In this document: in pieces, positions 1 through 64,000 of the stretch
Numbering within the stretch: the stretch's first letter is position 1
How the letters are laid out: the number at the start of each line of letters is the position of its first letter
Source of the DNA: a virus
Taxonomy: Duplodnaviria; Caudoviricetes
Reading direction: 5' to 3' (one strand)
DNA length: 64,000 nt
IMG/VR virus record: IMGVR_UViG_2574179762_000001
Location: 43,762 to 107,761 of that record
The notes under the pieces: generated by a model
What the model saw: only the letters and a program-made list of their open reading frames with translations
Told to the model about the DNA's origin: nothing
Databases searched by the model: none
Position numbers and translations under genes: made by a program

Positions 1-1012
1 TCCCGCAGGAGCTGCTGGCGCCACGGGCCTTCCCCTGCGCGCTTGAATACACGAACCTTGAACGACATGAAAAGCTCGCCCTCCTCTACCTTCCAGGCGA
101 CGCTCAGTTCCGCGGCTTTCGCCTTGATCCCCTCGATGCTGTTCCACCACTCGGCGGCGGTCTGCGTCGGCGTAGCTGGGTCAGCCGGCTTGCCGGCCAC
201 AGCCGCCGCGGCTTTGGCGGCCTGCTCGCGCGCCGAGCGAATAATCCCCAGGATGTAGCCGGCGTTCGGCCTCTCGTTGGGCTTCTTCATGCCGAACACC
301 TCGACCGCTTCTGCGATCTCCTGGTCAGACACGGCCAGGCGGACCATCTCGGTGACGTCGGCGTGATTGCTGGTCACCGCCATGCCGTAGGTCTTGCGGA
401 GCAGGATGGCCAACTGCACGGGCCGCGGGTTTTCCTCGCCGGTCGTCTGGTTCAGCGGGTGTGATGTGGCGTGGGCTGCTGCCCCCGCGTTGCCGCTGAG
501 GTTCACATCACCACTAACCTTTGAAGTAGTAGGTGATGGTGATGGTGAAGGGCATTGCTCAGGCACAGCTCCGGGCAGTCCATCGGGCAGTCCATCGGGC
601 ACTGCTTCGGGTTGTGCTTCGAGCATGCTTGGAGCATCGCTTGCGGCATGCCCGGGGGACTTCCTGCCCCACCTCTTTTCTGCTGCTAGTGTGGCTTTTG
701 CTACGGCACTTTCTTTCCGCGTCTGGCTTGCCCGAAGCTCTTCATCGGCGCGCTTCTGGTGCAGCAATCCGTTCTCTTCCTTGAAGAATCGGATCACAGC
801 AGGCTTCGCCCTCTTCCATGCGGCAGCCGTAAGGCGCGTGATCTGCGCGCCAGCGTCGCGTCGTCGTGGGGCGGCGGCCCATTGCGCCAGTAGTCCATGA
901 GCAGCAGCAGGTATGCCCCATGCTGCTCAGTGGTCAGGCGCGTGGTGTCCGCCAGGTAGTCGCCGATGAACAGCGGCATCCAGACGTCCGCCTTGTCTTT
1001 GGCCTTGCTCAC
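1..1012 (-). pseudogene. DUF1376/YdaU-family phage replication protein, frameshifted near 845-850
   Basis: N-terminus [32 protein letters not shown]. Removing 2 nt from GCGCGC restores [38 protein letters not shown], and that frame appears to run off the window start. Confidence 0.8.
551..653. repeat. ~12-bp periodic iteron-like repeats (GGCAGTCCATCG / GGCACTGCTTCG) in the rep gene; putative origin
   Basis: About 9 imperfect copies inside the initiator gene, as with lambda O iterons. Confidence 0.6.
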
Positions 1013-1431
1013 TTCGATACCTCCAGGGGCGGCAGGTACGCCGCCAGCAAGGTTTGCGTCTCACGGGTCAACTCGGCCTCATCAAAGCCATACACGGCAG
1101 CAAAGCGCTTCACGCCCAGACCGTGCACGCCGGTGTTGCCGCGGTGGTGCTCCGGGCAAAGCGGGATGGCGTCTCGGTGCTCGGCGCGCTGGCCCATGCC
1201 GGTACCCTTGCGCGGGTGATGGATCTCCGCCGGCGTGGCGCCCAGGCCCAGCCGACGGCAGCAGGCGCAGCCGAGCGCGGCGACGTGATCAAGGTAGATG
1301 CGCTCCGCCTTCTTCGCGCGCGTCTTCCCCTTCTTCTTGAAGGGGCTGGGAACCAAGCCTGCGGTCTGTCTCAGCCAAATAGTTGAATGCAGTGGCGTTC
1401 TTCGACGAAGTTGGGTGCGACGCTTTAGCAT
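1009..1431 (-). CDS. Ref/DUF968-family HNH-like nuclease
   Basis: GCACC...EIHH...[14 protein letters not shown] motifs. Confidence 0.8.
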
Positions 1432-1550
1432 GACGCAACCCAATCCGTCGTCGACAGATTTTGCGCGGGCTTTACCCCCACCGAAGTACGATTGAAAGTG
1501 GAAGCCTTGTATGCCAGCATCGCTAGCTCAACAATTTCGAGAGGACAACA

Positions 1551-1739
1551 ATGGCACGATTCCGCATTGAAACGGTCACCGATCCCGCAACCGGGCTTAT
1601 CTATACCGAGATGTATTACCCCGAAAATGCAGCTACCCCTTCGGCACGCACGAAGCCCATCTATCCTTCGCATGAAGCTGCCGAAGCAGATGCAGTGAAG
1701 ATGTTCCAGGACTGGGCGGAGGGTCTGGATAAGCAGTGA
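1551..1739 (+). CDS. Small antisense-oriented hypothetical protein (moron-like)
   Basis: 62 aa, GAGGA RBS, opposite to the surrounding operon, AT-richer flanks. Confidence 0.6.
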   Translation: MARFRIETVTDPATGLIYTEMYYPENAATPSARTKPIYPSHEAAEADAVKMFQDWAEGLDKQ

Positions 1740-1786
1740 TCTAGAAGTCTGCGTACTACTAGTACCAGTATGTTGGAGGCCAGGAC

Positions 1787-1978
1787 TCATGCGGCCTCCA
1801 GCCGTTTTCGCTCGCGGGTCGACCAGCTTCCCATCTCAGGCACGTTCGCCTGAACCAGTGCGGCCGCCATAGGCGGGCTGACGCTATTGCCGCACATGCG
1901 CACCTGGGCATGCTTCGGCAGGCGCTTGCCGCCGATGATCTCTGGTGCGATGTCGAGCAGGAGTTGGTCGCGGATCAT
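1787..1978 (-). pseudogene. In-frame internally deleted C5 cytosine methyltransferase (63-aa mini-Dcm)
   Basis: MIRDQLLLDIAPE fused to KRLPKHAQVRMCGNSVSPPMAAALVQANVPEM, matching both termini of the Dcm at 55771-57549. Confidence 0.85.
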
Positions 1979-1991
1979 GCTGTCGCCCTCG

Positions 1992-2327
1992 TTACTGCGC
2001 TGCGGCCATAGCCGCCGCAGCACTCGAGGGTTCGTCAGCCAAGCTCAGCAGTTCCTGCCAGGCGCCCGTCGCTTCGCACTTCCGCTCGCCAGAAACCGTC
2101 AGGCGGCCAGCATCAAGCAGACCGCGCGCCACTCGGCAGACGGATCCCATAGGGAGATTGGTTCGGTAGAAGAGATCCCATCGGGTCAGTTTGACGGCCG
2201 GCCCGGTGAAGTGGGACATCACCATGTCGTTCTGGACGACTCGCTTTGCGTTCGTGATTGCATCGTGCGAGGCCGCTTGCGTTTCAGACATGCGGCGGTC
2301 CGAGGGGGTGCTGTAAATTTGTTCCAT
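1992..2327 (-). CDS. Winged-helix phage DNA-binding protein
   Basis: LTRWDL...SVCRVARGLLDAGRL...RKCEATG pattern; early operon. Confidence 0.65.
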   Translation of the reverse strand: MEQIYSTPSDRRMSETQAASHDAITNAKRVVQNDMVMSHFTGPAVKLTRWDLFYRTNLPMGSVCRVARGLLDAGRLTVSGERKCEATGAWQELLSLADEPSSAAAAMAAAQ

Positions 2328-2390
2328 GTTTCTCCCCGGCTTTCCGGTAAATGACTTGGGTACGCGGCGCCTTGTATCGGCGCGCTGTTA

Positions 2391-2783
2391 TCAGGCAGCC
2401 TTCATTGCCTCGATTTGGGATTCCAACTCGCGGATGCGGCGCTGCTCGTTTGTCTCGCGGCTGGTCACGAAACCGCAGACGCTGTCTTCGTACTGGCGGA
2501 TGGCCCAGTTGCCGCAGAGAGCCTGGAACTTGATGCGGAAGTCGAACGGCAGGTACTTCTTCCCGCTCAGGATGTTGGAGAGGTGCGACTTGGGCATGCC
2601 CAGGATTGCTGCCGCATCCGAGATCGAATAGCGAACGCGGCGTTTCGCCCAGCAGAGGACTGTCGCGTCTGCCTCGTGGCGCAGGCGTGCGATCAGAAAG
2701 TCCGCAACCATCTCCGGCTCTCCGACGACTTCGAAAAACGGCATCTCCCGTTGCATCTGTTCGCTCCCTAACAGTTGTTCCAC
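2391..2783 (-). CDS. CII-like HTH regulator
   Basis: HTH AAAILGMPKSHLSNILSG; directly downstream of cro. Confidence 0.7.
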   Translation of the reverse strand: MEQLLGSEQMQREMPFFEVVGEPEMVADFLIARLRHEADATVLCWAKRRVRYSISDAAAILGMPKSHLSNILSGKKYLPFDFRIKFQALCGNWAIRQYEDSVCGFVTSRETNEQRRIRELESQIEAMKAA

Positions 2784-2865
2784 TTGTTCCGCCTAGCGTT
2801 CCACGTACCAAGCGGCGTCAAATGAAGGCGTCACTTCGGACGCCTCTATGAACCGCGAACTGCGC

Positions 2866-3114
2866 TTACTTCCCGTTGCTGCACCTTTTGCTCTTGCAGC
2901 AGTATTCGCGCACGAAGGCCCAATCGACTTTGTCGTTGAGTTCTTCACAGGCGACGGCACCTTCGGTGAGCCGCTCGATTACTGGGCACTGCTCGGCCGA
3001 CACCGGCCGCTTGCCAGAGATCCACTGGTAGACGAGTCCTTGGGAGACCCCAAGTCGCTTTGCGAAGGCGGCCTGGCTGGTCTTCGTGGTTTCGAGATAT
3101 TCGGCGAGCTTCAT
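2866..3114 (-). CDS. cro: Cro/YdaS-family regulator
   Basis: SQAAFAKRLGVSQGLVYQWISGKRPV; divergent from cI. Confidence 0.85.
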   Translation of the reverse strand: MKLAEYLETTKTSQAAFAKRLGVSQGLVYQWISGKRPVSAEQCPVIERLTEGAVACEELNDKVDWAFVREYCCKSKRCSNGK

Positions 3115-3121
3115 GAACCAA

Positions 3122-3189
3122 ATACTAGCATAGCTAGTTAAATCGTCAATAGCTATGCTTGTTGTGCAAACAAATAGCATTGCTACACT
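3122..3189. promoter_or_regulatory. OR region: three TAGC-N3-GCTA operators with divergent PR and PRM promoters
   Basis: Operators at 3126-3136, 3150-3160 (one mismatch) and 3175-3185; TTGACG-16-TAGTAT on the minus strand; TACACT at 3184-3189. Confidence 0.75.
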
Positions 3190-3196
3190 CGCGCGC

Positions 3197-4201
3197 ATGT
3201 CGCGACCAAGCAAAACTCTCGAAGCCTGGCAAGCCGAAGACGCCGCGCGTCTGAAGGCGCTCTATGGCGAGCGCAAGGGCAAGATGAGCCAGGAGGAATT
3301 CGGCAGCCGGTTCGAAATCGGCAGCCAGGGCATGGTCTGGCAGTATCTGAACGCCCGCCGTCCTCTGAATATCAAGGCGGCCACCGGCTTTGCGCGTGGC
3401 CTAGGTGTCGAAGTCGATGCGTTCAGCCTGCGGCTGGCTGAGGAGATCCGCAGGGCCTCTAGTACCGTCACCGACACGGTTCCGACCGTCCCTTCTGGCG
3501 CCGAGGCTGGCGGGAAGCCATCGGATCGATTGCGCATCGTCATGGCGGAGCAGCATCTCGACATTCCCGGGGTGGCGCAGCTCTTGGGCGTTGAATCGGC
3601 CGTCGTGCGTTCATGGCTTGAGCAGGATGCGCCAAAACTGCATCTGCACCACGCAGTCAAGCTGCAAGAGGCCTATGGCTACAGCCCTGCGTGGCTGATC
3701 AATGGCAAAGGGGAAGCGCGGCTATCGAACCTCCAGGAGGCCGAGCTGGACGAGCCCAGCCTGCCCGAGGACACATTCCCAATTCCACAGAGTGTTTTCA
3801 AACGGATTCCGGTTAGGGGCATGGCGCAGTTGGGAGACAACGGACACTTTGTCGATATTGAATATCCAGTCGGGCACGGGGATGGATACCTCTATTTCCC
3901 CACTGCCGACCCTGATGCGTACGGATTGCGCTGCAATGGTGAGTCCATGCGACCGCGGGTCAAGCACGGAGAGTTTGTAGTTGTCGAACCCAATCGCGCC
4001 GTAACCAATGGCGACGAGGTCCTGGTAAAGGCCCAAGACGGCCGTGTCATGGTGAAGGAACTGGCCTACGTCCGCGACGGCGTCGTGCACCTGTCGTCCG
4101 TGAACGAGCGCCACGGCATGCTGCGGATTCCTCAGGAACAGATCGTCCGCCTGCAGTACGTAGCCGGCATCGTGAAGTCCTCGGTCTGGCGGCCGGATTG
4201 A
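3197..4201 (+). CDS. cI: CI repressor: two HTH domains plus S24 autoprotease
   Basis: HTH SQEEFGSRFEIGSQGMVWQYLN; second HTH VAQLLGVESAVVRSWLE...PAWLING; S24 motifs GESMRP and MVKEL. Confidence 0.9.
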   Translation: MSRPSKTLEAWQAEDAARLKALYGERKGKMSQEEFGSRFEIGSQGMVWQYLNARRPLNIKAATGFARGLGVEVDAFSLRLAEEIRRASSTVTDTVPTVPSGAEAGGKPSDRLRIVMAEQHLDIPGVAQLLGVESAVVRSWLEQDAPKLHLHHAVKLQEAYGYSPAWLINGKGEARLSNLQEAELDEPSLPEDTFPIPQSVFKRIPVRGMAQLGDNGHFVDIEYPVGHGDGYLYFPTADPDAYGLRCNGESMRPRVKHGEFVVVEPNRAVTNGDEVLVKAQDGRVMVKELAYVRDGVVHLSSVNERHGMLRIPQEQIVRLQYVAGIVKSSVWRPD

Positions 4202-4276
4202 TCGCCGATACGTGTTGGCGAAGACGAAAGCTTATGCGCCACTCACCCACAGCTCACACAAAAACGCGACCTAAGA

Positions 4277-4897
4277 ATGGAAAGTCCAATAACTTCGTCT
4301 GAACCCGGTATTAGGAAGGCCCTTTCCCACCTCGACTCCATGCTGGTCCCGAACGAGGTCGCGAAATGCTACGCCGTGCAGCGCCGACTCTTCGCACTTC
4401 TCCATCGCCGGGTCATGGTGGCGGCGACCTCGGGGAGGCTGATCGGCATCAGCCGGGGCTTGATCGGCGGATTCACGCCAGTGGACATCCGCTGGCAAGA
4501 CGTCAAAACGGCAAACGTCAAAGCGGGAATCTTTGGCAGCGACATTACGATCACCGCCCTCACCCAGCCTGACTTAGCGAGCGGCGGGACCGTACGCACG
4601 TTCCAATTTACCGGGCTCAGGAAGGCCGACGCGCAGGCGGTATATCGTGCCTGCCAGGCGCAGGAACAAGCATGGCGCGAAAAGCGGCGGCTTCGCGAGT
4701 TGGAAGAGTTGCGAGCCAAGTCGGGCGGCTTCCAGGCATCATCGCCGCGCGACGTGTCGTTCGGGAACGACGAATCCAACTCTGGCAAGGGAGATCTCAC
4801 TTCGCGCCTCAAGCGCGCAAAAGAGATGCTCGATAGCGGTCTGATCAGCGATTCCGAGTACGAGACGATTAAAGCGAAAGTTATCTCGGAAATTTAG
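4277..4897 (+). CDS. Bacterial PH-domain protein with C-terminal SHOCT domain
   Basis: ATSGRLIGISRGLIGGFTPVDIRWQDV (PH-like); LKRAKEMLDSGLISDSEYETIKAKVI (SHOCT). Confidence 0.75.
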   Translation: MESPITSSEPGIRKALSHLDSMLVPNEVAKCYAVQRRLFALLHRRVMVAATSGRLIGISRGLIGGFTPVDIRWQDVKTANVKAGIFGSDITITALTQPDLASGGTVRTFQFTGLRKADAQAVYRACQAQEQAWREKRRLRELEELRAKSGGFQASSPRDVSFGNDESNSGKGDLTSRLKRAKEMLDSGLISDSEYETIKAKVISEI

Positions 4898-4992
4898 CCT
4901 TATGCGCGCACGTCGCCCTCAGTTGGGACCGCAGAAGGTTTGGATGCCGGCCGCCATGGGGCTGCGGGCACATCCCATGGGGAGAAGGACCA

Positions 4993-5289
4993 ATGAACGA
5001 TTCAGCCAAAGAGATGATGCTGTATGACGCCCAAAAGAAGAGCGTCGGCGTCGCCTATGCACTGTGGTTCTTCTTGGGCATGTTTGGGGCCCACCGCTTC
5101 TATGCGGGGTCCAACGCGATTGGCTTCGGCCAAATGGCGCTCAGCATCCTTGGCTTCCTCGTCCCATGGGGCGTCGGCCTCTTCATTTTCGGTGCGGTCA
5201 GCATATGGGTGCTGATTGATGGGGTACTTCTTCCAGGTGTGATTCGAGACTACAACGTGCGACTGGCGAGTAGCCTGGGGAACGCTTGA
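4993..5289 (+). CDS. TM2-domain membrane protein
   Basis: KKSVGVAYALWFFLGMFGAHRFYAG. Confidence 0.85.
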   Translation: MNDSAKEMMLYDAQKKSVGVAYALWFFLGMFGAHRFYAGSNAIGFGQMALSILGFLVPWGVGLFIFGAVSIWVLIDGVLLPGVIRDYNVRLASSLGNA

Positions 5290-5301
5290 GCTTCCGCAGC
5301 T

Positions 5302-5331
5302 GTGAAGCCATCGGCCTGGCGGCCGGATTGA
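5302..5331 (+). repeat. Relic copy of the cI 3' end (27/30 nt identical to 4172-4201)
   Basis: GTGAAGCCATCGGCCTGGCGGCCGGATTGA versus GTGAAGTCCTCGGTCTGGCGGCCGGATTGA. Confidence 0.85.
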
Positions 5332-5422
5332 TATATGGCAGCGCAGTCGTGGCTCGGATCGAGTCGATCATCTAGAAGTGGCTTACATACCAACAACATA
5401 GTCCCATCAAGGGAGAGCACGG

Positions 5423-6328
5423 GTGACCCACGTATTCGGCGGTGAATGGACGGAACAAAAGCTCGTGGCCTTGAAGAAGTATCTGGAGGCCTATCGGAAG
5501 ATTTTCACGATCAATGAAAAAGCCCGGTACTTCCGAACCGTCTATATTGATGCGTTTGCCGGTACCGGCGAGCGCAGCGACAAAGCGCCGGCTTCCGAGA
5601 AGCCAACCCTCTTTGACAACACCGACATAGATGCACCACAGGCCACCGGCCTGCACAAAGGAAGCGCTCGCATTGCACTCGAGCTTGAGTCACCGTTCGA
5701 TCAATACGTCTTCATCGACAAGAATCCCAAGCATACTGCTGGCTTGACGGAAATGATCGAGCATGATTTTCCGAACCTTAGGTCACGGTGCCGCATTCTC
5801 ACAGGCGATGGCGTGGAGATTGTCCGCGAGCAATTGATATATGGACATGACTGGAAGAGAACTCGGGCTGTGTTGTTCATCGACCCCTACGGAATGAACA
5901 TCCACTGGGATCTGATCCAGCGCATCGCTGCCACGCAAGCAATCGATATGTGGCTCCTTTTCCCGCTTGGCCAAGGTATGAATCGGCTACTTAGTCGCGA
6001 TCATCTTCCGAATCCAGGTCATAGCGCGAAGCTCACTGCAGTGCTCGGCACTGACGAATGGAAGACGCGGTTCTACAGTAGCCAAACACAGACGGATCTC
6101 TTTGGCATCGAGTCGGAGAGCAGCTTGAAAACTGCCACATTCGAAAATATGGTGGAGTTCCTAAAAGAACGCCTTTCGAGTGTGTTTGCTGGCGTTGCAT
6201 CCGACGTCATGATGTTGGAGAACTCGAAGGGTAGCCCACTGTATGCCCTTTGCTTTGCAGCCGCGAACAAGGCTGGTGCTAAGACCGCCATTAGAATCGC
6301 TTCCGATCTCCTCCGAACGCGTCTATAG
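5423..6328 (+). CDS. tcmP: Three-Cys-motif partner protein (TcmP-like), SAM methyltransferase fold
   Basis: FGGEWTEQKL..L..YL, YIDAFAGTG, GSARIAL, FIDPYG; adjacent to DUF5131. Confidence 0.85.
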   Translation: MTHVFGGEWTEQKLVALKKYLEAYRKIFTINEKARYFRTVYIDAFAGTGERSDKAPASEKPTLFDNTDIDAPQATGLHKGSARIALELESPFDQYVFIDKNPKHTAGLTEMIEHDFPNLRSRCRILTGDGVEIVREQLIYGHDWKRTRAVLFIDPYGMNIHWDLIQRIAATQAIDMWLLFPLGQGMNRLLSRDHLPNPGHSAKLTAVLGTDEWKTRFYSSQTQTDLFGIESESSLKTATFENMVEFLKERLSSVFAGVASDVMMLENSKGSPLYALCFAAANKAGAKTAIRIASDLLRTRL

Positions 6329-6349
6329 TACTGTACGTTTAAACAGTAC
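6328..6349. promoter_or_regulatory. LexA (SOS) box between tcmP and DUF5131
   Basis: GTACTGTACGTTTAAACAGTAC matches taCTGT-N8-ACAGta; possible TTCCGA-17-TATAGT promoter at 6301-6329. Confidence 0.75.
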
Positions 6350-6357
6350 CTCATACC

Positions 6358-7098
6358 ATGGCCACTACCACCACGATCGAATGGACTGATATGACGTGGA
6401 ACCCGGTCACGGGCTGCATCAAGATCAGTCAAGGCTGCAAGCACTGCTATGCCGAACGGATGGCAAAGCGCCTTCATGCAATGGGTAGCGCGCGATACGA
6501 GAATGGCTTCGCCCCTACACTGCATCACGATCTCATTGATACTCCCCGCCGCTGGAAGAAGCCGCGTGTTGTCTTTGTCAATTCGATGAGCGACCTGTTT
6601 CAGGAAGACGTGCCTCTCGATTTCATCCAAGCCGTCTTCAAGACCATGGTCGAATGCCCACAGCATACCTTTCAGGTCCTGACTAAGCGTGCAGACCGAC
6701 TGGCGCAGGTCGCTGATCAGCTGCCTTGGCCTGCGAACGTGTGGATGGGCGTAAGTGTCGAAGATGATCGGGTAGTGCATCGGATCAAGGACCTTGCGTC
6801 CACGCCTGCCCAAGTCAAATTCCTCTCTTGTGAACCACTGATCGGACCTCTTGAAAAGCTGCCTCTCGCTGGGATCGACTGGGTCATTGTCGGCGGAGAG
6901 TCAGGGAAAGGCGCTCGCCCAATGGAAGAAGCGTGGGTTCAATCGATCCGCCGCCAATGTCGAGCTGCTCGTGTCGCCTTCTTCTTCAAGCAGTGGGGAG
7001 GTGTCCGGAAAGACCGAACGGGTCGCGAGTTGAACGGCAGAACATATGACGAGATGCCAAGAAAGCGCGGATCGTCACTGACCCAGCTAGCCGCGTAG
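6358..7098 (+). CDS. DUF5131 (phage Gp37/Gp68) three-Cys, radical-SAM-like protein
   Basis: [61 protein letters not shown]. Confidence 0.92.
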
Positions 7099-7100
7099 TC

Positions 7101-7171
7101 AAAGCCCGCCACCCGGCGGGCTTTTTGTCGCCCGCACCACACACCTGAGCCGCCCTTGTGGCGGCTTTTTT
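7101..7171 (+). terminator. Two tandem intrinsic terminators closing the cI-cargo region
   Basis: AAAGCCCGCC-ACCC-GGCGGGCTTTTT and GAGCCGCC-CTTGT-GGCGGCTTTTTT. Confidence 0.8.
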
Positions 7172-7191
7172 ACGCACGTTGCTATCAACAC

Positions 7192-7266
7192 TAGCGAAGC
7201 TATTAAAACAATAAATGCAAAACAACTAGCGTAGCTATTGAATTAACAGACTAGCGTTGCTAGTAT
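7192..7266 (+). promoter_or_regulatory. OL/PL: three TAGC-N3-GCTA operators and a TTGAAT-17-TAGTAT promoter
   Basis: Operators at 7192-7202, 7227-7237 and 7252-7262, same motif as OR. Confidence 0.8.
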
Positions 7267-7820
7267 TTCTCCATCAGCTCACCGATGGAGTCACAGATGT
7301 CCCGTCCCACCTAAGCCAGGATCTTCCGCCGCCAGCCGGCGCGCGCTGACCAGTCGCACACCGTCGTGCACGCCGCCGACCTGTTGGATGCTTGAGATGG
7401 ACCGCAGATGCCAGCCAAGGAATCAGCGGCGCAGGTCCCGGTAGGCGTCCATGAACTCGAAGAAGTACTTGGACGCTGCAAGCAGGAAGGCGAGGAATTT
7501 GTTGATAGCAACCAGCACGGCGTTCTCTGCTGGCAACGGACGAGTGAGAGCAATGACCACAAGCACCAACGAAACGAACCAAGACAGCGTCTTGATGAAG
7601 GCGGCCAAGTGGAAGCAGCGCCGTCTGACTGCGGCCTGGGTTGCTGCGCTGATTAACGCCGGGATCTTCGTTGCTTGCCAGAACCGGGCAATCCCCTCCT
7701 GGATCTTGGTCTTGATGGTCTTCATCAACGCCGCCCTCTGCTTGTCTGTGTTGTTCGATCTGCGCAGCAAAGCATAAACCAACCGCAATACACAACACAC
7801 CACCCGGTGCGTGTCACAAG

Positions 7821-8039
7821 ATGGAGAGCGACATGGTTTCAGCGGTCAGGGAGCGCCACCGCTCCAAGGGCTCGGGCGGCATCCACATCCTCCGTGGCAA
7901 GGACCTGAAAGCCGTTGAGCAGCGGGCCCGCGCCATCGTCAGCGCGATAGATGCCATGCGCAGCCCCTCCATGGGCCTGCCGCGCATGGACACCGCCAGC
8001 GGCGATCACATCGTCGAAGTCCGGTACTACGGTCTTTGA
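7821..8039 (+). CDS. Hypothetical early phage protein
   Basis: ORF in the PL operon. Confidence 0.55.
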   Translation: MESDMVSAVRERHRSKGSGGIHILRGKDLKAVEQRARAIVSAIDAMRSPSMGLPRMDTASGDHIVEVRYYGL

Positions 8040-8050
8040 GGGGGAACGTT

Positions 8051-8332
8051 ATGGCTACCACCGTCACGATCACCCACAACGGCACCTCCCTGCTGGTGTC
8101 CGGCAGCTACTGCCGCGGCTATGACGCCACGCTCGAGCAGCCTGGCGAGCCCGACGCCTTCTACGTGGACACCGTCACCGACAGCGACGTCGATGTCACG
8201 CACCTGCACGACCTGAAAGAGATCGCCGGCCTGGCGCTGGAAGCGCATCTGGACAACGAGGCGGCAGAGGCCTGCGAGGCGGCTGACCGTCAGCGAGAAG
8301 AGCGTCGCTTTGCCTTCGGGGTGGCGGTATGA
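8051..8332 (+). CDS. Hypothetical acidic phage protein
   Basis: RBS GAGGGGG; stop overlaps the next start. Confidence 0.65.
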   Translation: MATTVTITHNGTSLLVSGSYCRGYDATLEQPGEPDAFYVDTVTDSDVDVTHLHDLKEIAGLALEAHLDNEAAEACEAADRQREERRFAFGVAV

Positions 8333-8684
8333 AGCCAACAATCACAAAGGGGCCCTGGCGCGTCGAGCCATTCATCGTCGACGGCAAAACCGTCTCCATT
8401 CAAGTGCGCGGCCCCGCCAGGGACGATAACGCGCGCGGCCTCATCCTGCCCCAGACCTCGTATGCATCCGACGAGCAGCAGCGGATTTGCTATGTCGAAT
8501 CCGAGGCTCAAGCGCTGGTGAATGCGCGGGCAATGGCTGCGGTCCTGACCTACTTGCTGTCGCCATCGAGGTGGATCGCCTGCTGACCAAACAGAAGTGG
8601 ATCGTCGACGGGTTGGACCCAGAGAGCCGGCTACTTGCTGCTGCACGAGCCGCCATCGCCCAAACCACCGGAGAGCAGCAATGA
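8329..8684 (+). pseudogene. Phage 'NARLIAAAPDLL'-type protein with a 1-bp frameshift near 8542
   Basis: TKGPW...NARAMAA in one frame; PDLL...ARAAIAQTTGE continues in another. Confidence 0.65.
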
Positions 8685-8917
8685 CCGCAGAACAAGCGGC
8701 AATGCGCCAGGCCATGCGCGAAAACTTGCAGCGCGAACTGTTGCGCGAGCTCCAGCTGGCGCACCGGATCATCGTCAACGCCCTGGCAGTCATGACCCCC
8801 GCGCAGAAATCGGAGTGGGCCGCCAGAAACATCCTGAGCGGCAATGACAGCGAAGGCACCACCCGCGCCCACGAGCGCGCGGCAGTCATCGCCAAAGCCA
8901 TTGGGAGCGCAACGTGA
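8681..8917 (+). CDS. Hypothetical protein, homolog of 52019-52252
   Basis: ELLRELQ.AHRII.N...EG.TRAHER.AVI shared by both. Confidence 0.75.
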   Translation: MTAEQAAMRQAMRENLQRELLRELQLAHRIIVNALAVMTPAQKSEWAARNILSGNDSEGTTRAHERAAVIAKAIGSAT

Positions 8918-9035
8918 CACAAGACAAGCTGCGCGAAGCCCAGACCCGAAGCCGCGCCCTCCTCTATTACGTGCTCGGCTTGTTCGCGGTCGTCGCCGCA
9001 GCGCACGAAATCACTCTCTATCTCGGAGGCTGAAC

Positions 9036-9263
9036 ATGATCACCAAAAACACAGATCTGCGCCACGTCGTGACCGGCGTGAAGCTCTCCCGCATAGAGCG
9101 CATGGAAGCGCAGTTGCGTCACATGGTTGCGTCGAACCATGCCCAGCGGCAGCAACGCAAGGCTGAGAACTCGCGCCGCGGCATCTCCCCGCGCGTCGCG
9201 ATCGGGAGCGCGCACGTGCCCGCCGCAGTGGCCCGCGCCTTCGCGTACATCAAGGTGGCCTGA
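9036..9263 (+). CDS. Hypothetical phage protein
   Basis: GGAGG RBS; 75 aa. Confidence 0.55.
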   Translation: MITKNTDLRHVVTGVKLSRIERMEAQLRHMVASNHAQRQQRKAENSRRGISPRVAIGSAHVPAAVARAFAYIKVA

Positions 9264-9289
9264 CAGCCCCGCCATTCAAAGAGGAATCC

Positions 9290-10540
9290 ATGGGAGCACC
9301 CGAAATCGAAGTTCTGGATCCGGCTCGGGCAGAGCCGGCCCTCGCCCTTGCGCTGTATGACCCCATCATGGCCGGCCTTGCCGAGCTGCGAGAGGCCGGC
9401 GCCGAGGCCTTTGACGTGGAATCGACGGCCGGCAACAAGGCCGCCCGCGAGTTCGTGCAGCGCTGCGTGGCCACCCGCACCGCAACGGATGAGGCCTACA
9501 CGAACTGGAATCGCCCGATTCTGGACACGCAGAAACGGGTACGCGAGAAGCGCGACGAGATCCTGGCAGCCGTGAAGGAGATCGAGCAGCCGGTCAAGGA
9601 TCAGATCGACGCCGAGCAGAAGCGCAAGGACGAGGAACGCATTGCTAAGGCCCGCGCCGAAAGCGCTCGTATTAGCGCGCATCAAGCCTGCCTGAACGCG
9701 ATCGCCACCCTGCCGAAGGAATACCTGAGCGCTTCCGTCGCCGACGTGGCTGCTGCCATCCGCGATCTGGAATCGCCGGAATACCTTGGCCAGCGCAACT
9801 GGGAGGAATACGCTGACCAGACCAAGGGGACGGTCGATACAGCCCTTTCCACCCTGCGCGTGCACCTGGAGAACGCCAAGGCACGCGAGGAGCTGGCGGC
9901 CATGAAGGCGAAGCAGGAAGCCGAAGCCGCGGCCCGCCGCGCCGAGGACGCCAAGGCAGAGGCTGAGCGCAAGCGCGTAGCCCGCATCAAGGAACGCATC
10001 CACGCGATCGAGACTTCCCCGTCGACCTGCATCGGTCTGGGCGTGAAGCAGATCCAGCAGCGGATCGCCGCGCTGGCCGCCGAAGCCGCCGACGACTTCG
10101 CCGAGTTTCAGGCCGAGGCCGGCGCCGCGATCGAAGCCGCGCTGGGCAATCTGAACGCCATGCTGGAAACCGCTCGCGATGCCGAGGAGCTGGCCCAGCT
10201 GCGCGCCGACAAGGCCCGCCGCGAGCGCGAAGAAGCCGAAACCGTCGCCCGCAAGGCACGCGAAGAGCAGGAAGCCAAGGAAGTCGCCGAGCGTGCCGAG
10301 CGTGAAACCGAGGCAAAGCGCCAGGCCGATGCCCGCGCCGCCGAGGAAAAGCGCCAGCGCGAGGAAGCCGCCGTCCGCCGCCGCGAGCAAGAGGCCGCTG
10401 CGGCCGCCGCCAAGCGCGTGCGCGAGCAGGCAGAAACGCTGCTGGCCCTACTGGTCGAAGCCCGCGCCCATGTGCCGGCCGGCGACCTGGCCGACCGCAT
10501 CGACACCACCATCAACGCAGCCACCGGAGCCAAGCAATGA
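9290..10540 (+). CDS. Coiled-coil phage protein with an internal ~100-aa duplication, upstream of the recombinase
   Basis: A/E/R-rich helical sequence; GAGGA RBS. Confidence 0.75.
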   Translation: MGAPEIEVLDPARAEPALALALYDPIMAGLAELREAGAEAFDVESTAGNKAAREFVQRCVATRTATDEAYTNWNRPILDTQKRVREKRDEILAAVKEIEQPVKDQIDAEQKRKDEERIAKARAESARISAHQACLNAIATLPKEYLSASVADVAAAIRDLESPEYLGQRNWEEYADQTKGTVDTALSTLRVHLENAKAREELAAMKAKQEAEAAARRAEDAKAEAERKRVARIKERIHAIETSPSTCIGLGVKQIQQRIAALAAEAADDFAEFQAEAGAAIEAALGNLNAMLETARDAEELAQLRADKARREREEAETVARKAREEQEAKEVAERAERETEAKRQADARAAEEKRQREEAAVRRREQEAAAAAAKRVREQAETLLALLVEARAHVPAGDLADRIDTTINAATGAKQ

Positions 10541-11196
10541 ACAGTCCGGAGCAATTCGCGACACAAGCCGTGCAGCAGATGGACGTGAATCTGATTTCGG
10601 GCCCGGCCCCGGAAAGCCTCGGCCAACTGTTCGAGGCGCTGGCGACCGCTCAAGGCGAGTTCCAGCCCATCGCGAAGAGCCGCACCGCGTACGTGCAGCC
10701 CGAAGACCCGAGAAAAGCACCGTACACGTTCGATTATGCCGACATGGAGGAGATCCGGAGCAAGACCACTCCGGCCCTGTCGAGGCACGCCTTGGCGCTC
10801 ATGCAGATCGTCTCGGACAAGCCCGAAGGGGGCACGCACATCCGCACAATCATCGCTCACAAGTCCGCGGCCCGCATCGAGTCGTCGCTTAGTCTCGTTC
10901 GCGGCGATGCCGACCTCAAGAGCTTCGGGGCATCAATTACGATCCTGCGTCGCTACATCGTGGCGGCCATGCTGAATGTTGCAGGCGAAGCGGACCTTGA
11001 CGACAGCCCAGATCCCGACGCCGGTGTCGGCCTGTCACCCGTGGCGCCCGAAGTGCACACCGGCATGCGCGACGCGACGACCATCAGCGAGCTGAGCAAG
11101 CTCATGGGCGGGCTGGAGAAGTCGGAAAAGGCCAAGTATCACGACTACTTCAACCAGCGCATGCAGGAACTGCGCGTGGCGCAGGAGGCGGCGTAA
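10537..11196 (+). CDS. ERF-family single-strand annealing protein
   Basis: ALATAQGEF..IAKS, DYAD..EI, FGASITILRRY, GEADLD. Confidence 0.85.
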   Translation: MNSPEQFATQAVQQMDVNLISGPAPESLGQLFEALATAQGEFQPIAKSRTAYVQPEDPRKAPYTFDYADMEEIRSKTTPALSRHALALMQIVSDKPEGGTHIRTIIAHKSAARIESSLSLVRGDADLKSFGASITILRRYIVAAMLNVAGEADLDDSPDPDAGVGLSPVAPEVHTGMRDATTISELSKLMGGLEKSEKAKYHDYFNQRMQELRVAQEAA

Positions 11197-11832
11197 ATGT
11201 TGATCGTGGAGTGCGAGCAAGGCAGTGATGCCTGGCTACAGGCCCGCGCCGGGGTCAACACCGCCAGCAATTTCAAGATCGCCCGGTCCCGCAAGAAGGG
11301 CGGCGACTGGTCAGAGGACGCGCTGAACCTCGCATTCGGCACCGCAATCGAGCGGGAGAGCGGCTTCCCGCTGAACGAGGGGCACGAAACCTGGCAGATG
11401 CGCCGCGGCCGTGAAATGGAATCGGACGCGCGCATCGCACACCAGGCCGACATCGGCGTCTACGTGAAGCCGGTTGGCATGGTGCTCACCGATGACCGCA
11501 TCTTCGGCGCCAGCGCCGATGGCTGGATCGGCAACGACGGCGGCGCCGAATACAAGTGCCTCGTCTCGACCAAGGAACTGCGCACGACCCTGATCAACCA
11601 CGACCTGCAGCAGTACATGGACCAGGTGCAGGGAAACATGTGGCTGTCCGGCCGCGCCTGGTGGGACCTCGGGGTGTACTGCCCGGCCATGAAGGCGGCG
11701 ACCGGCAAGGAATTCTTCCGCTGGCGCTTCAAGCGCGACGACGACTACATCGACGCCATGGTGGCGGATCTGATGGAGTTCGAGAAGCTGGTGCAAAGCA
11801 ATCTGGCCGAGCTGCGCAAGCTGGCCGCCTGA
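11197..11832 (+). CDS. YqaJ/lambda-exonuclease family nuclease
   Basis: [33 protein letters not shown]. Confidence 0.9.
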
Positions 11833-11852
11833 TCCACTCCGGAGAACAGAAT

Positions 11853-13001
11853 ATGTGGTTTCGCAATCTCACCCTCTACCGCCTCACAGACTTCCAACTG
11901 CGCGCCGAGGAACTGGCCGAGGCATTGGAAAAGCACGCATACACCTCGTGCACGGATCTGGAAATGTCCTCGCAGGGTTGGATCTCGCCGCGCGACGGCG
12001 GCAGCCTCGTCCACAGCGTCAACGGCCAGATGCTGATCACCTTGTGCATCGAGAAGAAGCTGTTGCCTGCCGCCGTGGTCAAGGAAGCTGCTCAGGAGCG
12101 CGCCGCGGAGATCGAAGAGCAGCAAGGCTACAAGCCCGGCCGCAAGCAGCTGCGCGAGATCAAGGACGCCGTCACTGACGAACTTCTGCCCAAGGCATTC
12201 AGCATCCGCACCAAGATTTCCGCATGGATCGATCCTGCCAATGGCTGGCTGGCGATCGATGCATCCAGCAGCGCGAAGGCTGATGCCCTCCTCGGCTACC
12301 TGTTCAAGTCCGTGGACGGGCTGGAATTGGTCGCCCTGCGAGTTAAGCATGCTCCGGTGGCCGCTATGACGGAATGGCTCGCCACGGATTCGGCCCCGGC
12401 CGGCTTCACGATCGACCAGGATGCGGAACTGCGCGCCACTGGCGAGGGCCGCGCCACAGTGCGCTATGTGCAGCACACGCTGGAAGCGGAAGACGTGAGC
12501 CGCCACATCGCCGCCGGCAAGCGCTGCACCCATCTGGCCATGACGTGGAACGACCGCGTCTCCTTCGTGCTGACCGACGGGCTGACGCTCAAGCGCGTTG
12601 CGGCGCTCGATGTCCTGAAGGAATCGGCCAGCCCGGCAGAGCAGACGGCAGACGAGGCTTTCGACGGCGACTTCCTGCTGATGGCCGGTGAACTCGCCCG
12701 CATGCTGGCTGACCTTATCGACGCACTGGGCGGCGAACAGGTGCCCGAGGCGCCAGACGACCTGGTATCCGCTGCCGAGGATGCGGTCTCGCCGGCGAGC
12801 GGGGAACCCGACCCGCTCTACCCGCAGGCCGTGGAGGTGGTTCAGAAAGCCAAGCGCTCCAGTATCTCGTTGGTCCAGCGGCACCTGCGGATTGGGTACA
12901 ACCGCGCGGCGCGCCTACTCGAGCAGATGGAGGGCGGCCGGATCGTCTCAGCGATGGGGTCTGACGGCAGTCGCTCGGTTCTGGCGGGAGCGGCAGCATG
13001 A
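11853..13001 (+). CDS. rdgC: RdgC recombination-associated protein fused to an FtsK gamma domain
   Basis: [11 protein letters not shown]...[10 protein letters not shown]; C-terminal DPLY..AV..V....[24 protein letters not shown]. Confidence 0.9.
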
Positions 13002-13699
13002 CGGCAAAGAACTGGATGGCTTGGACGCCAGAGGAAGATGCGCTCCTGCGCAAGCACTGGGGCAACAAGGAATCCACAAAGCGCCTCGCCACGCGCTTCC
13101 CTGGCCGGTCCGCTGCAGCAGTTCTGAAGCATGGCTATGTCGCGTTGGGGCTCGGCCCGCGCAATTGCGGCCGCGAGAGCTTTTCCCCGGTCTGGGAGGG
13201 CGTCAAGGGCTTGCTGGTCGGCGGAAAGATGATGACGTCCAAAGAACTGGCCAAGGCGCTGAAGGTCACGCCGCACGCTGTGCAGGAGTGCATGCGCGAT
13301 CGCCACGGTAAGGAAGTGCACGTCGGCGGCTATATCAAGGTGGCCGCGCACTCCCCGCGGGTCAACCGCTGGAAGCTGGGCCCGGGTCCGGATGCGCCCC
13401 AACCTCCGCGCAAGACCAAGAAGGAGGTCAACCGCGAATATTCCCGCCGCATGAGCAAAGACCCCGAGTATTGCGCGCGGCAGAACCTACTGGCCCGGCC
13501 GCGCTACGCCGAAAAGATGGGAAAGCTGATCCGCCCGGACGCGGCCGTTCAGTGGATGCAGCAGGCGCCACAGCACGACGAGCAACCGATCAAGATGGGG
13601 ATCGCCCGCCAAGGTGAATGCCATCCGCGCGCCGCGTTCTTCCCTATCGCCGGCAAGGGCTTGCTCAGTCGCACCACACCAAACCACACGACACCATGA
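12998..13699 (+). CDS. HTH DNA-binding phage protein, homolog of 55180-55740
   Basis: [42 protein letters not shown]. Confidence 0.75.
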
Positions 13700-13823
13700 C
13701 CTGCAATGCCGCCCTATTGTGACTGCCGCCGTGTCCATCGTTCACCTGGCAATCGGCATCTATGCGCAGTACCGCCTGACGCTACGGATGGCAGATTTTG
13801 ACAAAAAAGAAGGGAACCGAGGA

Positions 13824-13856
13824 ATGATCCGCGACCAGTTTCTGCTCCAAATCGCA
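13824..13856 (+). pseudogene. N-terminal stub of Dcm (MIRDQFLLQIA)
   Basis: Matches the first residues of the 55771 Dcm, in the syntenic position after the HTH gene. Confidence 0.65.
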
Positions 13857-13876
13857 ATGATAAGGACGCGGCATCC

Positions 13877-14542
13877 CTATCTTTTCAAGGGAACGAGATG
13901 GAGAAGTCCCTCCAATGACCACCCTCCCCAAGCCATTGTGTGCGATAGCAAAACCATCCAGAAAACTGCGAGTGCAGCACTGACGTATATGGGAATCCGG
14001 CTAACGGAAGGCTTCCAGAGAATCAGCTTGGAAGTAGCTTGCTCGATCCAGCCACGGCTGGCATTTACCCCAAGGTCCTCCGCCACCCAACTTCTTATTT
14101 GGTCTGGACCCATCGTGAGTGGATCGTTGACCCTCGCTCCAGTCTTGTTGACGTCGTCTAGCGCTTTCTGTTCGGCAGCGGTTAGGAAGTTTGTGTCTGA
14201 TGAAAAGACCTGGAAGACCTTCTTATGGTCCTTCAGATCGTCCAACAACCATACCTCGAGTTGTCGAGCGGCGCGCTCCCAACGCATTTGCCAGAACTTC
14301 GCCCCGGCTGCCATAAGCATTTGCCAAATCGATACCGCCAAGCCAAGTCCGCAAATGGCAAAGGTAAGGATTGGTGCAGCTTGCCCACTCGACTGCACAA
14401 GCCCAGCGATTATTACGCCCTGGAAAATCATAAAGAAATTGTTTCGCTGCGTCAGTTGCGAGATCTCGAAATCTCGTTGGCGTAGCGTCAATTCGAACGC
14501 GGACGCGATATTCCCGGCTGGTGAGTCTTTTGGATCAGGCAT
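13877..14542 (-). CDS. RipA/8xMP-like membrane protein (putative anti-phage pore)
   Basis: LRQRDFEISQLTQRNNFFMIFQG, two TM helices, GAKFWQ.RWE, C-terminal TM; antisense, lower GC; GGAGG RBS. Confidence 0.6.
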   Translation of the reverse strand: MPDPKDSPAGNIASAFELTLRQRDFEISQLTQRNNFFMIFQGVIIAGLVQSSGQAAPILTFAICGLGLAVSIWQMLMAAGAKFWQMRWERAARQLEVWLLDDLKDHKKVFQVFSSDTNFLTAAEQKALDDVNKTGARVNDPLTMGPDQIRSWVAEDLGVNASRGWIEQATSKLILWKPSVSRIPIYVSAALAVFWMVLLSHTMAWGGWSLEGLLHLVPLKR

Positions 14543-14574
14543 GTTGTCTATTCCTCCTTCGTCGAGATCCTAGC

Positions 14575-14727
14575 ATGAGCCTCATCAACGTCATCTCCCT
14601 CTCTGGTGGCAAGGTCAGCACGGCCATGGCGATCTTCGCGCTTGAGGAACATGGCCGAGATGCCTGCCGCTTCGTCTTTGCCGACACCGGCAACGAGCAC
14701 GAGGCCAGCCGGAGAGTAAGACATTAG
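14575..14727 (+). pseudogene. Truncated PAPS-reductase-family (PP-loop) gene
   Basis: VISLSGGKVSTAM...FVFADTGNEH, then stops after about 50 aa. Confidence 0.7.
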
Positions 14728-14813
14728 CGGGTGTGCGACATAACAACAGATGCAGAACACTATTAACCGGGTTATAGCTATCACCCGCCATACCTGGCGG
14801 ATTGGAGTACGGG

Positions 14814-15041
14814 GTGAGCGACTTCCTATCAACGGCGCAACTGGCCGACCTGGTCGGATGCAAGCAGAACCAGCGTCACGAAATGGTCAAATGGCTGGAC
14901 CGGGAGCGTTGGCGCTACGTCATGGACAAGAACGGCCTACCCAAGGTCGCCAAGGCGTACTACAAGCGAAAACTCGGGATCGAGGATTCGAAGGGGCAAG
15001 CGAAGTATGACGACGCGCCGAACCTCGCAGCGTTTGCGTAA
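14814..15041 (+). CDS. DUF4224-type excisionase
   Basis: FLSTAQLADLVG...GLPKV...PNLAA; overlaps the integrase start. Confidence 0.8.
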   Translation: MSDFLSTAQLADLVGCKQNQRHEMVKWLDRERWRYVMDKNGLPKVAKAYYKRKLGIEDSKGQAKYDDAPNLAAFA

Positions 15042-16224
15042 AGAAGCCACTGGCATCGATCGGCTGGTCAAGTACATCGGCGCGAAGAAGGTCTCGTTCT
15101 ACTACAAGCACCCTGACGGGAAGAGCGAGACCCTGGCCTCCGCCCCGCTTGGCGACCGCAAGGCAATCGCCGAGGCGGAGCGCGTCGCCAAGCGGAAGGC
15201 CCTGGACATTCAGGCCGGTCAGATCATCGCCGGGTCGGTGGCGGACCTGATTGATCGCTTCAGGACTGAGGTCGCCCAAACGCACTACCGTGACCAGTCC
15301 AAAGAAGGCAAGGCGGTCAGAGACAGCGCATTCGAGAACCTGACGAAGTTCTTCGGCAAGATGGCGCCGGCAGGGCTGAAGACCGTGCACGGCTACCAGT
15401 ACCTCGATGCGCGGGCGAAGACAGGTGCGCCCATCAAGGCCAACAAGGAGCTGTCCCAAATGTCGACGATCTGCAACTATGGCGTCCGCTGGGGGCTGAT
15501 GGAGGCAAACCCCTTCGTCGGCATGATGCTGAACAAGACCGACAAGGACGTCCGGACGGTCACCCGAAGCCAGGTGGTGCGGTTCTACCTGTGGGCCGTA
15601 CGGCAAGGCCAGGCCTACCGGACCATGGGATGCGCCGCGATGTTCACCTACCTGACCGGCTTCCGCGCCGCCGAGGTCCGCCCGTTCCACCTGTCCGGGC
15701 TATCGGATGACGGCGTGCGCGTGGTCGGCGCCAAGCGAAAAAAGGGCGAGGCCGAGGTCGTCAAGGTTCGTGACTGGTCCCCTCGCCTGCGCGCGGTCGT
15801 CGAGCGGGCGAAGCAGACCGCCGCCGAGACTTCCACAAAAAAGGTGGTGGTCAAGAGCCTCTACCTGTTCCCGAACAGGAGGGGCCAGCCCTACAGCAAG
15901 AGCGGCTGGGGGTCGGTCTGGCAGGATGCGATGTGGGAATGGATCTCAACGTTTGATGTCGAGGCAGCAGAGGCACTGCGCGCCGAGCGAGAGCAATCCG
16001 CCGCGCGGCGAAAGGACAGAAGCGCGGGCGCCTGGACGTCCGGATATTCGATTGCCGAGCACGAGGCGTATTTCTCGACGCTCGACATCCGTCCGGCTGC
16101 GATCACGACAAAGCTCGAGCAGCGTTCAGCGGACGCCTATGACTTCGCTGCGCACGCGAACCCGTCAACAACGCATCGCCACTATGACCGGCGCAAGGTC
16201 AAACGGGCGGCGGCTACAGAATAA
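15007..16224 (+). CDS. int: Tyrosine integrase (prophage 1)
   Basis: TGFRAAEV, DIRPAA, AAH...TTHRHYDR; next to att. Confidence 0.9.
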   Translation: MTTRRTSQRLRKEATGIDRLVKYIGAKKVSFYYKHPDGKSETLASAPLGDRKAIAEAERVAKRKALDIQAGQIIAGSVADLIDRFRTEVAQTHYRDQSKEGKAVRDSAFENLTKFFGKMAPAGLKTVHGYQYLDARAKTGAPIKANKELSQMSTICNYGVRWGLMEANPFVGMMLNKTDKDVRTVTRSQVVRFYLWAVRQGQAYRTMGCAAMFTYLTGFRAAEVRPFHLSGLSDDGVRVVGAKRKKGEAEVVKVRDWSPRLRAVVERAKQTAAETSTKKVVVKSLYLFPNRRGQPYSKSGWGSVWQDAMWEWISTFDVEAAEALRAEREQSAARRKDRSAGAWTSGYSIAEHEAYFSTLDIRPAAITTKLEQRSADAYDFAAHANPSTTHRHYDRRKVKRAAATE

Positions 16225-16342
16225 GGGGAGCAGAAAACAGAAACGGCGCCGATGGCGCCGTGGGAAAACTCCCATTTCCGCGGGAAATTCCGCATCGTGA
16301 AACGGTCATAAAACCCGTAAACCATTGATGCGAAAGAGAATT

Positions 16343-16392
16343 TTGGGGTGGCTGATGGGACTCGAACCCACGACGACAGGAATCACAATCCT
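16343..16392. repeat. att core: 50-bp duplicate of the tRNA-His 3' part
   Basis: Identical to 62959-63008 (TTGGGGTGGCTGATGGGACTCGAACCCACGACGACAGGAATCACAATCCT). Confidence 0.97.
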
Positions 16393-16498
16393 TGTTCAAT
16401 ATCCATTGAAATCAAAGCACTAGCGCGTTTCTTTGGAAACCACCATGGTCTGCGACCCGCACCCTGTCTAGGCCGCTTTTACCAAGTTCCAAAGAAAG

Positions 16499-16529
16499 TT
16501 GACCCAGATACTGTATATCCGTACAGTAT
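16499..16529 (+). promoter_or_regulatory. SOS promoter: TTGACC-17-TACAGT overlapped by a LexA box
   Basis: taCTGTATATCCGTACAGta at 16509-16528. Confidence 0.85.
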
Positions 16530-16535
16530 CCAGCC

Positions 16536-16943
16536 ATGCCAAGATTACAGCCGATGCCGCGACCGCCCGCCCCGCCGGACGGCTACGACCCCTGCCCCAT
16601 CGACCCTAACTACGACCGCTACTACATCCTGGATGAGGCCGGCCAGCCGGTGCGCGTCTATGACTACGGCGTGCACGCCCGCTGGGAGTCCTTCGAAGGC
16701 AAAGCCTTCCAGATCAGGGACATGCTCACCGACTATGGCGTGGAGGTCTGGACCTACTTCTCGGGCTGGGGCAGCTTGCGGGATGACGAGCCGCCCGTCT
16801 TCCGGACTACGGTCAGGGGGCCGCTGCTCGACAAGACATTTCGCTCGCTCACCTGGGAAGAAGCCGAAGACAAGCACCGCCGGGTGATCGAGAAGGTCCG
16901 CCGCACGATGTCGCGGAAGCCCGGCGTGTCGGACGGCGCCTGA
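16536..16943 (+). CDS. LexA-controlled hypothetical phage protein (candidate antirepressor)
   Basis: YYILD...PPVFRT.V...TWEEAE..H pattern; ATG 8 nt after the -10. Confidence 0.7.
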   Translation: MPRLQPMPRPPAPPDGYDPCPIDPNYDRYYILDEAGQPVRVYDYGVHARWESFEGKAFQIRDMLTDYGVEVWTYFSGWGSLRDDEPPVFRTTVRGPLLDKTFRSLTWEEAEDKHRRVIEKVRRTMSRKPGVSDGA

Positions 16944-16998
16944 TAGCGACGGCCAAGCGGCGCGCGGAGACTGGCGGCATAACCATCAGGAGACTGCC

Positions 16999-17220
16999 AT
17001 GCCAGGACAAGACATCCACGTAGTACCCGCCGATGGCCGCTGGGCCGTTGAGACCGAGGGCGGCCACGGCCGAGAGACGTTCGACACCCAAGCAGAGGCC
17101 ATCGCCGCCGGCACCGAGAGGGCCAAGGCGAAAAAGGTCGAGCTGTTCATCCATGGCTTGGACGGCCAGATTCGAGAGCGCAACACGTTCGGCAACGACC
17201 CGCGCGACGTGAAGGGTTGA
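16999..17220 (+). CDS. DUF2188-family protein
   Basis: IHVVP..GRWAV...FDTQAEAI...LFIHGLDGQIRERNTFGNDP. Confidence 0.85.
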   Translation: MPGQDIHVVPADGRWAVETEGGHGRETFDTQAEAIAAGTERAKAKKVELFIHGLDGQIRERNTFGNDPRDVKG

Positions 17221-17224
17221 CGCC

Positions 17225-17863
17225 ATGCCTGGGCGGCGCGAGGCCCCGCCCCTGAACTTGGCCAGCTTCCCGCTGATGCTGGCCAAGCGCGGCGTGATGC
17301 CGCACGGTGACGACTGGCTCTACGAACTGAAATACGACGGGTATCGCCTGCTGGCGCGGACGGGCGACCCGGCGGTACGCCTGCGTGAAGGTGGCGACGC
17401 TACCAGCTGGTTCCCTGAACTGCACATCCCCTTGGCGGCCCTGCCCGCGGGCTGCGTGCTCGACGCCGAGGGCGTGGTGTTCGATGACATCGGCCGCCCC
17501 GACTTCAACGCCTTCCATGCGCGGGCCCTGCGCAGGCGCTGGTATCGCGGCGCGCCCCCTGTCGCCCTCGCCGCCTTCGACCTCCTGGTCCTGCGCGGGC
17601 GGGACATCCGAGACTGGCCCATAGAGAAACGCAAAGCGGCGCTGCAGAAGCTGCTAGGCGGGGTGACCGTTGGCCTGCTGTACGTGAGCGCCGTGGACGA
17701 TGGTGAATGGCTCTACCAGCATGTGCGGGCCCTCGGCATGGAGGGCATCGTCGCCAAGCGCGCCGGCAGCCTGTACCGGGGCGGCGCATCCGACGACTGG
17801 CGCAAGATCAAGGTGCCTGGCTACCACCGCCTAGGCAAGTTCCAGCGTGAACCTCTCGCTTGA
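17225..17863 (+). CDS. ATP-dependent DNA ligase, adenylation domain only
   Basis: ELKYDGYR, LDAEGV, AFDLL, RK..L, EGIVAKR..S.Y, W.KIK; no OB domain. Confidence 0.88.
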   Translation: MPGRREAPPLNLASFPLMLAKRGVMPHGDDWLYELKYDGYRLLARTGDPAVRLREGGDATSWFPELHIPLAALPAGCVLDAEGVVFDDIGRPDFNAFHARALRRRWYRGAPPVALAAFDLLVLRGRDIRDWPIEKRKAALQKLLGGVTVGLLYVSAVDDGEWLYQHVRALGMEGIVAKRAGSLYRGGASDDWRKIKVPGYHRLGKFQREPLA

Positions 17864-17950
17864 CTGGTACGGGCGGACTGGCGCTGCGCAGTATTGGGTC
17901 CACCCGCGCATCCAGTGTAGTGGAGGGCGTGAAACGCTGGGCTTTGTCGA

Positions 17951-18175
17951 TTAGTCCGCCACCGCCGCATCGGTGCCCTCGTCCGGCTCAATGGACTTTG
18001 CGCAGTGATCGCGATCAATCCAGTTCAGGAATCGGCAGAGGATACAGCCCCATCTCCTGCCCTGCTGCATGGCCTTGCCGGCCCGGCTTGAGATCGTCTC
18101 ATCGGGACTGCCGCCCGCGATGGTGTTGACGAGCTGGTCGAAGGATATGAGCAGGTTCCAAAGGTAGCGCTTCAT
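17951..18175 (-). CDS. Conserved small phage protein at the end of the lysis cassette
   Basis: FDQLVNTIAGGSPDETISSR...DHC. Confidence 0.75.
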   Translation of the reverse strand: MKRYLWNLLISFDQLVNTIAGGSPDETISSRAGKAMQQGRRWGCILCRFLNWIDRDHCAKSIEPDEGTDAAVAD

Positions 18176-18714
18176 GATCCCTCCGCCGGCTTCGTCCCAC
18201 CCGTCAGGGCGTCGTATGACCGCTCGCAGGCTTGGCCGGCGATACGGGCGGTGTCTGCGTATTCAGCCAAGATTCCCGCGCGGCGGTCAGCCCTTTCAAG
18301 CACGTCGGCAAGCATTCCGATGGGATCGAAGGCTGTCTGGCCTGCGCCGGCAGCGGCGGGATTCTGGCCGGCTCGGCTGGCGGCGAGTAGGTCGGCAACG
18401 CGGGCGCGCAGCCGGTCAGCAGCGTCGCCAGCACTGCGAGCGTCGTTGCGCGCAGCCTCAAGTTCCTTCGTTGCGGCATTAGCAATCTCCGTTTGCGCCG
18501 CCGTGCGGCGTTGTTCCTCCAGGCGCGCGGCATCGACAGCCTTGACCTGGTCGAAGGCGGCCAACCTGGCGGCCTTCTCCCGATCGGTCTTCATTTCCTC
18601 GATCTGGCCGCCCAGGCGCCAGCCGTTGGTGACCCAGCCGGCGGCGAACAGCAGCGCGGCCAGCGCCCCGACCCCGATCGCGCGCCACGGTATGTTGGTC
18701 GGGATCGGGATCAT
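18172..18714 (-). CDS. Rz-like i-spanin (DUF2514-like)
   Basis: N-terminal TM, coiled coil, LAEYAD.ARIAG.ACERSYD. Confidence 0.85.
   Translation of the reverse strand: MIPIPTNIPWRAIGVGALAALLFAAGWVTNGWRLGGQIEEMKTDREKAARLAAFDQVKAVDAARLEEQRRTAAQTEIANAATKELEAARNDARSAGDAADRLRARVADLLAASRAGQNPAAAGAGQTAFDPIGMLADVLERADRRAGILAEYADTARIAGQACERSYDALTGGTKPAEGS
18204..18479 (-). CDS. Rz1-like o-spanin lipoprotein embedded in Rz
   Basis: Signal peptide with LLTGC lipobox; Pro-rich; alternate frame within Rz. Confidence 0.8.
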   Translation of the reverse strand: MPQRRNLRLRATTLAVLATLLTGCAPALPTYSPPAEPARIPPLPAQARQPSIPSECLPTCLKGLTAARESWLNTQTPPVSPAKPASGHTTP

Positions 18715-19082
18715 GCTTCGTCCACGTCAGGCAGGTCGACGGTGTGCCCGCTCAGGTGGTGCGTGCTGTCACCGAGGAAGGTGATCTGGCCGGGCTGCGC
18801 GCCATTGCATCCAACGAACGAATGGCAGCATCGCCTACCCTTGGAGCTCTCCCAGTCCTGCAACACACTCGGGGTCAGGACAGGACGCTCAAAATCACCA
18901 TTGAATCCCCATTTCGGTTTGTTGGCCACGTGGGGCGACGCCTCCGTTTCGCCAGGAGGGAGCCAGCCAACAGGAATCGTCTTGCCGATGGGCGTACCGT
19001 CCGGCCATAAGCAGCCCGGGCAATTGAACCGGATGCCGTAGAACTTCCCTTCGCTGTCGCGGACGATCTTGGCCTTGCTCAT
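18711..19082 (-). CDS. DUF6527-like Cys/His protein within the lysis cassette
   Basis: FNCPGC, WGFNGD..RP.LTPSVL, CHSFV, I.FLGDSTH.L.G.TV.LP. Confidence 0.7.
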   Translation of the reverse strand: MSKAKIVRDSEGKFYGIRFNCPGCLWPDGTPIGKTIPVGWLPPGETEASPHVANKPKWGFNGDFERPVLTPSVLQDWESSKGRRCCHSFVGCNGAQPGQITFLGDSTHHLSGHTVDLPDVDEA

Positions 19083-19555
19083 ACCTGCCTCCCTTCGCAG
19101 AACGCACGGGCTATTTGGCGCCGCGCCACGAGCCCACGCACCACCTTGCCTTTGACGTTGACCCAGAGTGACAGCGCCGCACACGCGCCGGCCATATCGC
19201 CTGCATTCGCCTTGCGTGCCATGCTGCTGCTGCAGAACGCCTCCACGCCGATGTTGTAGGCGGTATCGACGAACGCCACCTTCTGCCCATCGGTCAGCGG
19301 CACATGCACGCACCCCATGACGCCCTCGGCATGCCGCGCGAGATCGGCGTCCAATTTGGCGGCGCACTCGTTCGGCGTGTAGGTCTTGCCCCAGATCGCG
19401 TCTTCTGTCGCGCCGGTGCAGTAGGTGAGCACGCCGCCAATGTCGCGGTAGGTTTTGTAAACGGTGCCTTCGTTCGCTGGCACCACTTTCATCAGCACTG
19501 CAGCGGCCACCACCCCGACGATGGCCACCAGCCGGTTGCGCAGCGCGGGGTTCAT
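19079..19555 (-). CDS. GH24 lysozyme (SAR endolysin)
   Basis: E-8x-D-5x-T triad (EGTVYKTYRDIGGVLT); hydrophobic N-terminus. Confidence 0.9.
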   Translation of the reverse strand: MNPALRNRLVAIVGVVAAAVLMKVVPANEGTVYKTYRDIGGVLTYCTGATEDAIWGKTYTPNECAAKLDADLARHAEGVMGCVHVPLTDGQKVAFVDTAYNIGVEAFCSSSMARKANAGDMAGACAALSLWVNVKGKVVRGLVARRQIARAFCEGRQV

Positions 19556-19821
19556 TTCCAAATTCCCTTGACCGTCGACCAGGCGGCCACGATGCCCGAC
19601 ACAGCCGCGGCGATATAGCCGATTGGCCGCACGGCCTTGCCGATCCAGTTCAGCGCCTTGAATGCCCCGGCCGCCGCCTGGAACGCCTCGACAATGTCGG
19701 CAGTGTTCGACTCCACTCGGGCGGTTGCCTCGGTGTTGAGCTTCAGCTCTGACTCGATCGTGTTGACCCGTGCTACCAACGCCTGAAAGTTTTCTTCGTT
19801 CATGGTGTTGATCCCCGTCAT
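19552..19821 (-). CDS. Putative holin
   Basis: Coiled coil plus C-terminal TM; directly upstream of the endolysin. Confidence 0.55.
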   Translation of the reverse strand: MTGINTMNEENFQALVARVNTIESELKLNTEATARVESNTADIVEAFQAAAGAFKALNWIGKAVRPIGYIAAAVSGIVAAWSTVKGIWK

Positions 19822-19854
19822 AAGCCGCCAACCCGGCGGTACTTCATCAAATGG

Positions 19855-20055
19855 TCACGTGCAAATCATCACTACAGGTTGCTGCGCGACCGATACCGCT
19901 GGCGCCAACGAGAGCACCTCAATTGCAATCTGAGAGATTCGCCCCTTCGGATTGCTGATTGACAGCACCTCCGCTATCTCCTGGCTTACGCGCCCCTTCG
20001 GGTTCGGAATCGATATGACCTCGACAACAGTCTGGGAATTGCGGGCTGCAGTCAT
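19855..20055 (-). CDS. Small tail-associated protein with a 17-aa repeat
   Basis: EVISIPNPKGRVSQ / EVLSISNPKGRISQ. Confidence 0.55.
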   Translation of the reverse strand: MTAARNSQTVVEVISIPNPKGRVSQEIAEVLSISNPKGRISQIAIEVLSLAPAVSVAQQPVVMICT

Positions 20056-21063
20056 TTACGCGCACTCCACACCAAACTCGGCAGCATTGAGATTGGTTTT
20101 GGTCCAAGCTGCGCTGGTAGCCGGATCTGTTTCGCGAATCTCGCTGTAGTAGAGTTGCGAAGTGCCGAGCGCCTGCGCGGTACCCGAATAGTCTGTGCCG
20201 GCCGAGCGGGTCACAGCCTTCACCAATCGGTCCCCGGCATCATCCTTCAGGGCAGCAATGCTCAGTTGCACCCCGAAAATATTGACCGGAGTGTGCGAAA
20301 TATCGCTGAATCCATAGGTGTCCTTCTGCGTGACGGTGCTACTTTCCACGTAGTCGGTAGTGTTCGGCGTCGCATCGTCGACCAGCGTGTAATGCGTGGA
20401 GCCCGAACTCGTCGCCCATGCAGCGTTGGCGCCATCCGATGTCGGATACAAGGTGTCGATGCGGACGTCGCCCAGGAAGTTATTGTTGCTCGATCCACTC
20501 TGGTCGCAGACATAGAGGTCATCGAACGTCATAGCGTTGTTGTTGCCGACCGCCCCTAATCGGATCTGATTTGCCGAAGCATTGGCTGTACTCTTTGTGT
20601 CTTGGCCAGTTGCCACGGTTATCCAATCGACTCCATTCACGCGCACCTTGCACGAGTTGGCCGAGATAGAGTCGGCAATGGTGACTTTGAACTCGATGAA
20701 GTAGAAATTGCCAGTTGTAAGCGCAGAAGTTGACGTTCCCCCAGAAAGCGCCGTGCCATTGCGCGTCACAGACAACGTCCCATCCAAATTCAATCGCAAG
20801 TCGCACTGTACGTTGCCAGCATCCAGCAACGTAAATATTACCTGCGAAGCGAGGGCACTAAAATTTACGGCGCTGCCAACTACAAAGCTGGCACTCGGAG
20901 GAAGAGTCTTGATGGCATGCGATGTTCCAGGGACCGACATCGCGCCGCCGCCGCGCCGTCCTGACGTTGCACCGATGGATACCGCACCGAACAAAGAGGT
21001 CCACTTCTTCGTGATATCCGCCGTCGCGTAGTGGTCATACCCATCCATAAAGATCAGTGACAT
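20056..21063 (-). CDS. Putative lectin-like (concanavalin/LamG-type) receptor-binding protein
   Basis: Beta-rich, Ser/Thr-rich; FMDGYDHY, YFIEFKV, FDDLYV.D; lower GC. Confidence 0.55.
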   Translation of the reverse strand: MSLIFMDGYDHYATADITKKWTSLFGAVSIGATSGRRGGGAMSVPGTSHAIKTLPPSASFVVGSAVNFSALASQVIFTLLDAGNVQCDLRLNLDGTLSVTRNGTALSGGTSTSALTTGNFYFIEFKVTIADSISANSCKVRVNGVDWITVATGQDTKSTANASANQIRLGAVGNNNAMTFDDLYVCDQSGSSNNNFLGDVRIDTLYPTSDGANAAWATSSGSTHYTLVDDATPNTTDYVESSTVTQKDTYGFSDISHTPVNIFGVQLSIAALKDDAGDRLVKAVTRSAGTDYSGTAQALGTSQLYYSEIRETDPATSAAWTKTNLNAAEFGVECA

Positions 21064-21073
21064 TCCATTGCCC

Positions 21074-22375
21074 CTATCGAGTTCCTGCTAGCGAAAAGCC
21101 GATATCTGCCAGCGTCGCGTCGGGCGTTGCTGGCGCTACCACCCTGAGGATGTCGCCGGCAGCGAAGGTCGTCTGCGACGCCATGATGAAAGTCGCGGTC
21201 GTGGCGCCCGCTGCGAATCGCATAGTTCCCACGGATGCGCCGTTCTTCTGGATATCGAAGTCCGTCTGGGCCGTAGCGGCCGTGCCCGCAGCGCCTCGGC
21301 TGTTCGTCAGGCCCGCGGGGAAAATGACTTGGCGCGGGAATGGCAAGCGCACGAGCACCGCGCTTGCCGCCGGTACGCCGTTGTAGGTTCCGCCCACGTC
21401 GTAGGGCGGATCGTAGAACTCGATGCCAGTCTCGTCGGATTTCACCCGCACCGACTTGCCAGCCTTTCCCGAATAGCTGGCAGGCGCATCGCTCAAGCCT
21501 GTGAAAGTCGTGGCGCCAACATTTCCCGCCGCCTTCACATTGGTCCCGTCCTGGTACAACTGGGCAACGCTCCCTTGCGCCACTGCCACACCGGTTCCGG
21601 TGGCCCCCTTGATGGTTACCGTGAAGCTCCCGGTGGTGTTATTGGTGACAATCCACGCCCGTGGACCGGTACCCAGCGGGACAATGACGTTGATGTTTGC
21701 GGTGATAGCGCCCGTCAGGTTTATCACCTGATTGTTTGCCTCAGTCGCGGTCAACGTCACATCGACTCCACCGGCAACGTCCTTGTTCAGTCTTCCCGTC
21801 AGGAATATCCGCGCAAGTTCTCCAAGGACAGCCTTGCCCTCCCCGGCTTCAAGCCGCTCGTCGAGCGAGTTGTAGGTTGTTCCAAGGGCGGTGCTTATCA
21901 GAGCAGCCAGGAAGTCCGCCGCATTCGGGAACACCGGTGCCACGCGGGTAATGGCGCCGAACGCTGAGCCGGTCCAGACCACCGAGTAAATAGGCTCTGC
22001 CGAGGACGTGACCACATTCGGCTGGCCACCGGCGTCCACTTCCACGTAGTAGGTGGCGGCCGACTTGCCGGAGAAACTCAAGGTGGCCGCGCTCACCAAC
22101 TGCAGCACCTTCGAGAGCGAGATGCGCCACGTATAGCCCGGCTGCATCGTCAGGTTCGACCCGCTTGTCGACGGAGCGAAGCTGCCGTAGCCAATCAGAG
22201 CCGTTGACCCGAACATGCCCTCAAACGCCGTGACCGCAGTGGCAGCGCTGGACGCACCGCCCTGTGTGGCGGCCTGCAGCGCGTCCACGGCGGCCTTGAT
22301 GATCCCGTAGTTGCCGTTGTGCTTGGAGATGTAGTTGGCATCACCGATGGAAAAGGTTGCGAGTTCAATGGTCAC
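21074..22375 (-). CDS. Tail fiber protein
   Basis: Gly/Thr/Ala-rich; TFTGLSDAPASYSG, NNTTGSFTVTIK. Confidence 0.75.
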   Translation of the reverse strand: MTIELATFSIGDANYISKHNGNYGIIKAAVDALQAATQGGASSAATAVTAFEGMFGSTALIGYGSFAPSTSGSNLTMQPGYTWRISLSKVLQLVSAATLSFSGKSAATYYVEVDAGGQPNVVTSSAEPIYSVVWTGSAFGAITRVAPVFPNAADFLAALISTALGTTYNSLDERLEAGEGKAVLGELARIFLTGRLNKDVAGGVDVTLTATEANNQVINLTGAITANINVIVPLGTGPRAWIVTNNTTGSFTVTIKGATGTGVAVAQGSVAQLYQDGTNVKAAGNVGATTFTGLSDAPASYSGKAGKSVRVKSDETGIEFYDPPYDVGGTYNGVPAASAVLVRLPFPRQVIFPAGLTNSRGAAGTAATAQTDFDIQKNGASVGTMRFAAGATTATFIMASQTTFAAGDILRVVAPATPDATLADIGFSLAGTR

Positions 22376-22831
22376 TTAGCGAATCTCCTGAAGAACGCCG
22401 CCCCGGAAGATCGCCGAGGAACCATAAGGCACGACGCCATAGCCACCGTAGGTGGCCAGCTCACCATAGGACAGCGGCCGACCATCGATCGTGAGATCAA
22501 CGATGGAGCCCACCGACAGGTCCGCCAAATTGACGTTGACCACCGTGTAGGTACCGGGAAGCTCCTTCGAGAAGCCCACCACCTCATACTGGCCGGTGGC
22601 AGATCGTCTCAGCCGGCAGGCGTTGCCGGTGTCGGCATAGAGGAGTTCATCGTTGCCGCGTGCGATCGGCACATTGCGCAGCGGATCCTTCTCGCCGATA
22701 TCGACGTCAACGGCATAGATGGTGTTCAGGCCGTCCGTTACCAGCAGCGCTGGCCGGGTCAGGATCTTGCCGTCCATCTCGGCCCTGGCATCACGGATCT
22801 GCGCCGAGACCAGATTGGTGAGGATGCTCAT
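22376..22831 (-). CDS. Tail tip protein (possible OB-fold spike)
   Basis: Position; VDVDIG...LRNVPIA. Confidence 0.55.
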   Translation of the reverse strand: MSILTNLVSAQIRDARAEMDGKILTRPALLVTDGLNTIYAVDVDIGEKDPLRNVPIARGNDELLYADTGNACRLRRSATGQYEVVGFSKELPGTYTVVNVNLADLSVGSIVDLTIDGRPLSYGELATYGGYGVVPYGSSAIFRGGVLQEIR

Positions 22832-24282
22832 GCGACAAACCCCTGTAGCTCAAGAACCGCTGGCGCGTTGCGTGCCAGGTTGCGGGTGTAGTCAGTGACG
22901 CAAAAGCACGTACCGTCCGGAAGCTGCAGGATGTCGCCCGGCTCGATGCGAGGATCGTCGACGATAGAGGCGCCCCACGACGTCGCGCTGCGCGCTCGGT
23001 ACGCCAGCTCACGCACCGCCACTGCCTGGGCGTGGGCCTCATTCACGATCAGATCATTCTCGATGTCCTCGACGTTCTCGGTCCAAATCGACGCAGCGCT
23101 GTTCTTCGCCTCAGTGGTATTGCGGCCGTGCACGAAGTCGTATGGCGTGCCCCAGACCTCATAGATCCCGGTGCCGATGGAAGCCAGAATCAGCAGCACC
23201 ACCAGCTCGGCCGCGCCGTGGACAATCTTGCCGACCGGCGCCGTCGGCCCGCCAAACGGCGGCGCAATGTCCGGCAGCGCGCTGTACACCTTCATGGCGA
23301 GAATCAGCCCGACGAGGGTCGGCGCCCATGCCACCGTGGTCAGCAGGATCTCGCCACTGGTGGTCGTGAGCTGCTTGTACTCCTCGTCGCAGACGGGCAG
23401 CAACCCGCCATTGGCGGACTGTTTGATCACCAGCCTGGTGTTCTCCGCTCGCTGGGTAGCGTCATCGGAGAACGAGATGCTCTTGCGCTGATGCAGTTGA
23501 AAGAACCCAGCCGTGATGGTCGCGTCAGCCAGCTTGGCATCCTGCTGCGCCACCTTTGTCAGTTGAGGATCCAGCCACTTGAGCCGCAAGCTTGACAGTG
23601 CGGGCACTGAGCGGCCACCGCTGACCGCGACAATGCGTGCCTCATCGAGCACGATGTCCGTTGCGCGCCCAAGCTCGCGAGATTGAGTCGTTAGACGCCC
23701 CAGTCCGTCGAAGCGCGGTGCGAGCCCGAGGGGCAGCAGCAGCTGCTCAAGCATGTCCCAGGCGGTCAGGTCCGCGAGCTGGGTATTGCTATGCATCGTC
23801 GTGACTGGCGATGGGGGAAGGATGATCTCGTCATCGTTGAGCCCGAGTGCCCGTCCGATCTGTCGCGCAATCTCGGTCAGCGGCGTCGCCACGGGGAAGA
23901 AGTCCGTCACCCGCCGCACGCTACGCCAGGCCGGCGTGGCATCTGGACTACGGGCGGTCAGCGTGAGCCGGCGCGTGCCACGCTCGATCCGATAGTCGTT
24001 GACTGATTCGATGATCCCCAGCCACAGGATCTGGCCATCCAGCTTCAACTCGAGAATCTGCCCGGCCTTTGGTTGGCTGGCGCCGTACAGCTCAAGATGC
24101 CAGGTCAGCGAGGCGGAAAGCTCGCGCGGCGACTGGCGCAGCGTCTCGGAAACGTAGGCCGACAGGTCGATGGCATCGGTGGCAGCACCGGTGCGCACAT
24201 CACGGATGGATGCCGTCGGGTGGAGAATCAGCGCCACCGTGCGCAGCGCGTCCTTGTCGACCGGAGACCAGCGCCCGTCCAT
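22828..24282 (-). CDS. Tail tip hub/Tal-like protein
   Basis: GQILEL..DGQILWLGIIE, DPRIEPGDILQ. Confidence 0.65.
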   Translation of the reverse strand: MDGRWSPVDKDALRTVALILHPTASIRDVRTGAATDAIDLSAYVSETLRQSPRELSASLTWHLELYGASQPKAGQILELKLDGQILWLGIIESVNDYRIERGTRRLTLTARSPDATPAWRSVRRVTDFFPVATPLTEIARQIGRALGLNDDEIILPPSPVTTMHSNTQLADLTAWDMLEQLLLPLGLAPRFDGLGRLTTQSRELGRATDIVLDEARIVAVSGGRSVPALSSLRLKWLDPQLTKVAQQDAKLADATITAGFFQLHQRKSISFSDDATQRAENTRLVIKQSANGGLLPVCDEEYKQLTTTSGEILLTTVAWAPTLVGLILAMKVYSALPDIAPPFGGPTAPVGKIVHGAAELVVLLILASIGTGIYEVWGTPYDFVHGRNTTEAKNSAASIWTENVEDIENDLIVNEAHAQAVAVRELAYRARSATSWGASIVDDPRIEPGDILQLPDGTCFCVTDYTRNLARNAPAVLELQGFVA

Positions 24283-24827
24283 TACAGTTTCCCCAGGATG
24301 CGCAAGCGCAGTTCAACGTCGAAATTGATGTAGCCTGCCTCATTGAAGATCACGTGGTTCAGCGAGATGCCGTCCCCGCCCCCTACAGTCAGCGACACCA
24401 ACGCCACCTCGTAACCGTTGGCGTTGACGTAGCTGGGATACCAATTCACCCGCGCTACCGCGGGATCGGGCGGATTCGACCAGTGAGCAACCAGCATGCG
24501 CAGCTGATCGACCGTCATCGATAGGCCGCCATCGGCATTCCAGCGCTCGACCACCTCAACGTCGCGCAGCTTGCCTTGCCAAAGCGTATTCGAGGCCCCG
24601 CCGAGGGTGCGCGTGCTTGCCCAGGTCGGCGCGATGATCGCGTCGCCATCCATATTGGTCCACTGATCGGGCGCCCGCGCGTAGTCGTAGGTGCCGAGTG
24701 TTGGATGCACAAGCCGACCATTACCGACTGCTGCGCCGACCGCCGGCAACACTGAAATCGTGATCTGCTCGGTCCCGGTGGACGCATCGCCTATAGTGAA
24801 GCTCGCAGAGCTGGTCAGGACGGTCAT
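24282..24827 (-). CDS. Distal tail-like protein
   Basis: Position and size (181 aa). Confidence 0.5.
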   Translation of the reverse strand: MTVLTSSASFTIGDASTGTEQITISVLPAVGAAVGNGRLVHPTLGTYDYARAPDQWTNMDGDAIIAPTWASTRTLGGASNTLWQGKLRDVEVVERWNADGGLSMTVDQLRMLVAHWSNPPDPAVARVNWYPSYVNANGYEVALVSLTVGGGDGISLNHVIFNEAGYINFDVELRLRILGKL

Positions 24828-25918
24828 AGTGCATCCTCCACCGTTGCGCTAGCGCTCAGGTCCATCGACCCCGGGGCGTCGCAGTGAATCGTTGCAGCAG
24901 CTTCCCCATGCCCATCTGAGCCAGCGGGATGCCGTACGATCGAGGCGTCTCCAACTACGGACAGAACCACTGAGGCGCCCGAAACTGGCTCACCAGCGTC
25001 ACCCACCACACGTACCAGCACCGGCACGTTTCGGTCTTTTCGCGGGGCCTTCAGCGGTAGCGGCTTTGTCAGGTGAGTGCCAAGCGGCACCGGATACCAG
25101 CCTCGAATCACCGACTGGCAAGCGCCATCAACCGCGTCGTCGACCACCTGAAATGCCAATAGTCGGCGATATATGCGATCCCAAGCGTAGACGACGTCGC
25201 TACCGGCTGGGGCGGGCGATCGCACCGTATGCAGAACCTCTCCGGTGGCGTAGTCCACAAGGTTCAGTAGCCCATTAGCTGTTGCCACATAACAGCGGCG
25301 CTCGTCCTCCGGCAGGATATCCGTCGGCGTCCCGGCAACATTGATGTGGCGAATCAGCGCGCCAGTCGTCCAGTTATAGACGCCAATCTTATTGGCCCCG
25401 CCCTCGCTGCTGGTATAGAGCACAGCTAGGTTCTGTTGCCGGTCAACCATGGCAACGTGGACGCCAAACGCCCCGAAATCGGCGGGATCGCGTCGCGTGC
25501 CAGGAATCTCTGCATAGCTGATGCCGTCCACCTCAAAGAAGCTTCCCGTGATGGAGTGCTGCCAGAGCGAGCCATCACGCGCCTGGACGAACCCGTAGTC
25601 GAAGAGACTCCCAGGGTTAGCCCCTCGGCCCATGAACTCGCCGGTCACCGCATTGAACTTCCACCACATGGTTTCGAAGCCCGGCCAGTAAATCCGACCA
25701 GTCACGCCGACCACCACGATGACTGCATCAGCTGTCGCTGTCTTCTCTTGAGTCACAAACATCCCATATACGCCGCCCAATGTCTCGGCATAGATTCTTG
25801 GAGGCGTTACGAGATGCCCGTTGTATAGCGCTCCGAGCCCTGACCCGCTCGGTATACCCGCCCACTCTGCCGGCAGCCGATAGCGGATGGGGCTCGATTG
25901 AAATATCTGGCGAAACAT
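24824..25918 (-). CDS. Virion protein: beta-propeller-like domain plus C-terminal Ig-like domain
   Basis: IGVYNWTTGALIRHI and LVDYATGEVLHTV blades; GDAGEPVSGASV...SDGHGEA. Confidence 0.6.
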   Translation of the reverse strand: MFRQIFQSSPIRYRLPAEWAGIPSGSGLGALYNGHLVTPPRIYAETLGGVYGMFVTQEKTATADAVIVVVGVTGRIYWPGFETMWWKFNAVTGEFMGRGANPGSLFDYGFVQARDGSLWQHSITGSFFEVDGISYAEIPGTRRDPADFGAFGVHVAMVDRQQNLAVLYTSSEGGANKIGVYNWTTGALIRHINVAGTPTDILPEDERRCYVATANGLLNLVDYATGEVLHTVRSPAPAGSDVVYAWDRIYRRLLAFQVVDDAVDGACQSVIRGWYPVPLGTHLTKPLPLKAPRKDRNVPVLVRVVGDAGEPVSGASVVLSVVGDASIVRHPAGSDGHGEAAATIHCDAPGSMDLSASATVEDAL

Positions 25919-26841
25919 CAGAATTTCACCTCCGCCGTAATCGTCGGCATTCCACCGGCGGCATTTGGCGCGATATAGGTATTCCACGCCCACCCATTGC
26001 TGTCCGTCGCGCTTTGCAGAAGCTCCAACGCGCCCGGGCCGATCAGTGCCCAATCGACGGTCTCGTCCTTGCACGGCTCGCTGTTCGAGCCGAGAACGCG
26101 GGTCTTGATGGAGCTTGCACGACCCTTTGCCAGCGGCGTGACTGCAACCGGATCGGAGATCGTCGCCGGGCGCGGGGAGCTGGCGAACACAGTGAGCTGA
26201 GCACCAACCAGCGCCACGAAGATGTCATGCCGTGGGCTATACCAAGCACCTACATTGGCACCGATGAATGCGACACCACCGACCTGCGTCTTCTTGACCC
26301 AATCGTAGAAGACCACCGTGCCGTTGCCGAACGCGACTGCGAGGACGTTGGTATCGCGAGTACGGGATATCGTCGCGCTGTCACCGATAGCGGCGCCGCT
26401 GAGACTGGCCTCGTATGCCCAAGAGCCAACGAGCGTGAGGGGCTTCGATTGCACGTTCGTGCCCGCGAAGTGGAGGTAGCGATCCGGCGTGCGCACCTGC
26501 GCTCCGACTACATAGCCCGTGGCTTCCGAGCCAAGGACCAAATCGCCAAAAGTGGCAGCTCGCTTGTTGAACTTGTAGAGCCTGCTTTCTTCGGAGGAAT
26601 CGTGGACCAGGTACTCACCGGGATTCTGCAGGTCCAGTGCAAATGCATTGGCACGTGCCTGAGCTGCTCGAAGGTAGGCGTGGCCATCCAACTGAACCAC
26701 GTGCAAGCCGCCCTTGGCGAAACTGAACGTGTAGAGGCCAATGTCATCGTCGTAAAGCGCAGAACCACCCGCCGATGGGTCTGTGACCAACGAACCGTTC
26801 GCCACGATATTGAAAGGACCCGCCAGCAGTTCAAGTGCCAT
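25918..26841 (-). CDS. Virion protein: beta-propeller-like domain plus C-terminal Ig-like domain
   Basis: LAVAFGNGTVVFYDWVKK; GSNSEPC...VDWAL.GPG...TDSNGWA. Confidence 0.6.
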   Translation of the reverse strand: MALELLAGPFNIVANGSLVTDPSAGGSALYDDDIGLYTFSFAKGGLHVVQLDGHAYLRAAQARANAFALDLQNPGEYLVHDSSEESRLYKFNKRAATFGDLVLGSEATGYVVGAQVRTPDRYLHFAGTNVQSKPLTLVGSWAYEASLSGAAIGDSATISRTRDTNVLAVAFGNGTVVFYDWVKKTQVGGVAFIGANVGAWYSPRHDIFVALVGAQLTVFASSPRPATISDPVAVTPLAKGRASSIKTRVLGSNSEPCKDETVDWALIGPGALELLQSATDSNGWAWNTYIAPNAAGGMPTITAEVKF

Positions 26842-27052
26842 GCTCGGCCTCGATGACAGCAGCGCCGGAGAGTCCCGCGGGATCGTATTTCGCCCAGGCG
26901 CGCCCTTGCGCGTCCGTACGCCCACCCAAAGGCGTCACGACGCCGGGGCCGCTGGCCACCGACCACAAGACGGCAACGTTGGGCGGCCCATCGAACACCA
27001 CTATGGCGGTCGCATCCGCGCGCAAGGGATTGGATAGCACGCGCAGGCTCAT
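26831..27052 (-). CDS. Stand-alone Ig-like virion protein
   Basis: VLWSV.SGPG...TDAQGRA; resembles the C-termini of the two downstream genes. Confidence 0.6.
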   Translation of the reverse strand: MSLRVLSNPLRADATAIVVFDGPPNVAVLWSVASGPGVVTPLGGRTDAQGRAWAKYDPAGLSGAAVIEAEHGT

Positions 27053-30000
27053 CGCGTTGCCGCCATCCGGGCAAGCTCGCCACCCAGCCAGTCTTGCAGC
27101 GTCCAGTGGAGGGCGTTGTCCGGGATCTGCAACTGGAAGCTGGTTGGCGCCGGTTGCAGGTGCGGTGCGCCGGACGCGGCGGGCGCGGACACCAGACCAC
27201 CTCCGGCGAATCGCGCCACCGCGCTCGATCGGGCAAACGCCGCCGGATGGACCGCGCCCCGGAATTGCGATGCCGCCGATCGCACCGCCGAACCACCGCG
27301 GTTCACCCAGTTCAGGAAGCCGACACCGACATCGCGCACGGCCGAGGCACGCACGACGTACTCCTGGTCGGAAAGCAGCGCCGGGATGCTGTCGCTGGTG
27401 GTGGTGCCAGGGCCGCGAATGTAGCCGCCGTCCGCCTTCTTTACAGCACCACCCCCACCCCCGATCCCGACAAAGGACAGCACCGTGTCTATGGTGCCCC
27501 CCATGTTCCCAAACAACGAATCGAACAGCTTCTCGCCCAGCTTCTTTCCGATGGTATTCAGTAGAGAGTTGACGACCCCCTTCGCAAACTCGTTCACCGC
27601 CTTCGACGCGCTCTTTGCGCCGGTCACGACGTCTTGAAACATCGTTCCGAAGCCAGTAATGAACGACGTCTTCGCCACCTGCTGGACATCGGTGGATGCC
27701 TTCTTGAGCCCCTCGATTTCTACTCTGACCTGCTCCGCATTGGACTTGATCTGGATTGATGGGGACGCTGCGGCAAGCTTATCGAGTTCTTGCTGCAGCC
27801 GCTCAAGATCCGGTAGCGCTTGGTCCCTGATTGGGCGGAACGCCCTCTCCAAAGAATCGCCTTCGAAACCTTGACCCTGCAGCAGCTGGCTAGACCGTTG
27901 CAGGCGCCCCAGGATTTCGTCAATTTGACCTTTGATGCGTTGGAAATCTGCCTGATCCACCTCCAGGCGAATTTTTTGCTCGACCACGTCCGGCGACAGC
28001 AGTTCGGGGTTGGCCTTGGACATCTCCATCAGATCCCGATTGCGCGCACGCACGTTCTTTTCGATCTGCTCGCGAGTGAGGGTGCCGGTGGCGGAATCAA
28101 CCTCAGTCTGAACGCCAGTGGCCTGCGCCTCCAGCAAGCGCTTCGCCCGATCACGCTCAGTATTGGATTCGCGTATCGCCTGTGTGCGATCCTGCTCCAG
28201 CTTGAGGTTGCGCGTGTTCAGCTGCTGGATTTCTGTCTCCAGCTTCTTGTTCTGGGTGGAAATCTGCACCCGCTCGTTCGGGTTCTTGGGGTTCTGGCCG
28301 CCCAAGCTCCCCTGCTCGGCCTGAAGTTTCTCGATCAGCTTCCGGTTGCGAGACTCTTCGGCATCAATGCCGTCGGTGACGATCTTCAGGCGCTGGTCAT
28401 AGTAGGCGCTGATACCAACGAGGCTGTCCTTGTAGGCGCGCTCGTTCTCCGCCTGGTCGAACGCCAGAGCGTCTTTCTTGAGCGTCAATTCCTGATCGAG
28501 CGTCGCCTTCAACTGATCGAAATCGGCCTTCGCTGCGGCATTCTGCGTGCCAAGCCCTGAGGCGCCGGCGCCCTGCCGGCGCGCCTCCGCGATCGCGTCA
28601 TTTCGGGCCTTGGTGACCTCGGCCAGGCGCTTCGGATCGAACTTCGGGTTGTCCTTCTGGAGCTCAGGCGTCTCCGACACAGCCTTGGCGAAAGCGGAGT
28701 TGATCTCCTTGATGTCGTCGGCCGCCTTCTGGGACGTGCTGCGGTGCTTCTTGACCAGGTCCGTGAAGTCCTGCAACGCGCCGCTGTTCTTGAGACCGAT
28801 CTTGCCGACGGCCTTTTCCTGCTCTGCAGCCTGCTTGTCGACTGCCTGCTGTTGCAGCTTTCCAAGTTCCTCGAGGGCCGCCAACTGCTGCCTCGCCTGG
28901 TTCAGCTCCCGATCTCGCGAGCCACGGGAGAGCTTTTCGCCGTTGCTCAGGATGAACGGCCGCATGCCGCTCGGGCCCGGCTGCTGCGCAGCGCCTTCGA
29001 GCAACGCGATCCTGTTGCGGAGTGCATCCTGTCCCGCCTTGTTCTCCCCGATATCCCCCGCCCCGAACTTCAGCTCCCGCTTCATGCGGGCAATCTTGTC
29101 ACGGGTAGTCTGCACCGACACGTCGATGCCATTGAGCGAGTCCTTCGCCGCACTGCCGAACGACGCCCAAGCGGCCACGCCGGTGATCAGCAAGGCGACG
29201 ATCCCGATGGGACCGCCCAGCAGGCCGGCGACGCGCGAAAGCACGCCTGCGGCGCCGGTCGGCCCCATGGCCGTCGCAAGTGCTGTTTGGGCTGCGGCAT
29301 GCGCTGACGCAGCAGCCGCCGCACGCTGCTGAGCGGGCACGAGCACCGTCTCCGCCAGCGCCAGCCGCTGCATACCTGCAGCGGCCGCCACCGCGGCCTC
29401 AGCCTCGGCAAGCAGCAAACCGGTATGGATCCGAACGGCATCCGCATGCGCCACCTTCGCCCGCAGATCCGCCAGCGTGGCAGCGGTAGCCGCCCGAGTG
29501 GCAGCATCGCCGCCGAGGGTTGCACTGGTCGCCGCGGTGATAGCGCCGGCAACGCCCTCCAGCACTCCACGCACCACCTGGAATACCTTGAGCGCCGCGT
29601 ATGCCTGCCCGAGCGCAACCACGGCTTCGCGATGCTCGAGCAGGAAGCCAGCCACCCGGCGCAGGCCCTGCCCGAGGTCGACCAGACCCTCCGCAAAGCT
29701 CCGCATCGTCTGCACGGTCTGCGGATTGAGCTGGATCGACTTGACCTTGTCTCCCTCGCGCTCGATTGTGACGAAGGCGTCGGCCGCCTCCCCCAGCCCT
29801 TCCTTGATGGCATCGAAGAGCGGCTTGAAACCCTCGGCCGCCGCGCGCGTCGCCCCCTCCTTCAGGCTGGAGAGCCGGCCGTCGAAGGTGTCACCGAAGC
29901 GCGCGGACGCGGCCTCGAAGCCCTGCAGCCGGTCCATCAGGAACTTGAACAGGCCTTCGCTCGAAGCCTTGGCGCGCTTGATGTCCTCGTCCTTGATGCC

Positions 30001-30693
30001 CAGCGCAGTGGCCAGGGTGGAGCCCGACGGCGTGATGCCGCCCTGCACCAGATCACGCAACTCCTGAATCACCTGGTTCGAGTTCAAGCCGAGCGACTTG
30101 ACCGCGTTGACACCGGTCACGGTCAACTGGCGCACCTGCTCGAGCGTCAGCTTGGCGGCCAGCGCCGGCCCAAGGATCGCTTGGAAAGCGCGAACGAGTT
30201 CCTCGCTGTTGGCGGCTGTGGCCAGCGCGTCGTTGTTCAGGTCCGCGATGATCTTGCGCGAGATGCCCAGAGCCTGGTTCAGGCTGACAGCCTTGCCGTC
30301 GATCGTGATCATCGAGGACAGGATGCCGGCCATCCCAAGCTCAGCCGTCTCCATACTGGCAGAGAACTTGATGCCCGCTTCCGGCAGGCCAGTCAAAGCC
30401 GCCTTCACGGCCTGCAACGCCTGACCGATGATGAAGATTCCGGCAGCAACAGTGCCGATGCTCTTCAGGCCCGCGACGCTCTGACCGATCGATCGGACTT
30501 CGTCGCCGACCTTCGCCAGCTCTCCAGCCGTTGAGCGGGCGGTCGTCTGGACGCCCTGCAGGCCTGACTGCACGCCGGTGAGATTCTTGCCTGCGTCGTC
30601 GGTCTTCTTCAGCGCGGACGCAAAGTCGCGCAGAGCGGCCAAGGCCCGCTCGTTTGCGAGATTGATCCGGTAGCTGATCTCACGTTCGGTCAT
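27049..30693 (-). CDS. Tail tape measure protein
   Basis: 1214 aa, Ala-rich helical; C-terminal GGYIRGPGTTTSDSIPALLSDQEYV. Confidence 0.93.
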   Translation of the reverse strand: MTEREISYRINLANERALAALRDFASALKKTDDAGKNLTGVQSGLQGVQTTARSTAGELAKVGDEVRSIGQSVAGLKSIGTVAAGIFIIGQALQAVKAALTGLPEAGIKFSASMETAELGMAGILSSMITIDGKAVSLNQALGISRKIIADLNNDALATAANSEELVRAFQAILGPALAAKLTLEQVRQLTVTGVNAVKSLGLNSNQVIQELRDLVQGGITPSGSTLATALGIKDEDIKRAKASSEGLFKFLMDRLQGFEAASARFGDTFDGRLSSLKEGATRAAAEGFKPLFDAIKEGLGEAADAFVTIEREGDKVKSIQLNPQTVQTMRSFAEGLVDLGQGLRRVAGFLLEHREAVVALGQAYAALKVFQVVRGVLEGVAGAITAATSATLGGDAATRAATAATLADLRAKVAHADAVRIHTGLLLAEAEAAVAAAAGMQRLALAETVLVPAQQRAAAAASAHAAAQTALATAMGPTGAAGVLSRVAGLLGGPIGIVALLITGVAAWASFGSAAKDSLNGIDVSVQTTRDKIARMKRELKFGAGDIGENKAGQDALRNRIALLEGAAQQPGPSGMRPFILSNGEKLSRGSRDRELNQARQQLAALEELGKLQQQAVDKQAAEQEKAVGKIGLKNSGALQDFTDLVKKHRSTSQKAADDIKEINSAFAKAVSETPELQKDNPKFDPKRLAEVTKARNDAIAEARRQGAGASGLGTQNAAAKADFDQLKATLDQELTLKKDALAFDQAENERAYKDSLVGISAYYDQRLKIVTDGIDAEESRNRKLIEKLQAEQGSLGGQNPKNPNERVQISTQNKKLETEIQQLNTRNLKLEQDRTQAIRESNTERDRAKRLLEAQATGVQTEVDSATGTLTREQIEKNVRARNRDLMEMSKANPELLSPDVVEQKIRLEVDQADFQRIKGQIDEILGRLQRSSQLLQGQGFEGDSLERAFRPIRDQALPDLERLQQELDKLAAASPSIQIKSNAEQVRVEIEGLKKASTDVQQVAKTSFITGFGTMFQDVVTGAKSASKAVNEFAKGVVNSLLNTIGKKLGEKLFDSLFGNMGGTIDTVLSFVGIGGGGGAVKKADGGYIRGPGTTTSDSIPALLSDQEYVVRASAVRDVGVGFLNWVNRGGSAVRSAASQFRGAVHPAAFARSSAVARFAGGGLVSAPAASGAPHLQPAPTSFQLQIPDNALHWTLQDWLGGELARMAATR

Positions 30694-30965
30694 GGGCGTC
30701 TAAGTGGTGCGCTGAATGCTTTCCAGAGTTGTTTCCAGCCCTTCTCATCGGCTTGACCGCCACGCGCGATCAGGAGCTGCTCCCGGCTACGCTCCTGCGC
30801 CTGCCTGGCAATGGCATCCGAGAAGCCCCTCAGCTGGGCCATGGTGTAGCCCAGCACTTCTCTCAGACTGTGGCCGGCCCCGACGAGCTGTTGGGCGATG
30901 TCGAACCACCCGGGAACATCGCCTGAAGCTGGCTGGCTACTGGCTTCAGACGTTGCTCGAAAAAA
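30690..30965 (-). CDS. Tail assembly chaperone 'T' segment reached by -1 frameshift
   Basis: Open -1 frame WFDIAQQLVGAGH...YTMAQLRGF; its TGA overlaps the TMP ATG; slippery T TTT TTC (30959-30965) and C CCG GGT (30908-30914). Confidence 0.7.
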   Translation of the reverse strand, partial: FFRATSEASSQPASGDVPGWFDIAQQLVGAGHSLREVLGYTMAQLRGFSDAIARQAQERSREQLLIARGGQADEKGWKQLWKAFSAPLRRP

Positions 30966-31297
30966 TCTCGGTTCACGCTAAGCACGTCCGCGAACAGATT
31001 GACCGGCACGTCCAGCTCCTGCTCGTCCAGCCAGTCCCGCTCCACGCGCGCACCAATGCAGATGACAGTAAGCAAAGCCTCCGCATGCCGCGTGAACAGG
31101 TGCACGATGTCGCCGGCCACCATTGCATCCGGCAGCACGCCGATGTCGGCGAAGACGGGCTCCAGAGCTGACAGCATGGGGCCGAATTCCTTCACCTTGA
31201 GGGGGGTAATCCGAACCTGACGCTCGCCGAAGCCCCTCTCGATCGAGGGGCCGCCGGCGAGCTGTGTCAGTTCGGCAACGGGTGCAGGGGTGCTCAT
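30863..31297 (-). CDS. Tail assembly chaperone (G-like)
   Basis: ITPLKVKEF...VNRDFF; between the tail tube gene and TMP. Confidence 0.8.
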   Translation of the reverse strand: MSTPAPVAELTQLAGGPSIERGFGERQVRITPLKVKEFGPMLSALEPVFADIGVLPDAMVAGDIVHLFTRHAEALLTVICIGARVERDWLDEQELDVPVNLFADVLSVNRDFFEQRLKPVASQLQAMFPGGSTSPNSSSGPATV

Positions 31298-31300
31298 GGA

Positions 31301-32071
31301 TTACGTCAGTTGGACCAAGCGGCCGAACTGGCCGTAGTCGCTGGCCGCGGTCTTGGTTTGGTCGCTCAAGCACGACCCGGCCAGCTCAAACGTGTTGAGG
31401 TCGTCGCTGATCATCGAGAAGTCCTTCGCCGGATCCAGGCGGGTGCGGTAGATATCGAGCACCACCTTCGGAAAGCCAGACACTGCGGTGTTGAGCCCAA
31501 CGAAGCGCACCCAGTATTCGACGTTGGCGGCCGTGTACATCTTCACGCGACTCAGAGCGGCCTTCGTGTAGTCGGCCTTCAGAGGCAGCGTGTACGGGCC
31601 GCCGGTCGTCGCGTCCAGAATCTCGATCTGACCAGATTTCGAGTCCAGATCGTAGTTCGTGCCGGCCGCCAGGGTCTTCGGCGTTCCGGAGCTGTCCTTG
31701 ATGGTGACGGCCGACAGATCCTGAGCAGCCAGGATGAAGACATTGCCGACCGCGAGCGTGCCGGTAGTCGGCGAGATGATTTCGTTGGTGACCGATCCGG
31801 ACGACTGGGCCACCGCGTCGCCCTGCGTGAGCAGCTGGATGTTTTCGGTGCTGATCTGGCGGAGCGAAGCCTTGAAGCTCATCTTGAGCTCGCGCGTGAT
31901 ACGCACAACAGTCTGCCGGTTGCCGGAATAGTTTTCCTTGGCCTCCAGCACATCGGGCTCCGCCGAGAACGAGACGTCAGCGGCGTCGCCGACCCAGCGC
32001 AGCGCCTTCGGATTGCCGGCGGTGTCGCGCTGGCCGAAGAACAGCTTTCCCTGCCCCGAGAAGTAATCCAT
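31301..32071 (-). CDS. Major tail tube protein
   Basis: YFSGQGK, WVGD, KENYSGNRQ, FVGLNTA, FELAG..L.D. Confidence 0.85.
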   Translation of the reverse strand: MDYFSGQGKLFFGQRDTAGNPKALRWVGDAADVSFSAEPDVLEAKENYSGNRQTVVRITRELKMSFKASLRQISTENIQLLTQGDAVAQSSGSVTNEIISPTTGTLAVGNVFILAAQDLSAVTIKDSSGTPKTLAAGTNYDLDSKSGQIEILDATTGGPYTLPLKADYTKAALSRVKMYTAANVEYWVRFVGLNTAVSGFPKVVLDIYRTRLDPAKDFSMISDDLNTFELAGSCLSDQTKTAASDYGQFGRLVQLT

Positions 32072-32092
32072 GATGATCTCCAGTTTTGGCCG

Positions 32093-32545
32093 TTACGGGG
32101 CCGTGGGTTTTTCCAAGTACTCGACGACGCCCAGCACCTGGGCGCAAACCGTTTTCGTGCCTGCGCCACGGGGCATCGCCCTGTCGCCGACAATGCGCAG
32201 GTTCATGACGCGACCATCCAAGCCACCATCCTTGAACACAGCACGCTTGATATCCGCGATCATGGCGTGCGCCTTGATCAGGGGGTTGTCGGGATCACAG
32301 GTGTCAAAGCCTTCGATCACGAACGACCGCGCCCAGGTGTTGGTGCCCGCATGCGGCCGGGTAGCGTCCTTGCTCTCGCCGGAGCCGTCATGCAACGAGG
32401 ACAACGGCACCGGATCCTGCTCGTCGTTTCCAAACTCTCTGCCGAGATAGACTCGCGCGCCGATGTCGGTCGCGTAGCCATCGGCCGTGCGGATCGATTG
32501 GAGCCGCTCCTTGAGCGCCAGGAGGATGTCGAGGGCCTTGCTCAT
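32093..32545 (-). CDS. Tail terminator (gpU-like)
   Basis: L.SI..ADGYATDIG.RV..GR, ADIKRAV. Confidence 0.7.
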   Translation of the reverse strand: MSKALDILLALKERLQSIRTADGYATDIGARVYLGREFGNDEQDPVPLSSLHDGSGESKDATRPHAGTNTWARSFVIEGFDTCDPDNPLIKAHAMIADIKRAVFKDGGLDGRVMNLRIVGDRAMPRGAGTKTVCAQVLGVVEYLEKPTAP

Positions 32546-32868
32546 GCCTTGTTGACCCAGTAGGCAGCGACGAAGCTGTCATCCTCGTCGCGTTCGTCGA
32601 TGGTGTAAGTCACCGAGGCCAGCTCGCCGAGCTCTTCCGGCGTGCCGTCGTAAATAATCGTGGTGCCACGCGGCAGAGACGCAATGTCCTCGCGCAGCAC
32701 GGTGATCCGCGTACCGACCTCGGTACGATCGCCGTACTCCCCACTGATGCGCGGCCGGCGCTCGACGACGGCGTCGAAGACCACGCTGCCGGCGCGCAGG
32801 CGCGCGTTCGCCAGGCGGCGAATGACCGACCTGGCAATGCGCTGATCAAGGGAGTACGGTGCGGCCAT
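32542..32868 (-). CDS. Head-tail joining protein (gpFII-like)
   Basis: Position, size, YTIDE..EDD. Confidence 0.6.
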   Translation of the reverse strand: MAAPYSLDQRIARSVIRRLANARLRAGSVVFDAVVERRPRISGEYGDRTEVGTRITVLREDIASLPRGTTIIYDGTPEELGELASVTYTIDERDEDDSFVAAYWVNKA

Positions 32869-32882
32869 GACTTACCGGCTCG

Positions 32883-33227
32883 TCAGGTTGCCACCGGCAG
32901 GTAGGCGCCGAGCTTGATCTTGACGGTCGCGCTCGGGTTCGCCGCAGCTTCGACCGCCACGCCCACACATTGCTGCGCGGTGCTGGTCTTGTTGACCACC
33001 TTGTTGGTCGCATCCCAGAACACCCGGTCACCGACGCTGATGGCCAGGGCCGAGGTCTTGGCGATCTCGATCACCCCCTCGGTGCGGAACTCATTGGCGA
33101 CGCCATTCTTGGCATCGTTGACCGCGACGCCGAACAGGCCGGCACCGAATAGGTACCCGATACCGGCCGCCACATCGGCGGCGGGGGTCAGCGTCAGGGT
33201 CTCGCCGTACTGAATGAAGTTCTTCAT
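32883..33227 (-). CDS. DUF2190 capsid cement/decoration protein
   Basis: MKNFIQYGETLTLT, TEGV.E.AK, GDRVFWD. Confidence 0.85.
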   Translation of the reverse strand: MKNFIQYGETLTLTPAADVAAGIGYLFGAGLFGVAVNDAKNGVANEFRTEGVIEIAKTSALAISVGDRVFWDATNKVVNKTSTAQQCVGVAVEAAANPSATVKIKLGAYLPVAT

Positions 33228-33266
33228 GATCCGATCCTTTCGAAATCAGTGGGTGGAATCGGCGGG

Positions 33267-35342
33267 TTACGCGCCTGGGTTCTTGTGCGCGCCGCGGTAA
33301 TCGATGCCCGCCACACCGAAATCGATGCGGACCTTGTAGCGGGCGCCGTCCACGTCGAAGCCGTTCTGCAGCTCGAGGTACGGGTCCTGTGCGCCGTCCA
33401 GGAACGCGACCTCCAGCGCCGGGGCCTCCGCCGGATCGGCGAAGAAGTACCAGGCAGTGCCAGAAAGGCGCGGGGTATCGACGATGTCGCGCACCAAGCC
33501 GCGCACGAGGTTCGGCTTCTGCAGCTTGTTGGCGGTGTCCGGGTCGTACTGGGCGTCGTTGGTCACGCGCGCGGTACCGCCGATGCCAATCGGGCCCAGC
33601 CAGATCGCGGGGCGCAGGTCGAGATAGTCGTTGCCGCTGACATCCTTCTGCTGCGCCATCTGCACGCGGCCGGCCTCGAAGGAGGCCACTGCCGGCGCCG
33701 CCGCGGTGCCAGCGATGTTTCCGTGGCTGGCATGGAACAGGGCCAGGCCGTCTTCCAGCGTCGGACCGGCGCCGGAATTTTCCGCCAGGCGGGCATACAC
33801 GGCCGCCTCGATGGTGCGCTTGGCGGCGCGGCCAAGCATGCTGGCAAGACCGATGAACGCGCCCAGATCATCATTGATGATCATCTGGCGGCTCAGATTG
33901 ATGATGTTCCCGCGGGTGCCGGCCGTGATGGAGGCCTTCTCGCCATCCGGGATGGTCTTGTTCTTGAACTCGCCGAGTTCGTTCAGCACGTCCAGGTTGC
34001 CGAGGCTGCCGACACGGTAGCGCGGATGTGCGCGGAAGTCCGACACGCTGCCGATCGAGCAGAAGCGGCTCCAGGTATCCGGAGCGAGCGCGTAGGCCTG
34101 CTGCAGCGTCTTGTGCATCGTGTTTTCGAGCAGGATCGGGAAATCGCTGGTGGACTGCGTGAACGCAGCCGCTACGATCTTCATCTGATCCATGCCGTCA
34201 ACCTTGACGCCAGCCCGGACGAGGCATGCACGCGCCAGATCGAGCAGCTTGTAGCCACGCAGCGGATTGGCTGCGTTGGCGCGCACCGGCGAACCCTTGT
34301 CATCACGGGCGGCGGCTCGGGCCAGGATTGCCTCCGTCGCGGCCGCCCGGAATTTGTCCTGCTCATCCTCGACCGTGACGATGTTGCCGGCCACCGGCGT
34401 GCCTTCCTTGCCGAGGTGTGCCAGCAGCTTCTCGCGGGCGCCCTGCACGCTGCATTGGGTGTCGGCCTCGCAGGCAGCCATCAGATCGGCGACGCCTTCG
34501 CGGGCGCCAAAGCTGGCAAAGGCCGCGCGGATATCGGTACGACGCTGAGCTTCGGCTTGCACGCCGCGCGCAACGGCTTCCGCCTGGCTGGCTTGGGCCG
34601 CAGAATCGGCCGGAGTTGCGGGCGCCGGTGCAGCGGCCGCCGGGTTCGGATGAGGCATGTGCTTCTCCTTCAAGTTGAAAGCGGCTGCCGCCGCCGGGAT
34701 GGCGCGGAAGCGAGAAAGGTCGTGGGAGGCCGCAATCGGCATCGCCGTGGTGACCGTATCGACGAACTTCTCGGCCAGAGCCTGCTCGGCCGTGTAGTAG
34801 TGGTCGACGCCATCGGTGAGCAGAGCCAGCATCTCCTCGGCGGGCCGACCAGTCTTGGCGGCATAGCTGTTCGACATGGCCTGCGACCAGGTATCGAGGT
34901 AGTCGGCGACCTCGCGCAGCGCGACGGCATTGCCCGAGGCGTAGACCCACGGTGCGTGGATCATCAGGATGGCGTTCTCGGCCATCTCGACGGTGTCGCC
35001 GGCCATAGCGATCAGGCTGGCGATGCTCATGGCGGTGCCATCAATGCTGACCGTGACCGCGGCGCGGTGCCGCTTGAGCGCGTTGTAGATGGCGATGCCA
35101 TCGGAGACCGAGCCGCCGAAGCTGTTGATGCGTACGGTAAGCTCGTCGACGTTCAGCGCCGCCACTTCCTTGACGAAGTCAGCGGCCGCCACGGACTCAC
35201 CCCACCAGGATTCCCCGATATCGCCGTAAATGAAGATCTCGGCGGAGCTTGCGGCCACGCCGCCGGCAGCGACCGCCGCGGCGGCTGCGGCCGTGGCAGC
35301 GCGGGCGCGAATGCTGTACCACTTTTGGGGAGACTTGCTCAT
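33267..35342 (-). CDS. ClpP-type prohead protease fused to the major capsid protein
   Basis: IYGDIG, RINSFGGSV, AMSIASLIAMAGD, MIHAPW; capsid part STSDFP...FDVDG..YKVRIDFG...DYRG. Confidence 0.92.
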   Translation of the reverse strand: MSKSPQKWYSIRARAATAAAAAAVAAGGVAASSAEIFIYGDIGESWWGESVAAADFVKEVAALNVDELTVRINSFGGSVSDGIAIYNALKRHRAAVTVSIDGTAMSIASLIAMAGDTVEMAENAILMIHAPWVYASGNAVALREVADYLDTWSQAMSNSYAAKTGRPAEEMLALLTDGVDHYYTAEQALAEKFVDTVTTAMPIAASHDLSRFRAIPAAAAAFNLKEKHMPHPNPAAAAPAPATPADSAAQASQAEAVARGVQAEAQRRTDIRAAFASFGAREGVADLMAACEADTQCSVQGAREKLLAHLGKEGTPVAGNIVTVEDEQDKFRAAATEAILARAAARDDKGSPVRANAANPLRGYKLLDLARACLVRAGVKVDGMDQMKIVAAAFTQSTSDFPILLENTMHKTLQQAYALAPDTWSRFCSIGSVSDFRAHPRYRVGSLGNLDVLNELGEFKNKTIPDGEKASITAGTRGNIINLSRQMIINDDLGAFIGLASMLGRAAKRTIEAAVYARLAENSGAGPTLEDGLALFHASHGNIAGTAAAPAVASFEAGRVQMAQQKDVSGNDYLDLRPAIWLGPIGIGGTARVTNDAQYDPDTANKLQKPNLVRGLVRDIVDTPRLSGTAWYFFADPAEAPALEVAFLDGAQDPYLELQNGFDVDGARYKVRIDFGVAGIDYRGAHKNPGA

Positions 35343-35372
35343 CGCCAAGACCTGTGCATTTGGTATGCAGCA

Positions 35373-35419
35373 AGTCTGGCAAAAAGCGATTCCGGTTTTT
35401 AGGGGTAAAACCGGAATAT
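35373..35419 (-). promoter_or_regulatory. Putative activator-dependent late promoter (palindrome plus -10 CAGACT)
   Basis: TCCGGTTTTTAGGGGTAAAACCGGAATAT, near-identical to 37701-37729, with the same 12-nt spacing to the -10. Confidence 0.7.
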
Positions 35420-35468
35420 TTTCAGCGGCGATGGATTCTTGCCTTGATGTAGCATCGGGCCGTGCATG

Positions 35469-35632
35469 CGTACCCACAAAAAAAGCCCCGAAAACCGGGG
35501 CTTTTTCTTGATTCCGAGGGGAACTTCATTCCCAGGGGAGCGGTTTCCCCCGTACCCACAAAAAAAGCCCCGAAAACCGGGGCTTTTTCTTGATTCCGAG
35601 GGGAACTTCATTCCCAGGGGAGCGGTTTCCCC
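35469..35632. repeat. Perfect 82-bp tandem duplication containing a bidirectional intrinsic terminator
   Basis: Units 35469-35550 and 35551-35632; AAAAAAAGCCCCG-AAAAC-CGGGGCTTTTT in each. Confidence 0.95.
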
Positions 35633-35880
35633 GTCATCGCCAGCGATTGGCCGACCAGCAGGACCTGGACCGTGTTGTGGGTGATCGAAGTCTGCGACAG
35701 GCGCTGGGCGCCCTGCAGAATCTGCTCCCGGCTGAGCTCCGGCCGCCGGGCCAAGATGGCCATCACGGCCGTCTCACCCAGCTGAGCCTGCTTTACCATT
35801 GGCCGCAGGGCCGGAATGGCCACCAGGGCCGCCCCCACCAGCTGAGCTTGCTCTACCATTTGCTTGATCATCGTCGTCAC
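35608..35880 (-). CDS. Hypothetical protein with a 20-aa internal repeat, between portal and protease/capsid
   Basis: MVEQAQLVGAALVAIPALRP / MVKQAQLGETAVMAILARRP. Confidence 0.5.
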   Translation of the reverse strand: MTTMIKQMVEQAQLVGAALVAIPALRPMVKQAQLGETAVMAILARRPELSREQILQGAQRLSQTSITHNTVQVLLVGQSLAMTGKPLPWE

Positions 35881-35918
35881 CTTTTCGGATCCCTAACCCA
35901 AATCATAGCTCCAGCTCC

Positions 35919-37445
35919 TCAAGCTGGAGGCACAGGCTCTAGTGGCGCATCGGCGGCAGCAGGCGCACCTCCTTTAGTGTTGGCGAAATCTGAGGCCAGC
36001 ACCAGCCCCTTGTCGGCAGCTTCCTTCCTGAACTTCGTGATGTTTTCCAGCACGTCGTACGGATTGACGCCGCGCTTGCGCATGACCTCGACCTCGGATG
36101 CGAAGCCGCATTGCACCAGCAGCTGCCAGGCGAGCGCTTCCTTCATGGGGTCGATCCATGGCATGGCCTGGCCGACGAACATTGCATCGTCAGCCAGATC
36201 TGACGCCACATCCTTCGGCCGCGGCACAACTCCGGACAGGTCGGCGATCGCGACGAAAGCCTCCCATACTGGCTGAACGAACATGCCAGTGAACTCGTCG
36301 GTCAGCACGGCATAGTTGACCCACTGCTCCACCAACTCCTGCCGCTGAGACGAATAGGTGCCGTCGTAGTCGCGGCTGATGCTCGAGTAGCTGGCGCCGA
36401 TGCCGGCTGATGCCGCGCGAAGTTGGCCCTGCCGAAAGGTGAGGACGTTGGGATTGGGGCGCTTGGTGTCTACCAGACCAATTTCCTCGCCCACCTGCAG
36501 GCCGTCGATGATCGTGCCGGGATCGAACCCGATCTCGCGGGGGATGGGGTTGCCCTGATCATCCCGCTGGACGTTCTCCGGGTTGAATCCATCCGGCGAC
36601 AGCTTCTTGATGTAGGCGGTCAACCGTGCGGCCAGCTTGGCGGCTACCCGTTCGCTCTCCTCGTAGTCCTTGATATCCTCGATCCGGGTGATGACGCTCG
36701 CGAATTCAGAGACGCCACGCAGCTGGCCAATGCGGTCGATAGCCGCCACCTGGAGCATGTTTTCGGCGGGGATACGCTTGACGTCGGAGGCGCGCGCGAG
36801 GAAGGTGCTATCGCCCGGAAACGCCTTATACACGTAGTAGCCGGTACGACGCCCCCAAGCGTTGCGCTGGATACCCTGGCGGATGTTGGCCGCCGGGTCC
36901 TCATAATCCATCGGAACCATGTCCGGCTCGAACAACTCGAGCGAGAACGGCACCTGGCTGCCATGCTGGAGGTACGGCACTGTGCCGCGCAGCAGCTGAG
37001 AGAACGCCTCCCCGTCGCGAAACCACGTCTTCGCGACTAACCGCTGGACCTTAGCCCAGTGGTGTTCCTGAGTGACCTCGGGCAGCTTCTGCCAGTCACG
37101 CCAGGCAGCGCGCAAGTCAGCGGCATACTGCTCGTGGATGGTGCCATCCGGACGGCGTGGCTGGGGCTCGACCCCGATTCCACCCGGCCCGACGACGTTG
37201 TTCACCAGCGTGCGCAGCATTCCGCGCGAGATGTCGTGATTCCGCTCTAGATGGCGCGCCTGCGCACGCAGCCAAACTGCACCCTGCCGCACCAGCTGGT
37301 CTGGCGATGCCTGATTGCGATGGAACTTGCGCAGCCGGCTTGGCTGTGCGGCTTCATAGCTCGCCCGGAGAGCCGCTCGATCAAATAGACGGCGTCGCCC
37401 GGCAGTCGGATCGAAATACGCAACGAGCTGGTCGATCAGGTTCAT
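35919..37445 (-). CDS. Lambda-family portal protein
   Basis: LRAQARHLERNHD, NVVG..GI, RDGEAF, GQLRGVS, YSSQRQELVE, PWIDPMKE. Confidence 0.93.
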   Translation of the reverse strand: MNLIDQLVAYFDPTAGRRRLFDRAALRASYEAAQPSRLRKFHRNQASPDQLVRQGAVWLRAQARHLERNHDISRGMLRTLVNNVVGPGGIGVEPQPRRPDGTIHEQYAADLRAAWRDWQKLPEVTQEHHWAKVQRLVAKTWFRDGEAFSQLLRGTVPYLQHGSQVPFSLELFEPDMVPMDYEDPAANIRQGIQRNAWGRRTGYYVYKAFPGDSTFLARASDVKRIPAENMLQVAAIDRIGQLRGVSEFASVITRIEDIKDYEESERVAAKLAARLTAYIKKLSPDGFNPENVQRDDQGNPIPREIGFDPGTIIDGLQVGEEIGLVDTKRPNPNVLTFRQGQLRAASAGIGASYSSISRDYDGTYSSQRQELVEQWVNYAVLTDEFTGMFVQPVWEAFVAIADLSGVVPRPKDVASDLADDAMFVGQAMPWIDPMKEALAWQLLVQCGFASEVEVMRKRGVNPYDVLENITKFRKEAADKGLVLASDFANTKGGAPAAADAPLEPVPPA

Positions 37446-37447
37446 GG

Positions 37448-37675
37448 TCAGCGATCCAGTCTGGCGTTCAGGAAACGGATGCCGCCGGAACCCGGCACGC
37501 CGGCGGCCTGGGCCTGCTCGTTGGCCACACGAGCCTCCCATTCCTGCCTCCCCTTCCGGATCTCGGAAAGGTCCTCCATGCGCAGCACACGGTCGCCCAG
37601 CCGGGCTTCCTTGCCTTCGAGAATGGCCTGCTCGGCGGCCAAGTACTTCGCGAGCATGTCAGTGGCGGTCGTCAT
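37448..37675 (-). CDS. gpW-like head completion protein
   Basis: YLAAEQAILEGK...DL.EIRKGR.EWE; directly upstream of portal. Confidence 0.75.
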   Translation of the reverse strand: MTTATDMLAKYLAAEQAILEGKEARLGDRVLRMEDLSEIRKGRQEWEARVANEQAQAAGVPGSGGIRFLNARLDR

Positions 37676-37682
37676 GGCGTCC

Positions 37683-37729
37683 AATCTATGGGAAAGTGAG
37701 TCCGGTTTTTAGGGGAAAAAGCGGAATAT
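37683..37729 (-). promoter_or_regulatory. Putative activator-dependent late promoter (palindrome plus -10 TAGATT)
   Basis: TCCGGTTTTTAGGGGAAAAAGCGGAATAT; -10 lies 7 nt before the ATG at 37675. Confidence 0.7.
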
Positions 37730-37745
37730 CTGCACTCGTCGGGGA

Positions 37746-38054
37746 TTAGGTCCGGTTGATCACCTCGTAGAAGGTGGTTTTGCTGATCCCGAATTGACGG
37801 CAAACCTCATCGCGATTCCGGCCATTGAAGGCGGCGCGGATGGCCTCATCCCGTTCGCGCCGGTCTGGCGCCGGGATATAGACCTCCTGCCCACCCAGAA
37901 GCCGGCGCAGCCCGCGTTCGAGCCCCTCAATGATCGGCCTGGCAAGGTGCTCGAGCGGCGTGATCTCTTCCCGCACGATTGTCGTCAGTGCTCCGGTGAG
38001 GTCGATCGCGGCGTCAGATTGCGAGGCGTCTTCGTTCTTGAGGGGGTCGGTCAT
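37746..38054 (-). CDS. Mor/C-family transcription activator
   Basis: LGGQEVYIP....RDEAI...FNGRN..EVC.QFGISKTTFY. Confidence 0.85.
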   Translation of the reverse strand: MTDPLKNEDASQSDAAIDLTGALTTIVREEITPLEHLARPIIEGLERGLRRLLGGQEVYIPAPDRRERDEAIRAAFNGRNRDEVCRQFGISKTTFYEVINRT

Positions 38055-40051
38055 AGGCGGCTGCTCCAGTCGTCTGAGGCAATGGCAGTTCTTCTGGCAG
38101 GTGGTCGAGGTGCTGCCGGCGCGGCCGCCACGGAAGGCGTCGCGGTGCGCGCCGACGAGCCAGCTGGCTGGGACCGTAGGCGCTGTTCCAGCTGATCCCA
38201 GTATTTCGCCGCCTTACGGGCCAGATCGAAGTGGGTCTCCAGCCAGACGGCGTACACGGTGCAGTCCCAAGCCTCGACCCGCTTCCGGGTCGCCGTCCAT
38301 TTGGATTCCTCGCCCCTGGCCGTCATCTTCGTGGTGCGCTGCTCGCCGGCCATCTGGCGAAAGAACTCGTCCGAGAGTTCGTGCGAGAAGTGCATGTAGC
38401 CCGGGCCAGGCCGGGGAATGTGGAGGCGGTTGTAGATCAGGTCCTTGGCGTGGTTCGTGCCAACGTGCCAGAGCTGCACGCCGTTGCGCTTCACGCGGCC
38501 GCGCCAGTCGATGTCCACTTTTGCCACGCCGTCCTTGATGTGCTTCTCCCGGCCAGGACGACCGGCGACGGCAAACACCTTGCGGCGGGCATATTTGGCT
38601 GCGTAGGCATAGACCGCATGCGTATTGTGACCGCGAGAGTCGATGGCAGCGCCTTCTATGTAGAGCGTGGCGCCAGACTCGTGGGTGAACGGGGTGTCGA
38701 ACAGGTACTCTGTCAGGTCATCCCAGACCTTGTCCTGCGCCGGATTCCCGAAGAACACCTGGTGATCAACCACCCATTTCTCGCACCCGCGGCCATAGGC
38801 CCACACCACCACCTCCAGCCGGTTATCCTGCGTATCCACGCCTGCGAGCAACTGCAGACCTCCGAGCGGCACCCACCGCAGTGCATAGGGCTCGGCGCGC
38901 TGCTTGATCTCGTCGACGTCGGTGCGCTCGACTTCCTGCTCCCATGCCTCGCCGCGGGTGGTGTTGACGAACGCCTTCAGCTTCGACATGTCGCCTGTCT
39001 GGGCCTTCTCGTTCGCTGCCAGGAACTCGCGCACGATATCTGACCAGGCCACGGCCGGACTATAGGCGGTCCAGACCCCGAGAAATGCGACGTGACGGGG
39101 CGGCCGTACCACCTTGCCCTTCGCATTGCGAAACACACCATCGTGGCTGATGGTGGTGCCGTCATCCGACTGGTACCGACCCTGCTCCCAGACGCGCAAG
39201 TAGTCGGCCTGCTGAATCAGCGCGCCACAGTGAGGGCACAGGTGGCGCACGGTCTCCGGGTCGTCGTTTGTCCACTTGAACCCGTGCGCTTCTTCCTTCC
39301 CGCCCCAGGTGATCGGGTGGAAGGTGTCACATTCCGGGCAGGCGATGTGGTACCGGAACCGTTTCTCGGCAAGCTCCACCCGGCGCTCGATCAGCGACAG
39401 GCCCTTGAGCTTGGGGGTAGAGCCGCACACCAGCTTTGGGAAGGTAGCGCCCTCGGTACGCTTGGCTGCCAGCGTGACCGGGTCGCCCTCCTTCTCGACA
39501 TCGCTGTCGAACGCGTCGAGCTCGTCGAGATACGCCACGTCCACCGAGATCCGGCGGTAGTTCTTTGCCGCCTTCCCGCCGCGCAGGTGGAGCATGGAGC
39601 CGAGAAATTTCTTGGCCTGCAGCGTGTTGTCCTTGTGCCTGGCGAGGAAGGCCGGGAAGATTTCGCGCATCACCGCCACATCGCGCAGCATCGGCTCCAG
39701 CTCGGTCTTGACGAACTCGTCGCGGTCATCGTCGGCCGGCTGCCAGAGCGCCTGGTTCCGGCGCCGGTGATGGGCGAAGTAGCCCACCGCGGCGAGGATC
39801 ATCTTCGTGTAGCCCACCCGGGCCGACTTCTGCAGGTCGACCTCACGGATGGCGTCATTGCCAATGCACGCGAGGATGGCGCGCTGGAACGGCCACGCGC
39901 TCCATGCCTGCTCGACATAGGAGGATTCGGCCGACAGGTAGAAGTGCGCGGCCGCCCATTCCTCGAGCGTCATCGGCTCCGGCGTGCCGAACCCTGCCAG
40001 GCCTCGGCCGAGGTGGTGCGCAATGATGGGGCGATACTGAGGCGCCAGCAT
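38051..40051 (-). CDS. Terminase large subunit (lambda GpA family)
   Basis: KSARVGYTKM, LDELD, GSTPK, GVDTQDNRLE, IDSRGH, EAWDC.VYA. Confidence 0.95.
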   Translation of the reverse strand: MLAPQYRPIIAHHLGRGLAGFGTPEPMTLEEWAAAHFYLSAESSYVEQAWSAWPFQRAILACIGNDAIREVDLQKSARVGYTKMILAAVGYFAHHRRRNQALWQPADDDRDEFVKTELEPMLRDVAVMREIFPAFLARHKDNTLQAKKFLGSMLHLRGGKAAKNYRRISVDVAYLDELDAFDSDVEKEGDPVTLAAKRTEGATFPKLVCGSTPKLKGLSLIERRVELAEKRFRYHIACPECDTFHPITWGGKEEAHGFKWTNDDPETVRHLCPHCGALIQQADYLRVWEQGRYQSDDGTTISHDGVFRNAKGKVVRPPRHVAFLGVWTAYSPAVAWSDIVREFLAANEKAQTGDMSKLKAFVNTTRGEAWEQEVERTDVDEIKQRAEPYALRWVPLGGLQLLAGVDTQDNRLEVVVWAYGRGCEKWVVDHQVFFGNPAQDKVWDDLTEYLFDTPFTHESGATLYIEGAAIDSRGHNTHAVYAYAAKYARRKVFAVAGRPGREKHIKDGVAKVDIDWRGRVKRNGVQLWHVGTNHAKDLIYNRLHIPRPGPGYMHFSHELSDEFFRQMAGEQRTTKMTARGEESKWTATRKRVEAWDCTVYAVWLETHFDLARKAAKYWDQLEQRLRSQPAGSSARTATPSVAAAPAAPRPPARRTAIASDDWSSRL

Positions 40052-40548
40052 CAGGCGGGCTCCTCTTCGTCGGGCGCTTCGATGCCCAGATCATCCAGCG
40101 TCACGGCAGCGGCAATATTTCGCGCCTTGGCCACCTCCCGGGTGATCAGCTCCACATCGTCGGCGGACAGACTCGGCAGCCGCCGCTTGAGCATGCCGGG
40201 TATTGCTTCAAGGATCCCGGACACACGCGCGCCAGCCTGCGACAGAACCTGCTCGATGAGATGAACCGGAGCCAGCTCGCGCCGGGTGACCTCGTTCTGC
40301 AAGGCAATGCGGTCAGCCTGTTCTTTCGCCAGGCGCGCACGCTCCGCAATCAGGTCCAGACCTTCCTCTTCCGAAGCGCGACCGGCGGCAGTCTCGCGGA
40401 GGTGCCCGCAATAGGCGAGCAGCATCTGGCGACCGGTCATGCCAGCTACCAGGATCCCGCGCGCAACGAGGCTACTGACCGCTGGCTGGCTAATGCCGAC
40501 CAGGCCAGCGAACTCTGCTTGCCTCATCTTCGCGTCGAGATTTATCAC
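40051..40548 (-). CDS. Terminase small subunit (Nu1-like)
   Basis: QAEFAGLVGISQPAVS, HLRE.AAGR, ERARLAKEQAD. Confidence 0.9.
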   Translation of the reverse strand: MINLDAKMRQAEFAGLVGISQPAVSSLVARGILVAGMTGRQMLLAYCGHLRETAAGRASEEEGLDLIAERARLAKEQADRIALQNEVTRRELAPVHLIEQVLSQAGARVSGILEAIPGMLKRRLPSLSADDVELITREVAKARNIAAAVTLDDLGIEAPDEEEPA

Positions 40549-40549
40549 A

Positions 40550-40640
40550 TAACCCCCCTATGGCCGCGTCGTGACTAGAGAGCGCGCGAGGCTCGAATTA
40601 CCCTTACAGCACTCCTCTTGGGAGTACCTTTCGTCACTTT
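40550..40640 (-). other. Putative cos packaging region
   Basis: Intergenic, directly upstream of the Nu1-like gene; AAAGGTACTCCC...GGGTAATTCGAGCC on the minus strand; exact cut site unknown. Confidence 0.45.
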
Positions 40641-40735
40641 TCGACGTTTGCACCAAGCCTGTGCGTCCGCCGGGCGATCGCTGGGCGTCTGCGTGACGGA
40701 TATGTCACCTTTCGACGAGAATGGACGGGGCGCTG

Positions 40736-41551
40736 TCATCGAAAGGCCCTCGAGTACTTGGCCAGCGCACGCGTCATCTCACCCTCGAACGCGGTACGTG
40801 CGATCTGGTCGGCCACCTCGAAGAAGCGGAAGCGCGGCTGGTAGCCTGGCGCACGCACGAACACGAGCACCGGCACAATGTCGCTGCCGTGAATGCCACG
40901 CTTGGCATAGACCCCAGACGGCAGGGTCTGCATGCGCCCATGCATCCAGCTGCGCGCGCCTATTCGGTGCCCGCGCCGCGCCACGAAGTAGGCCACGCCG
41001 TTGATAGTCTTGAACCCGTTCGCACTGCGCCCTACCCGCTCACGTCGCTTGCGGCTCTTGTCTGTGGCATTGGCGCGATACCCCTGTTCGCCGAAGGCTC
41101 GGAGGTAACTCAGGATCTGGACGATCTGGGCGCGGCTCATGTTGCCGTAGGCGTCTAGCTTGGCCCCGGCCGCAGGGATTGCGTACTCATCTGGCAGCAT
41201 GGCGCCGATGCGCTGCAGCGCCTTCTCGAAACGCTTCCAGCCCCGGCCTCCGCCTGAGACCTCGGGCGCCAGGTACTTCACAGCAGGCGTCCCCTTGCTG
41301 GTGTCCGCCTTGAGACCCACTACTGCCTCTGGCTTGGCCGGCGTGGCCGGCTGCAGGTACACGCTGTTGATGGTGTATCGGGTGGGCCTGTCAAAGGCGC
41401 GCTGGATCTCAACGCGCTCTGCATCGCGAATCAGTCGCCCGGTCTGCGTCAACGCGACGACGCTGGCGAACGGCAGATCGCGGTTCATCAGCCGGTCGAT
41501 GTCACGTATGACAGCGCCTGCATTACCACTGATGCTCAGCTTGTCGGCCAT
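40736..41551 (-). CDS. gpZ-like basic neck/tail completion protein
   Basis: PFA..ALT.T...FDRPTRYTINS...Y.PRF.F. Confidence 0.65.
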   Translation of the reverse strand: MADKLSISGNAGAVIRDIDRLMNRDLPFASVVALTQTGRLIRDAERVEIQRAFDRPTRYTINSVYLQPATPAKPEAVVGLKADTSKGTPAVKYLAPEVSGGGRGWKRFEKALQRIGAMLPDEYAIPAAGAKLDAYGNMSRAQIVQILSYLRAFGEQGYRANATDKSRKRRERVGRSANGFKTINGVAYFVARRGHRIGARSWMHGRMQTLPSGVYAKRGIHGSDIVPVLVFVRAPGYQPRFRFFEVADQIARTAFEGEMTRALAKYSRAFR

Positions 41552-41822
41552 CCGTCAGCCCACCCGCGGCATAGGCCGCACGTCGAGCCAGACACAGACC
41601 ATGATGCCGATGACCACAGAGACCAGAATCCATACGTACATCGTCATCACCTCGAAAAGAAAAAGCCCGCCGAGTCGCCTCGGACAGGCAAAGCCCACAT
41701 CGTGGGAGGAGACACAGGTTGCGGCGCGCGTGCACGCGCCCCAGAAGCGGCGTGGCAGAGCGAAAGATTCCCCGGTGCTTTCACTTTGTTCCCCGTTGCA
41801 AAACCGTCAATGCCAGCCAGCG

Positions 41823-42122
41823 TCAGCCTCCGTTGAGCTGCGCCAGCGTTGCGTCGAGCAGATCCAGTTCCGTCATCTTGAGGATCCGCAGGTATGTCTT
41901 GTCTCCATGCACCCCGTTCTTGCCCTGGTGGCAATCCAAGTGGCAAAGCGGGATGACTAGGTGATTTCCGGCCCGCTGCGCTCCACCCTGACCCGTGCGA
42001 ATGTGGTGCGCGTCGGTGGATGATTCCTGCCGCCGGTCCAGCAGCGTGCAGCAGATGCAAGCCATCTTCTTAATCCGGCCCATGTAGGCAAGTTCCGCCT
42101 TGGTCGGTGCCTTTTTGCTCAT
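41823..42122 (-). CDS. Ref/DUF968-family nuclease
   Basis: CICC, AHHIR.GQG, IPLC...HQG..GVHG. Confidence 0.8.
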   Translation of the reverse strand: MSKKAPTKAELAYMGRIKKMACICCTLLDRRQESSTDAHHIRTGQGGAQRAGNHLVIPLCHLDCHQGKNGVHGDKTYLRILKMTELDLLDATLAQLNGG

Positions 42123-42556
42123 GCAGCCTCCCCTGGGAACAAGCCGGTCTGCTGCGCGTGCAGCGGCTCCACGACGATCTCGGCGCGGGGATTGGCGCGG
42201 TCTATGGAATGGAATACGTGCTTCTCCCGGACTTGCCGGTCATTGACGTAGACGCCGCGCTGGACCAGCAGCCGCTTGTCCCCCTTCCCCGAGTACCGTG
42301 CCTGCATCACGTCAAGCAGCACGGATTCGTCCAGGTCGGGCCGCTCGCTGGCGTAGAACAGGTGCAGCGTCACCCGCACCGGTCCCTCCAGCATCTGGCG
42401 CGCGGCTGGCGGAATCTGGCGCAGGGCATCGCGCTCGAACTTCCGAGCTTTATCCGACTTGATGCTGGCGGGCCGGTGCCTGATCGTGACGATCTTGCGG
42501 CTGTTGGCCTTGCTGGCAGCTTCGCCGATGATGGTGAAGGCAATTCGGGTCGTCAT
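42119..42556 (-). CDS. RusA-family Holliday junction resolvase
   Basis: ASKANSR, RPDLDES..LD, NDRQV, D..NPR.EI. Confidence 0.85.
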   Translation of the reverse strand: MTTRIAFTIIGEAASKANSRKIVTIRHRPASIKSDKARKFERDALRQIPPAARQMLEGPVRVTLHLFYASERPDLDESVLLDVMQARYSGKGDKRLLVQRGVYVNDRQVREKHVFHSIDRANPRAEIVVEPLHAQQTGLFPGEAA

Positions 42557-42813
42557 GCCCCATGCCTCCGGCGCGCAGCGAACCACCCACAACGGGCGCT
42601 CGTTTCGTCCATCCACTGGCACGGCGCGACATCGGTCGGCCAAGTTGGCGTGCGAAACCAGGTCTCAAATGCTTGCCAAGCTTCGGCTCGGCGCGCGGCC
42701 TCCCAAGCAATGGTCGCCTCGCACTTTCGCGCTTCGAGCCTTCGGATGCCATCGTCATCGCCGCAGTGGTTCAGGCAGTCGCAAACCCGCAGGGAGATCG
42801 ATTGGCCCGTCAT
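42553..42813 (-). CDS. Hypothetical Cys-rich protein
   Basis: Overlapping start/stop codons in the operon. Confidence 0.5.
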   Translation of the reverse strand: MTGQSISLRVCDCLNHCGDDDGIRRLEARKCEATIAWEAARRAEAWQAFETWFRTPTWPTDVAPCQWMDETSARCGWFAARRRHGA

Positions 42814-43253
42814 GCGCCCCCTTCAGGTGCGCTCATGGCGGCGCGGGCCTTGTTGCACTCCGCAATGGCTTCATGGTTCACGCCATCGGCCGAGGGCTTC
42901 GGCTCGGACAGCTCGATCCTGGCCACGGCGTAGCGCTTGCCCTTGGCGAGACCGAGAGCATTGAACAGGTACATGGCCTTGTCTGCGCCGGCCCGTTCGC
43001 TATGCGGCCCATCAACCGGGCGACCGGTGCCGTATTGATCCACCTCTGCCAGCCACCACTGCGCATCGACCACCTTCCCGACGGTGGGCTGGGCGCGCTT
43101 GTTCCAGGCGTCGATAGCCTGGCCCCCAGTGCGACGGGGTGACCCTTCAGCGCCGCAGCTGTAGCACCAGGCAACATAGAGGGGACCATCAATTGCTTTC
43201 GTCCCGGTGTCCTGTCTGCCGCAGAACGGGCAAGGCAGCAGTTTGTCAGTCAT
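42810..43253 (-). CDS. Lar-like (restriction alleviation) Zn-finger protein
   Basis: LLPCPFCG...C.SCGA.G...AI.AWN.R. Confidence 0.75.
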   Translation of the reverse strand: MTDKLLPCPFCGRQDTGTKAIDGPLYVAWCYSCGAEGSPRRTGGQAIDAWNKRAQPTVGKVVDAQWWLAEVDQYGTGRPVDGPHSERAGADKAMYLFNALGLAKGKRYAVARIELSEPKPSADGVNHEAIAECNKARAAMSAPEGGA

Positions 43254-43536
43254 GGCTCTTAGCTCCCTCGGTTGGTGCAATGTCGTAATACACCAAGTAG
43301 TCGGGCCACTCTTCCGCAAGCGATTCGGCGTGGCCCTCATCGTCGTCCTCTACTACCACTGCGACGCACGTGGGGTAGAAGTCCGGGTTACGCCCTTCAG
43401 CTGCTATCTCTGCCTTGCGCCGCGCCGTCTCGACGGTCCAAAACCGGTTGTATGCCGCAGCCACACGCTCAGCCTCTTCTCGGGAGGGGGCCGCAACCAT
43501 GTCGTCAATCCCTTGGATATGAAGCCAGATCGGCAT
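43246..43536 (-). CDS. Hypothetical phage protein
   Basis: HIQGIDDMVAAPS..EA. Confidence 0.6.
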   Translation of the reverse strand: MPIWLHIQGIDDMVAAPSREEAERVAAAYNRFWTVETARRKAEIAAEGRNPDFYPTCVAVVVEDDDEGHAESLAEEWPDYLVYYDIAPTEGAKSHD

Positions 43537-43552
43537 GTCAGTTGTCCTTGAG

Positions 43553-44269
43553 TCAGTCGCAGCTGCTGGAGCTACCGCTGTCCGACGAGGAGTAGCTGTC
43601 CGAGGACGAGCTGGATCCGCTATCCCAGTTGCCCGAGGCGCCGCCCCCATCGAAGGAACCGCCGCCGCTAACCGGGGCATCCCAGCGCGAGCAGCTGGCC
43701 GGCGCGGGGGAATCGTCACGGGAAGCCAGCAGCATCGCCGCCGGCAGCAGCATGGACATACCGTCATCGGCATTGCTCGAGCTGCTCGCCGTCGGCGACG
43801 CCCCGGCGGCCGTCACTTGCCCGGCCGCGGGGCGCTGCTCGGAGCGGGTCGAATTGCCAGCAATCCCTTTCTGGGCTCGAGATTGGGGTGCTGCTCGCGA
43901 GGCTGCGGCGGCCTTTAGTCGATCGCGCTCGAACTTGATTTCGCTTCGCTCGAATCGCACTGATTCGATGATGCTGTCGAGAACTTCACGGTACTCGCTC
44001 TCCGGAACGTCGGTGAAATCGTATTGCCTGGTGCTCGCCGACCAGATCTCATTGCCGATACGTGGGTACTGCCCAGGCATGTACGGCTTTGGAAGCTCCA
44101 AATCCCACACGTACACGATTTCACCGATGCGCGTTGTGTCTTTCCATCCGTCGCCATTGATCTTGCCAACGCCTTTCAGGATTCGTGGCATGCGCGTTGG
44201 CGGCAACGTACCGGAGCTCGGCTGCGCGTTGCCGAACAGGCGCGCGAAAAGCTTGCGAATCGCTTTCAT
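43553..44269 (-). CDS. Hypothetical protein with a Gly/Ser-rich tail
   Basis: GGGSFDGGGASGNWDSGSSSS. Confidence 0.65.
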   Translation of the reverse strand: MKAIRKLFARLFGNAQPSSGTLPPTRMPRILKGVGKINGDGWKDTTRIGEIVYVWDLELPKPYMPGQYPRIGNEIWSASTRQYDFTDVPESEYREVLDSIIESVRFERSEIKFERDRLKAAAASRAAPQSRAQKGIAGNSTRSEQRPAAGQVTAAGASPTASSSSNADDGMSMLLPAAMLLASRDDSPAPASCSRWDAPVSGGGSFDGGGASGNWDSGSSSSSDSYSSSDSGSSSSCD

Positions 44270-45042
44270 TTGACCTCCTTGCTGGCGCGCTGATCATTGG
44301 TCGCCTCAGCGGCGGCGAGCATGGCCCGGTAATCGTCAATGGCGGCGTCCAAGTCACCGCCCCAAAGAGTCCCGTCCAATTCGTGCTGCACCGTAAATGG
44401 CGGGTCATGCTCCATGCCTCGGCAGCGGCGCAGGAACTGATACCGCTCGCTGCTCTTCTCCACCTCCGCCCGCGAGGATGATGCGCGGGAGAGGATGGCG
44501 CGAATTTCCGCCTTGCATTCCTCTGCACGCTCCATTGCGCTGCCATCATCGAATCGGCCGCCGACAACAGCCCATGTGCTGGCGAACTCCTGAATCTTGG
44601 TCATGACGGCGTCAACGTCCAGCCCCTGCGCCACGGGAACGGCAGGCGCGGCGGCTCGAAATTCCATGGTGCCAGGCGGCATGCTGCCGTCCACCACCAC
44701 GTCGAACCCGAACAACTTTTGCGGCGCCTCGCCTTGCGGTTGCTGCGCCAGGGCGGCACTGGCGGCCTGGGCCTTGAACAGCGCGCGCGAAAGCCAGCGG
44801 ATGCGGTCTTTCACCGCCGTCATCCATACGATCGGCATGAATGCCTTGCCCGCGAGCAGATCGTCCAGGCTCGGCCGGTGGTCGTAATTCATGAAGGCGC
44901 CGTTCGCCAGCTCGTCGTCGGTCAGATTGCCCAGCGTCAGCGCCGCGCGCTCGCGGTCGTAGTAGTCGCCGTGCGGATCGTCCTCGCCATTCACGCGCCA
45001 GGTTGCGGCCGGCGTGCTGGCCGCTTTGTTCTGTTCGCTCAT
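44266..45042 (-). CDS. Mosaic hypothetical phage protein
   Basis: LTLGNLTDDELANGAF...KDRIRWLSR; ERYQFLR...DLDAAID. Confidence 0.7.
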   Translation of the reverse strand: MSEQNKAASTPAATWRVNGEDDPHGDYYDRERAALTLGNLTDDELANGAFMNYDHRPSLDDLLAGKAFMPIVWMTAVKDRIRWLSRALFKAQAASAALAQQPQGEAPQKLFGFDVVVDGSMPPGTMEFRAAAPAVPVAQGLDVDAVMTKIQEFASTWAVVGGRFDDGSAMERAEECKAEIRAILSRASSSRAEVEKSSERYQFLRRCRGMEHDPPFTVQHELDGTLWGGDLDAAIDDYRAMLAAAEATNDQRASKEVK

Positions 45043-45317
45043 GCCGTCACCTCGTCGAGCTGCTCGTCATGCACGGGCACGCCGCTGATCGGACGCAGGT
45101 CGGCGTCGTAGCAGTCGCCCTTGGTGTCAAAGGAGGACTCCCACGGCCGGTCTAGCTCCTGCACGCGGATCGGACCACCTTCGACCTTGCAATGCCAGGC
45201 CGGGCCGTCGTCGAGCCAGAGCGCCGGCGCAACCACACGCACCACGCGGCCAATGTTCTCGGGGTAGCTGTCGCGCACGATGTAGGCGACATCTCCAACT
45301 TTGCAACGAGGTTTCAT
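45039..45317 (-). CDS. SH3-like phage protein
   Basis: CKVGDVAYIV...ENIGRVV.V...DADLRPI. Confidence 0.7.
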   Translation of the reverse strand: MKPRCKVGDVAYIVRDSYPENIGRVVRVVAPALWLDDGPAWHCKVEGGPIRVQELDRPWESSFDTKGDCYDADLRPISGVPVHDEQLDEVTA

Positions 45318-45496
45318 GCTGCCCTCCGCAACTTCTTGGCCTTCCGCTCCCGCTTTGCCTCTGCGGCGGCGATGGCGTCACGGTCTGCCTGGGTGAGTCG
45401 GCCCGGCTTGCTGGTCTGGGGTTTCGGCTTGTGCACGGCGGCGGCGCCGAGGGGCAGAGCCAGCAGCGCACCAATGGCGTTGAGAATGAGCTTCAT
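45314..45496 (-). CDS. Small hypothetical protein
   Basis: IAAAEAKRERKA; overlapping codons. Confidence 0.6.
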   Translation of the reverse strand: MKLILNAIGALLALPLGAAAVHKPKPQTSKPGRLTQADRDAIAAAEAKRERKAKKLRRAA

Positions 45497-45837
45497 GCGG
45501 GTACCTGGTCGAAACGGAGGTGGCGGCGGGCGGGCAGGTCGATCTCTGCGAGGCGAATGCCGAAGTAGGCGAGCAGCTGCGCCACGGGTGCGGTGATGTC
45601 CCGCGATTGGGGCTGCGGCTGGGCGGGCTCCCGCTCGGCGTTCTGCGGCAGCGCGTCCGGATCCACCAGCACCCAGATGCCGCGCGCCTGCTGAGCAATC
45701 GCCCCCGCCTGCTCGAGCAGCGACAGGTTCTTGTGCACCAGCTGGCGCGACACGGAGAGCTTCTCGGCGAAGCGGGCTGCGATCACCTCCTCGCCGCGGC
45801 GGAAGGCTTCGATCAGTTGATGACGTGCGGTCGTCAT
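45493..45837 (-). CDS. Winged-helix protein (paralog of 45834-46205)
   Basis: RGEEVIAARFAEKLSVSRQLVHKNL..LEQAG. Confidence 0.65.
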   Translation of the reverse strand: MTTARHQLIEAFRRGEEVIAARFAEKLSVSRQLVHKNLSLLEQAGAIAQQARGIWVLVDPDALPQNAEREPAQPQPQSRDITAPVAQLLAYFGIRLAEIDLPARRHLRFDQVPA

Positions 45838-46205
45838 GCCGTGGCTCCCTCGGGTTCGTCGTAGCAGACGTGCCTGTAGGCCGGCAACTTCAGCTTCGGC
45901 GCCTTAAGCGGCATGCCCCAGGCTTCCATCAGCGGCGTGATGTCGGTGCCCGAGCGGACGTGCTGGCCCGGCCTGAGCGGCCGGTATGCGGCCAGCGCTG
46001 CCAGGTCGGTCGCCGTCCAGATCTTCAGGTAGAACTTCCCCCGCTTGAGCGTCTTGGCCTTGACGAGCGACAGGGCCTGGAGCCGCCCGAGGACGTCAGC
46101 CACCGCCCCGCCGGTGCAGCCGGCCGTCTTCGCAAATTCCGTCGCGATGACGCTCTCGCCCCTGAGCAATGCCGCGCAAACCTGCTCTCTCACGGTCACG
46201 GTCAT
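45834..46205 (-). CDS. Winged-helix protein
   Basis: RGESVIATEFAKTAGCTGGAVADVLGRL. Confidence 0.65.
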   Translation of the reverse strand: MTVTVREQVCAALLRGESVIATEFAKTAGCTGGAVADVLGRLQALSLVKAKTLKRGKFYLKIWTATDLAALAAYRPLRPGQHVRSGTDITPLMEAWGMPLKAPKLKLPAYRHVCYDEPEGATA

Positions 46206-46212
46206 GGCAGCC

Positions 46213-46494
46213 TCACTCGAAGCTGGCCGGGATATCCCAGCCGGAGCCGAACGAACCGGCGTCCGCCGAATCCCCTTCCGCGCTGAGCAGGGACAGGAGC
46301 ATTGCGGCGTGCATCGGTGACACGCCCTCGTCTGCCGCCGGCGCCGCGGCGGCCGGCCGGGCACGGCGCGGTACCGAGGCAACCGCCCAGGCGCGCGCCA
46401 TGCGCGACGGCGCCGGACTGGCCACTGTGGCGGGTGTTGCAGGCATGGCCGACTGGCGCAGCAGGCGCGCGATCAGGTGGCGAATCACTTTCAT
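46213..46494 (-). CDS. Hypothetical protein, short relative of 43553-44269
   Basis: MKVIRHLIARL...AAMLL...GSFGSGWD. Confidence 0.5.
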   Translation of the reverse strand: MKVIRHLIARLLRQSAMPATPATVASPAPSRMARAWAVASVPRRARPAAAAPAADEGVSPMHAAMLLSLLSAEGDSADAGSFGSGWDIPASFE

Positions 46495-47024
46495 CTCCCG
46501 TCCCCTCCAAAGTTGGGAATGAGGTCGCGGACCGCCGTCGGCATCGGAACCGCCGCGGTGGCCACAGGCTTTGCCGGCTCGGGCGCGCCTTCCGCGCATT
46601 CCCGGACCAGCGTCCTGAGCAGCCGGGCGACCCACAGCTGCGGATGGTCACGTTCGTCACGCTCGATCTGGACCTCGACGGTCTGACCGGTGAACCGGTC
46701 GCGCGCCAGGTGCGTCAGCGTGATGCGCGCCGGCGCGAGATCCGGCCGGCCAATCTTGCCCATGTATCCCGCCGCCACGTCCGGCTTCCATTCCGCCGGG
46801 TTCACGTGCAGCGCGCGGTGGATGGTCCGCAGCAGCTGCCGGCGCTGGTTCAGGCGCTGTGTGATGTCCTGCCAGGCGCTCGCCGGCGCGAAGGCATGGC
46901 AGCAGCAGGTCCAGTCCGGGCCGGTCTTGACCTCTGCCCACATCGGGCAGCCGTAGGCCACGCACTGGCCCGGGCGCTGGGCCGGGGTGTCCGGTGCATT
47001 CGGCGGCGTGCGGTGGAGCGTCAT
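46491..47024 (-). CDS. Cys-rich protein downstream of the replication gene
   Basis: CVAYGCPM...W.CCCH. Confidence 0.65.
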   Translation of the reverse strand: MTLHRTPPNAPDTPAQRPGQCVAYGCPMWAEVKTGPDWTCCCHAFAPASAWQDITQRLNQRRQLLRTIHRALHVNPAEWKPDVAAGYMGKIGRPDLAPARITLTHLARDRFTGQTVEVQIERDERDHPQLWVARLLRTLVRECAEGAPEPAKPVATAAVPMPTAVRDLIPNFGGDGR

Positions 47025-48175
47025 GCGACAGCCCTCCCCTGCTTGGCTGCTTGCGCGGTCTGAATGCGGGAAATGCATTCGGGGCGGGACCAGCCCGGCC
47101 GAAGCTCCAAGCCAACGCTATGGGCCGCTTCGTTGAGCTGCACATCCGTCATCGAGTGCAGCGGCACCGGCTTCGGCTTCGTGACCTTGGCGAGCTGCTC
47201 GTTCTGCAGCACGCGGTCGACGTAGGCCGGCAGGTTCATGATCGGCTCGGTGGCGTCGGCCTTGGCCTTCGTGATCGCGGCGCGCATTTGGCCGATCGAG
47301 ACCTTGGCGTCGATCCAACCGCTAGCCAGCGGCCAGAGCTTGGAGCGGCCTTGGATCGAGTACGTGTCGATCTCGATGCCGTGCTCGTTGGAAAAGAATC
47401 TTGCCCATTCAATCGCCGTCGTCGGGACGTTGTCGTCCAGGGCTTCGCGCGCGGGTTCTACGTTAACGTTTGACGATACTGAGGGTTTTAGATCGACTCC
47501 TCTCGACTCGACTCGACTCGACTCCGGGGGTGAGTCACCATCGAGACACCCGCGCGTCACCATCGAGTCACCTTGCGTCACCACCGCGTCACCGCTCCGA
47601 AGTTTTCGCTTGCAGGAGGGGCAAATCAGCCGGAAACCCGCGATTTCTTGCGAGTTTTCCGTGGATTCCGAGGTGACTCGGATGATCGTCAGACTCGATG
47701 CGTCACCGCAAAGGTGACACGCGTCACCGTCTCGCTCGCGCAATTTCTTCAAGAGCAGTTGGCGTTGCTTTCCGCCGAGCCTTTTTTGGTGACGCGGGTG
47801 ACGCGCGTCACCTGTGTCACCCGCGTCACCGGTGTCACCGGTGTCACCACTCGTCGGGTGACGCAGCGTCGGCTGATCGATCCGCTGGTGTAGATGCCAG
47901 CCGGTGACGTGCCAGAATTCCTTGCCGTCGACCTCATACTCTCTCACCAGCTGGACCTCAATCAGCTCGTCAATCCACTGCATAACCCGCTCCGCCGTGG
48001 CGTCATCATCGCCAGGGAACACCTCCGCCTTGATGGTCTTCGCACTGGCAGGATGGTTGCCGCCGTCGTCGCAGAACGTCCACAGGCCAATGAACAGCAG
48101 GCGCGCGTCGCGCGACAGCTCCATTACCTGCTCGGAGGTCCAGAACTCGGGCTTGATGCTGCGGATGCGGGCCAT
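47021..48175 (-). CDS. Phage replication initiator with a degenerate HNH-like Zn finger
   Basis: MARIRSIKPEFWTSE, ARLLFIGLW.FCDD.G, HQRID.P; RDGDACHLCG...ICPSC. Confidence 0.85.
   Translation of the reverse strand: MARIRSIKPEFWTSEQVMELSRDARLLFIGLWTFCDDGGNHPASAKTIKAEVFPGDDDATAERVMQWIDELIEVQLVREYEVDGKEFWHVTGWHLHQRIDQPTLRHPTSGDTGDTGDAGDTGDARHPRHQKRLGGKQRQLLLKKLRERDGDACHLCGDASSLTIIRVTSESTENSQEIAGFRLICPSCKRKLRSGDAVVTQGDSMVTRGCLDGDSPPESSRVESRGVDLKPSVSSNVNVEPAREALDDNVPTTAIEWARFFSNEHGIEIDTYSIQGRSKLWPLASGWIDAKVSIGQMRAAITKAKADATEPIMNLPAYVDRVLQNEQLAKVTKPKPVPLHSMTDVQLNEAAHSVGLELRPGWSRPECISRIQTAQAAKQGRAVA
47490..47910. repeat. Iteron-like GTCACC/GGTGAC cluster and TCGAC repeats; putative origin
   Basis: Roughly 17 hexamer copies by manual count, including a 9-bp periodic run at 47807-47848. 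Confidence 0.7.
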
Positions 48176-48185
48176 GTCTGCAACC

Positions 48186-48377
48186 TCAGCGACGCCGGCC
48201 GGCGCGTGGGAGCGCCGATTCCGCGGGGCGGTACTGCTCACCCTTGAAGCCGGACAGCCATTCCAGGTGCGCATCGGTGCCGGGCATGTGCGGGTTCTCG
48301 TCGGCCTGCTTGCCGCGGCGGAAAGCCTCGGCGCCGGCCGAACGCACGTGCGCCCGGGGTGTAAGTTCGTGAATCAC
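48186..48377 (-). CDS. Small Rmf/CrpP-like phage protein
   Basis: GAEAF..G....NP.......W..GF. Confidence 0.55.
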   Translation of the reverse strand: MIHELTPRAHVRSAGAEAFRRGKQADENPHMPGTDAHLEWLSGFKGEQYRPAESALPRAGRRR

Positions 48378-48459
48378 TGCGTCTCCCTTCCCAATGCCTG
48401 GCCGTGAGTGCATGGCGTGAACTGCGGGGGTGCGAGAGCACCCCATTCACACCCCTTTC

Positions 48460-48705
48460 TCACCCCTTTCTCGCCACGACGCCGATGCGGTCGGCGTATA
48501 TGCTCTTCATAACTTCCTCGCCATGAGCGCTGATCATCAGCAGCTCACGCACGAATTCGGAGAGCGACATGCCCACTTCGCATGCCCTGGCTTCCAAAGC
48601 CTCGCGGGTTTCCCAAGGCACCTTCACCTTGGGAATCTCGGCCGCCATCTTTCCGAAGAGGTTGCTACGTCCGCTGCGCGCCATGCCGTCGTCCCGGTCT
48701 GTCAT
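48460..48705 (-). CDS. Ribbon-helix-helix regulator (CII position)
   Basis: KVKVPWETREALEARA...GMSLSEFVRELL. Confidence 0.7.
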   Translation of the reverse strand: MTDRDDGMARSGRSNLFGKMAAEIPKVKVPWETREALEARACEVGMSLSEFVRELLMISAHGEEVMKSIYADRIGVVARKG

Positions 48706-48836
48706 CCCGAAATCCCCGTTGGTGAACCAAACCCGTTGCCCGCTGATCGATTCCGCAGGCTCTTGTCAAACCCAGGCATGCCGCCTTTCTTGGCAGTCAT
48801 GCCCGCGACCACTCGTGTCGGTGGTCGCTTCAGTCT

Positions 48837-49085
48837 TTACGCAGGTGATGCGGCTCGGACCGCGCTGGCGGATGCGGCCTTCAATTCGCCGAAGATGTCG
48901 GGGCGCAGGGCTTCGAGCCGAACGAGCCCGCCGCTCTGCGCCGCCAGATTGCGCGCCAGGGGCCCGCTTGCCTTCGAGTGGCCGCCGGAGAGCTGGAAGA
49001 GATATGCCACGGTGGTTCCGCATCGCTGCGCGTAGCTTTCCTTCTGCTCAGGCGACAGCGTTTTCATGTATTCGGCGAGGGTCAT
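48837..49085 (-). CDS. cro: Cro-like regulator
   Basis: YAQRCGTTVAYLFQL..G...LRPDIF. Confidence 0.85.
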   Translation of the reverse strand: MTLAEYMKTLSPEQKESYAQRCGTTVAYLFQLSGGHSKASGPLARNLAAQSGGLVRLEALRPDIFGELKAASASAVRAASPA

Positions 49086-49118
49086 TTCGTGCCTCTATGT
49101 GAACCCGGTCACCGTAAC

Positions 49119-49185
49119 TTTAGTTCATTACTAAATATCAGGCAAGGGATCTTTAGTGATCCACGCATTTCGCTGAGCACTAAAG
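49119..49185. promoter_or_regulatory. OR of prophage 2: TTTAGT-N5-ACTAAA operator plus half-matching sites
   Basis: TTTAGTTCATTACTAAA at 49119-49135; same palindrome at 51323-51339. Confidence 0.7.
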
Positions 49186-49202
49186 CATGTTGGAATGCCG
49201 CC

Positions 49203-49745
49203 ATGGACATCCACGAGATCCGCAGGGCGCATTTGCGCGAACTGACGAGGGAGAGAGGCTCCAAGGCCAAGCTGGCTAAGCTTTCCGAATCGTCCCCTGC
49301 ATACATCAGCCAGGTGCTGAGCGAGACGACGAAGGCCAACGTCGGGGACGACCTGGCCCGCAGGATCGAACGCGCCTATGGAAAGCCGCGCGGCTGGATG
49401 GATCAGATTGGGACGCTAGAGGACCGGGAGACAGCGGCCCGGGTGGATGTACCACCGGCGCCTGTTCGCCGCGCGATCACGGAGGACGATCTACTCGAAG
49501 CCTTTGCCCTCCTCCGGGCTCTCTCCGAAGGCGCAAAGCGCGTCGCCATTGCCCAAATTAAGGCGCTCGCAGATCTGGATTCAGAAAAGCTTAATTCAGC
49601 ACCTGCCGAAAACGCCACGGAACGTGATACCGTTGCCTCACGCACTTATGCCGAGAATGTCTCAAAACAAAGACAAAGGCTAAAGAGCACGCTCGAAGGT
49701 GGGGTCAACCGTGCAGGCACACGTCACAAATCTGGTGGTGGATAG
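49203..49745 (+). CDS. cI: CI-like repressor without an S24 peptidase domain
   Basis: IRR..L..L...KAKLAK...SPAYISQV...VGDDLARRIE...PRGWMD; divergent from cro. Confidence 0.8.
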   Translation: MDIHEIRRAHLRELTRERGSKAKLAKLSESSPAYISQVLSETTKANVGDDLARRIERAYGKPRGWMDQIGTLEDRETAARVDVPPAPVRRAITEDDLLEAFALLRALSEGAKRVAIAQIKALADLDSEKLNSAPAENATERDTVASRTYAENVSKQRQRLKSTLEGGVNRAGTRHKSGGG

Positions 49746-49947
49746 GGAGGCTGTCGAAATCGCGCAGGAGTTGTTGCGCAAAGCCACAGCGGGGGAACTC
49801 TGTGGCCTTGCGTTTGTGGCGAGGACAGTACACCGGGGATACGAATTCGTTCTGACAGGCAATTTCAAGGCAAACCCCTTGGAAGCGGCCGGGGCGGCCG
49901 GATTGCTGGGCACGTTGGCCGAGCAGCAAGCCATTGAGCGCCTCTAG
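49711..49947 (+). CDS. Small protein overlapping the cI 3' end
   Basis: ELL.KA..GELCGLAFV...G....NP..A.GA. Confidence 0.6.
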   Translation: MQAHVTNLVVDREAVEIAQELLRKATAGELCGLAFVARTVHRGYEFVLTGNFKANPLEAAGAAGLLGTLAEQQAIERL

Positions 49948-50047
49948 CAGTCACCAGCGGCGGACCTGTTGCGATTTCGCAGCACCCACACAAGGGGTAT
50001 AGGGAATGTCCTTACGGGCCGTGCGACCGTGCCCTCCTTCCCGGGTT

Positions 50048-51082
50048 CTAGAGCTGCTGTTCGAACATCTGGTCGCGAGCGGCAGCAGGCGCGTGCTCCA
50101 GCTGCGGCCCACGAATCTCGCCAGCTGACCACCTCCCCTGCGATAGCCGGACAATCCGCTCCGCCAGCGCAATGCAAACCCAGCCCATAGCGATGCCAGC
50201 AAGGCCGTCGACGGCGTAGTGCCAAGCCAGCACAACGGTCGATATCCAAATGAGGATCGTCCAGGGAATTGCAGCCCAAAGCGCCTTCGGCCAGTGACGA
50301 GCCACAAGCCAGGTTGCCATCGCGGTAAGCGCGACATGAAGGCTGGGCGTGGCCATAGTTCCGTAGAGCAAGCCGTTCTGTCGAACCTCACCCGCCTGGT
50401 GCCGCCCGAGATATTCCTGTAGCTCCCTGCTCAGGGAGCCATCGAGGTACCCGAACAACTCCGGGTGATAGTACTCGGGGCCTGCGACCGGAAACACCAT
50501 CGCAATAATCGTGGTGGCATAGAAAGCCAGGACGATCGCAATGGCGAGCTCCATGTAGCTGCTCACCTTTTCGGTTTTGACCAGCGCAGCGACAACCAAT
50601 AGAACGAACACCCACATCATGTAATAAATGGCCTCCCAAAAGGCCACGGGCAAGGCATTGGAGGCGATGACGAGCCGAAACAGGGGTTCCTCCAAGTCCC
50701 ACAGGGCCTTGTCGTACCAGACTGTCGACGTGGTGCGGTACACCTCGACCAAGTTCGCATTCCCGCTGATGGCCAGAACGACGAGGTACACCACGACACT
50801 GCCGACCACGATGCTGGAAGGCTTCACGACCGCCCGCCATAGCGCCGCCAGATCTACATGGCCACTGTCCTTGTCGATGTACTTGCGCACCAGCAAGACC
50901 GATTCGATAACGACCAGCAGTGACAGCAGGAGCAGAAAGCAAAATGTGTAGACGGCCGCCGCGACGATGTGATGCAGGGTCAGCAGCCCTATAGATAGCG
51001 CGCCGGCAATAAGGTGGGATGCGACTGACAGCATCATCCCCACCATGACGAGCGGCATTATTGCGCGAGCGAAATTTCTCAT
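50048..51082 (-). CDS. PAP2-superfamily (Aur1/IPC-synthase-like) multi-pass membrane enzyme
   Basis: Multiple TM segments; FPVAGP, ATPSLHVA, STV...WHYAVD. Confidence 0.85.
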   Translation of the reverse strand: MRNFARAIMPLVMVGMMLSVASHLIAGALSIGLLTLHHIVAAAVYTFCFLLLLSLLVVIESVLLVRKYIDKDSGHVDLAALWRAVVKPSSIVVGSVVVYLVVLAISGNANLVEVYRTTSTVWYDKALWDLEEPLFRLVIASNALPVAFWEAIYYMMWVFVLLVVAALVKTEKVSSYMELAIAIVLAFYATTIIAMVFPVAGPEYYHPELFGYLDGSLSRELQEYLGRHQAGEVRQNGLLYGTMATPSLHVALTAMATWLVARHWPKALWAAIPWTILIWISTVVLAWHYAVDGLAGIAMGWVCIALAERIVRLSQGRWSAGEIRGPQLEHAPAAARDQMFEQQL

Positions 51083-51288
51083 AGTGCCCCCTTGGCTGTT
51101 TGTTTTCGCAGGCAGCCCGCCTGAGCGGACGGAGGCCGGTCTGCTAGGCTGACCCGCCCGCGGGCTCCCCCTGGCCCGTCTTTGCTGGGCAAGCGTAGAC
51201 CGTGGACGGTAAGCGTCATATAGGCCAAACGATCTACCCCCTTCACCCGCCCCGTCCGGCTGACGTCCGCCGCTTCCGCGCGCAAGCA

Positions 51289-51341
51289 CACTAAATATTT
51301 AGCAAATTACTATTGCATTTACTTTAGTGCTTGACTAAAGT
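51289..51341 (+). promoter_or_regulatory. OL/PL of prophage 2
   Basis: TTGCAT-17-TAAAGT (51313-51341) overlapping CTTTAGT-GCTTG-ACTAAAG. Confidence 0.75.
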
Positions 51342-51674
51342 TCTCCCAACAGCGCACCACATCCGGGAGAACTCCATGCGACCCAGCACCCTCCTTCTCA
51401 CCTGCATCACCGCGATCCTCGTGGTTGGTGCCGTCGCCCTGGTGCTCCTGCCGACCATGGCGGAACTGCAGCACGTCCTGACCGCCACCCTTTCCGTCAC
51501 TAAGTAAGGAGCCGGCCATGCCCACCACCCTGCCCGCCTACGCCGTTGTCTACACGCTGCTCGGCTGCCGCTGCGTCACCCGCTTCGACAAGCTGACCGA
51601 CGCCCTCATCTTCGCCGTCCGCGCGGAGAACGACGGCTGCACCGACATTTCCGTGCACTGAGGAGCCCCCGGCC

Positions 51675-52022
51675 ATGAACCACCAACAGGCCCGGGCAGA
51701 CATCGCCGCGCAGATCGCGCTCGGCAATGTCGAATCCTTCTGCGAAGGCGATGACGCCATCCGCCACCTCAGCAAGCTCTTCATCGTGCGGAACACCCGC
51801 CGCCGCGCCGGCGAATCCGATGCCGCCTATGCAGTTCGGGTCGGCTCCTTGCTGACAGACATGCTCGACGCGATCGGGCAGGTGCTGGTCGGCGCCAACG
51901 TCAAGTACGTCCTCGCGGACGCCGCGGAGCAACCCTTGATCTGCCGCACCCGTGAGGCCTCCCTGCTGGCTGTCAGCCGTCAGGTTCAGCAAGACGTCTT
52001 GATGGCACGAGGTGTGGCATGA
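51675..52022 (+). CDS. Hypothetical early protein
   Basis: GAGGAG RBS; stop overlaps the next start. Confidence 0.7.
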   Translation: MNHQQARADIAAQIALGNVESFCEGDDAIRHLSKLFIVRNTRRRAGESDAAYAVRVGSLLTDMLDAIGQVLVGANVKYVLADAAEQPLICRTREASLLAVSRQVQQDVLMARGVA

Positions 52023-52252
52023 ACGCCGATCAAGCCGCCGTCCGCCAGGCCATTGCGGCCAACCAACAGGAGGAACTGCTCCGCGAGCTGCAGGCAGCCC
52101 ACCGGATCATTCGGAACACGCTCGGGATTCTCTCCGTCAGCCAGAAGGCAGTGCTCGCCGAGCGCAATGCGCGCGACGGCGTCGACGGGGAGGGTATTAC
52201 CCGCGCCCATGAGCGCGAGGCTGTCATCAAGCGCGCAGGAGGTGTGGCATGA
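52019..52252 (+). CDS. Hypothetical protein, homolog of 8681-8917
   Basis: Shared motifs with 8681-8917. Confidence 0.75.
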   Translation: MNADQAAVRQAIAANQQEELLRELQAAHRIIRNTLGILSVSQKAVLAERNARDGVDGEGITRAHEREAVIKRAGGVA

Positions 52253-52638
52253 ACGACCAGATTAAGGATGGTGGCCCGGCGTTCCCGTATAGCTCACTCG
52301 CCCCAGACTACGTGGCAGGCGGAATGTCTCCCACGATGTATGCCGACAACACCGGAATGACCCTGCGCGACTACTTCATCGCGCACGCGCCAGCCGAGCC
52401 GCAGCCGTGGTTCCAGCCGGTGATGCCGACGGAGTGCCCGTCCACCGTGTTTATGGACGAGGAGCGCACGACCACCTACGCCAACGCGATCGACGCCGAG
52501 CGCGCGTGCGGCGACTGCTTCATCAACGTCCACGCGAAGGCGCAAGACGCCTGGAACGCTGAACGCGACAAACAGCGCTATGTCCAGTGGCCCGCCGCGT
52601 GGGCCGACGCGATGCTCGCTGCGAGGGAGCGGCAATGA
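52249..52638 (+). CDS. Conserved phage protein (GGPAFP...GMTLRDYF...ADAML)
   Basis: Motif recognition. Confidence 0.75.
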   Translation: MNDQIKDGGPAFPYSSLAPDYVAGGMSPTMYADNTGMTLRDYFIAHAPAEPQPWFQPVMPTECPSTVFMDEERTTTYANAIDAERACGDCFINVHAKAQDAWNAERDKQRYVQWPAAWADAMLAARERQ

Positions 52639-52887
52639 AGATCGTCCGCGCCTTGCTCTTCTGGTTCGCGATGGCTGCCGGCGTTATCGGCCTGACTGGC
52701 CTCTATGCGGCCCTCAACCCGGAGGCGCCCAGTGTTACCCCGATCTGGAGGCAGTCGTGATGTTTCGCATCTTCATCAACCATCAGTGCGTCTATACGGG
52801 CCTGTTCGCCAGTTGGTGGGACGCCCATGACGCTGCCATCAACCGCGGCTTGCTGTGCGGAGCCCGAAACGTCCAGGTGAAAGCGGC

Positions 52888-53235
52888 ATGAAACTCTCCG
52901 AACGTCTTCTCGAAATCTTCGACGCCAAGGTCGCGGCCGAGCGCGAACAGATCAGCGCCCAAGCGCCAGACATTGATGCGCTGGGAGAGATCTTGGCGTC
53001 CGCACACTACGCCGGGTTGGAGATCCAGCCCGAGCGCATCTATGCACAAGGGGACTCGATCTTGTTGACCTGCGGCGCCAGGGATGAGGCTGTTCTCGCC
53101 TGGATGCTGCGTAGCGGCTTCAGCCTCAAGGCCGCGGATCCATCCGACCGCTATGTACACAACCGCCTCACCCATCCGAGGCTTACTTGCCTGGTCACCA
53201 TTCTGACCTCCAAAGAGGGCGAGGTGCGGGCATGA
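52888..53235 (+). CDS. Hypothetical protein
   Basis: ATGA overlaps at both ends. Confidence 0.6.
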   Translation: MKLSERLLEIFDAKVAAEREQISAQAPDIDALGEILASAHYAGLEIQPERIYAQGDSILLTCGARDEAVLAWMLRSGFSLKAADPSDRYVHNRLTHPRLTCLVTILTSKEGEVRA

Positions 53236-53468
53236 GCATCCCCGGCTTCCGCGTGCGCACCGCGGAGAACAACAAGGCCTTCGCCGAACGCGTCAGCCGC
53301 GTCGGCAAGGCCGCCATCCCGCCCGGGCTGCCGTCGGCGCAGGAAGTTGTCACCGCCATCGACGGCGTCCTGCAGTGCGAGAACTTCTACTCCGCGGCGG
53401 CTCAGGATGCGCTGGCCCGCCTGGTGATCGTGCGCGAGCAGTTCGCCGCTTCCATGAAAGGGGAATGA
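53232..53468 (+). CDS. Hypothetical protein
   Basis: GAGG RBS; overlapping codons. Confidence 0.6.
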   Translation: MSIPGFRVRTAENNKAFAERVSRVGKAAIPPGLPSAQEVVTAIDGVLQCENFYSAAAQDALARLVIVREQFAASMKGE

Positions 53469-53710
53469 CCATGGGCGCACAAAGCATCCATCTTTGCCTG
53501 GACGTCAAAGGCTTCCTTGCCAATGCGCCAAAGAGCCGGTACCGCGGCATGTTCAAACATGACGACGGCCGCACGATGACGCCCGACGAAGCGAAGTACC
53601 ACCTCCTCGACGAGCTCGCAAAGGGAAACCTCTTCATTCCCTTCGGCAAGTGCGACAACTTCGACCCGAAGTCGGGATGTCTGGGTCACCCGGTTGGGGA
53701 TGCCAAGTGA
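53465..53710 (+). CDS. Hypothetical protein (CDNFD...GCLGH)
   Basis: Cys/His motif; overlapping codons. Confidence 0.65.
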   Translation: MTMGAQSIHLCLDVKGFLANAPKSRYRGMFKHDDGRTMTPDEAKYHLLDELAKGNLFIPFGKCDNFDPKSGCLGHPVGDAK

Positions 53711-54006
53711 CCTGGCAAGCCGCCGCCTTTTTCCTGCCCGCTGCCATGGCTTTGATGGCGCTGGGCGCCTACACCAACTACCGATTCATCAAGCGCATCA
53801 CTGACGGGGGGATCGCAATGAAACTGGTCAGCACCACCACCATGATCAAGCGACTGGAGGGTCTGCTTGGCACTCGCGACCTGAGCGAGTGGGAGCAGGA
53901 CTTCGTCCGAAAGCTTGCCGCTGAGGCCGCCTCCGGCCAGGTCACCGGACTCACCGGCGCCCAGGTCGACAAACTCGACGAACTGCACGGGAGGCACTTC
54001 GCATGA
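53707..54006 (+). CDS. Hypothetical protein (alternative start at 53818)
   Basis: LGTRDLSEWEQDFV...LT..QV. Confidence 0.55.
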   Translation: MTWQAAAFFLPAAMALMALGAYTNYRFIKRITDGGIAMKLVSTTTMIKRLEGLLGTRDLSEWEQDFVRKLAAEAASGQVTGLTGAQVDKLDELHGRHFA

Positions 54007-54656
54007 CCTGCACTCAGCAGCACTTCGAGCGCGACGTGGCCCAGCACCAGATGACGGTGATCCATGACGTCGGCGCGCACCGGCACCTGATGTTCCGTGA
54101 GCCGGGTAACAGCCCTTACTGGTTCGAGATCCTGACGTGGCCGGGCACGCTCTGCATCAAGGGCGACATGGGCACTTACGTGTTCTCGCGTCTGCAGGAC
54201 ATGTTCCAATTCTTCCGCACCGACGACCGCGGCGACCCAAAGAAGATCTACATCAACAAGGGCTACTGGGCCGAGAAGCTGCAGGCCGTGGACTGCGACG
54301 GGTACGGACGTGGAAGCGCCGAACGCTTCAGCGCGGAAATCTTCAAGCGTCGCGTGGTGGAGCGGTTCCGCGCTTACTGCAGCGACCGTGAGGTGGACCA
54401 CGCGAAGCGACGCGAGATGTGGGAAGCGCTCCGCGAAGACGTGCTGGAAACGGCCGACGAAGGTGATGCGACTCCCGCCTTCGATTCGCTCATGGCATTC
54501 CGTGACGAGGACCATCCTCGCCTCTTCGAGGACTGCTGGGAGTGGCACTGCAAGGAGTACACGTTCCACTTCATCTGGAACCTGTACGCGATCGCCTGGG
54601 CTATCCGCCAGTACGACGCCGCCAAACTCGCCCCCCAGGCGGAGGTGGCAGCATGA
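54003..54656 (+). CDS. Conserved hypothetical phage protein
   Basis: ILTWPG.LCI.GDMGTYVFSR..DMF.FFR...YWAEKL. Confidence 0.8.
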   Translation: MTCTQQHFERDVAQHQMTVIHDVGAHRHLMFREPGNSPYWFEILTWPGTLCIKGDMGTYVFSRLQDMFQFFRTDDRGDPKKIYINKGYWAEKLQAVDCDGYGRGSAERFSAEIFKRRVVERFRAYCSDREVDHAKRREMWEALREDVLETADEGDATPAFDSLMAFRDEDHPRLFEDCWEWHCKEYTFHFIWNLYAIAWAIRQYDAAKLAPQAEVAA

Positions 54657-55183
54657 TCCGCCGACTCCTGCTCGCCTACTCCGCCCGCCGGCCCGTCAAG
54701 ATCATTTCGGATGGCAATCGGCCCTACCTCGAGCGCTATTTCGTCTGCGCCGTGTTCGGGATCCGTGTGTATCTGCACCGTTTCGTCGGCTCGGATCCGG
54801 ACCGGGGCCTGCATGACCACCCCTGGCGCTGGGCCCTGTCGCTGATCCTGCTTGGCTGGTACTACGAGGCCACGCGCCAATATGGCGAGCCGCGCCCGGT
54901 GCGCTGGTTCAACTTCCTGACCGGCGACAGCTTCCACCGCGTGATCCTGTCCCCGGAGAACGAGAGCACCGATGTGTTCGACTTCTGCACGCCTGCCGAG
55001 GTCTGGTCGCTGTTCATTGTGCCGGCCAGGGACGTCAAACCCTGGGGCTTCCTTCGCTCGAAGGGGCAACTCGGCCAAGTCTTCACCCCTTTCGACTATG
55101 GCCCGGCAGGCAAGCCTGCCAAGTGGTGGATCAATGCGCCTAAAGGCCGCGACGCCGCCGGCCGCAAGGGAGGTGCCCAATGA
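54653..55183 (+). CDS. Cupin-fold (dioxygenase-like) protein
   Basis: YLERY, LHRF..SD.DR.LHDHPW, G.Y.E, FHRV, WSLF, WGF. Confidence 0.7.
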   Translation: MIRRLLLAYSARRPVKIISDGNRPYLERYFVCAVFGIRVYLHRFVGSDPDRGLHDHPWRWALSLILLGWYYEATRQYGEPRPVRWFNFLTGDSFHRVILSPENESTDVFDFCTPAEVWSLFIVPARDVKPWGFLRSKGQLGQVFTPFDYGPAGKPAKWWINAPKGRDAAGRKGGAQ

Positions 55184-55740
55184 AAAGGACCTGGAAGGCA
55201 TGGACCGAGGCGGATGACGCGCTGCTGCGCCAGCACTGGCAGACAGACGCCCCTGTCAAGGACATTGCACGCGAGTTCCCCGGCCGCTCGCCAGCAGCGG
55301 TCCAGAAGCACGCCATCGATATCGGGCTGCCGGCGCGCGGGAATGTGCGGCGACCGAAGTACTACCCCGTCTGGGAGGGAATCAAGCTTGAGTTGGCGAA
55401 GGGCCGCATGCTCAGCGCCGACGAACTCGCTAGGCGTCTGAAGGTCACGCCGCGCGCGGTACTTAAGAACCTGACCCTCAGGCACGGCACCGCGGTCCGC
55501 GTAGCTGGCTATGGCCCCGTGGTGACACGCGCGCCGGCGCCCCGGCTCTGGAGGCTCGGTAGCGGCCCGGATGCGCCGCCTCCCACCCGCAAAAGCAAGC
55601 GCGAGGTCAACCGCGACTACAACCGACGCATGCGAAAGGACCCGGAATTCTGCCTTCGAGATGAGCAAACCCGACGTCTGCGCTATGCGGAAAAGACCGG
55701 CAAGCTGATCCGCCGTGACCCCGCTGCGGCCTGGTTCTGA
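55180..55740 (+). CDS. HTH DNA-binding phage protein
   Basis: Homolog of 12998-13699. Confidence 0.75.
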   Translation: MKRTWKAWTEADDALLRQHWQTDAPVKDIAREFPGRSPAAVQKHAIDIGLPARGNVRRPKYYPVWEGIKLELAKGRMLSADELARRLKVTPRAVLKNLTLRHGTAVRVAGYGPVVTRAPAPRLWRLGSGPDAPPPTRKSKREVNRDYNRRMRKDPEFCLRDEQTRRLRYAEKTGKLIRRDPAAAWF

Positions 55741-55770
55741 CAACCCCAACAATGAAGGAAGCAAGCCAGC

Positions 55771-57549
55771 ATGATTCGCGACCAGTTCCTGCTCGACATT
55801 GCACCTGAGCTCATCATCGACAACTTCGCCGGCGGCGGTGGTGCCAGCTGCGGCATTGAGTTGGCCCTCGGCCGCCACGTCGACATCGCGGTCAACCACG
55901 ACCCTGAGGCCGTGGCGATGCACGCCATGAACCACCCCCAAACCGAGCACCACTGCGAAAGCGTGTGGGATGTGGACCCGCTCGACCTGGTGAAGGGGCG
56001 GCCGGTCGGCCTCGCCTGGTTCAGCCCGGACTGCAAGCATTTCAGCAAGGCCAAAGGCGGCAAGCCGCGCGACAAGAAGATCCGGGGCCTCGCCTGGGTG
56101 GCAATGCGCTGGGCGGCGCTGGTACGGCCGCGCGTCATCATCCTAGAGAACGTGGAAGAGTTCCAGACGTGGGGCCCGGTGCTGGCCGACGGGAACCCGT
56201 GCCCGAAGCGCAAGGGCGACACCTTCCGCTCTTTCGTGCGCCAGCTGCATGAGAAGGGCTACGCCGTCGAATGGCGCGAACTGCGCGCCTGCGACTATGG
56301 CGCGCCGACAATCAGGAAACGCCTGTTCTTGATCGCCCGTTGCGATGGCAAACCCATCGTCTGGCCGGAGCCGACGCACGGTGCACCGGACAGCGCCGCG
56401 GTGAAGGCGAGGCAGCGCAAGCCGTGGCGCACGGCCGCCGAGTGCATCGACTGGTCGATCCCTTGCCCGTCGATCTTCGAGCGCGCCCGCCCGCTGGCTG
56501 AGGCCACGGAGCGCCGGATCGCGCGCGGCCTGCGCCGGTATGTCATCGGTGCCGCCGATCCGTATGTTGTGAAGCTGCCTGCCAGCGCCGCGGCGCCGAT
56601 CTTGACCGAGTGCGCCAACGCGTCCGGCCAGCGCAGCTTCCGCGCCGACGAGCCGCTGCGCACGCAGTGCGCCGAGGTCAAGGGCGGGCACTTCGCGCTG
56701 GCGTCCGCGACTCTGGTGCAGACCGGCTATGGCGAACGTCCCGGCCAAGCGCCGCGCGCGCCGGGGCTGGACAAGCCGCTGGGCACGGCCGTCGCCGGCG
56801 GCGTTAAGCATGCGCTGGTTTCAGCCTTCCTCGCCAAGCACTACGGCGGCAACGAGACGCCCGGCGCAGACCTACGCGACCCGACCAGCACCATCACCGC
56901 CAAGGATCATCACGCTCTGGTGACGGCCCAGCTCGTGGGCTGCGGAGGCCGCGCCGGCCAGAGCAGGCCGCGCGACGCGGGCGAGCCGATGCAGACGATC
57001 ACTGCCAAGGGTGACACCGCCATCGCCACGTCGCACTTGGTGAAGCTGCGCGGCGAGTGCACCGGCAGCTCGACCGACGCGCCGGCAACGACTGTGACCG
57101 CCGGTGGTACGCACATCGGCGAGGTTCGCGCCTTCCTGGTGAAGTACTACAGCGAGGGCGGCCAGGATCAGGACTGCCGCGACCCGATGCACACCATCCC
57201 GACCAAGGACCGACTCGGCCTGGTGACCGTGGCAGGCGAGCAGTACCAGATCGCCGACATCGGCATGCGCATGCTGGTCCCGCCTGAGCTGTACCGGGCC
57301 CAAGGCTTCCCCAGCACATACATCTTTGCCCCAACCATCGACCCAGCCGATCCGCTGCTGGCGTTCGTACGCGAAGCCCTGATGCGCATCGGGAAGATGA
57401 AGGCTTACCGCCTGCCGCAGCACGCTCAGGTCCGTATGTGTGGCAACAGTGTCAGCCCGCCGATGGCTGCCGCACTGGTTCGTGCCAACGTGCCTGAGAT
57501 GGCCAGCTGGACGGCGAAGGAATCGAAGGCGATCAAGGAGGCAGCGTGA
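55771..57549 (+). CDS. dcm: DNA (cytosine-5) methyltransferase
   Basis: FAGGGG (I), SPDC (IV), ENV (VI), R.R (VIII), GNSV (X); repeated P..TIT/H..LV TRD units. Confidence 0.93.
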   Translation: MIRDQFLLDIAPELIIDNFAGGGGASCGIELALGRHVDIAVNHDPEAVAMHAMNHPQTEHHCESVWDVDPLDLVKGRPVGLAWFSPDCKHFSKAKGGKPRDKKIRGLAWVAMRWAALVRPRVIILENVEEFQTWGPVLADGNPCPKRKGDTFRSFVRQLHEKGYAVEWRELRACDYGAPTIRKRLFLIARCDGKPIVWPEPTHGAPDSAAVKARQRKPWRTAAECIDWSIPCPSIFERARPLAEATERRIARGLRRYVIGAADPYVVKLPASAAAPILTECANASGQRSFRADEPLRTQCAEVKGGHFALASATLVQTGYGERPGQAPRAPGLDKPLGTAVAGGVKHALVSAFLAKHYGGNETPGADLRDPTSTITAKDHHALVTAQLVGCGGRAGQSRPRDAGEPMQTITAKGDTAIATSHLVKLRGECTGSSTDAPATTVTAGGTHIGEVRAFLVKYYSEGGQDQDCRDPMHTIPTKDRLGLVTVAGEQYQIADIGMRMLVPPELYRAQGFPSTYIFAPTIDPADPLLAFVREALMRIGKMKAYRLPQHAQVRMCGNSVSPPMAAALVRANVPEMASWTAKESKAIKEAA

Positions 57550-58574
57550 GCGAGAACAGCAAGATCGAGTGGACTGACCACACCTTCAACCCGTGGGAGG
57601 GGTGCCAGAAGGTCGGCCCCGGCTGCGACCACTGCTACGCGGAGACGCGCAATGCGCGCTTCGGTGGAGGCGTGGCCGTGAACTGGGGCCCGGGCGCGCC
57701 GCGCCGGCGCACCTCGCCGGCCAACTGGCGCAAGCCGCTGGCGTGGAACGCGAACCATGACGCCTTCTTCGGCGAGCACGGCCGGCGGCAGCGCGTCTTC
57801 TGCGCCAGCCTGGCTGACGTGTTCGACAACGCCGTCGATCCGGCGTGGCGTGCCGACCTATTCCATCTCATCGAGCAAACGCCGAATCTGGACTGGCTGC
57901 TGCTGACCAAGCGGATCGGGAATGCCGATCGCATGATCAGGGAGGCGCGCATTTCCCTAGTCGGCTCGACTCGGCTGGTTGTGCCGGAGGTGCTTCCAAA
58001 TGTCTGGCTGGGCGCGACGATCGTCAATCAGGCTGAGGCCGACCGCGACATCCCGAAGCTGCTGGCTGTGCCGGCACACGTTCGGTTCCTATCGATGGAG
58101 CCGCTGCTGGGGCCGGTAGACCTGGGCGTGATCGACATCGATGGGCATTCGGAAATCTACCCACTCAAGGGCACCGCCGGCTGCGAGGACGTCGAAGGCA
58201 ATGCAGCCCCTGATTTGCCTGCAATCGACTGGGTGATTGTCGGCGGCGAAAGCGGACCCGGCGCGCGGCCTATGAGCCCAGACTGGGCGCGTTCCCTGCG
58301 CGACCAGTGCCGGCGGGCCGGCGTGCCGTTTTTGCTCAAGCAGTGGGGCGAGTTTGTCCCCTACGAGCACGATGCCCAGCCGCCCTTCCTGACTTCGCAG
58401 CATGGCGACTTCTTCGATGGACATGGACTGCCGGACTTCGAAAGCGGCGAGAGCTGCGGTGACTGGCACCGAGACGAAACCTGCAGGCTGCTCGCGCGTC
58501 GCGTTGGCAAGAAGGCCGCCGGCCGCCTGCTCGACGGCGTGCAGCACGACGGATTCCCGGGAGAAGCAGCATGA
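57546..58574 (+). CDS. DUF5131 (Gp37/Gp68) three-Cys protein, translationally coupled to dcm
   Basis: [51 protein letters not shown]. Confidence 0.92.
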   Translation: MSENSKIEWTDHTFNPWEGCQKVGPGCDHCYAETRNARFGGGVAVNWGPGAPRRRTSPANWRKPLAWNANHDAFFGEHGRRQRVFCASLADVFDNAVDPAWRADLFHLIEQTPNLDWLLLTKRIGNADRMIREARISLVGSTRLVVPEVLPNVWLGATIVNQAEADRDIPKLLAVPAHVRFLSMEPLLGPVDLGVIDIDGHSEIYPLKGTAGCEDVEGNAAPDLPAIDWVIVGGESGPGARPMSPDWARSLRDQCRRAGVPFLLKQWGEFVPYEHDAQPPFLTSQHGDFFDGHGLPDFESGESCGDWHRDETCRLLARRVGKKAAGRLLDGVQHDGFPGEAA

Positions 58575-58876
58575 AACTCTTCACCGTAGAAGTGAGCGTG
58601 ACCGCCGTTGTGATCGCGGACAGCGAAAAGGAAGCGCGTTCGGTGGCCAGCTATGAGCTTCGTGACATCGTCAGCGACGCCGAGCCGGAAATCGATGTGC
58701 TCGGCGAAATCAAGGGCCTGAACCGCTTGCCGTCCAAATGGGATCCGATGTGCTTGCCGTACGGCGGCGACGGCGAGACGCGCCTGAAAGACCTGCTGCC
58801 CGAGACCGAGCCGGTGCGCGACACCCGCACCATCGATATGTTCGAGCAGGTAGCTACGGCTGGGGAGGCAGCTTGA
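58571..58876 (+). CDS. Hypothetical protein
   Basis: ATGA overlap; RDTRTIDMFE. Confidence 0.65.
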   Translation: MKLFTVEVSVTAVVIADSEKEARSVASYELRDIVSDAEPEIDVLGEIKGLNRLPSKWDPMCLPYGGDGETRLKDLLPETEPVRDTRTIDMFEQVATAGEAA

Positions 58877-58902
58877 GAGCTTCACCTACTCATTCCAAAG
58901 GC

Positions 58903-59427
58903 CTACTTGATCGCGGCCAGTTGGGCCGAGATTCGTTTCTTGATGTCTTCGCAACCATCGCACATTTCACGGAGCCCAGTGAAAAAGGCATCGTGCTGAG
59001 CTGCATCCATGCTGCTGTAGAGACGAATAGCAGCTTCGACGTTCTCTCGGAATTGGCGCACGGTGCCGCTCAACATGAGGACCAACCTGACGAGTTCGGG
59101 TGTATTCAGCTCATGAAGCGGGATAGCCGTGACAGCTTTCTCAATCTCACCCAGCCCATGCTGATCGAAGTGCTTATCGCCAACGCCAATCAGGTAGAGG
59201 GCTTCCCTGTCCTTGATCTCGCTGGCCGCGTGCCCAAGCCTTTGCTGAGCTGCTGTGGCAATTTCCAAGACTGCGCCGGCCAATGTCTTCCGAGCATGCA
59301 GGCGATCCGACCGCTGAAGTCGCGTTCCTGTGCGGCCCGCCCACCAGATAGCAGCAACCGACGCGACGGCTTGCGCCCATCCCGCGAGGGCTTGGTGGGA
59401 CTCAATCCACTGAAGGATGCATGCCAT
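58903..59427 (-). CDS. Antisense moron: N-terminal TM plus helical domain
   Basis: LAGWAQAVASVAAIWWAG TM; lower GC. Confidence 0.65.
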   Translation of the reverse strand: MACILQWIESHQALAGWAQAVASVAAIWWAGRTGTRLQRSDRLHARKTLAGAVLEIATAAQQRLGHAASEIKDREALYLIGVGDKHFDQHGLGEIEKAVTAIPLHELNTPELVRLVLMLSGTVRQFRENVEAAIRLYSSMDAAQHDAFFTGLREMCDGCEDIKKRISAQLAAIK

Positions 59428-60136
59428 GCGTGAACTCCCGATCTTGTTTTCTGGCGCGATGGTACGCGCCATCCTCGACGGCCGGAAGACCCAGACGCGG
59501 CGCGTGGTGAAGCCGAAGCGCGGCTGGCCAATCGACTTCGTCGGTGGCGGCCCTGTGGGCGGCCCGGACTGGAACGACCCTGCCTGTTGGGGATTCGAGG
59601 ACTTGAACACCGCTATCTGGTGGCTCCTCAAGTCCGATGGCGATGGATCAGAGCAGATCCCATGCCCCCACGGACAGCCGGGCGACCGCCTGTGGGTCCG
59701 CGAGACGTTTTTCGCCTTCGGACGCTGGGAAACGCGATTCAGCGAGAAGAAGGGCCGCGACGAATGGCATTTCGTCGACATGACGCTGAATATGGATCGG
59801 ATCTACCAGTACGCCGACCCGACGCCCGACAACGCGCGCCATCGCTCCAGCGTCACGCCGGCATGGTGGAAACGGCCAGCGATCCATATGCCCCGCGCAG
59901 CATCGCGGATTCTGTTGGATGTCGGTGGTGTGCGCGGCGAGCGGCTGAACGACTGTAGCGACGCCGATGCGATCGCCGAGGGCTGCGCCGGCGGCCACGG
60001 TTCGATCCCAGCCTACCCATACAGCGCCACGCCGCACGAGCACTACCGCTGGCTATGGGACAGCATCAACGGCGCCGGCGCATGGGATGCCAACCCGTGG
60101 GTCTGGGTGGTCGAATTCAAGCGGGTGGAAGCATGA
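59426..60136 (+). CDS. ASCH-like phage protein
   Basis: PILFSGAMVRAILDGRKTQTRR, GDRLWVRET, P.IHMPR.ASRI, W.ANPWVWVVEF. Confidence 0.85.
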   Translation: MRELPILFSGAMVRAILDGRKTQTRRVVKPKRGWPIDFVGGGPVGGPDWNDPACWGFEDLNTAIWWLLKSDGDGSEQIPCPHGQPGDRLWVRETFFAFGRWETRFSEKKGRDEWHFVDMTLNMDRIYQYADPTPDNARHRSSVTPAWWKRPAIHMPRAASRILLDVGGVRGERLNDCSDADAIAEGCAGGHGSIPAYPYSATPHEHYRWLWDSINGAGAWDANPWVWVVEFKRVEA

Positions 60137-60405
60137 CGCGCCCCGCCCTCGCCCGCACTGCCGCCATCCTCGGCGGCAACGCAGACTTCCGACGCTTCCT
60201 GGCCGATTGCTACCCGGAGGCCTGGGCGCAGTTCGGCGCGCTGCGCGACACCGAGCGCGCTGCCGCCGTGGTCCGAGCCGTGTGCGGCATCGATTCACGC
60301 AGCGAGCTGGACCGCAACCCCTACGCCGCTCAACGCTTCCACACCAAGCTCGGCTTCCCCTTCAATGACTGGCGGCCGCGGCAGCCAGATCCGGAGCGCT
60401 CATGA
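60133..60405 (+). CDS. Hypothetical protein
   Basis: F.RFL...VR.VCGIDSRSELD. Confidence 0.7.
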   Translation: MTRPALARTAAILGGNADFRRFLADCYPEAWAQFGALRDTERAAAVVRAVCGIDSRSELDRNPYAAQRFHTKLGFPFNDWRPRQPDPERS

Positions 60406-60857
60406 TCGAATCCATCATCAAACCCAAGCGCCCGACCGGCCCAGGCTGGATTCGCGAGACGGGAGCGGAAATCGAAGCTATCATGCGCGCCGCTGCGATG
60501 GGCTTCGCCTGCGAGGCTTGGCTGCACCCTGAATCTGGCATTGCGACGTTCAGTGCAGTCGAGGTGGCGCACGACCCCGGTCAGCCTGACCTCGGCCCCG
60601 AATACCACCTGAGCATCAGCAAGAACGATGGCCGCGGCGGGACGCGACGCACGACCAGCGCCGAGGCGCTCTGGTGCCTGGCGCAATTCGACCTGATCGA
60701 CGCCAAGGAAGACAACCACGTGCCTCACGGCCTGGTGCGCAACTTCTGGCGGGCGGTGGCCGATAACCTGTCTGGCTATGAATGCCCCTGCGCCGACGGC
60801 GAGCCGGCCATTCGGGAGGACAAGGGCGATTATGTCTGGCGCGGGGTGACGAAATGA
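60402..60857 (+). CDS. Hypothetical protein
   Basis: EYHLSIS...EDNHVP.G.VRNFW. Confidence 0.7.
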   Translation: MIESIIKPKRPTGPGWIRETGAEIEAIMRAAAMGFACEAWLHPESGIATFSAVEVAHDPGQPDLGPEYHLSISKNDGRGGTRRTTSAEALWCLAQFDLIDAKEDNHVPHGLVRNFWRAVADNLSGYECPCADGEPAIREDKGDYVWRGVTK

Positions 60858-61102
60858 ACGGCCTCGGCGTCGGCACCTATCTCACGATGGCCGAGCTCGC
60901 AGAGTTGGTCGGCTGCCAGCCGACCAGCCACAGCTGCATGAAGCGCTGGCTCAAGAAGCACGGCTGGCCCTTCGCAGTGAATATAGCCGGGGTGCCTCAG
61001 GTGAGCCGCGCATACTACGCGGCCCGCATGACCGGGGCCGCCAACCAGAGCGCCAACGATGGCGCCGAAGACGAACCAAACTTTGAAGCACTGCTCGCAT
61101 GA
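60854..61102 (+). CDS. DUF4224-type excisionase
   Basis: YLT.AELAELVG...RWL...GWPF.....G.P.V.R...EPNF.AL; overlaps int. Confidence 0.8.
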   Translation: MNGLGVGTYLTMAELAELVGCQPTSHSCMKRWLKKHGWPFAVNIAGVPQVSRAYYAARMTGAANQSANDGAEDEPNFEALLA

Positions 61103-62196
61103 TTTCCCGCCGCAAGACTCCTGATGGCCTGCCGTTTCGCTTGTACCGGCGTGAGGGGAAATTCAAGGTCAGCTATGGGTACAAGTTGCCGAACGGAACG
61201 TGGGCATTCCGCCTGACCGCTCAGCGCAACAACCCCGATGCTGTTGCCGAGATCGACCAGGAAGCGCGCCGGCGCGCCGATGAACTGAACGGCAACTTCG
61301 TGCTGGCGGGAACCACCGAAGCCCTGATCAACGAGTACTTCAAATGGCAAACCCGTCTGCCCGCTGACAGCGAAATGCGAAAGGCGGACATCACGCTGAC
61401 CGAAAATCGCGTTGAGGCCAAAAACCTGATCAAGGTGTTCGGCAAGGTCAAGCCTGCGTCGATCAAGCCCCACCACATCTACCGGTATCTGGATCGGCGA
61501 GCCGAGCTCGGTGCTCCGGCCAAGGCCAACAAAGAGATCGCCCTGCTGTCTGCTGTGCTCGAGTACGGGCGCCGCTTGGGTGAGCTGCAGATCAACCCCT
61601 GCCGCGGCATCAAGTACAACCCGACTCGGCCACGGCAAAAGTATGTCCAGCCTCATGAGATCGCTCTCGCGCTAGAGATTGGCCGGGCCCGCGGCGGCAG
61701 CTACCTGGTACTCGCGCTCTGCGTGCACGTGGCCTACCTGACTGTCAGCCGACCGGAAGAGATGCGCACCCTCGTTAGGCAGTCCTCGACCGAAGAGGGT
61801 CTCGTGGTTCCCGTTGGCAAGCGAAAGGGCGGCCAGATCCAGCGCACGAAGCTCGTTCGCTGGTCGCCTGCCCTGCGGAGCGCCGTGAACGAGGCTCTGG
61901 CCCTGCAGCGAACGGCGAGCGTCTATGTGTTCGGCAATACGTCGGGACAGGTGTACAGCCGCAGCGGCTGGAACACGATCTGGAAACGGCTGATGGGCTA
62001 CTGCCAGGCAGCTGCCACTGAGCGCGAAATTGAGTTCAGCCCGTTCACTCTGGCCGACATGCGCCCCAGCGCCGTGACTGACCGGATGGAGGAAGGCGAC
62101 GACCGCATCACGGACGCCACCGGCCACGCCGACGGCAAGATGGTGGCCAAGGTTTATGACAGGCGCAGGGTCCGGAAGGTGCGGCCAACCGCTTAG
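61099..62196 (+). CDS. int: Tyrosine integrase (prophage 2)
   Basis: VSRPEEM, DMRPSAVT, TGH...KVYDRR. Confidence 0.9.
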   Translation: MISRRKTPDGLPFRLYRREGKFKVSYGYKLPNGTWAFRLTAQRNNPDAVAEIDQEARRRADELNGNFVLAGTTEALINEYFKWQTRLPADSEMRKADITLTENRVEAKNLIKVFGKVKPASIKPHHIYRYLDRRAELGAPAKANKEIALLSAVLEYGRRLGELQINPCRGIKYNPTRPRQKYVQPHEIALALEIGRARGGSYLVLALCVHVAYLTVSRPEEMRTLVRQSSTEEGLVVPVGKRKGGQIQRTKLVRWSPALRSAVNEALALQRTASVYVFGNTSGQVYSRSGWNTIWKRLMGYCQAAATEREIEFSPFTLADMRPSAVTDRMEEGDDRITDATGHADGKMVAKVYDRRRVRKVRPTA

Positions 62197-62801
62197 GCTT
62201 TAGCGCCAGGCGCTAGTTGACGGCCTCGTTTCACGCGAGCCGGCAGTTCGAAAAGTAGCTCTGCCAGCGCCTCAGCAAACCGGAGGATCCGCGCTGCCTC
62301 TTCCTCCGTTGCGTCAGGGGCGTCCTCGTCCGCGTGACGTTCATCGTTTGCTTCTAGCCGTACCTCGTGCGCCCATGCTTTCATGTCCTCAGTGATGACA
62401 TGGTCTTCAGCAGCCTTGTTGATGCGTACATAAAGGCTGCCTTCCTTGTAGTCACGCGCCTTCAGCATGTGATCGATTGCACGCGCCGAGCCAACGATGC
62501 TCAGTGAGGGCGTGCCCAAAGCCAATCTAGCCTCCCGCAACGCATTCCGGGCCTTGGCCGGGATGTCCTCAGAGTAGGTCGTCGCAGCCGGCCATGCCTG
62601 CAACCCCGAATTCGCAGGATTGGAGCGCACCATCACCCCAGCGCGGCAGCGCGCGCACTGAAAGACCCGCCAGTATTCCTTTGGGACCCCGCCTCCCGCC
62701 GTGGCTCCGATGAATGGATTTCCCACCAGGACCAAGTTGGGGGCAGAAATTCCGCAGTGTGGGCACCTTTCGGTTTCCAGATTGTTCCCAGAAAACTTCA
62801 T
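62193..62801 (-). CDS. Zn-ribbon plus DUF4145 (HEPN-like) protein
   Basis: CPHC...CARC; LYVRI...AHEVRLEANDERH. Confidence 0.8.
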   Translation of the reverse strand: MKFSGNNLETERCPHCGISAPNLVLVGNPFIGATAGGGVPKEYWRVFQCARCRAGVMVRSNPANSGLQAWPAATTYSEDIPAKARNALREARLALGTPSLSIVGSARAIDHMLKARDYKEGSLYVRINKAAEDHVITEDMKAWAHEVRLEANDERHADEDAPDATEEEAARILRFAEALAELLFELPARVKRGRQLAPGAKA

Positions 62802-62843
62802 CTCCCCCTCCCTCGACCGACCGCTCGCTATGCGGTTGAAATG

Positions 62844-62872
62844 AAAAAGCCCACCTCAACGGGTGGGCTTTT
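62844..62872. terminator. Bidirectional intrinsic terminator downstream of tRNA-His (phage-supplied)
   Basis: AAAAAGCCCACC-TCAACG-GGTGGGCTTTT. Confidence 0.8.
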
Positions 62873-62959
62873 CAAGAATCAAGTTCCAAAATTTGGAAGA
62901 TCATCTTCCAAAAATCTTCCTAAGTCAGTGACCCTTAACCTTGGAACCTAATAAATACT

Positions 62960-63036
62960 TGGGGTGGCTGATGGGACTCGAACCCACGACGACAGGAATC
63001 ACAATCCTGGACTCTACCAACTGAGCTACAGCCACC
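62960..63036 (-). tRNA. tRNA-His (GUG)
   Basis: GGTGGCTGTAGCTCAGTTGGTAGAGTCCAGGATTGTGATTCCTGTCGTCGTGGGTTCGAGTCCCATCAGCCACCCCA; has G-1 and CCA. Confidence 0.97.
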
Positions 63037-63134
63037 GTAGAGGTCATCAGCGAAGCGCTGATCGACGAAAAACAAGATTATACAAACAGTTTTGCGAGAT
63101 GGCTAGTATCCCGCACAATTTTTTTTGAGAGGGG

Positions 63135-63416
63135 TCACGCCCGGGGTGGGACCCACTTTGCCTCGAGCAGCACGGCTTCCTTGATTGCGGCGATGGTGTC
63201 GACTTCGGTGTCGAACTGACCGAGCAGACGGCGCGACTTGCCGTTCAATACCGCTTCCTGGAGCGCCTTGCCGGCTGCGTCAGACGTGCCGTGCTGCCAG
63301 CAGTAGCGTGCCGTCCATTTGCCATCCTGCAGCCGCTCGGCAACCCATACCACTCGGAAGTCCTCGAAGACTTCGCCGAACGGCTCTTCCTTTTCCACTT
63401 CCGATTTTTCCACGCT
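63135..63416 (-). CDS. Host hypothetical protein (start uncertain)
   Basis: Only the C-terminal part of ORF 63135-63893 looks protein-like. Confidence 0.45.
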   Translation of the reverse strand, partial: SVEKSEVEKEEPFGEVFEDFRVVWVAERLQDGKWTARYCWQHGTSDAAGKALQEAVLNGKSRRLLGQFDTEVDTIAAIKEAVLLEAKWVPPRA

Positions 63417-63838
63417 TGCCGCCTTCCCGGACCGTCCGTGCTGTCGCGCAGCCGCCAGCGGGTAGTTCACTGGCGCCCCGACCTCGGCATCGGTCCGCGT
63501 ACCTGAATTCGCTTCGCCTGTGGCGATGCGAAAGATCGTATCACGCTCATCAACCTGGCAGGCGGGCCGCTCAGCGAGTCGACGCGCGGCACCCTTGCGG
63601 CATATCAGCAATCGCGGGACTAGTGCGCGGCCCCCTCCTCGGCAGGGTTCTTGGCGGACATGCTCGAAGCGATACTTTCGCCTGAGGGACATTGACCCCC
63701 CTCGACTTCCCGTCAGGCGGCCCGCTCCCCAGCGGGCTGCCTGCCTCTTTTCCCTCCTCGCTCCTTCCGCGCCGGCAATGCGTCGAGTCGGAACCTCGGG
63801 GCGGCGCCACGGCCCAACCATCGTTAGTACAAGAAGGA

Positions 63839-64000
63839 ATGGGAATGCGAAAGCTGTTCTGGCGGATGTCGGGAATCGTGGCGATGATGGCACTGGCGGC
63901 CGCGCTGGGCGGTTGCGCCGGCGGCGGCGTGGCGGACGGGCGGGAATCCGGCATTACGACATACGGCACGCTGGATGTCGGCGTGAGCCATACGCGCTAG
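63839..64000 (+). CDS. Small lipoprotein
   Basis: LGGC lipobox; ITTYGTLDVGV. Confidence 0.65.
   Translation: MGMRKLFWRMSGIVAMMALAAALGGCAGGGVADGRESGITTYGTLDVGVSHTR

Follow-up and report, generated by a model that had tools for sequence, protein, structure and literature searches.

A LexA operator between a methyltransferase-fold gene and a radical-SAM-fold gene in a prophage immunity region: a candidate two-step DNA modification cassette

The window analyzed here is a 64,000-nucleotide stretch of the IMG/VR virus record IMGVR_UViG_2574179762_000001. Its plus strand carries a block of genes in which a cI-like repressor gene comes first and a pair of adjacent genes, tcmP and a DUF5131 gene, comes last (Table 1). 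Two terminator-like hairpins close the block, the second of which (7149-7162 plus its T-run) was called by a terminator scan, while the first (~7104-7126) was identified by eye from the sequence. The cassette has a GC content of 52 to 56.5%, compared with ~65% for the genome, and both open reading frames are whole, as had been proposed for an intact, low-GC, two-gene cassette downstream of cI. The accompanying claim that the prophage is otherwise decaying fails: the element spans ~55 kb between tRNA-His att repeats, and its structural module is intact, with full-length terminase, portal, protease, major head, tape measure, and tail genes. Lambda carries rexAB in the slot downstream of cI, and prophages often carry exclusion genes at this position. 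A related arrangement occurs in the Gordonia phages Easley and Fairfaxidum, in which the immunity repressor gene is followed by a gene annotated as a "methyltransferase" that converges on a DUF5131 gene.

Table 1. Features of the tcmP-DUF5131 cassette, its prophage surroundings, and the second DUF5131 copy (window positions)
Feature	Position	Strand	Remarks
cI-like repressor, HTH + Peptidase_S24	3155-4201	+	PF00717 1.9e-14; weak HTH_31 match
bPH/SHOCT-domain protein, cargo	4277-4897	+	Pfam SHOCT 5e-07, bPH_3 3e-05
TM2-domain small membrane protein, cargo	4993-5289	+	Pfam TM2 4.4e-14
tcmP	5423-6328	+	GTG start, 301 aa; class-I SAM methyltransferase fold (predicted)
tcmP motifs			motif I DAFAGTG; motif-IV-like stretch LDPYG
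Putative -10 hexamer TATAGT	6324-6329	+	overlaps tcmP stop, abuts LexA box; inferred
LexA (SOS) box TACTGTACGTTTAAACAGTA	6329-6348	.	20-mer inside the 29-nt gap
DUF5131 gene	6358-7098	+	ATG start, 246 aa; radical-SAM fold (predicted)
Two terminator-like hairpins with T-runs	7104-7170	+	close the block
C5 cytosine DNA methyltransferase	55771-57549	+	592 aa; PF00145 3.6e-24; neighboring prophage
Second DUF5131 gene	57546-58574	+	342 aa; PF07505 2.4e-91; CX6CX2C present

TcmP belongs to the NCBIfam family TIGR04474, as evidenced by a score of 184.6 bits (cut-off, 53; E, 3e-54) over profile positions 1 to 258 of 263, and a Pfam search at E values up to 0.01 assigned it to no family. TIGR04474 names the pairing of TcmP with DUF5131, and the adjacent three-Cys gene is here the DUF5131 gene, which lies 29 nt (6329-6357) downstream of the tcmP stop codon (6326-6328) on the same strand. 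The DUF5131 protein is a member of PF07505 (341.5 bits against a gathering threshold of 28.9; 3.6e-102; profile positions 2 to 243 of 243). Also, PADLOC-DB models cover both proteins almost end to end: PDC-M41A matches TcmP at 7.3e-121, and PDC-M41B matches the product of the adjacent, same-strand DUF5131 gene at 6.1e-124. DUF5131 additionally matches PDC-M30B. The view that the pair is undescribed thus stands in one respect and not in the other. A literature search on DUF5131, TcmP, PDC-M41, and PDC-M30, with supplementary tables outside its scope, found no paper defining a function and, for the two PADLOC systems, no described function or regulation; however, the pair is already the PADLOC candidate PDC-M41.

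Structural modeling supports the proposal that TcmP has a methyltransferase fold of an amino-methyltransferase-like type. Both motifs singled out earlier are present, at residues 40 to 49 (VYIDAFAGTG) and 151 to 157 (LFIDPYG), and G47, G49, and D154 are invariant in an alignment of relatives. The TcmP model (pLDDT, 92.6) most closely resembles RlmJ (Z, 16.2; rmsd, 3.2; 203 residues aligned), followed by Trm1 (Z, 14.8). A profile search against PDB sequences returned RlmJ only at an E value of 0.07, with the GSPLIA and DPPY motifs of RlmJ aligned to GSxxIA and (L/F)DPY of TcmP, and the RlmJ family (PF04378) was absent from the Pfam matches of TcmP at E values up to 0.01. In the ESM Atlas, RlmJ was the nearest named cluster (0.84), which serves as a lead only. 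RlmJ is the 23S rRNA m6A2030 methyltransferase (DUF519) and Trm1 the tRNA m2,2G26 methyltransferase; since both of these closest matches act on RNA, TcmP could do so too. TcmP differs from both in sharing only ~15% identity with them, in having DPYG rather than DPPY, and in being phage-borne and paired with a radical-SAM gene.

The DUF5131 protein is predicted to adopt a radical-SAM fold, a partial TIM barrel. Its proposed CX6CX2C motif was borne out as C20-X6-C27-X2-C30, with all three cysteines invariant in 71 sequences, as is the GGESG stretch at residues 179 to 183, which we take to resemble the GGE SAM-binding motif. For the model (pLDDT, 90.6), the nearest structure is spore photoproduct lyase (SPL; Z, 14.7; rmsd, 2.8 Å; 195 of 246 residues aligned), ahead of viperin (Z, 12.1), RlmN, LipA, and LAM (11.7), and NifB (10.6); the original description of the protein as loosely like SPL therefore appears apt at the level of the modeled fold. 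The alignment spans SPL residues 71 to 341 and leaves the first ~70 SPL residues unmatched. At the sequence level, a DUF5131 profile run against PDB sequences gave chance-level matches only and no SPL chain at E values up to 10, and the SPL family is absent from the Pfam and NCBIfam matches of DUF5131. DUF5131 is also ~100 residues shorter than SPL, and it is found on mobile elements, paired with a methyltransferase-fold protein. A passage in PMC9477430 describes DUF5131, in RadicalSAM.org, as a radical-SAM subgroup with CX6CX2C, in contrast to the canonical CX3CX2C of SPL.

The gap between the two genes holds a 20-mer that sits within a 22-nt palindrome (6328-6349) and whose arms match TACTGT-N8-ACAGTA at 12 of 12 positions. 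This exact motif occurs at nine sites in the 9.74-Mb, 65% GC genome, compared with none for a reversed control. One of the nine lies upstream of recA (C8:896096; RecA confirmed by Pfam), and an ACTGT-N8-ACAGT variant lies upstream of lexA (C8:3089885; LexA DNA-binding domain confirmed by Pfam). The near-consensus LexA box reported in the gap is, by these measures, genuine. In contrast, the 4+4 core CTGT-N8-ACAG, the motif of beta- and gammaproteobacterial LexA that the E. coli protein also recognizes, is unenriched, with 57 sites in the genome against 68 for the control and two in the window against 0.70 expected (18 of 100 shuffles reach two); only the extended motif carries the LexA signal. 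In each of the window's two prophages, a DNA-ligase module is also preceded by a LexA box.

A promoter scan of the gap region called no promoter at the putative -10 hexamer because the -35 element is weak, and no Shine-Dalgarno sequence precedes the DUF5131 ATG. The same arrangement of -10 element and box, with identical geometry, is found in the close relative L006, in which TATAAT adjoins ACTGT. The L006 DUF5131 protein is 78% identical in amino acids to that of the window, and nucleotide homology between the two loci starts at the -10 element. Considered as an RNA hairpin, the palindrome folds at -9.3 kcal/mol (z, -0.54), with 50 of 200 shuffles folding at least as well, and this candidate was set aside.

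To place the operator in a wider context, 186 other DUF5131 loci were surveyed for phylum-matched, exact LexA operators within 100 nt upstream of DUF5131. Such operators were found at 16 loci, compared with a total of two sites for 11 control motifs, and comprised CTGT-N8-ACAG (2 loci), GAAC-N4-GTTC (11 loci), and GTTC-N7-GTTC (3 loci). Operator density was 0.11 to 0.59 per kb upstream of DUF5131 and 0.014 to 0.035 per kb elsewhere in the loci, and allowing one mismatch gave 23/186 (controls, 2 to 6) and 9/186 (controls, 1 to 3). The operator types fit the host: low-GC loci have AGAAC-N4-GTTC followed by TATAAT-like hexamers, loci of 65 to 70% GC have TCGAAC-N4-GTTCGA, and each of the four named Bacillota loci has a box, either exact or with one mismatch. 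The predicted separate SOS control of the second gene is plausible, and it recurs in other phyla with operators of the fitting type. Because the loci are related to one another, the counts do not represent independent events; on the DUF5131 tree, box presence requires 12 changes, compared with a mean of 16.35 when shuffled.

The position of the box varies among loci. In the survey for intergenic boxes that had been suggested alongside the original prediction, with the window's locus included, exact boxes are present in only 17 of 187 loci, and the box lies in the tcmP-DUF5131 gap in 10 of these 17. The remaining boxed loci are three DUF5131-first operons (L160, L169, and L189), three convergent pairs, and one divergent pair. 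A box upstream of tcmP, which places the whole operon under control, was found in 4 of 78 loci; among convergent and divergent loci this occurred in 1 of 23, only as the shared region of L006, and in no surveyed locus is tcmP gated alone. The box upstream of DUF5131 is absent from the two nearest Burkholderiaceae relatives, L035 and L036, and from all 10 named beta- and gammaproteobacterial loci. For Easley and Fairfaxidum, no GAAC-N4-GTTC box was found upstream of DUF5131, where the two phages instead have CGAAT-N12-ATTCG in common. Two Bacteroidetes LexA-like motifs, taken from a passage in PMC8565304, gave no signal among 172 loci: CTAA-N5-TTAG occurred in two (controls, 0, 0, 2, and 0) and GGA-N5-TCC in four (controls, 4, 1, and 4).

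DUF5131 is usually accompanied by a methyltransferase-fold partner. A first, narrow TcmP HMM found a partner in 114 of 187 DUF5131 loci at an E value of 1e-3 (107 at 1e-4), and its iteration raised the number of loci with a TcmP-like ORF in the flank to 142; all 10 partners tested score above the TIGR04474 cut-off. The two genes overlap or are separated by 13 nt or less in 49 of the 74 loci in which tcmP comes first. Partners may diverge far more than DUF5131 itself, as exemplified by L035, where DUF5131 is 87% identical to that of the window and its partner only 23%. A conserved DUF5131 with a swapped TcmP fits a variable specificity subunit combined with a constant catalytic one. In the 45 loci in which no TcmP-like ORF was found, some of which have incomplete flanks, the 76 neighboring ORFs include D12 (three), C5 (one), and Dam (one) methyltransferases. 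Relatives of the protein are numerous: a search with one protein query found them encoded in more than 590 genomic and 288 viral stretches, and DUF5131 occurs in 176 of 50,697 phage records.

A search of the window's own genome revealed a second DUF5131 gene, in the neighboring prophage. Its product is 35% identical to the first (BLASTP, 5e-42), and its start overlaps the stop of a C5 cytosine DNA methyltransferase gene by 4 nt. No LexA box lies upstream of this second copy, and neither of the window's two CTGT-N8-ACAG sites is nearby.

We tentatively favor, at somewhat under an even chance, the reading that the cassette modifies DNA bases in two SAM-dependent steps, with its radical-SAM half kept silent until the SOS response or prophage induction. 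The substrate would be a nucleic acid, most likely DNA. The lambda-like prophage appears intact, and the cassette occupies its immunity region, downstream of cI. The RlmJ/Trm1-like methyltransferase TcmP would probably be transcribed with cI during lysogeny, and its task would be to select the target base or to write it. DUF5131 would have a promoter of its own, its -10 element overlapping the stop codon of tcmP and lying beneath the LexA operator, so that LexA would silence DUF5131 until DNA is damaged or the prophage is induced. DUF5131 may then elaborate the methylated base, working on the substrate of the methyltransferase either alongside that enzyme or after it. Such a module might protect replicating phage DNA, or the modification might be too costly during lysogeny. 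Counting against a base-modification function are the small share of loci with an exact box and phage phiE125, whose gp38, upstream of gp37, is neither TcmP-like (hhalign probability, 0.03) nor C5-methyltransferase-like. Repair is equally compatible with the SPL-like fold and with the SOS control published for SplB-like radical-SAM proteins.

Other readings of the locus deserve weighing against this one, beginning with those that concern the operator and the order of events. That the palindrome has no LexA function, and is instead a chance match, an intercistronic RNA hairpin, or the operator of another protein, would accord with the unenriched 4+4 core in genome and window, with the boxless nearest relatives L035 and L036, and with the different palindrome, CGTACCGC-N9-GCGGTACG, in the L035 gap. 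We consider this quite improbable, given that the full 20-mer is one of only nine in 9.7 Mb against none for the control, that its form is shared with the recA site, and that loci of other phyla have operators of further LexA classes at the corresponding position. Very improbable, too, is the original suggestion of a write/erase pair, in which DUF5131 would respond to SOS induction by removing a methyl mark that TcmP had placed during lysogeny. The box does separate the genes in 10 loci, where tcmP may go with the repressor while DUF5131 waits for the SOS response. However, most tcmP-first loci are tightly coupled, the operator is common to both genes in three loci with alpha-type boxes as well as in the four with a box upstream of tcmP, and the second DUF5131 gene is coupled in expression to that of a C5 methyltransferase. 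Nothing would be gained by making a writer together with its eraser. Obligate co-expression is better suited to enzymes working jointly or in sequence.

SOS-induced repair is a minority possibility of more substance. On this view, DUF5131 would undo a DNA lesion after damage as a radical-SAM lyase of the SPL kind, TcmP would not truly write but would help by flipping bases or recognizing lesions, and the prophage would use the pair at induction to mend both its own DNA and that of the host. Among solved structures, SPL matches best, by ~2.5 Z units over the next family, and PMC9477430, in the passage on RadicalSAM.org, places DUF5131 in a megacluster with SPL and an MJ0683-like group. Passages in several reports describe SOS regulation of SplB-like radical-SAM proteins in several phyla (PMC8565304, PMC3765255, PMC7739468, and PMC9380542), and LexA operators of three motif classes lie upstream of DUF5131. 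The genomic context points the same way, with BRCT-domain proteins (3 of 150 ORFs), RecG, DnaB, and HNH proteins among DUF5131 neighbors and with the boxes ahead of the ligase modules in both prophages. The phiE125 record also likens gp37 to Rv2734, a candidate link to the M. tuberculosis Rv2734-Rv2735c-recX-recA cluster, which is mitomycin responsive according to a passage in PMC5057432. Yet SPL needs no methyltransferase partner, whereas that of DUF5131 is nearly obligatory, conserves its SAM motifs in the invariant glycines and aspartate, and is replaced in some loci by genuine DNA methyltransferases; moreover, the second DUF5131 copy lacks a LexA box, the PDB-sequence profile search found no SPL, and the N-terminal part of SPL is uncovered. 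An antiphage defense or toxin-like module (PDC-M41) is unlikely. In such a module, the damage would be done by DUF5131, as an effector that is either restriction-like or viperin-like via modified nucleotides, with self DNA marked or protected by TcmP and the effector restrained by LexA until stress. Both proteins have strong PDC-M41 matches, the form with a long partner matches PDC-M30, and the slot downstream of cI is one that often holds exclusion genes in prophages. HSDR_N, ResIII, Eco57I, nSTAND3, and T5orf172 proteins occur among the neighbors, and in S. meliloti a TcmP gene is two locus tags from the Hna defense gene (SMa2243 and SMa2245; a passage in PMC12445080). A methyltransferase made first and a gated effector would resemble the expression order of restriction-modification systems, the great variability of the partner is in keeping with an arms race, and viperins are the second-best fold match for DUF5131 (Z, ~12). 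Still, the literature search turned up no experiment on PDC-M41 or PDC-M30, the latter of which is named in only two survey papers, and LexA is cleaved slowly and not in response to phage attack specifically. The boxed DUF5131-first operons would put the toxin before its protector, and many lytic and temperate actinophages carry DUF5131 among early, replication-region genes, which fits a phage-side function better than host defense.

A bolder form of the base-modification reading, which we regard as possible and rather doubtful, posits that DUF5131 is the catalytic core of a previously undescribed radical-SAM route to hypermodified DNA bases that turns an interchangeable methyltransferase mark into a new base, with LexA gating that is independent in at least three phyla. 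The writer would be TcmP or else a C5 or N6 DNA methyltransferase, and local LexA control in temperate phages would limit the new base to prophage induction.

Known phage systems offer analogies for base modification. Phage DNA hypermodification can proceed in two steps, by a C5 methyltransferase and then a TET/JBP-type oxidase, and phage Mu keeps its mom gene tightly gated. The logic may be alike here, in that a methyltransferase writes, a second enzyme elaborates, and the second step is restricted to lytic development. In this pair, the second enzyme would instead be a radical-SAM protein and the gate LexA. Three things are added here to what is recorded for PDC-M41 and PDC-M30: the assigned folds, a LexA operator in the intergenic gap, and DNA methyltransferases as alternative partners. 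SplB-like (COG1533) SOS genes are reported to have a LexA operator ahead, as is often the case for DUF5131.

The pair is widespread, and the literature search found no assigned function for it. Handles for experiments are provided by the phylum-adapted DNA-damage switch, the combination of an SPL-like fold with a methyltransferase, and the conserved position in the immunity region. If a new DNA base is made, a radical-SAM branch would be added to phage DNA hypermodification; if the pair serves repair, the theme of SOS-regulated SplB would extend to mobile elements; and if it serves defense, it would be an SOS-gated defense system.

Both genes of the original prediction are present as described, in a cassette of 52-56.5% GC within a 9.74-Mb genome of ~65% GC, in which the window spans G000:C8:3144459-3208458. 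TcmP matches NCBIfam model TIGR04474 (184.6 bits versus a cut-off of 53), and a Pfam search found no family for it; the DUF5131 protein matches PF07505 over its full length (341.5 bits) and carries the three-cysteine motif C20-X6-C27-X2-C30. A cI-like repressor gene and genes for a bPH/SHOCT protein and a TM2 protein lie upstream on the same strand, and two terminator-like hairpins lie downstream. The pair had been put forward as an undescribed defense candidate. Because both proteins match PDC-M41 (7e-121 and 6e-124), PADLOC-DB already flags it as a candidate, although no publication that we came across addresses what the TcmP-DUF5131 pair does or how it is controlled; supplementary files may list the genes.

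Coordinates of the cassette, its surroundings, and individual sites in surveyed loci
Feature	Location	Strand	Details
Ref-like RecA-dependent nuclease gene	window 1009-1443	-	PF16786, 1.5e-09
cI-like repressor gene	window 3155-4201	+	HTH + S24
tcmP	window 5423-6328	+	GTG start, 301 aa
LexA box	window 6329-6348		TACTGTACGTTTAAACAGTA, sequence match
DUF5131 gene	window 6358-7098	+	ATG start, 246 aa
C5 DNA methyltransferase gene	window 55771-57549	+	592 aa
Second DUF5131 gene	window 57546-58574	+	342 aa
tRNA-His gene	window 62960-63035	-	
tRNA-His repeat	C8:3095069-3095125		
tRNA-His repeat	C8:3105299-3105347		
tRNA-His repeat	window 16343-16391		
tRNA-His repeat	window 62959-63006		
Ligase module	G000:C8:3105532-3106515		
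Ligase module	window 16509-17863		
135-aa ORF	window 16536-16943		no family match
Ligase gene	window 17225-17863		PF01068, 1e-17
L035 (Burkholderia sp. Leaf177) gap	~2950-3000		48 nt
L195 (Gordonia phage Easley) inverted repeat	~3850-3875		CGAAT-N12-ATTCG
L197 (Gordonia phage Fairfaxidum) inverted repeat	~3900-3925		CGAAT-N12-ATTCG

Predicted structures agree with the methyltransferase fold proposed for TcmP. Its model, built from 72 sequences (pLDDT 92.6), best matches RlmJ (Z 16.2, rmsd 3.2 Å, 203 residues) and then Trm1 (Z 14.8), ahead of generic class I methyltransferases (Z ≤13.3). A profile search (E 0.07) aligned its GSxxIA and DPY stretches with GSPLIA and DPPY of RlmJ, which differs from TcmP in the second motif; G47, G49, and D154 are invariant in TcmP. 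The DUF5131 model, built from 71 sequences (pLDDT 90.6), best matches spore photoproduct lyase (SPL; Z 14.6-14.7, rmsd 2.8 Å, ~195 residues), followed by viperins (Z ~12) and then by RlmN, LipA, and others, yet DUF5131 has no sequence-level match among solved chains. The RadicalSAM.org paper places DUF5131, with CX6CX2C, in Megacluster-5-2, beside SPL in 5-3 (PMC9477430).

The LexA box proposed for the 29-nt gap between the tcmP stop codon and the DUF5131 ATG was borne out as an exact match to TACTGT-N8-ACAGTA, which has nine sites in the genome versus none for the reversed control. One of the nine precedes recA; ACTGT-N8-ACAGT sites precede lexA (recA and lexA both identified by Pfam) and an imuA-like ORF judged by eye from its translation only. 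The case for the box rests on this extended motif, not on the short CTGT/ACAG 4+4 core, which alone is not enriched either genome-wide (57 sites versus 68 for the control) or in the window (2 sites versus 0.70 expected, a count that 18 of 100 shuffles also attain). Folded as RNA, the palindrome forms a hairpin of ordinary stability (z -0.54). A TATAGT hexamer at 6324-6329 overlaps the tcmP stop codon and abuts the box; we infer a promoter here, ahead of the DUF5131 gene, the promoter scan having made no call at the hexamer.

Such operators recur elsewhere. The survey covered 187 DUF5131 loci from three sources, namely, 30 from a DNA search of 401 same-order genomes, the window's own included (27 with a DUF5131 match), 80 from genome contigs, and 80 from viral contigs, with the DUF5131 start in each set by phmmer. 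Among the 186 loci other than the window's own, exact matches within 100 nt upstream of DUF5131 were found for GAAC-N4-GTTC (11 loci), GTTC-N7-GTTC (3 loci), and CTGT-N8-ACAG (2 loci), versus 2 sites altogether for eleven control motifs with altered spacing or with swapped or reversed arms. The three real motifs occur at 0.11 to 0.59 per kb upstream of DUF5131 versus 0.014 to 0.035 per kb elsewhere in the loci. With one mismatch allowed, GAAC-N4-GTTC is found in 23/186 loci (controls, 2 to 6) and CTGT-N8-ACAG in 9/186 (controls, 1 to 3).

In type, the operators also suit their hosts: AGAAC-N4-GTTC, with a TATAAT-like hexamer after it, occurs in loci of 34-39% GC and (T)CGAAC-N4-GTTCGA in those of 65-70% GC, and all four named Bacillota loci are boxed (exactly in L051 and L055, with one mismatch in L053 and L079); phylum matching was judged by GC content, operator form, and named genome loci, the viral contigs being without taxonomy. 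A LexA box upstream of DUF5131 recurs in 16/186 other loci, but it is absent from this position in all 10 named beta- and gammaproteobacterial loci, the nearest relatives L035 and L036 among them. These box-less loci, the lack of enrichment of Bacteroidetes LexA-like motifs in the surveyed loci, and the lack of a LexA box upstream of DUF5131 in two Gordonia phages count against a general rule. On a FastTree phylogeny of 179 DUF5131 proteins (8 rows removed by length or X filter), box presence changes 12 times, versus a shuffled mean of 16.35 and minimum of 13; boxes are therefore clustered on the tree, if only mildly, and their counts do not represent independent events. By sequence class, the three operator motifs imply at least three separate origins of the predicted operator.

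Other palindromes were seen in some loci. L016 and L022, from same-order genomes, share an identical palindrome, GAACGATCGTTC, ~32 nt upstream of tcmP; its arms are of the Gram-positive type, yet the genomes belong to the window's own betaproteobacterial order. Instead of an actinobacterial LexA box, Easley and Fairfaxidum share a conserved inverted repeat ahead of DUF5131. The palindrome in the box-less L035 gap is another one, CGTACCGC-N9-GCGGTACG; it retains a TACTG half-site and may be either a LexA operator in decay or one for some other protein.

An iterated TcmP HMM found a TcmP-like partner in the flank of 142/187 loci, and all 10 partners tested passed TIGR04474; long forms (~390 aa) correspond to the PADLOC-DB candidate PDC-M30A. 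tcmP precedes DUF5131 in 90 loci and follows it in 20, while the genes are convergent in 26, divergent in 2, and otherwise arranged in 4; the flanks of 45 loci hold no TcmP-like ORF. Among the 17 exact-box loci, the window's own included, 10 boxes lie in the tcmP-DUF5131 gap, the remaining loci being three DUF5131-first operons, three convergent pairs, and one divergent pair. A box upstream of tcmP, which would govern both genes, occurs in 4/78 tcmP-first loci, and among 23 convergent or divergent loci it was seen only in the shared region of L006. From these placements, the predicted LexA control is directed at DUF5131, alone or jointly with tcmP, and never at tcmP alone in the sample. L006, a close relative of the window's gene (78% amino acid identity), has the same TATAAT|ACTGT geometry, and nucleotide homology between L006 and the window starts at the -10 element; in L035, DUF5131 is 87% identical to that of the window and its partner only 23%, with L115 similar. 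This homology boundary and partner divergence mark the gap, at the sequence level, as a module junction and the partner as the variable part.

Partners may also be true DNA methyltransferases. When the window's own genome was searched, another DUF5131 gene, without a LexA box and with 35% identity to the first, turned up in the neighboring prophage; its start overlaps the stop codon of a gene for a C5 DNA methyltransferase by 4 nt. The 76 ORFs adjacent to DUF5131 in the 45 TcmP-less loci include D12 (3), C5 (1), and Dam (1) methyltransferases as well as DnaB, RecG, and HNH proteins. DUF5131 is carried by 176 of 50,697 phage records. In Easley and Fairfaxidum, a "methyltransferase" gene comes after that for the immunity repressor and is convergent with DUF5131, and prophiT36-2a has a DNA methyltransferase gene two genes upstream of DUF5131; phiE125 gp38, neither TcmP-like nor C5-methyltransferase-like, is an exception among partners. 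In the flanks of TcmP pairs (L035 to L137; 150 ORFs scanned of 219 collected), the commonest neighbor family is Peptidase_M78 (ImmA/IrrE-type metalloprotease; 7 ORFs), followed by Radical_SAM (4) and by integrases, ResIII, and BRCT (3 each). Easley has a metalloprotease and HTH pair divergent from DUF5131.

The regulatory architecture of the pair, with its predicted LexA control, is well supported by sequence; that the palindrome is nonfunctional is quite improbable, being at odds with the genome-wide and cross-phylum operator data. As to what is regulated, we tentatively favor a two-step base modification switched on by SOS or prophage induction, in which TcmP would modify a base as a methyltransferase and DUF5131, as a radical-SAM enzyme, would act after it. 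We favor this reading because the methyltransferase-fold partner is close to obligatory and has its SAM motifs intact, real DNA methyltransferases can replace it, most pairs are tightly coupled, and variation falls on the partner, with the catalytic half conserved. The same tight coupling speaks against the original write/erase proposal, which we regard as the least probable of all.

The strongest rival is SOS-induced repair by the pair, a possible though doubtful reading that draws on the SPL-like nature of DUF5131. Moreover, SOS regulation is established for SplB-like radical-SAM proteins (PMC8565304, PMC3765255, PMC7739468, PMC9380542), and M. tuberculosis is reported to have a mitomycin-C-responsive Rv2734-Rv2735c-recX-recA cluster (PMC5057432); Rv2734 is tied to the DUF5131 family solely by a note in the phiE125 record that gp37 is similar to it. 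A defense or toxin-like role, suggested by the PADLOC listing and by neighboring genes, seems unlikely; one published listing for S. meliloti has the TcmP gene SMa2243 next to the Hna defense gene SMa2245 (PMC12445080). Already known are the pairing (in the NCBIfam name), its listing as candidate defense, the assignment of DUF5131 to the radical-SAM enzymes with CX6CX2C, and the fact that SplB-like proteins are under SOS control. What is new is a recurrent LexA operator suited to each phylum and directed at DUF5131, the RlmJ/Trm1-like and SPL-like folds of the predicted models, partner exchange that extends to true DNA methyltransferases, and the location in immunity regions.

Finally, four copies of a 48- to 58-nt repeat, the 3' part of tRNA-His, bound what by sequence are tandem integrated elements: a ~10-kb remnant, a ~55-kb prophage holding the pair (C8:3105347 to window 16343), and a ~46.6-kb prophage. 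The pair's prophage had been described as decaying; on the contrary, its terminase large subunit (777 aa, 7e-191), portal, head protease, major head, tape measure (1266 aa), and tail genes are all full length, and it also encodes an Erf-like protein, an exonuclease, and an integrase. The Ref-like nuclease gene lies on its cro side. Immediately within the att repeat, both prophages open with a LexA box that is a perfect match, and an ATP-dependent DNA ligase domain gene comes next, with a 135-aa ORF between box and ligase gene in the window; this arrangement resembles a ligase module under SOS control at the end of the prophage.
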